From a virus (Duplodnaviria > Caudoviricetes), in IMG/VR virus record IMGVR_UViG_3300011335_000505, positions 1 to 26,269 of that record: a stretch of 26,269 bases of DNA; one strand, 5' to 3'. Below the pieces are notes generated by a model. It made no database searches and was not told the DNA's origin. It saw nothing but the letters and a program-made list of their open reading frames with translations. The translations under genes and the position numbers were made by a program. Within the stretch, counting starts at the first letter, position 1. Each line of letters starts with the position of its first letter. Positions 1-26,269 of the stretch are shown here, in pieces.

Positions 1-26
1 ACAATGCAATATTTAATCAATTAATT

Positions 27-209
27 ATGAATCATATTAAACAAATTGGAGCGGGTGTTATAGTTAATACCAAAGATTATAAAGGCGAATTATCACAGCA
101 TCCATCAATATTAGAGCATCCAGAACTATTTGAGATAGTTAGTGAATTACCTGATAAATATGATGTGTTGGATTATACTTCATCAACAACAGAGGAGCAG
201 ATTAACTAA
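27..209 (+). CDS. Hypothetical protein (60 aa), end of late operon
   Basis: ATG after an A/T-rich leader, same strand as the downstream lysis genes; no recognisable motif. Confidence 0.7.
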   Translation: MNHIKQIGAGVIVNTKDYKGELSQHPSILEHPELFEIVSELPDKYDVLDYTSSTTEEQIN

Positions 210-238
210 AAATATTTAAAAGTAAAATTTAAGTAACT

Positions 239-406
239 ATGCAACATCAAGACACACTAATAGGCAAATTATCAGTTTTAATTTCATTAACATTCGCTTA
301 TATAAGTGTTACCAATGTACAACCTTATTTAACTGCAATGGCAAGTATTGTAAGTATAATAGCTGGATGTTTTGCGATTAATTATTACATTAAAAAATCA
401 AAGTAA
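239..406 (+). CDS. Small membrane protein (55 aa), holin/antiholin-like; missing from the ORF track
   Basis: My translation is MQHQDTLIGKLSVLISLTFAYISVTNVQPYLTAMASIVSIIAGCFAINYYIKKSK: two hydrophobic stretches and a basic C-terminus. The stop at 404-406 is 1 nt before the next ATG at 408. Confidence 0.75.
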   Translation: MQHQDTLIGKLSVLISLTFAYISVTNVQPYLTAMASIVSIIAGCFAINYYIKKSK

Positions 407-407
407 A

Positions 408-665
408 ATGAAAGACAATTTTATAAATAGTATGTTAGGCGAAGGTGGAAAAATAAGCCATAAAAGATTTATAAGCGTACTGCTAAGTATAGCAGTTACA
501 TTTGTGTTAATATGGGCAACAGTTAAATATAAAGAACTGATAACTGGAATGTATAATAGTGCCTTAATATTTATATCTGTAATGTCGGGAGTGGCAACAG
601 TAGGGCAGATAGTAGCACTTGTAAAAGGAACTCCGGCACCAAAAGAAGAAAATAAACAAGATTAA
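408..665 (+). CDS. Putative holin (85 aa, 2 TM segments)
   Basis: ATG at 408 (MKDNFINS...) preferred over the TTG at 372. Two TM-like segments (FISVLLSIAVTFVLIWATV; ALIFISVMSGVATVGQIVALV), charged C-terminal tail, located in the lysis cassette. Confidence 0.7.
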   Translation: MKDNFINSMLGEGGKISHKRFISVLLSIAVTFVLIWATVKYKELITGMYNSALIFISVMSGVATVGQIVALVKGTPAPKEENKQD

Positions 666-674
666 AATAATACT

Positions 675-1313
675 ATGTCACATCACATAACAAAGTCACC
701 ACCGAATAAGCAACTAATCTACTTAGCTATATTAATTGCATTATTAATATTTTTAATTGGGTTGCAAAGTTGTTCGTCAGAACGCAAAGCATTAAAGCCA
801 TACAAGGCAGTTAATAGTGATGTTGATACTTCATTCAAGGCAAAGAAAATAGAGTTAATAAGTAGGGTGTGTGCAGTTAATTTTCCTATTGAAATAAAGA
901 CAATAGTAAAGGATTCGATTACTACTAAAATAGTTAGAGTACAAGATAATAATTTGGTAAATAAATTGAAAGCAGAACTTGCCAAAAAGTGTAAAGATAT
1001 TAATATAGATTCGATATATAATTTGCTCCCATTTGATACCATCTACATAGATCATTACAAAACTAAAACAGTAACGCAAAAAGACACATTGAGCCTTTAC
1101 AATATGGGTGTTGAAAATAGTAGATTAGTTTATTATAACAAACAATTAAAAGGTATAATTGATGACAATAATAAAGATATTGAAAAGCTAAATAAGAATT
1201 TAAAATTAGCTGATAAATGGAGAATAAGATGTTTTATCATAATGGCTTTAATTATTTGTTACTTTGGAATAAAAGTGTTTAATTTTGTTAGAAGTTTCAA
1301 TATACCTATTTAA
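675..1313 (+). CDS. Lipoprotein with C-terminal TM helix; putative unimolecular spanin
   Basis: Hydrophobic signal peptide ending in lipobox LQS-C33, coiled-coil near the C-terminus, C-terminal TM (CFIIMALIICYFGIKVF); lies between holin and endolysin. Confidence 0.7.
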   Translation: MSHHITKSPPNKQLIYLAILIALLIFLIGLQSCSSERKALKPYKAVNSDVDTSFKAKKIELISRVCAVNFPIEIKTIVKDSITTKIVRVQDNNLVNKLKAELAKKCKDINIDSIYNLLPFDTIYIDHYKTKTVTQKDTLSLYNMGVENSRLVYYNKQLKGIIDDNNKDIEKLNKNLKLADKWRIRCFIIMALIICYFGIKVFNFVRSFNIPI

Positions 1314-1315
1314 TT

Positions 1316-2320
1316 ATGCCTATAACACCAATTAAGCTAACAATAGCTAAAGAATTTCGGTTAAAGTACGGAGCTGAAATGCCAACTGCTAAGTTAGCTA
1401 GATTAATGTACGAGGAATGTCCGGAAGCGTTTAATAATATTGAACACGCTAGGACAACATTACGAATGATTGAAGGCAAGATAGGTAAACATAGCAGAAA
1501 GTATGTTGCAGACAAATCATTATTTATAAAAGAATCAAGAACATCCACCCCTTATTCATTACCTAAATCGGACGAAGAAAGTTTTGAGTTATTTCAAATC
1601 AAAGGACATAAAAAAGGTTTTATAATTAATGATGTTCATTTGCCTTATCATTCAGTTTCAGCACTAACGGCTGCTATTGACTTCGCAAAAAAAGAAAAGC
1701 CTGATTTTATTTTTATCAATGGTGACTTAGTGGACTTTCACTCAGTTAGCTATTTTCAGAAAGACCCACGTAAAAAAAGATTTAGTGAAGAATTAGATAT
1801 ATTAAAACAATTCATAGGTGAGTTGCATACGATTTTTAAAGGTGCTAAAATTTATTATAAGTTTGGCAATCACGAGGAAAGATACGATAGTTTTTTATAT
1901 CAAAAAGCACACGAATTAAAGGGAGTTGAAGAGTTTGAACTGGAGCAGATAGTAAAAAAAAGATGTCCTAATATAACTATAATAAGGGACAAAAGAATAG
2001 TAGTAATGAACGGGTTGCCTTTCATTCACGGGCACGAATTTGGTCGTGGTGTATTTAATCCAGTTAATGCTGCTAGAGGGTTGTTTCTGCAAGCTAAACA
2101 TTCAGCAGTTAAAGGCGACTGCCATACATCAAGCGAACATACTGAGCCAAATATCTTTGGTAAAATTATGACAACTTATAGCGTTGGTTGTTTATGTGGT
2201 TTGACTCCTAAATGGTTGCCGATGAATAAATGGAATCACGGATTCGCAATGATTGACGTTTCAGAAAAAGGAAAATTTAAATTTAGAAATTATCGTATTC
2301 ACAACGGAGAAGTGATGTAA
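1316..2320 (+). CDS. Calcineurin-like metallophosphoesterase
   Basis: Metal-binding motifs in order: DVH, GDLVD, GNHE, HGH, GDCHT (variant of GHxH). Confidence 0.9.
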   Translation: MPITPIKLTIAKEFRLKYGAEMPTAKLARLMYEECPEAFNNIEHARTTLRMIEGKIGKHSRKYVADKSLFIKESRTSTPYSLPKSDEESFELFQIKGHKKGFIINDVHLPYHSVSALTAAIDFAKKEKPDFIFINGDLVDFHSVSYFQKDPRKKRFSEELDILKQFIGELHTIFKGAKIYYKFGNHEERYDSFLYQKAHELKGVEEFELEQIVKKRCPNITIIRDKRIVVMNGLPFIHGHEFGRGVFNPVNAARGLFLQAKHSAVKGDCHTSSEHTEPNIFGKIMTTYSVGCLCGLTPKWLPMNKWNHGFAMIDVSEKGKFKFRNYRIHNGEVM

Positions 2321-2373
2321 TATGTCGACTATAATGTGCATATTACTTGACAATGTCGTAAATAATCAACAAT

Positions 2374-2829
2374 ATGAAAATAACACAAATTAGTGATGCT
2401 TGTATTGACTTAGTAAAGTCATTTGAGGGGTTCTTTTCAAAGCCTTATTTATGTCCGGCAAATGTCCCAACAATAGGTTATGGGACTATTCTATATCCTA
2501 ATGGTAAAAAGGTAACTTTAAAAGATTATCCTTGTACTGAAGAGCAAGCAATAGAATGGATGAGATTTGAATTAAACCAAAAAGCAAAAGAAGTTGATGC
2601 TATGACAAGCGATGCAGTTACCCAACATCAATTTGATGCGTTAGTGTCATTTGCTTATAACTGCGGTTCGGGTGCTTTAAAAGGTTCTACACTACTTAAA
2701 AGAGTAAACAATAATCCTGCAGACTTAACTATTGTTGATGCATTTTTGATGTGGACTAAGGCAGACGGAAAAACATTAAACGGTTTAGTTAGAAGAAGAA
2801 AAGCAGAAGCTAAACTATATTTTAGTTAA
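2374..2829 (+). CDS. Endolysin, GH24 (T4/P22-like) lysozyme
   Basis: FEGFFSKPYLCPANVPTIGYG gives the E-x8-C-x5-T triad; also QFDALVSFAYNCG and C-terminal GLVRRRKAE. Confidence 0.95.
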   Translation: MKITQISDACIDLVKSFEGFFSKPYLCPANVPTIGYGTILYPNGKKVTLKDYPCTEEQAIEWMRFELNQKAKEVDAMTSDAVTQHQFDALVSFAYNCGSGALKGSTLLKRVNNNPADLTIVDAFLMWTKADGKTLNGLVRRRKAEAKLYFS

Positions 2830-3132
2830 AATTTTAGTATATTGTTTATAATAATATTTCAAACTAATCTTCTTGCCAGTAACTTTACGATAAACAGAAT
2901 ATCCAATTGCAGGGCAAGGGAATGAACGATGCCAACCACCACATACATAATTTACAACAACATCATCAAAGTTTCTAATTAGTGGCTTTATTGGTAGTTT
3001 ACTAACTCCTAATTTCTTATCTCCAACATTTATAAACTTCCATCCTTGATGTTCTTTTATAGCATATTCTTTACCGTGTGTGTCCCACACACGATGCCAC
3101 ACGTTATCATAGTATATGGTATTTTGTAACAT
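2815..3132 (-). CDS. Hypothetical protein (105 aa), last gene of the leftward early region
   Basis: ATG with A-rich leader; converges on and overlaps the endolysin 3' end by 15 nt. Confidence 0.7.
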   Translation of the reverse strand: MLQNTIYYDNVWHRVWDTHGKEYAIKEHQGWKFINVGDKKLGVSKLPIKPLIRNFDDVVVNYVCGGWHRSFPCPAIGYSVYRKVTGKKISLKYYYKQYTKILTKI

Positions 3133-3151
3133 TGATTATTAATTGATTAAT

Positions 3152-3179
3152 GTTAGGTGCATATATTAGAGAGTTAAAT
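3152..3179 (+). other. attI-like recombination half-site with two GTTRRRY cores
   Basis: GTTAGGTGCA (3152) and GTTAAATGCA (3173) are 8/10 direct repeats 21 bp apart; the second is the left boundary of the cassette. Confidence 0.45.
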
Positions 3180-3649
3180 GCAATGGCTACCAGCCTGCAC
3201 CTCTTGAAACTGTTTATATAAATCTTCATCAGAGTAATGGAAACCATTTGAGCCGCCAGGCTGACACCACCCTTCTGCGTATCTTTTCAGGTCTTGTTCG
3301 CCAAACCATTTTATAAAATCCATTATCTGCTCTTTCTTTGAATCTAAAAAGCCTTTGTTATAAGACTTTCTTAATGGCTCACCCCAGATAACCACAGGTT
3401 CTTCTTTTTGCTCAAAATGTTTGGCAACCAAATTAAGGATGGCTGTATATTTATCAATATTAACCTTCCCGTTAACTTCAATTAGTTTTGCCAATTCAAT
3501 TATAAAAGTTTCTTTTTCCATATTTTATTTTTTTAGTTCACTAAATTAACCGCCACTGCATTTAACAATGTGTTTTGCGTCAGTCGGGCAGACGGAACAT
3601 ATCCAAGCTGCGGTTTTCCAAATTCCCGCCCGAACGCAAAGCACCAACG
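3173..3649 (+). mobile_element. Integron-like gene cassette (one ORF plus attC-like site)
   Basis: GTTAAATGCAATGGC (3173-3187) is the 14/15 reverse complement of GCCACTGCATTTAAC (3552-3566), which opens the attC-like hairpin; exactly one ORF lies between them. Confidence 0.7.
3174..3521 (-). CDS. Hypothetical protein (115 aa), cassette cargo
   Basis: ATG with A-rich leader; its TAA stop falls inside the GTTAAAT core at 3173-3179. Confidence 0.8.
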   Translation of the reverse strand: MEKETFIIELAKLIEVNGKVNIDKYTAILNLVAKHFEQKEEPVVIWGEPLRKSYNKGFLDSKKEQIMDFIKWFGEQDLKRYAEGWCQPGGSNGFHYSDEDLYKQFQEVQAGSHCI

Positions 3650-3655
3650 TTAGCT
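3560..3655 (+). repeat. attC-like imperfect palindrome (96 bp)
   Basis: ATTTAAC-AATGT-GTTTTGCGT-(CAG bulge)-TCGGGC ... GCCCGA-ACGCAAAGC-ACCAAC-GTTAGCT; clearly more GC-rich than its surroundings. Confidence 0.75.
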
Positions 3656-3669
3656 AATATACTACATTA

Positions 3670-3873
3670 CTATTTATTAAAAGTTTCATTGTAGTATTGT
3701 TCTGCAAATTCTTTACTATTTTGCTCACTTATACAATCTGAATTATCACCATTCCAAAAAGCATCTATTATCTGTTGCTTTTCCATTTCTTTGGCTAATG
3801 AGATTGCATCTATTGCCAACATATTGTTTTTGGTTATTTGATAGATAAACCAATCTAAGGCAGTTTGTTTCAT
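3670..3873 (-). CDS. Hypothetical phage protein (MKQTA-x-x-W...AKEMEKQQIIDA type)
   Basis: Pattern I recall from many aquatic Bacteroidota phages; function unknown. Confidence 0.85.
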   Translation of the reverse strand: MKQTALDWFIYQITKNNMLAIDAISLAKEMEKQQIIDAFWNGDNSDCISEQNSKEFAEQYYNETFNK

Positions 3874-3882
3874 AGTTTATTT

Positions 3883-4164
3883 TTAAAGTTTACAAATGGC
3901 ATCATCCACATCATTGTAATTATCATCTAAATACTTGTCAATAATAGCGTTCTCACTTTCATTATAAAGTGATTTATTCCATTCAATTGTATCTTCACAA
4001 GTTGTAACTATTTCAACAGTTGCCGAATATTTAAAGCCCCAGTATTCTCCTGCATCTTCTCCCACATCTATTGAATGAGGTTCGCCGGTAAATTCTACAT
4101 CTAAAAAATAAGATTCACCATTTAATAATGATGGCATTTCAATTTGTCTTGTTATTGTTTCCAT
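3883..4164 (-). CDS. Hypothetical acidic protein (93 aa)
   Basis: Tightly packed in the leftward operon; rich in D and E. Confidence 0.8.
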   Translation of the reverse strand: METITRQIEMPSLLNGESYFLDVEFTGEPHSIDVGEDAGEYWGFKYSATVEIVTTCEDTIEWNKSLYNESENAIIDKYLDDNYNDVDDAICKL

Positions 4165-4165
4165 T

Positions 4166-4402
4166 TTATAAAATTGTAAGGGTTATGTCTAATTCAATAT
4201 TTTCGATGACTGATTTGTGTACAAAAAAGTAATCTTTTTCATCAAACTTTAATTCATAACCTAATTCAGCTAATTTGTCAATGCTTGATTTTTCAACGTT
4301 TCCTTGCAATGCTATTCGATAACCGGAATAAGCAATCGAATAAAACATTTCTGCATCTACTTTGGTTAATAACTCTTGTAAAATTTCATTTACTTTTTTC
4401 AT
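4166..4402 (-). CDS. Hypothetical protein (78 aa)
   Basis: ATG after an A-rich leader; stop is 1 nt from the next start. Confidence 0.8.
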   Translation of the reverse strand: MKKVNEILQELLTKVDAEMFYSIAYSGYRIALQGNVEKSSIDKLAELGYELKFDEKDYFFVHKSVIENIELDITLTIL

Positions 4403-4413
4403 TTTGTTTTTTT

Positions 4414-4806
4414 TTAATTGTTTAAATATTGAAAGATAAAGTGTTTATGTTTTCTAGACCCATTGCAACACAGGCTTACTGTTCCTTTACTAACTTGTAA
4501 TGTAGTTGCAGCCTCAGCTACACTATCATAAACTTGAGAATTGCCATCACTATCACTGGCAATAACTCTTTTCTTATGCCATTGCCCACGTTTGCAGGGT
4601 TGCTCTAGTATGCTTGCAATAACTTCTTTGTAGTTGACGCACTCAATCACAAAGCAATAACCTTTTGCTTGTTTAAATCTATTATTCAATACAAGCCAAA
4701 TACTGCTTACATCTATTTTTAATTTAGTGCTTGCTTCACTAATGCTTTGATATTGGGAATATCGGCCGGTGCTTATTTTGTAAGCTATTATAGGTTGTGG
4801 TTGCAT
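4414..4806 (-). CDS. Tandem NUMOD1 (IENR1) HTH DNA-binding domain protein
   Basis: Two repeats: YQSISEASTKLKIDVSSIWLVLNNRFKQAKGYCF and YDSVAEAATTLQVSKGTVSLCCNGSRKHKHFIF. Confidence 0.85.
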   Translation of the reverse strand: MQPQPIIAYKISTGRYSQYQSISEASTKLKIDVSSIWLVLNNRFKQAKGYCFVIECVNYKEVIASILEQPCKRGQWHKKRVIASDSDGNSQVYDSVAEAATTLQVSKGTVSLCCNGSRKHKHFIFQYLNN

Positions 4807-5006
4807 TATGCTATTTTAGTTTTATCAATATTTTCACCTTTATAGAAGTGAGTATTTTGTCTGTTCTCAACTTTACGACATTCAATAGGATATTTAGCAT
4901 TTAACTGGTCTTGGTTTAGCTTTTCACCATTGATATAGTAAAAACCTTTAGTGAAAGTTGCAGAGTGCCTTATGGCTTTATTTGCTAGAAATTTAAAGAT
5001 GTGCAT
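4806..5006 (-). CDS. Hypothetical protein (66 aa)
   Basis: Stop overlaps the next start (TAATG), suggesting translational coupling. Confidence 0.75.
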   Translation of the reverse strand: MHIFKFLANKAIRHSATFTKGFYYINGEKLNQDQLNAKYPIECRKVENRQNTHFYKGENIDKTKIA

Positions 5007-5025
5007 TCTTTTTGATTTAGGTTTT

Positions 5026-5054
5026 AAAAAAGTCTGCGTTGTTCAGTCGCAGCC
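5026..5054 (-). terminator. Weak intrinsic terminator or attenuator hairpin
   Basis: Minus strand GGCTGCG-ACTGAACAA-CGCAGAC-TTTTTT, just after the stop of 5065..5304. Confidence 0.45.
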
Positions 5055-5064
5055 CTGAGGATGT

Positions 5065-5304
5065 TTAGCTAAAAGCTGGAGCCATTGAATATGTACCTAA
5101 TGCCATAACATACTCGCTGCCATCGTAGCCTACTTTTACCTTTTTGCGTACAATGCTATTCATTACCTTAACAGTTACATAATCACCTTTTCTGCTTAAT
5201 ACATCAGCTGTAAAAATGCAATCATTATCACAAATGCTTCTTGCTGTAATTGTTGTTCCTGCTTTTATCACTTTTGTTTCAATTTGTGTGTTTGTGTTTG
5301 TCAT
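5065..5304 (-). CDS. Hypothetical beta-rich protein (79 aa)
   Basis: First gene after the promoter at 5325-5332; A-rich leader. Confidence 0.8.
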   Translation of the reverse strand: MTNTNTQIETKVIKAGTTITARSICDNDCIFTADVLSRKGDYVTVKVMNSIVRKKVKVGYDGSEYVMALGTYSMAPAFS

Positions 5305-5324
5305 ATCTTTTTTGTTTTGTTACA

Positions 5325-5354
5325 CAAAGATAAAATGTAACACCATACTACAAA
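5325..5354 (-). promoter_or_regulatory. Bacteroidota housekeeping-sigma promoter
   Basis: Minus strand TTTG (5354-5351), 18-nt spacer, then TATCTTTG (5332-5325), matching the -33 TTTG and -7 TAnnTTTG consensus. Confidence 0.75.
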
Positions 5355-5362
5355 ATGAAATC

Positions 5363-5379
5363 TACGCAATCGTGTGCGT
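5363..5379. promoter_or_regulatory. LacI/PurR-type operator-like palindrome, copy 1
   Basis: ACGCAATCGTGTGCGT (5364-5379); its TACGCAATCGT part recurs at 8660-8670. Confidence 0.6.
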
Positions 5380-5383
5380 TAGA

Positions 5384-5719
5384 TTAGAAAGGCAAGTCAG
5401 AACTTAAATCAGGTTCAACTGTTTTAGGTGCTGCAACAGCAACTCCATCAACTGCTACTTTCCAACATTGCAAAGTATTAAATACAACTACTTCGCCCTT
5501 TGGATTAGTCCATTCTCTACCTCTCAAATTAATACTGCAATTTACTTCGCTGCCAATTGCAACATTATTAAACAAATTTACTTTGTCACCACTAACTTCA
5601 ATCTCGATAGTTTGCGGATAGTTACCACTTGCATCAGTTGTTAGCCATACTTTACGACTTACAAAATTGCCACGTTCTACTTGTGCATTTACTTTTTTCA
5701 ATATACCTTTAAGTTCCAT
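5384..5719 (-). CDS. Single-stranded DNA-binding protein, DUF3127-like OB fold
   Basis: MELKGILKKV...YPQTIEIE...INLRGREW...FNTLQCWKV with SSB-type C-terminal DLPF. Confidence 0.9.
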   Translation of the reverse strand: MELKGILKKVNAQVERGNFVSRKVWLTTDASGNYPQTIEIEVSGDKVNLFNNVAIGSEVNCSINLRGREWTNPKGEVVVFNTLQCWKVAVDGVAVAAPKTVEPDLSSDLPF

Positions 5720-5751
5720 AATTAATTGAGTAACTCCTCCGAGGTTGTTTA

Positions 5752-5853
5752 TTAAAAATCACATTCTGTGAATCCAAAATCTTCAAAACTATCTGCTAAA
5801 TCATCTATCCAGTTGCATAGCATATAGCCTATATTTCTAAGTATGTTTATCAT
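5752..5853 (-). CDS. Small acidic protein (33 aa); missing from the ORF track
   Basis: MINILRNIGYMLCNWIDDLADSFEDFGFTECDF; ATGA overlap with the upstream gene's stop. Confidence 0.55.
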   Translation of the reverse strand: MINILRNIGYMLCNWIDDLADSFEDFGFTECDF

Positions 5854-6101
5854 AGCAAATCGTTTATTTTTTTACAAGCTGTTGAACGTTTTAAATCTTC
5901 TACATTTGGCTCAATTACATAATACCACTTATCAACTGGCAACTTTAAGGTTTTAAAATTATCAATTATTTTCTTACGTTCAGAATAATTTCTGTATGCA
6001 GCAGTTCGGCACTTTTCGCCATTATACATAACTGTAATAAAACCATTGATAGCTACTACTTTACTTCTTTTTTGTATTGACATAATTCTTATAATTTTCA
6101 A
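5850..6101 (-). CDS. Hypothetical basic protein
   Basis: In-operon ORF; the start could be the later Met (MSIQKR). Confidence 0.7.
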   Translation of the reverse strand: MKIIRIMSIQKRSKVVAINGFITVMYNGEKCRTAAYRNYSERKKIIDNFKTLKLPVDKWYYVIEPNVEDLKRSTACKKINDLL

Positions 6102-6411
6102 TGATGTAATTTAATTCATCTTCATACTTTTTTGCATTTGGAAAAATATGCTCCATTGATTTATAAATGGCTAACATTTCTTTGCTTTCAAGATGTGCCG
6201 CAACGAATTTAGGTATTGCCAAAGGTTGAAAATCTGCCATAGTTAGATTGAGTGCTTGTTGTTTAGTTAAACCGCCTAAGCAATCAGTTACTTGATTACG
6301 CCATTGCATCACCTGGAGATTATACTGTTCTGTTAGAAACGTTCTAAAAGCTAACATCTCATTCTCTTTGGCTAACATTGCCAGTTGTTCAGCGTGTTGT
6401 AAATCAATCAT
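6061..6411 (-). CDS. Hypothetical protein (116 aa)
   Basis: In-operon ORF overlapping both neighbours. Confidence 0.75.
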   Translation of the reverse strand: MIDLQHAEQLAMLAKENEMLAFRTFLTEQYNLQVMQWRNQVTDCLGGLTKQQALNLTMADFQPLAIPKFVAAHLESKEMLAIYKSMEHIFPNAKKYEDELNYIIENYKNYVNTKKK

Positions 6412-6571
6412 TCCACACCTCCTTTATTAGTTGTTTAGCAAAAAATATAGAGTCATAAACTGCATCTTCTTTCTCGGTGTAAATTTCATCAAGTAGAAGT
6501 ATTGGCAATAATGCAGCTGCTAATTTAGCAACTTTTTTTTTGTAGAAATAGGTTTTGATTTTCTTAAGCAT
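6404..6571 (-). CDS. Hypothetical protein (55 aa); missing from the ORF track
   Basis: MLKKIKTYFYKKKVAKLAAALLPILLLDEIYTEKEDAVYDSIFFAKQLIKEVWND; fills the gap with 8-nt overlaps on both sides. Confidence 0.75.
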   Translation of the reverse strand: MLKKIKTYFYKKKVAKLAAALLPILLLDEIYTEKEDAVYDSIFFAKQLIKEVWND

Positions 6572-6851
6572 TTTGGTCGATTTGTTGGATTAATAAATTT
6601 GTGTATCTTAATGAATTCATTACATCTATTTTTCTTGATTCTCCATTTTCACTAACTCCATCTTTCGCTATTATCCCTGCCAATATAGTAGCAGATGTTT
6701 GTAGCAATAACTGATTAGACTTATCATCTATTTGTGTTTCCACTTGTTCTTGTTCCGGCTCCGGCTTCATACCATCAAAGAAGATTGCAGGATTTGAGAT
6801 GCTTAAAGATTCAAGTCTTTTTAAAATTGTTGATTCGCTGTAAAGTTTCAT
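6564..6851 (-). CDS. Hypothetical protein (95 aa)
   Basis: Start at 6851 (MKLYSES) preferred because it lies 2 nt after the upstream stop at 6854. Confidence 0.75.
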   Translation of the reverse strand: MKLYSESTILKRLESLSISNPAIFFDGMKPEPEQEQVETQIDDKSNQLLLQTSATILAGIIAKDGVSENGESRKIDVMNSLRYTNLLIQQIDQNA

Positions 6852-6853
6852 AA

Positions 6854-7487
6854 TTATAGTGTTATTTGAATGTTTGAAAATGATAAATATTGACGGCAAA
6901 TATTAGCAGTTAGTAATCTATTTTCTTGCATAGCAGCATAAGCAGCAGTAGCAGCAGTAGCAGCAGCAGCAGCAGCAGTAGCAGCATCAGCAGCATCAGC
7001 AGCAGCAGCAGCAGCAGCATCAGCAGCATAAGCAGCAGTAGCAGCAGCAGCATCAGCAGTAGCAGCATCAGCAGCAGCAGCAGCGGCAGCAGCAGCATCA
7101 GCAGTAGCAGCATCAGCAGCAGCAGCATGCAGCAGCAGCATCAGCAGTAGCAGCATCAGCAGCAGCAGCATAAGCATTTAATTCAATTATACTTATTCTA
7201 CCTTCACCAAAACTAATTGCAGCATCTACTGCGTTTATACTTCTTTCATCTTTCATTAAATGCCTTGCCGTATTTGAACAGCGACCTTTCGCTAATGTTA
7301 GCATTTGTAAATTTTCAGGATCTATTTTTTTAAATAGCCATAATAACCAATCCCCTCTATAACATTGCTCAATTACTTCATTAGCCGTTTTATTTTTAGC
7401 CCATCCAATCGCTTCATTACAAGCATTTTTTTTAATTAATAACTGCATAAATTCGCTAGCAGTTAAATCTTTAAATAGTTTTGTCAT
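6854..7487 (-). pseudogene. Helical protein with long Ala-rich repeat (Imm5-like N-terminus, tentative), frameshifted by a 43-bp duplication
   Basis: ORF 7113..7487 runs into AYAAAADAATADAAA and the same Ala frame continues in 6854..7177. Deleting one 43-bp copy gives one 196-aa ORF ending MQENRLLTANICRQYLSFSNIQITL. Confidence 0.8.
6931..7176. repeat. Degenerate trinucleotide repeat (GCA)n, about 245 bp
   Basis: Minus-strand codons are almost all GCT, interspersed with GAT, ACT and TAT; contains an exact tandem duplication 7086-7128 / 7129-7171. Confidence 0.95.
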
Positions 7488-7491
7488 TTGT

Positions 7492-8331
7492 TTAAATTTT
7501 AGCGTTTTTAATTAATTGTATTCTTTCGGTTTGTTCGGGAGTTAAAGCAAAAGCCTCGATAGCCTCGATAGTTGTTTTACCAGCGTGAAATGCAGTAATA
7601 GCAGCATTAAATCTATCATCAGTTAAAATAGTCTTAATATTCTTAATAGGTGGTTCGCCTTGTTCACACCACTCTTTTATAATTAGTCCAGTATCTTCAG
7701 TAATAGTAAATATTGGCTTATCCATAAATAAACCTGTTCTGTCTTTTGATGCAGTACAATTATGCTTTTCGTCAAGGTTGAAATTAACAGTTAATTCATA
7801 CTCAAAACCTTCTCTAGTAACTTCTTTTAATCCAGCTTTTTCAACCTTTGTTTTTGTTCCGTCTTTAATCATTTCATATTCAGTCTTACGACGAACAGTA
7901 GTAACAACGTGGCATTTACTTTGAAGTATTGCATCAATAAACTTTTGATGTCTAGGTGTAATGCTAGACCAATTAGTAAAACTATTACCAGTCATACTAC
8001 TATGTATTTCTAAAATGCCACCTTTGCCATCCCATTCGTGAGTAATGCTATCAATAATAATACACTCCATTCCAGCATCTTCACACGTTTTAATCGCTTG
8101 TATGTAGCGTTCAGGGGTGTATGGTGCTGATAATTCTAATGTGCTAAACTCGCCTAAATGACTGTAAAGACTAGCACTATTATTTTCTGTGTCAATTACT
8201 GCTATTTTATCATAGCTACCTACTAATCCTTTTGCTAGTAATAGAGCTGAATAAGTTTTGCCTCCTCCGCTTACAGCACTCAATCCTAATCTTAATTTTA
8301 CTTGTTGCCTTGTGGCTTTTTTTAATTGCAT
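7492..8331 (-). CDS. AAA_24 family ATPase, Sak4-like ssDNA-annealing recombinase
   Basis: Walker A SAVSGGGKT, IAVIDTE, Walker B IIIDSITHEW, REGFEYE and ASKDRT; same operon as the SSB. Confidence 0.85.
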   Translation of the reverse strand: MQLKKATRQQVKLRLGLSAVSGGGKTYSALLLAKGLVGSYDKIAVIDTENNSASLYSHLGEFSTLELSAPYTPERYIQAIKTCEDAGMECIIIDSITHEWDGKGGILEIHSSMTGNSFTNWSSITPRHQKFIDAILQSKCHVVTTVRRKTEYEMIKDGTKTKVEKAGLKEVTREGFEYELTVNFNLDEKHNCTASKDRTGLFMDKPIFTITEDTGLIIKEWCEQGEPPIKNIKTILTDDRFNAAITAFHAGKTTIEAIEAFALTPEQTERIQLIKNAKI

Positions 8332-8336
8332 TTTGT

Positions 8337-8534
8337 TTAATTATTTGGGTTTAATAAATTATAATGATAAACTTCTAAGTTGCTACTACACACATCTTGA
8401 TTATAACTCGGTGCAGTTCTAGCACGTTTTTGTTTTATAGGCTCTTGCTTAGGTTGCCATTTCTTTTGCTCAATCTCTAACTGAATAGACATTGCAGTTG
8501 GTTCGTTAGAGCAAAGGTTGTTATCTACTTGCAT
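8337..8534 (-). CDS. Hypothetical protein (65 aa)
   Basis: In-operon ORF ending 5 nt before the ATPase start. Confidence 0.65.
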   Translation of the reverse strand: MQVDNNLCSNEPTAMSIQLEIEQKKWQPKQEPIKQKRARTAPSYNQDVCSSNLEVYHYNLLNPNN

Positions 8535-8602
8535 ATATTGTCTTGAATGTAACCGGCTATTGCCAGTAAGATTAATAAATAAATTATTGTTTTTAGTTTC
8601 AT
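8525..8602 (-). CDS. Small hydrophobic peptide (25 aa); missing from the ORF track
   Basis: MKLKTIIYLLILLAIAGYIQDNICK; first ATG after the promoter at 8622-8629. Confidence 0.6.
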   Translation of the reverse strand: MKLKTIIYLLILLAIAGYIQDNICK

Positions 8603-8621
8603 AATTTTAACATTTGAACCA

Positions 8622-8629
8622 CAAAAATA
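8622..8629 (-). promoter_or_regulatory. -7 box of the main leftward early promoter
   Basis: TATTTTTG on the minus strand, 19 nt upstream of the ATG at 8602. Confidence 0.65.
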
Positions 8630-8659
8630 TAAGTATATTTGATATTATATAAAACAATT

Positions 8660-8681
8660 TACGCAATCGTTGCCAATGCGT
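8660..8681. promoter_or_regulatory. LacI/PurR-type operator-like site, copy 2
   Basis: TACGCAATCGTTGCCAATGCGT; same offset from its -7 box as copy 1. Confidence 0.55.
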
Positions 8682-8698
8682 TTTAATTACTTTATTTG

Positions 8699-8845
8699 TT
8701 AATTTAAGATAGTGCATAATATTCGTTCCCTTACTGCAACTGTTAAACTCTTAAACTTCTTTAATATTTCTTTTTTCTCACTATCGGTAAGATAAGCAGC
8801 TACTAATTTTACTTTGTCTTTGTCTTGTTTTTTCGGACGTGCCAT
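8699..8845 (-). CDS. Small ribbon-helix-helix-like transcription regulator (48 aa); missing from the ORF track
   Basis: MARPKKQDKDKVKLVAAYLTDSEKKEILKKFKSLTVAVRERILCTILN: ARPKK arm, alternating beta strand, LT-x-x-E helix cap and second helix; sits at the strand divergence. Confidence 0.7.
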   Translation of the reverse strand: MARPKKQDKDKVKLVAAYLTDSEKKEILKKFKSLTVAVRERILCTILN

Positions 8846-8859
8846 ATAAATAATTTTTG

Positions 8860-8921
8860 CAAATATAATATTTTATAAAATATAAAAATATTTTTTTTAT
8901 TAAAACAAATTACCATCTTTG
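8860..8921. promoter_or_regulatory. Divergent promoter pair with palindromic operator candidate
   Basis: TATATTTG on minus (8867-8860), CATCTTTG on plus (8914-8921), perfect palindrome ATATTTTATAAAATAT (8868-8883). Confidence 0.6.
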
Positions 8922-8945
8922 CAATTCAACAAAAATTTTAAAACA

Positions 8946-9146
8946 ATGACAAATGAAAAAAATCAGTCGCCTACTTGGTGCGATATGATACAACAAGAAC
9001 GCTATCAGTTACTCGGTGAGTTAATTGATGCAATGATTTACTCACCAGATGCAGTTATTGAAGTGCAACAGCTAGTTAAATCGTTCAAAGAAAGAAGTAT
9101 GGTAAAAAGTATTATTAACCCTAAAAATGAAAACAATGGAATATAA
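8946..9146 (+). CDS. Hypothetical protein (66 aa)
   Basis: ATG at 8946 after AAAACA preferred; the track's TTG at 8919 lies inside the promoter box. Confidence 0.7.
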   Translation: MTNEKNQSPTWCDMIQQERYQLLGELIDAMIYSPDAVIEVQQLVKSFKERSMVKSIINPKNENNGI

Positions 9147-11292
9147 TGAATTTTTGAAAACAAAACAAAAGGCACATATTGAAAGTGGATTTGAGCCTAC
9201 ACAATTAAATAAAAAATTATTTCCATTTCAAGAGTTTATTGTTAGACGTGCTTTAAAAGCTGGCAAGTATGCAATATTTGCAGATTGTGGACTCGGTAAA
9301 ACATTAATGCAGCTTAGTTGGGCAGAACAAGTATCAATTCATACAAATAAACCTGTATTAGTTTTAGCCCCTTTGGCAGTAGTGCAGCAAACAAAACAAG
9401 AGGCTGTTAAATTTGGAATTAACATTGATTGTATTGATGCTGATAATTATGAGCAAATAGATAATATTGATTGTTCAAAATATAGCGGAGTAGTACTTGA
9501 TGAAAGTAGTATTTTAAAAAACTTTGAAGGTGCTACTAAAAAACTAATAATTGATAACTTCGCTAATACTCCTTACAAATTAGCTTGTACTGCTACACCA
9601 TCACCAAACGACCCAATGGAGTTGGGCAACCATTCTGAATTTTTAGATGTTATGAGCCGAAATGAAATGCTTGCAATGTATTTTGTTCACGATGGCGGAG
9701 AAACTGCTAAATGGAGATTGAAAGGACACGCTACAAAACTATTCTATCAATTTATAGGAACGTGGGCCATAATGTTAAATAAGCCTATGGATATTGGTTT
9801 TGAAATGATTGGTTATGATTTGCCAAAACTTAACTTAATTGAAAAATTAATAGTAACTCCAAATAGAGATAATGGGCAATTATTTAATGATGCTATCATT
9901 TCAGCAACAAATTTCAACTCTGAACTTAGACAAACTAAAAAAGAAAGATTAGATGAAGTTGTTAAGATAGTAAATGAAAAGCCTAATGAAAACTTTATAA
10001 TTTGGATAAAGCAAAATGAGGAAGGTGAAATGTTGAAAAAATTAATACCTGAAGCTATTGAAGTTAAAGGTAGTGATAGCAACGAATGGAAAAAAGATAA
10101 ATTACTAGGATTTGGAAATAATGAATTTAGAATATTAATTACTAAAACAAAGATTGCAAGTTTTGGGATGAATTATCAAAATTGCAGAAATCAAATATTT
10201 GCATCTTTAGATTTTAGCTTTGAGGGTTTATATCAAGCCATCCGTAGGAGTTATAGATTTGGGCAAAAAAACGAAGTAAACATTTATTTAATAACAACTG
10301 ATACAATGGCTAATGTTAAACAAGCTATTGATACAAAACAAAAACAATTTGAAATTATGCAAGATGAAATGAGTAAAGCTATTAATGCTAATTTAAATAA
10401 CCAAACAATGACTACTGCAAGTTATAATATTGAAAGTGAAATAAATGAATATTATGAAATTAAAAGAGGTGATTGTGTAAACCTAATAAAAGATGTTCCG
10501 AATGAAAGTATAGGTTTAAGTGTTTTTAGTCCGCCATTTGCTGAACTATACACTTATTCAAGTCATATAGAAGATATGGGTAACAGCAAAAATTATAATG
10601 AGTTTTTAACACAGTTTAGTTTTTTGATAAAAGAACTTTATAGAGTTATGATGCAAGGAAGAAATGTTGCTGTACATTGTATGGATTTGCCAATACAAAA
10701 AGGTAAACACGGTTATATTGGTTTGCGTGATTTTAGCGGATTGCTTTTAAAAGCTTTTGAAGATGCTGGTTTTTATTATGCTAGTAGAATTACAATTTGG
10801 AAAGACCCTGTTGTTGAAATGCAAAGAACAAAGGCATTAGGATTGTTACATAAGCAAGTAAAAAAAGATAGTACAATGTCAAGAGTTGGAATACCTGATT
10901 ATGTAATGATATTTAGAAAAGATGGCGAACGCAGCAACCCTGTAACTAATACTGATTTGCCTGTTGATTTATGGCAAAAATACGCATCTCCTGTTTGGAT
11001 GGATGTTGATTATGGTAATACTCTACAAGGTTATAGAAATGGCAGAGATGCAAATGATGAAAAGCATATATGTCCTTTGCAATTAGATACTATTGAAAGA
11101 TTAATACATCTTTATTCAAATAAAGGAGATACAGTATTTACACCATTTATGGGTATTGGTAGTGAAGTTTTTCAAGCTGTTAAAATGAAACGCAAAGGAA
11201 TCGGTTTTGAATTAAAAGAAAGCTATTTTGATTTAGCTAAAAAGAATATCGTAATGGCAGTTGAAACTAATAAACAAACAACTTTATTCTAA
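9127..11292 (+). CDS. SNF2-like helicase fused to beta-class N4-C/N6-A DNA methyltransferase
   Basis: Helicase motifs ADCGLGKT, LDESS, TATPSPND and QAIRRSYRFGQ; methyltransferase catalytic SPPF precedes SAM-binding PFMGIGS and GIGFELK. Confidence 0.9.
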   Translation: MKTMEYNEFLKTKQKAHIESGFEPTQLNKKLFPFQEFIVRRALKAGKYAIFADCGLGKTLMQLSWAEQVSIHTNKPVLVLAPLAVVQQTKQEAVKFGINIDCIDADNYEQIDNIDCSKYSGVVLDESSILKNFEGATKKLIIDNFANTPYKLACTATPSPNDPMELGNHSEFLDVMSRNEMLAMYFVHDGGETAKWRLKGHATKLFYQFIGTWAIMLNKPMDIGFEMIGYDLPKLNLIEKLIVTPNRDNGQLFNDAIISATNFNSELRQTKKERLDEVVKIVNEKPNENFIIWIKQNEEGEMLKKLIPEAIEVKGSDSNEWKKDKLLGFGNNEFRILITKTKIASFGMNYQNCRNQIFASLDFSFEGLYQAIRRSYRFGQKNEVNIYLITTDTMANVKQAIDTKQKQFEIMQDEMSKAINANLNNQTMTTASYNIESEINEYYEIKRGDCVNLIKDVPNESIGLSVFSPPFAELYTYSSHIEDMGNSKNYNEFLTQFSFLIKELYRVMMQGRNVAVHCMDLPIQKGKHGYIGLRDFSGLLLKAFEDAGFYYASRITIWKDPVVEMQRTKALGLLHKQVKKDSTMSRVGIPDYVMIFRKDGERSNPVTNTDLPVDLWQKYASPVWMDVDYGNTLQGYRNGRDANDEKHICPLQLDTIERLIHLYSNKGDTVFTPFMGIGSEVFQAVKMKRKGIGFELKESYFDLAKKNIVMAVETNKQTTLF

Positions 11293-11309
11293 TGAACTGG
11301 AAAAAACTA

Positions 11310-11317
11310 TATATTTG
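11310..11317 (+). promoter_or_regulatory. -7 box of the helicase-primase operon promoter
   Basis: TATATTTG followed by CA, intergenic. Confidence 0.7.
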
Positions 11318-11320
11318 CAT

Positions 11321-11436
11321 CGCACAATAGAGGTAAGAGACTATTGTGAATTATAAAAATATTTACCATGTAGGCTGTCCGATTTTAGCAATAGTGCTAT
11401 TTTCTTTCTTACACAGCCTACCGTGGTTTTTTATTT
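11321..11436 (+). ncRNA. Structured 5' leader or attenuator candidate
   Basis: Hairpin CACAATAG/CTATTGTG; long hairpin ACCATGTAGGCTGT/ACAGCCTACCGTGGT followed by a T-run directly before the ATG; loop-loop complementarity between them. Confidence 0.55.
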
Positions 11437-12876
11437 ATGGAACTTAGACCATACCAAAATGACTTTATAACCAATATTAGACGTACACTTCAACACTCTA
11501 AAAAAATAATAGCTTGTAGCCCAACAGGCTCAGGTAAAACAGTTGTATTCTCTAAAATAATTGAAGACGCTCATAAAAAAAAATTTACTACATTAGTAAT
11601 TACTGAAAGTAGAAAAATATTTAAACAAATTACTGAAAAGGTTAATGGAATTGAAATAAACGCTGGCTGCATAATTGATATAATTGATGACGGAAAAGTG
11701 TATATTGCAATGGCTCAAACACTTGGAGCAAAAAAAAGACAACACCTAATTTGCCAATTTGCTAAAAAACAATTATTAGTTATTGTTGATGAAGCACACA
11801 TAGCAACCCCTACAAAAATACTGCTACAATTAAATAATGCCTATATAATTGGCTTTACTGCAACTCCTGATTATAGAGTTGCGAAACATTTGCCTATTAT
11901 TTACAACAGCATAGCTATTGGAATGCAACCAGCGAAGTTAGTAGAAATGGGTTTTTTAGCTAAATATAGACACTTTGAACGCAAAGCTATTAACCAATCT
12001 TTGCTTACTCAAAAAGGTGGTGAATTTACTGAAGATAGCCAATATGCAGAATTTGTAAAACCAAAAGTATTTGATGGATTATTTGAAGATCTAAAAGAAC
12101 ACAATTTTAAAAAAGCTATAATCTTTTGCAGTAGTATAAAACATTGTAAAATGCTGGTGCAACAACTTAGAAATATGAATTTTAAAGTTGCCGAAGTACA
12201 TAGTGAAAACCCAAACGAACACTTTGAAAGGATGCAATTTGAAACAAATGATACTGATATTTGTTGCAGCGTTGGCATTTTAACAAAAGGTTATGACTAC
12301 CCACCTATCGACCTTGTAATTTTACAACGTGCAACTACTTCACTTGCTTTATTTTTACAAATGGTTGGGCGTGGTTCTCGAATATTTGAGGGTAAAGAAT
12401 TTTTTAAAGTTCTCGATTATGGTGGTAACGCAACAAGATTAGGATTGTGGGATTTTGATTATGATTGGGGTACAATGTGGCTCGAACAAAAAAAGAAAAA
12501 AAAAGGAATAGCTGCCGTTAAAGAGTGCCCTAAATGTGGATTGTTACTTGCCTTAAATACTAAAATTTGCACAGAATGTGGTTATGAATTTAAACAAAAA
12601 AAGAAAAAAGAAGAAGAAGAACAAGAAACTATTTTAGTGGAATTAACAAAAAGTGTTAAATACTATAAAGATAATGGTGGCAAAGTTCACGCCTCACTTT
12701 ATACTGCTATATCTACATTGCTATCAAAAAATAAAAAATCCTCTTTTGAACAAATACAAATTCTTTTTGCCCCAATTTTGGCATCTTTTCAAAAATCAAT
12801 AGGGCGAATAAATACTGCTAATAATAAACAATTTTGGAATAACGAATTAAAAAAGAAATATGAATCTACTATCTAA
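11437..12876 (+). CDS. SF2 DEAH helicase, RadD/YejH-like, with C-terminal zinc ribbon
   Basis: SPTGSGKT, IVDEAH, GFTATP, LTKGYDYPPID, QMVGRGSR and CPKC-x10-CTEC. Confidence 0.92.
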   Translation: MELRPYQNDFITNIRRTLQHSKKIIACSPTGSGKTVVFSKIIEDAHKKKFTTLVITESRKIFKQITEKVNGIEINAGCIIDIIDDGKVYIAMAQTLGAKKRQHLICQFAKKQLLVIVDEAHIATPTKILLQLNNAYIIGFTATPDYRVAKHLPIIYNSIAIGMQPAKLVEMGFLAKYRHFERKAINQSLLTQKGGEFTEDSQYAEFVKPKVFDGLFEDLKEHNFKKAIIFCSSIKHCKMLVQQLRNMNFKVAEVHSENPNEHFERMQFETNDTDICCSVGILTKGYDYPPIDLVILQRATTSLALFLQMVGRGSRIFEGKEFFKVLDYGGNATRLGLWDFDYDWGTMWLEQKKKKKGIAAVKECPKCGLLLALNTKICTECGYEFKQKKKKEEEEQETILVELTKSVKYYKDNGGKVHASLYTAISTLLSKNKKSSFEQIQILFAPILASFQKSIGRINTANNKQFWNNELKKKYESTI

Positions 12877-15310
12877 TACTTGGTTACAAGTTAAAGAAAT
12901 GCTATCTCAAGGAGTTTCAATAATCCCTATTAGAGACAAGCCTCAAATCTATAATAAGCGTGAATACGCTGCTAAAACACCTTATGGGCTTTGGAAAAAA
13001 TACCAGCAAGAAATAATAACAGAAGCATCACTATTTTATTTAATGACTGAAAAATATGACACCAATGCTATTGGTATCGTTGGTGGCAAAATTAGTGGCA
13101 ACCTAGAAATAATTGATATTGATGTAAAAAACTGGCAAGGAATCGATGCTAAACTTTTTACCGATATTAAAAGTTTTTTCCCCAACATTTTTGACAAACT
13201 ACGAATACACCAAACACCCTCGAAAGGTTTCCACATCCTTTATAAAATTTCAGACCACGAAGTTCCAGGCAATTTAAAACTTGCTTATAAAGATGAAGCA
13301 AAAGAAGCTGCCATTGAAACAAGGGGAGAGGGTGGTTATGTTGCAGCACCTCCTGCCATTGGTTACAAGGTTGTAAAAAATAATCCAATACCTACAATAA
13401 CTTGGAACGAACGATGTAGCCTTATTTCCCTTTGTGAAAGTTATAATGAAAGGCGTAAAATAGTAACACTTGCTCCTACTGCTTCATCTAATAATTTTTA
13501 TGATGAAAACCCTTTTGAAGATTTTAACAATTCCCCTGCTGCTGAAAGTGTTTTAACTAACAATGGATGGAAAGTTGAGGGTTCTAATAGTAATTTTATT
13601 TGGTTTTGCCGTCCTGAAAAAAACAAAGGAATTTCAGCTTCATTCAATAGAGTTAAAAGGGTTTACTATATTTTTACTTCATCTACTATTTTTGAACCAT
13701 CTAAGGGATACAACCCTGCTTCAGCACTTGCTTTAATACAATTCAACAACGATAAAAAGAAAACATATAGCTGGTTAATTGATAATGGATACGGAAAAAT
13801 AAACGCAAAAAAAGAAACTGAAAAGGCGAAAATATTAGCTAAGTCTAAAATTGAACTTCCAAAAAACTTTTCAAAAGAAGCCGTTGAAATTTATAAAACA
13901 CAAATTGAAACTGAAAACGAATTACACCCTTTTGGAATTTTTTGGGAATATAATGACAAAGAAAAAAAGATAGGTATTGAAATAGAAGCTCTTTACCAAA
14001 TATCTTATGGGTTAGGGTTTCGTTATTACAATGGTAATGTCGTTAGAATTATTGATTGGGTTATTTATAAAGTTTCTGAGCGTGAGTTTCAAGACACCGT
14101 AAAAGCATACATAAAGGATGAAGATATTAAAATATTAAACGCCTATGAAAACTTTATGCACCAGCATACAAAGTATGTTATGAAGCGTATTCCATTGCTT
14201 GATAAAAACGAAATTTTAACCGATGATGCAAACACTTGTTACAAATTTTTTAACAATGGTTTTTTAAAAATAACAAAAGAAAAAATTGAATTTAATGAAT
14301 ACGCAAATTTCAATTATAAAGTATTTGAGGAACGAATACAAAAAAGAGACTATAATGAGTTTATAGGGGGTAAATACATTGAATATTTAAAATTGGCAAT
14401 AAGTAATAACATAGATTATGTTAGTACAATTATGGGATTCCTAAGCCACGAATGGAAAGATGAAACAACTGGTTATATTATAGTTTTAAGTGAAGTGTGT
14501 AAAAACCCTGAAGATGGTGGTGGTAGTGGTAAGAATATTTTTTGCAACCTATTAAAACAATGTACTACATACACCTCTAAAAGTGGTGTTCAAGCGAAGT
14601 TTGATGAAAAGTTTTTTCAATCTTGGAACGGTCAAAAGATAATGGGTATATCGGACGTGCCTAAAAACTTTGATTATTCTTTTCTTAAAGAAGCATCTAC
14701 TGGAACATTCATTTTAAAGAAACTATTTAAAGATGAAGTTGAAGTAGATGTTAAAGATGCTCCTAAATTCATTATTCAAACTAACTACTCTTATGATAGT
14801 GTGGATGGTGGGTTAAAACGCAGAATAGTACCTATTGAATTTACAGATTTCTTTACCAAATGTGGTGGCATTGATGTTCATTTTGGATGCCATTTCCCAT
14901 TAGGTTGGGATAGCAACGATTGGGGTGGATTCGACACCTACGTTGCTCAATCCGTACAACTATGGCTGAATAGCAATAAAAAAATAGAAGCGTGTAAACT
15001 TACTACTACAGGGTGGGAAAAACAATTTGAACAAAACTTTGGTACAACTATTTACAACTTCATTCGTGAAAACATTGATAATTGGTGCGAACAAGTTGAA
15101 GTTTATAATGATGACTTTAAAAATACTATTGAAAATTATTATAACGAGAACTCAATTCAAAAGCAATTCCAGCCATCTCTAAACAAAATAAATAAAGGTT
15201 TAATGGAATGGTGTAAGAAAAATGAGATAGTTTTTGTTGCAGAAAAGGTAAATAAAATAAATAATATAACAAAAAAATGTAGGCTATTTGGTTCAAAAAC
15301 GCCTTTTTAA
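12860..15310 (+). CDS. Bifunctional primase-polymerase (AEP PrimPol) fused to SF3/D5-like helicase
   Basis: IIDIDVK, TPSKGFHILY and TRGEGGYVAAPP in the N-terminus; Walker A GGGSGKN, IIQTN and LKRRIV in the C-terminus. Confidence 0.9.
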   Translation: MNLLSNTWLQVKEMLSQGVSIIPIRDKPQIYNKREYAAKTPYGLWKKYQQEIITEASLFYLMTEKYDTNAIGIVGGKISGNLEIIDIDVKNWQGIDAKLFTDIKSFFPNIFDKLRIHQTPSKGFHILYKISDHEVPGNLKLAYKDEAKEAAIETRGEGGYVAAPPAIGYKVVKNNPIPTITWNERCSLISLCESYNERRKIVTLAPTASSNNFYDENPFEDFNNSPAAESVLTNNGWKVEGSNSNFIWFCRPEKNKGISASFNRVKRVYYIFTSSTIFEPSKGYNPASALALIQFNNDKKKTYSWLIDNGYGKINAKKETEKAKILAKSKIELPKNFSKEAVEIYKTQIETENELHPFGIFWEYNDKEKKIGIEIEALYQISYGLGFRYYNGNVVRIIDWVIYKVSEREFQDTVKAYIKDEDIKILNAYENFMHQHTKYVMKRIPLLDKNEILTDDANTCYKFFNNGFLKITKEKIEFNEYANFNYKVFEERIQKRDYNEFIGGKYIEYLKLAISNNIDYVSTIMGFLSHEWKDETTGYIIVLSEVCKNPEDGGGSGKNIFCNLLKQCTTYTSKSGVQAKFDEKFFQSWNGQKIMGISDVPKNFDYSFLKEASTGTFILKKLFKDEVEVDVKDAPKFIIQTNYSYDSVDGGLKRRIVPIEFTDFFTKCGGIDVHFGCHFPLGWDSNDWGGFDTYVAQSVQLWLNSNKKIEACKLTTTGWEKQFEQNFGTTIYNFIRENIDNWCEQVEVYNDDFKNTIENYYNENSIQKQFQPSLNKINKGLMEWCKKNEIVFVAEKVNKINNITKKCRLFGSKTPF

Positions 15311-15315
15311 TCATA

Positions 15316-15620
15316 AAGTTACGGAAAAAAGGGTAACCGTTACCCTTTTTTTTAAAAAAGGGTAACCTTTGAAAGCCTTACTACTATTGACTTTTATTTA
15401 AAAGTTACCTAAGTTACCCTTTTTTTTATATATAAGTTTTATATAGAAATAAAATAAAGTAAATAAAAATCTATCTACTTAACATTTATAAAATATATAT
15501 TTACCTTATAGAAGTAATATAGCAAAACCACATAAAAAAAGGTAACTCCGTAACCTATGCTTAAAATCAATTAGTTATAAAAACAAAAAAGGGTAACCAA
15601 TAAACAAAAAAGGGTAACTT
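15316..15620. other. Probable replication origin (iterons flanking an AT-rich core)
   Basis: About ten GTAAC/GTTAC-core repeats, the fullest being AAAAAAGGGTAAC, in both orientations around a very AT-rich 15421-15535 segment, directly after the primase-helicase. Confidence 0.8.
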
Positions 15621-15938
15621 ATGGAAAATAAAATACAAAATGAGATAGTTTTATGGTGGAATGAAAATAAACCAACTCAAAGAAAAATGCTTTTTGCAGT
15701 AAATAACAACTCACACAATGCAATTAAAGGAGCAATGATGAAATCTTTAGGCGTTGTTAATGGCGTTAGCGATTTAATTTTAGTTCTACCTAACAAAGTA
15801 TTATTCATTGAAATAAAAACAGCAACAGGTAAACAGTCACCTCATCAAATTGAATTTCAAAAACAAATTGAAAGTAATGGTTTTGAATACCACATAATAA
15901 AAAGTTTGATTGAATTTAAAACCCTAATTACAAAATAA
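15621..15938 (+). CDS. VRR-NUC domain nuclease (PD-(D/E)xK)
   Basis: MENKIQ, GVVNGVSDL, FIEIKT and GKQSPHQIEFQ. Confidence 0.92.
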   Translation: MENKIQNEIVLWWNENKPTQRKMLFAVNNNSHNAIKGAMMKSLGVVNGVSDLILVLPNKVLFIEIKTATGKQSPHQIEFQKQIESNGFEYHIIKSLIEFKTLITK

Positions 15939-15967
15939 TATTTTTTACCATTTAAACCAAAACACTT

Positions 15968-15975
15968 TAATTTTG
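15968..15975 (+). promoter_or_regulatory. Possible -7 box for a nearly leaderless sigma-factor transcript
   Basis: TAATTTTG, 4 nt upstream of the GTG start at 15980. Confidence 0.45.
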
Positions 15976-15979
15976 AAAA

Positions 15980-16456
15980 GTGAAAAGCATCAATGATATA
16001 ATATCTGAGTTGTATCTTTGTAAAGACATTGATAGAGTGATAAACACTTTGCCGGTTTCCTGCAAGGAAGATATTAAACAAAATGCTTTTTTAAAACTTA
16101 TTCAAGTAAATAATTCTTTAGTTTTTGAATTATATAATAGTGGAAAGTTGAACGCATACGCTTATCGCATCATTATAAACGAATTTAAGGACTTTATTAA
16201 GAAAAACAAGGAAAGTATAGGGATTGAAAATATCGAGCTTAAAAACGAAGAATATGAAGAAATAAATATTAACTTTGAAAACTTGGAATGGCACGAAGCA
16301 GAAATATTGAAGCTGCGTGAACAACATACACTTCGAGGAATTGAACAATTAACTAAAATATCACACAATACAATTAACTCAATTTTAAATAACATATCTA
16401 AAAAAATTAAAAATGGAAAAGAAAAATACACAACAACTACAAAAGTCGGACTATAG
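15980..16456 (+). CDS. ECF-type sigma-70-like factor (putative late-gene activator)
   Basis: Region 2-like EDIKQNAFLKL and LNAYAYRIIINEFKDFIKK; region 4 HTH-like TLRGIEQLTKISHNTINSILNNISKKIK. Confidence 0.75.
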   Translation: MKSINDIISELYLCKDIDRVINTLPVSCKEDIKQNAFLKLIQVNNSLVFELYNSGKLNAYAYRIIINEFKDFIKKNKESIGIENIELKNEEYEEININFENLEWHEAEILKLREQHTLRGIEQLTKISHNTINSILNNISKKIKNGKEKYTTTTKVGL

Positions 16457-16649
16457 CGAATTTTTAAGCGAACATAAGTTTTTAGCAGAAAGGATTGAAA
16501 TTGATATTGACATCTACCCTGGTGATGATGTTTTAAAAACTTTTCAAAAGATAGCTAAGACAATAGATGCTGAAAGATACTTCACTATCTATGGTTGCCA
16601 GTCTTGCGTTAGAGAGTTGGTTAAATTTGTATATGAAAATATTAAATAA
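16413..16649 (+). CDS. Hypothetical protein with CxxC motif
   Basis: GCQSCVRELV; TAATG coupling to the terminase small subunit. Confidence 0.75.
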   Translation: MEKKNTQQLQKSDYSEFLSEHKFLAERIEIDIDIYPGDDVLKTFQKIAKTIDAERYFTIYGCQSCVRELVKFVYENIK

Positions 16650-17059
16650 TGGCAAAGCATAAAGCAATAGCAACACCTGAGGAACTTTGGGACTTATTCC
16701 TTGCATACGTTGAAAAGGAACGTAGCAACCCAATGTATAAGCGTGAATATGTAGGCAAGGATGGTGACGAAAAAGACACTCCGCTGCAAGTACCTATAAC
16801 ATTTGAGGGATTTGAATGTTACTTATGGGATTTGAATATTATATCAGATTTGGGTAAATATTCAAGTAATCAAGATGGAGCATATGAGGATTATCGCACT
16901 ATCATTACACGCATAAAGCAAAATTGTTTCATTCAAAACTTTAAAGGAGCTAGTGTTGGGTTGTTTAATGCAAACATTATTTCACGTAAATTAAACCTTA
17001 TTGAGAAAATGCAAACAGAAATAGTAGAAATGCCTTTGTTTCCAGATGTTAAAAATTAA
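16649..17059 (+). CDS. terS: Terminase small subunit (P22 gp3-like DNA-packaging protein)
   Basis: TPEELWDLFLAY...PITFEGF...GASVGLFNANIISRKLNL pattern; upstream of terL. Confidence 0.88.
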   Translation: MAKHKAIATPEELWDLFLAYVEKERSNPMYKREYVGKDGDEKDTPLQVPITFEGFECYLWDLNIISDLGKYSSNQDGAYEDYRTIITRIKQNCFIQNFKGASVGLFNANIISRKLNLIEKMQTEIVEMPLFPDVKN

Positions 17060-17062
17060 GTT

Positions 17063-17197
17063 ATGAAAAAAATATTAGTTCATTTAGCATCAAAAACGGT
17101 TTTAGGCTTTTTTTATTTAGCATTTATTTTAGCAGTTATTTTTATTAACTGGATATTTTGGCATACTATAATTCATTTTATAATTAAATACTGGTAA
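17063..17197 (+). CDS. Small hydrophobic, aromatic-rich membrane peptide (44 aa); missing from the ORF track
   Basis: MKKILVHLASKTVLGFFYLAFILAVIFINWIFWHTIIHFIIKYW; fills the terS-terL gap and its TAA abuts the terL ATG. Confidence 0.7.
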   Translation: MKKILVHLASKTVLGFFYLAFILAVIFINWIFWHTIIHFIIKYW

Positions 17198-18367
17198 ATG
17201 TTTATACGCACAACAGCAATAAACAAAATACTTAAACTTGATAAATTCGTTCGAGGTGTACAAGGAGGCACCAGTGCCGGTAAAACATACGCAATACTTC
17301 CTATCCTTATTGACATTGCAGCAAAAAACAAACAGACAGACATTTCAGTTGTCAGCGAATCAATCCCACATCTCAAACGTGGTTGCATTAAAGACTTCAA
17401 AAAGATAATGGTTGACACTGGCAGATGGGTTGATAGTCGTTGGAATGCCTCGGACTTCAAATATAACTTCGCCAATGGTTCACAAATCGAGTTTTTTAGT
17501 GCTGATAGTGATGCAAAATTAAGAGGTGCAAGGCGTGACTGGTTATATATGAATGAGTGCAATAACATTGTTTTCAATGCTTATAATGAATTAGCAATGA
17601 GAACTAAAAACGGCATCTTTCTCGATTGGAATCCTACCAACTCATTTTGGTTTCATACTGAATTACAACAAGATAGCAACGTTGATTTTATTACTATCAA
17701 CTACTTAGACAATGAGGCGTGTCCTGAAAGTGCCAAAGATTTTATTCTAAATGCTAAACGCAAAGCAGAAACTTCTACTTTTTGGGCGAACTGGTACAAA
17801 GTATATGGCTTGGGTGAGATTGGCAGCCTACAAGGTACAATATTTGATTTTAAGCAATGTGATAAAATATCGGATGCAGCAAGTTTATTAGCGTATGGCA
17901 TTGATTTTGGTTTTACGAATGATCCGACTGCAATGGTAGCAGTTTATAAATGTGATAAAGAACTTTACATTGATGAATTAATTTATCAAACACAACTAAC
18001 TAATCAGCAAATAGTACAAAGGTTTAATGAGTTAGGTATTAGAAAGGACTTGCAAATAATTGCAGATAGTGCCGAGCCTAAGTCAATAGCTGAATTGAGA
18101 ATAGGCGGTTATTCATCTACAATGCCAGCGAAAAAAGGTGCTGATAGTATAAAAGCATCAATAAACTTGCTGCAAAACTTTACATTGAACGTAACCTCAC
18201 GTTCAACTAATATCATTCGCGAATTGAGGAATTACCGTTGGGATGAAGATAAGGACGGCAAACAATTAAACACGCCTATTGACAAGTTTAATCATGGAAT
18301 TGATGCGATACGCTATGTAGCCTTGAATAAAATAAATAAGGTTACTGGCGTTTACACCATAGGTTAA
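17198..18367 (+). CDS. terL: Terminase large subunit (PBSX/SPP1-like Terminase_3 family)
   Basis: QGGTSAGKT, LYMNECN, LDWNP, GIDFGFTNDPTA, ADSAEPKSI and NHGIDAIRY. Confidence 0.96.
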   Translation: MFIRTTAINKILKLDKFVRGVQGGTSAGKTYAILPILIDIAAKNKQTDISVVSESIPHLKRGCIKDFKKIMVDTGRWVDSRWNASDFKYNFANGSQIEFFSADSDAKLRGARRDWLYMNECNNIVFNAYNELAMRTKNGIFLDWNPTNSFWFHTELQQDSNVDFITINYLDNEACPESAKDFILNAKRKAETSTFWANWYKVYGLGEIGSLQGTIFDFKQCDKISDAASLLAYGIDFGFTNDPTAMVAVYKCDKELYIDELIYQTQLTNQQIVQRFNELGIRKDLQIIADSAEPKSIAELRIGGYSSTMPAKKGADSIKASINLLQNFTLNVTSRSTNIIRELRNYRWDEDKDGKQLNTPIDKFNHGIDAIRYVALNKINKVTGVYTIG

Positions 18368-18398
18368 TCAAACATTCACTATAAAATTTAGTTATATT
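18366..18398 (+). promoter_or_regulatory. Candidate phage late promoter, copy 1
   Basis: AATCAAACA-N14-TAGTTATATT, upstream of the tail module. Confidence 0.6.
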
Positions 18399-18401
18399 AT
18401 T

Positions 18402-19076
18402 ATGACATTGAAGCAATATCAAATCTGCTATTCAATTAATGAAGCCATTGGCAATGACATTGAACGTATGGCAATGATTATTTGCGAACTTTGGAACAAA
18501 ACACCGGATGAAGTTGATAACCTAACTCGCAAACAGTTTCTTAAATATTGCAACAAGGTTGAAAAGTTATTTAAGAAAGGTTTTAAAAAGCCATTTTACT
18601 CATTTCGTAAGTTTAAAACGGATGCAACAAAATTCACGTTTGGGCAATTTATTGAAATGCAACATTGGTTAAAGAAGTCGCCTATTGATAATTTGCATCT
18701 AGTTGCAGCTACAATAAGCAAGTCGAAAAAAGAACATAGCATTAAAGCTAACTATTATTTGACACACAATGCAAGTTATTGTGTTAATGATTGTCTTGCA
18801 GCTATTGACAGTTTAAATGGGTTAGTAAGTAAGTTTAAAGGGTTATTTGAATTGCCTGAGAATGATGCAGAAGATTTGCAGGAGTTTGATAAAAAAGAGA
18901 AATTAAATAAGCATCCTTTTATTGAAAAAGATGGTTGGACTTATGCAGCTAGAGAGGTTGGCGAGTGGTTGGGGTTAAGTGTACACGAAGCTTATGAGTT
19001 GGGAATTATGGAAGCACTAAACACATTAAGCACATTGAAGCGTAAACAAGATTATGACAAGCAAATGAGTAAGTAA
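18402..19076 (+). CDS. Morphogenesis protein, possibly tail assembly chaperone
   Basis: First gene of the structural operon; predominantly helical; function inferred from position only. Confidence 0.55.
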   Translation: MTLKQYQICYSINEAIGNDIERMAMIICELWNKTPDEVDNLTRKQFLKYCNKVEKLFKKGFKKPFYSFRKFKTDATKFTFGQFIEMQHWLKKSPIDNLHLVAATISKSKKEHSIKANYYLTHNASYCVNDCLAAIDSLNGLVSKFKGLFELPENDAEDLQEFDKKEKLNKHPFIEKDGWTYAAREVGEWLGLSVHEAYELGIMEALNTLSTLKRKQDYDKQMSK

Positions 19077-19657
19077 TGGCAGCTATAAATTTAGATTGGT
19101 TGGATAATAGCGGTGTTGAAAGTACTGAATTCGTTGCAGTAGAAACGCAAGGTAAACTTGAACAATTAGCAGCTCAATATTCTATTGCACTTGCTAAAAA
19201 GTTAGGTGATGTTGATGCAAGTTCAAGTGGGGATTTAGCAGATAGTATTCAACCGTTAGCGATACAAGTTCAAGACAATGTATTTTATGTTGATATTGTA
19301 GCTGCGAAGTATGCTTCATTCATAGATGAGGGTGTTGATGGTTGGGCAAAAAGTAGGGGTTCACGTTTCAAGTTCAAGACCAGAGGGGTTGACCCAAATG
19401 GTGCAATGGTTAAGAGTGTGAAAGATTATTTAGTTCGTGAGAATAAAATATCACAATCGAAGTATGCAGTATTGAATAAAAAGAACAAAGTAAAAGACCG
19501 ACAAATACAAGCTGCAACAACCGTTGCCTATATGATTAAACGAATGGGGATTAAAGCAACTCATTTTTGGCGTGATGCTACAAATGAATTTAGCAGCATA
19601 ATTGAGAAAGAGTTAGGTATGGCAGTAAAGATTGATATAATAAATAATTTTAAGTAA
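19076..19657 (+). CDS. Neck or tail-completion protein (HK97 gp10-like)
   Basis: SSGDLADSI, YASFIDEG and GIKATHFWRDA match the TG-L-x-x-SI / YA-x-x-VE-x-G / G-x-x-x-x-PF pattern of this family. Confidence 0.65.
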   Translation: MAAINLDWLDNSGVESTEFVAVETQGKLEQLAAQYSIALAKKLGDVDASSSGDLADSIQPLAIQVQDNVFYVDIVAAKYASFIDEGVDGWAKSRGSRFKFKTRGVDPNGAMVKSVKDYLVRENKISQSKYAVLNKKNKVKDRQIQAATTVAYMIKRMGIKATHFWRDATNEFSSIIEKELGMAVKIDIINNFK

Positions 19658-20730
19658 TGACTTTTGAAACAACTCCAGATAATTACCAATCAGTAAATGA
19701 CATACTTGTTTATGTTGTGTATGATAGTAATGCAGTAGACCCAACTAAAACAGATTATAAATATGTTGCCGAAGTATGGTGTGCAGGTGCTAAGGTTCAC
19801 ACTATGAGAACATATCCTAACCCTACTAACAATAGAGGTATATTTGATACGGCTGCAATAGTTAGAGAATCAATTACGCCAACATTAACGACTGACTTAG
19901 GAACTGGAAAATGGTGGATAAATGTGCAAGTTAAGATTCGAGAGGAGTATAACGGCACAGTTGGCAGCATAGTTGCAACATCTACAGAAAAAATATTCTT
20001 TAACTCATATAATGGGCGTGTTGATACTTTAACAGGACTAAGCAGCTATACTAACAAAGTGCTAAGCAACCGACCTACAACAATCTATATGCCGAGTGGG
20101 TGTGCTACTTTTTATTTGCCATACTTCGCTTCAAGTGCTTCAAGTTTTAATGTTGTAATTAATGGCAGCACAACAGCGGTAACTCCTGCAGCTGCTAACA
20201 GTTTAATAAACATCAATATTGCTAATAGCTTAACAAGTGATTATACAGTTGTTATTAATGGAGTTACTTATAACGTAGTAGTTTATTGTAGTGGTTTATA
20301 CGATAACTACATTGTTCACTTCTTAAATAAGTTTGGTGGTTTTGAATCGATGTTATTCAACAAGGTAAGTAAAAAGACATTTGACATTGAACGCAAATCG
20401 TTTCAACAGTTACCTTATAGAGTTAGTAGTAGTGGAGTTGTTAGTATAAAATCGAGTAATATAATGTACGAACAAAAAACAATGTTCGGAGTTAAATTCA
20501 ATGAGAAGTTAAGAGTTTCAACCGACTTATTAAGCACAGATGAATGGGTTTGGTTAAGTCAATTAGTTTGTTCACCTATGGCTTACATTCAACAGTTAGG
20601 AAGCAGTACACTTTACCCAATGGCAATTGCAGCTACTAACTATGAGTTTAAACAAACGTTAGTTGATGGGTTGCAACAGTTAACGCTTGATGTTGAATTT
20701 AATAATGGCTATAAAACGCAGTATAGATAA
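19657..20730 (+). CDS. Virion structural protein (tail or baseplate)
   Basis: Beta-rich, T/S/N/V-rich, with FLNKFGGFES and WLSQLVCSP; coupled to both neighbours by TAATG. Confidence 0.65.
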   Translation: MTFETTPDNYQSVNDILVYVVYDSNAVDPTKTDYKYVAEVWCAGAKVHTMRTYPNPTNNRGIFDTAAIVRESITPTLTTDLGTGKWWINVQVKIREEYNGTVGSIVATSTEKIFFNSYNGRVDTLTGLSSYTNKVLSNRPTTIYMPSGCATFYLPYFASSASSFNVVINGSTTAVTPAAANSLININIANSLTSDYTVVINGVTYNVVVYCSGLYDNYIVHFLNKFGGFESMLFNKVSKKTFDIERKSFQQLPYRVSSSGVVSIKSSNIMYEQKTMFGVKFNEKLRVSTDLLSTDEWVWLSQLVCSPMAYIQQLGSSTLYPMAIAATNYEFKQTLVDGLQQLTLDVEFNNGYKTQYR

Positions 20731-22817
20731 TGATTGAATTATTTGTAGAGAAATATAATGTTGATGTTGACAAGTCATTTAGCGTTATGCTAAGTATGGC
20801 TATTGATGACATTAAAGAATTTAAGTATAAAAATTCAACTGTTAGCAAAACAATTATACTACCCGGTACTAATAGAAATAATGCTTTATTTGGTAACATA
20901 TTTGACATCAATGCAGGCAATAACTATACATCTACTAACCCTAATACTGGAGTTAATTTTAATGCAAGCGTTTCGGCTAGTGCAATAATTTTTGCGGATA
21001 ATATTCAGGTGTTTAAAGGAACAATAAGGATAACAGAAATTATTATTGATAATGGGTTTATAGAATATGAGGCATTTGTTGTAGGCGAGTTGGGTGGTTT
21101 TGTTTCAAAGTTAGGAACTGCTAAGTTAGAAGACTTGGATTTTTCTGCTTATAATCATACATACTCATTAGCTAATATTACAGGAAGTTGGAGCAATGCA
21201 GCTGGTGGAAGTGGGTACTATTACCCACTTATTGATTATGGGAATTATTCAGCAAATAAAAAAGATTATAATGTTGGCACATTTAGACCTGCATTATTTA
21301 TTAAAGAATATATCAGTAAAATATTTGCTGCAACAGGTTATACTTATACAAGTGAATTATTTACAGGCAGCGGAGTTGATGCTTTAAGATTTAGAAGATT
21401 GATAATGCCACATAATAGAAAAAGTTTGCAGCGTAAAACATCTTCTTATTTAGACATAAGTAGTACAGGTGGTGCTATTGATAATAGTGGAACAGAAATA
21501 ATAGTTTATGATGTACTTACACTTTTAGGTAATTTCACTTCAGACGTTGATAATAAAAGGTTTACTTATGGTGGCACTCCTACTATTGTGACTGAGTTAG
21601 AAATTACAATAGTAGGTAGTTGGAATTGTAATAATGGAACATCAACAAATGGTTATTTAGAGTTTTATTTACACACTACACCATCAAATTATTATTTAAT
21701 AGCTGGTATAAATATATCACAACCAACATTTAATTTAAAATTAAATGTTCCAAATAATACATTTACAACAGGAGATTACATAGAAGCATACTTTACTGTA
21801 GGTGATGCTAGTGACCCATCATTAACATTTGATGTAATATTTACATCTAATATAAAAGTAATATCTAATTATCCAGTTATAGTTCCTATAAATTATGGGG
21901 AAACAATACCTATCAACGACACCATTCCACAAAACATTCTACAAAAAGACTTTATTAGTAGCATAGTTAAGTTATTCAACCTTTACATATTCGAGGATAC
22001 TACAAAAGAAAAGAATTTGCAAATAATGCCTTTTGTTGACTTCTATGCAGATGCAACTTCTTTAGATTGGAGTAATAAAATAGACCGTTCACAGCCGTTG
22101 AGAATAAAGCCAATGAGTGAATTAAACAGTAGATATTACGAGTTTAAATTTAAAGAAGATGGAGATTATTATAATGATTTATACAAGAAAAGATATAATC
22201 AGACATACGGCTCTTATAAATATGATAGTGGCTTTGAATTTAGCAAAGACTCAACCACTATTGAATTAATATTTAGCGGCACTCCTTTACTAGGTTATAC
22301 AAGTGAAGATAAAGTAGTAAGTACAATATTTAAAAGAAATGGCACTACTATTGGACAAGGCGAGGAACAACAAGATAGCAATATTAGAATCTTACAAGCT
22401 AAGTTAATTAGTGGAGTTGCAAGTTGGGATATCAAGAACGCTGCAGGAACTAGCACATTAGGAAGCTATACAAACTACCCTTATGCAGGTCATTTTGACG
22501 ACCCAGATGCACCAACTAACGATATTCAGTTTGGAGTGCCTTCCGAGTTGTTTTTTGAGTTAGTTAGTGGCTCAATTAACGTTAATCAATTCAATGTTTA
22601 CTGGAGTAGCTATATGGCAGAAATAACCGACAAAGATAGTAAGCTATTGACGTGTAAAGTGAAGTTATCTAATACAGATATTTTCAACTTAGACTTTAAA
22701 AAGTTAATTTGGATTGATGGCAGCTTATTTAGATTGAATAAGATAATAGACTTTAACGCAAGTAGTGAAGATACTTGTACAATCGAATGTTTAAAACTCA
22801 TAAATAGAATATACTAA
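20730..22817 (+). CDS. Tail tip or baseplate hub-like structural protein
   Basis: SKTIILPGT and YYPLIDYG, a central beta-sandwich-like region, C-terminal IWIDGSLFRLNKI; directly upstream of the tape measure. Confidence 0.65.
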   Translation: MIELFVEKYNVDVDKSFSVMLSMAIDDIKEFKYKNSTVSKTIILPGTNRNNALFGNIFDINAGNNYTSTNPNTGVNFNASVSASAIIFADNIQVFKGTIRITEIIIDNGFIEYEAFVVGELGGFVSKLGTAKLEDLDFSAYNHTYSLANITGSWSNAAGGSGYYYPLIDYGNYSANKKDYNVGTFRPALFIKEYISKIFAATGYTYTSELFTGSGVDALRFRRLIMPHNRKSLQRKTSSYLDISSTGGAIDNSGTEIIVYDVLTLLGNFTSDVDNKRFTYGGTPTIVTELEITIVGSWNCNNGTSTNGYLEFYLHTTPSNYYLIAGINISQPTFNLKLNVPNNTFTTGDYIEAYFTVGDASDPSLTFDVIFTSNIKVISNYPVIVPINYGETIPINDTIPQNILQKDFISSIVKLFNLYIFEDTTKEKNLQIMPFVDFYADATSLDWSNKIDRSQPLRIKPMSELNSRYYEFKFKEDGDYYNDLYKKRYNQTYGSYKYDSGFEFSKDSTTIELIFSGTPLLGYTSEDKVVSTIFKRNGTTIGQGEEQQDSNIRILQAKLISGVASWDIKNAAGTSTLGSYTNYPYAGHFDDPDAPTNDIQFGVPSELFFELVSGSINVNQFNVYWSSYMAEITDKDSKLLTCKVKLSNTDIFNLDFKKLIWIDGSLFRLNKIIDFNASSEDTCTIECLKLINRIY

Positions 22818-24853
22818 TGGCAGACATTGAAATAAAAGCGAGGATAAGTGCTGACACAAGTGAAGCAACGAAAGGTGTTGATAAACTAAACAATTCACTA
22901 GGTGCAACTAAAAAAAGCACAAGTGATAGTGTAGGTAGTTTTGGAAAACTAAAAGATACAATAGGCTCTATTTCACCATCAGCAGAGGGAGCTATTGGAG
23001 CATTAGAGGGTGTTAGTAAAACTATGTGGAAATTAGTGGCTAATCCAGTAGGTGCTATAATTCTTGCAATAGTAGCAGCATTGGCACTACTTTATAAATC
23101 TTTTACTAACTCATTTGAGGGTGGGCAAAAGATGGAACAAATATTTGCAGGAATAAAAGCAGCAGGACAAGCATTAATAGATAATCTTGAAAAGATTGCA
23201 GGTGCAATAATAAAATTAATGAAGTTTGATTTTAGCGGTGCAATTTCAGATATTAAAGGAGTTGTAAAAGAAGCAGGCGAAGCTTATAGTGCAATGGCAA
23301 AGCTAACAGAAGAGGCTCAAAAATTGCATCAAGAACAACTTGCGAATGATTTAGACCAATCTAAAAGAGCAAAGGATTTAGCTATATTAAAAGAACAAGC
23401 TTATGATGAAAGTGTACCTATTGCAGAAAGGAGAAAATTGTTATTAAAATTAAAAGCAGAATCTGAACAAAATGCAAAAGATGACATTGATTTAGCTAAA
23501 CGAACAACAGATAATAAAATTGCACAACTTACTTTACAAAAAGATGGTGCAAAGAAAAATCAAGATGAAATTAATAAACTTAAAATTGAACAAAATAATG
23601 TTGAAACTCAAAACGCAAATGAGTTAAGGGCAATTAGTAAACAGATTAGAAACATTGATAAAGCAGATGCTGCTGAACAGAAAAAAATACAAGATGAAAA
23701 TAATGCTAATACTAAAAAATATCTTGAATTAAAAAACAAAATAATAAATGATGCTAATCTAGCAGCTATTCAAGATGAAGTAAAAGTAAATATTCAAAAG
23801 GTTTTAAATCAAGAAAAAGATAAGCTAAAAGAAATTGAAGCACTTAAGACAAGTGAAAAAAATAAAGCTGAATTAATAGCAATGATTAAACAATCTTCTT
23901 TACAAGAGATTGCTAAAATTGAACGTGATGACAGAATAAAAAAAGCAAAAATTCAAGCAGATTTTGATTTAGAATTAAATAAGCTACATATTGAAAGTTT
24001 ACTTAGTGGTGTTAAAGATGCAAGGGCAAAAGAACAAGCTGCTTTAGATTTAGGTTTCGAGGATAAATTTAATCAAGCAAAAGAAAAATATAAGAACGAT
24101 GCTATAAAGCTTCAACAAGTACAAGAAGAATTAGCAACACAACAAAGAAATGCTCAAGCAGCATTAGACGATAAGTTTGAAAAGGAAGATAAAGAAAAAA
24201 AGAAAAAAAAGGATGAAGAACAAGCAGCTTTAAAAACTGAATTACTTAACCCTTACGATAAAGAAGTTGCACAACTTGAAGAAGCATACAAAAAGAAATT
24301 AGAAATAGCTAAGGGTAATGAGGCTTTAATTGCAGCGGTTGAAAAAGAATTTGGTGAGCAAAAAATAGCATTAAGAGCAGCACATAAACAACAAGAACTT
24401 GATATTGTTGGAGGTATGGCAGGGCAATTATCAAATTTATTAGGCAAACAAACAGCGGCAGGTAAAGCAGCAGCAGTAGCAGGTGCAACTATTGATACTT
24501 ATTCAGCAGCTTGGAAAGCTTTTAGTAATGCTCAAAAAAATCCAATATCAATAATAGGACCAGCATATCCATATATTTCAGCAGGTTTAGCGGTTGCAGG
24601 TGGTTTGGCAAATATAAAAAACATTTTATCAGTACCTGCCCCGGGTGGTGGAGGTGGTAGTACACCAACAGCTGGTTCAGTACCAACTCCAATAACTCCA
24701 CAACAACAATCAACTATGTTAAATAGTGCAAGTATTCAAGGTGTAGGCAATGCAGCCGGTGCCGGTGCAGGTCGTTCATTTGTATTGGATACTGATATAA
24801 AAGATAATCAAGAAAGACAAGCGAGGATAAATAGAGCAGCGAGATTGGGATAA
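22817..24853 (+). CDS. Tail tape measure protein
   Basis: ANPVGAIILAIVAALALL hydrophobic segment, long K/E/A/Q coiled coil, Ala/Gly-rich C-terminus. Confidence 0.85.
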   Translation: MADIEIKARISADTSEATKGVDKLNNSLGATKKSTSDSVGSFGKLKDTIGSISPSAEGAIGALEGVSKTMWKLVANPVGAIILAIVAALALLYKSFTNSFEGGQKMEQIFAGIKAAGQALIDNLEKIAGAIIKLMKFDFSGAISDIKGVVKEAGEAYSAMAKLTEEAQKLHQEQLANDLDQSKRAKDLAILKEQAYDESVPIAERRKLLLKLKAESEQNAKDDIDLAKRTTDNKIAQLTLQKDGAKKNQDEINKLKIEQNNVETQNANELRAISKQIRNIDKADAAEQKKIQDENNANTKKYLELKNKIINDANLAAIQDEVKVNIQKVLNQEKDKLKEIEALKTSEKNKAELIAMIKQSSLQEIAKIERDDRIKKAKIQADFDLELNKLHIESLLSGVKDARAKEQAALDLGFEDKFNQAKEKYKNDAIKLQQVQEELATQQRNAQAALDDKFEKEDKEKKKKKDEEQAALKTELLNPYDKEVAQLEEAYKKKLEIAKGNEALIAAVEKEFGEQKIALRAAHKQQELDIVGGMAGQLSNLLGKQTAAGKAAAVAGATIDTYSAAWKAFSNAQKNPISIIGPAYPYISAGLAVAGGLANIKNILSVPAPGGGGGSTPTAGSVPTPITPQQQSTMLNSASIQGVGNAAGAGAGRSFVLDTDIKDNQERQARINRAARLG

Positions 24854-24883
24854 AAAAACTCCCAACGTGGAAACGTTAGGAGT
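24852..24883 (-). terminator. Intrinsic terminator oriented against the late operon
   Basis: ACTCCTAACGT-TTCC-ACGTTGGGAGT-TTTTTT on minus (one G.U pair); the plus strand has a C.A mismatch and no U-tract. Confidence 0.7.
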
Positions 24884-24912
24884 CAACCTTAAATCTTAAA
24901 ACATTATGAAAG
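24852..24912 (-). ncRNA. Candidate small antisense RNA (about 55-60 nt) with its own promoter and terminator
   Basis: TATATTTG on minus at 24922-24915; minus-strand 11-bp hairpin at 24883-24858 followed by T6. The 5' end is approximate. Confidence 0.55.
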
Positions 24913-24941
24913 TACAAATATAAATAAATAATTTAATTAAT

Positions 24942-25973
24942 ATGTTACCAATTTACGAATTAAAGATTTCTGAAAATATAGAAGATGACAGTGAAGTCAA
25001 TTTTGTTGCCTTAGTTGACAAACCGGCAATAGAAAAAAACTTTTTAGCTTTTCAATTTGTTGAGCCTACAAAAGGAGAAAGACAAACTGACTTTCTGCCT
25101 CGTTGTATATCCTATGTTATTAATGAGGGTAAAAGTAATGAGCAAGCAGTTGCTATTTGCAATTCAATGTGGAAACAACACTTTGCAAGTGAAAAAGTAT
25201 CTTTTGATTATGATGAAACACTTTCAACAAGTAAAGGTAAAGACTTAGCAAAACAAGCTATTGACAAAGGCGAAGATGTTTATATTATTTCAGCTAGAGA
25301 TAATAAAGAGAATATGTTATCAGTAGCTAATGAGTTAGGTATTGCATCAAGCAAAGTTTATGCAACTGGTAGCAATAAAGCTAAGGTTGAAAAGATTAAA
25401 GAGTTGGGAATTAGTAAGCATTACGATAATAATGTAGACGTAATTAAAGAATTAGGTAATGTAGGTGAGAAGTTTATGAAGCAAAATTTTGCAATAATCA
25501 ATGAGGATAAGCGTATTATTTCGGGTCCTTTAATGATTGCAGAAAAACCAATATACAGGAATGATGACAACGGAGAATATTATATAAAGTTTTCAGCCGA
25601 CACTATAAAGCAAATAGCTATCAAGTATGCAAAAAAAGGATTTCAGAATAACGTTAATCTAATGCACGATAGCGGAGCAGTTGTTACTGGGTTAACTTTA
25701 TTTGAAAGTTTTATTTGTGATACTGAAAGAGGTGTAATGCCAATGCAAGGTTTTGAAGATGTAAACAATGGAAGTTGGTTCGGTTCATTTTATGTTGAAA
25801 ATGATGAAGTTTGGAATGATGTTAAGGCAGGTAAATTTAAAGGATTTAGTGTTGAGGGGTTATTTAAGTACAAGCCAATACTAACAGAAATGACGGCAGA
25901 AATGGCAGCCGATGAAATTTTAACGCTTCTAAATCAAACAAACGAAGATTTTGATAGTTGTATTGTAGAATAA
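24942..25973 (+). CDS. Prohead serine protease (XkdF-like, peptidase S78_2) with inserted HAD-like domain
   Basis: ALVDKPAIE, RIISGPLMIAEKPIYR, NLMH, GSWF and KGFSVEG; insert carries FDYDETL, IISAR and HYDNN. Confidence 0.85.
   Translation: MLPIYELKISENIEDDSEVNFVALVDKPAIEKNFLAFQFVEPTKGERQTDFLPRCISYVINEGKSNEQAVAICNSMWKQHFASEKVSFDYDETLSTSKGKDLAKQAIDKGEDVYIISARDNKENMLSVANELGIASSKVYATGSNKAKVEKIKELGISKHYDNNVDVIKELGNVGEKFMKQNFAIINEDKRIISGPLMIAEKPIYRNDDNGEYYIKFSADTIKQIAIKYAKKGFQNNVNLMHDSGAVVTGLTLFESFICDTERGVMPMQGFEDVNNGSWFGSFYVENDEVWNDVKAGKFKGFSVEGLFKYKPILTEMTAEMAADEILTLLNQTNEDFDSCIVE
25932..25964 (+). promoter_or_regulatory. Candidate phage late promoter, copy 2
   Basis: AATCAAACA-N14-TAGTTGTATT in the 3' end of the protease gene, upstream of the scaffold gene. 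Confidence 0.6.
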
Positions 25974-25981
25974 ATTATTTT

Positions 25982-26269
25982 ATGAGTACAACATTAAAAG
26001 ACAAGTTAGAAAAAATCAAAGGAGCGTTTGATGTTTTAGCTGCAAAATTCAATGCAGCCGAGCCTACACCAACTCCTACACCTGAGCCTATCCCCGCAAA
26101 GATGGCAACAGATTACAAGACTTTAGACGGACAAACTGTTTTAAGCATTTCAGATTTAGTAGTTGGCGGAGATGTTATGATTGGCGAAACTGCTGCACCG
26201 GATGGAGAATATACTTTAGACAATAATACCATTGTTCAAGTTGCAGCCGGTAAGATTGTAGAATTAAGT
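25982..26269 (+). CDS. Putative capsid scaffolding protein, 5' part (truncated by window end)
   Basis: MSTTLKDKLEKIKGAFDVLAAKFNAAEPTPTPTPEPIPAKM...APDGEYTLDNNTIVQVAAGKIVELS, open to the window end; follows the prohead protease. Confidence 0.7.
   Translation, partial: MSTTLKDKLEKIKGAFDVLAAKFNAAEPTPTPTPEPIPAKMATDYKTLDGQTVLSISDLVVGGDVMIGETAAPDGEYTLDNNTIVQVAAGKIVELS

Follow-up and report, generated by a model that had tools for sequence, protein, structure and literature searches.

An integron-like gene cassette in a variable phage slot and a candidate tyrosine recombinase without the I2 region

We analyzed a 26,269-bp virus record (IMGVR_UViG_3300011335_000505), about 79% complete and here called the window. 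Positions 3174–3649 probably form one gene cassette that occupies a variable slot. Its likely point of insertion is an attI-like site, and the likely agent is an integron-integrase-like tyrosine recombinase without the I2 region, which would probably come from the host or a co-infecting phage. The main strength of this reading is comparative, as the breakpoints of related phages lie at 3173–3176 and 3648. Recombination activity is predicted from the sequences.

The window encodes lysozyme, terminase, primase, helicases and a DUF3127 protein, and every long ORF from 2815 to 8534 in the ORF list lies on the minus strand. The host appears to be of Bacteroidota type because of where the site family occurs. 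Elsewhere in the window, a low-complexity tract of GCA-type triplets (6900–7180) encodes an Ala/Asp-rich ORF end with an apparent frameshift between ORFs 7113–7487 and 6854–7177, and is missing from the alignment blocks with the related genome G003. An N6/N4 methyltransferase fused to an SNF2-like helicase (9127–11292) also has no match in the G003 alignment.

The cassette and its hairpin

The features of the slot are listed in Table 1. The left half of the hairpin consists of ATTTAAC (3560–3566), a 5-nt spacer, an arm (3572–3580), a CAG bulge (3581–3583) and TCGGGC (3584–3589). The right half consists of GCCCGA (3628–3633), an arm (3634–3642), a 6-nt spacer and GTTAGCT (3649–3655). An earlier sequence-only reading had assigned attC geometry to this hairpin, and every element that it named was present on direct reading. 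It had also described the left cassette end as an inverted repeat of the right end. Indeed 14 of the 15 positions pair, and the sole mismatch is C3556 against A3183. The 476-bp length and the stop of a 115-aa ORF inside the left core were found as claimed. The inverse core does pair imperfectly with its own right core, but at 5 of 7 positions rather than at the four claimed.

Table 1. Features of the variable slot and its flanks in the window
Feature	Positions	Strand	Remarks
105-aa ORF, function not assigned	2815..3132	-	starts 40 nt from the entry GTT, at the place of the recombinase in other phages
Putative attI-like entry site	3157..3175	+	non-folding; GC box 13-14 nt before GTT
Left cassette end	3173..3187	+	GTT, 7 nt, invariant A3183, 4 nt
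Whole 476-bp cassette, predicted excision unit	3174..3649	+	boundaries from relatives
115-aa cargo ORF, no known family	3174..3521	-	inverted to the hairpin top strand; stop inside the left core
Right cassette end	3552..3566	+	invariant C3556; inverse core 3560-3566
attC-like hairpin	3560..3655	+	predicted crossover 3649/3650; near-identical copies in L001 and L173 with other flanks
Right flank	3649..3666	+	begins like a cassette start (A at +8), without closing partner; best partner 5/7 within 5.5 kb

Compared with classical attC geometry (Nivina 2016), the hairpin has RYYYAAC/GTTRRRY cores, unpaired spacers of 5–6 nt, paired L arms and a length within 57–141 bp; the right core GTTAGCT deviates at one position. 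Half of the bottom-strand marks are present: the T at position 23 lies within the 3-nt bulge, but position 16 is paired and there is no extrahelical G. A comparison with known ncRNA families left the sequence-only reading standing, as 3560–3655 matched no Rfam covariance model up to E 10. No match to the hairpin was found among GenBank phages.

Folding of 3560–3655 gave z-scores of -2.4 and -2.5, and of -1.4 and -1.7 with flanks, which is only moderately above chance. GTT..AAC repeats agreeing at 11/12 positions occurred five times in the window versus 0.11 times per shuffled window; four of the five come from one unrelated repeat (15339–15618). When closed ends and hairpin were called jointly, shuffled sequence gave 0 calls in 348 kb of viral DNA and 1 call in 555 kb of bacterial DNA. 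At 15325–15625, after the primase gene, a G3-TAAC motif and A-runs are repeated in both orientations around an AT-rich centre, and at a guess this could be a replication origin.

The sequence-only reading placed the ORF inverted to the attC top strand. This assignment holds because arrays start on the left at a non-folding site and end with a hairpin. The minus strand was also considered as top strand and rejected, since the non-folding site is on the left and pairing of the stems is better with their own left end (mean 6.7 of 8 positions) than with the hairpin right core (3.4), a difference that is partly due to selection.

The 115-aa cargo ORF had no Pfam or PHROG match and no Atlas match at 0.9. 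Its C-terminal half is common to 10 other proteins. No cargo ORF locus was found in viral contigs, and the one metagenome match was weak and lay in unrelated DNA. The gene is inverted in the cassette, and a promoter scan stayed at chance level (8 versus 9.5). Other cassettes carry DNA methyltransferases, including two of the three cassettes in L009. A cassette of the same family at L129 2542–3311 carries a gene for Tad6, a Thoeris inhibitor.

The slot in related phages

Relatives were gathered via the lysin, which gave 80 loci, 9 of them at 82–96% identity. In L013 and L014, the match to the window ends at 3176 and other cassettes follow; L015 and L016 have the entry site of the window, again followed by other cassettes. 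L009 (also G003) is a 100% complete genome of 32,157 bp with terminal repeats. It is 94.3% identical to the window over 1–2828, has a like site and three other cassettes, and rejoins the window at 3648. Altogether five related contigs keep the site ending in GTT (3173–3175) and continue with other cassettes. L017 carries several cassettes, whereas L010–L012 have no array. Both the slot and its boundaries were seen directly in these comparisons. Two expectations of the earlier reading, that cassette content varies at the G^TT positions and that the same hairpin flanks other ORFs in arrays, were borne out.

An array with at least two attC sites and no integrase is classed as a CALIN. The window, with one hairpin, does not belong to this class; L009 and L017 would qualify.

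A search of viral DNA with the entry pattern gave 18 hits. Five were the relatives of the window, each with a closed cassette and a hairpin. The other 13 were chance matches, with closure of at most 8/11 and no hairpin. The circle junction and empty site predicted by the sequence-only reading did not turn up: no empty site occurred among the 18 hits, the entry pattern had 0 hits in the metagenome scan, and neither a circle joint nor a skip occurred in the contigs of four runs, although contigs drop rare forms. In run X3, one contig had the form of the window and another had a hairpin variant starting at 3563. The shares from RNA runs were small (0.05–0.06) and were left out of the evidence. 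A 40-nt coding stretch of the window (3757–3796) was matched by very many unrelated contigs, with a summed depth in the thousands in run X3.

Some exchanges suggest a more complex picture. The 7 nt to the right of the last GTT differ within a homologous flank and the following bases are conserved when window 3652–3666, L009 7137–7150 and L014 ~5248–5262 are compared, and L203 and L204 diverge 7 nt to the left of GTT. These two cases suggest that strand exchange may not always occur exactly at G^TT. The difference after the last GTT is not explained by a G^TT cut alone. Hairpins and ends also reassort: L001 has the same hairpin with other ends, and in L017 similar ends go with another hairpin. 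The cassette that L013 carries at the same entry site (5035–5779) is forward-oriented and looks like a host-type capture. In a 67.5-kb provirus record (G002 7483–12307 and L002), two arrays face opposite ways and PF00589 has no match.

Site family, entry site and recombinase

A hairpin-pattern search found 48 viral loci and 47 genome loci, most of the latter with Bacteroidota in their titles. A site caller, which replaced an earlier strict one that gave only 2 sites, was run on 65 viral and 82 bacterial loci; these were chosen by the same patterns and are not a random sample. With calls starting AACG excluded (8 viral, 11 bacterial), we obtained 77 distinct cassettes in 37 viral loci, the window cassette among them, and 55 in 31 bacterial loci. 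The family was in this way observed on both sides.

The viral cassettes carried 66 inverted and 2 forward genes, and 9 had no dominant ORF; 27 of the 66 inverted genes start inside the hairpin. The bacterial cassettes had 27 forward and 17 inverted genes and 11 without either. A Pfam scan of the loci with inverted bacterial cassettes (43 ORFs of 9 loci; forward loci left out) placed 9 of the 17 in three loci with phage-type hits, and the other 8 not clearly so.

The end stems covary, with up to four pair types. In 77/77 viral cassettes they are perfectly paired at 7 of 11 positions, whereas the filter required only 9/11 overall. A mismatch at position 8, which is G.T on the bottom strand, is kept in 76/77 viral and 54/55 bacterial cassettes. 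Its strand is the same for forward and inverted genes, which would point to a role at the DNA level. The bottom strand was the more stable in 62 of 85 calls, mirror-strand duplicates included.

No tyrosine recombinase (PF00589) was found in the window, as the earlier reading had said, with the limit that it is about 79% complete. PF00589 was also absent from the complete array-bearing genomes G003, the close relative, and G015; G016 was positive. Recombinases were located at four places (L111, L137, L150 and L173) when the loci were searched with a motif; arrays and such enzymes do occur side by side. In phage L173, 37 nt separate the entry GTT from the start of a gene for a 290-aa recombinase, and a cassette follows. 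Compared with the window, this cassette has 20 of 21 left-end bases identical and the same right end and hairpin, but encloses an unrelated 102-aa gene. L207 and L208, with enzymes 60 and 57% identical, repeat the layout, although the core of L208 is degenerate. The cultured Polaribacter phage Leef_1 has the same order of recombinase, entry site and cassette. In L173, L207, L208 and Leef_1, the entry-like sites lie 37–50 nt before the recombinase genes.

The L173 recombinase was aligned with VchIntIA (PDB 2a3v). Its residues 181–202 span VchIntIA 185–247, so that about 40 residues are missing between two aligned stretches and the I2 insertion is absent. The catalytic R, K, H, R, H and Y are invariant in 6/6 aligned recombinases. 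All four array-adjacent recombinases scanned fell below the cut-off of TIGR02249, which they matched in two stretches. The recombinase family is found in 34 of 101 genomes of a phylum sample.

We built an entry-site matrix from 8 phage entry sites and scored 38 bacterial loci, 3 of them without a parsed ORF, with two windows each; L111 had been seen by eye beforehand. Scores of at least 6 were reached by 8/35 recombinase loci versus 3/202 coding control chunks, and the other 27/35 loci had no such score. The L221 entry site has 13 of 16 bases in common with that of the window. By position and likeness, 3157–3175 would be an attI-like site at the head of the array. This putative entry site, the invariant mismatch and the candidate I2-less enzyme go beyond the sequence-only reading. 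No intI gene was found in cis, and the array-adjacent enzyme of L173 lacks I2. The window cassette works like an integron cassette and, by these two failed tests, stands outside the IntI integrons.

The 105-aa ORF beside the entry site had no recombinase match. That it is the remnant of a recombinase found no support, with only one further locus recovered. Small ORFs, which fall into two groups that align weakly, start about 40–46 nt from entry sites (window 2815–3132, L009 4495–4725 and L203–L205), in the place where other phages have the recombinase. The three homologues of the L009 type that were examined all head cassette arrays.

Proposed mechanism, alternatives and meaning

We propose excision of the cassette as a circle, where the hairpin and both cassette ends would together fold into one long stem. 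The predicted circle site folds at -30.2 (bottom) and -27.6 kcal/mol (top) versus -17.3 and -16.2 kcal/mol when integrated. The bottom strand, on which the invariant mismatch would form a G.T pair, would be favoured. A single strand exchange at G^TT, located as in attC (Nivina 2016) at the bottom-strand AAC, would join the cassette to the entry site, and the junction would be resolved by replication. The recombinase would act in trans, provided by the host or by a co-infecting phage. Some cassette movement may also come from top-strand exchange or homologous recombination. The bias to inverted genes in phages would arise because the array points against early transcription, so only cassettes with inverted genes would be expressed and selection would keep these.

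As in integrons (IntI1, VchIntIA), a putative entry site lies beside a tyrosine recombinase, cassettes would be cut at G^TT, the hairpin has AAC/GTT cores, the core is split after insertion and the bottom strand folds better. Unlike in integrons, the recombinase lacks the ~40-aa I2 region, the L box lacks the extrahelical G, the cassette ends pair over 11–15 bp with an invariant mismatch, and the phage genes are inverted and often start inside the hairpin. The use of folded sites by integron integrases has been attributed to an innovation, the I2 helix (Escudero 2020), and a viral origin of integrons was raised as speculation (Escudero 2016).

CTXphi integrates as a whole genome at the dif site of its host. 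The present system resembles it in that a phage would use a recombinase not its own, with a folded single-strand site and an enzyme without I2 (PMC4792948); CTXphi/XerCD may therefore serve as a precedent for folded-strand recombination without I2. In contrast, the present phage arrays would take up single genes, and the array-adjacent enzyme is not XerC/D by NCBIfam cut-offs. Closer still, 17 CALINs have been reported in 10,705 phage genomes, including Polaribacter phage P12002L, as attC-like sites and cassettes without an integrase and with methyltransferase cargo (Qi 2023, PMC9892861). That study assumes classical IntI; an entry site, a rule of inverted genes and an enzyme without I2 do not appear in its accessible text. 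The integrase of Leef_1 was taken as a sign of temperate life, and the word integron is absent from the accessible text of the flavophage paper. Phage CALINs are thus already published; no paper describing an I2-less variant with these marks was found in the literature searched, with most subscription journals and bioRxiv supplements outside the reach of the search.

It is unlikely that the sites, though derived from such a system, are no longer acted on by a site-specific enzyme in this lineage and that most swapping now occurs through phage homologous recombination at short stretches of shared sequence. This would account for the missing recombinase in the window and two complete genomes, the off-core breakpoints and reassorted hairpins and ends, and the negative searches for circle and empty site. 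However, the five relatives switch at the same three bases, adjoining a site without a repeat to recombine with, and the perfect stem positions of all viral cassettes exceed what the filter demanded. An ordinary cassette, left as a CALIN remnant of a host integron and handled by classical IntI, is very unlikely. The cores, the 5- and 6-nt spacers and the bottom-strand T at 23 fit a classical attC, and IntI1 was active on 5 of 6 phage attC sites (Qi 2023). But the only site on which it failed, P12002L_attC1, has the present layout by our reading, position 16 lacks the extrahelical G, and the TIGR02249 scores stay below the cut-off. Moreover, complete integrons are almost missing from the IntegronFinder 2.0 results for Bacteroidetes, with one listed in Bacteroidetes proper.

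The idea that the hairpin is a MITE- or REP-like insert or an RNA structure, with the flanking repeat incidental, is extremely unlikely and already largely refuted. Near-identical hairpins do occur in many unrelated phages and bacteria, and MITEs common to Bacteroidota and their viruses have been reported (MITE survey). In contrast, there is no Rfam match, every gene is enclosed by covarying ends of its own, the mismatch stays on one strand for either gene direction, and arrays adjoin a tyrosine recombinase.

Insertion of the cassette by an I2-less recombinase acting in trans remains our preferred reading. It is also quite possible, and we offer this tentatively, that Bacteroidota and their phages share an active integron-like system, whose I2-less recombinase would recognize the long helix that closes a cassette and contains one fixed mismatch. 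Phages lacking this enzyme would hijack the copy of the host, keep inverted cassettes as an anti-defence bank and reload one frame with new genes, as the window and L173 would illustrate. That a single frame surrounds two unrelated genes is relevant to how cassettes arise. Cultured phages are available: Leef_1 has the enzyme and an array, and P12002L has no listed integrase. If the insertion reading is true, the five relatives with different genes in the slot would reflect a ready means of gene swapping. Such a system would offer a site-specific route to phage mosaicism and anti-defence genes, such as methyltransferases and the Tad6 cassette, and an array-building enzyme without I2 would make the origin of integrons testable.
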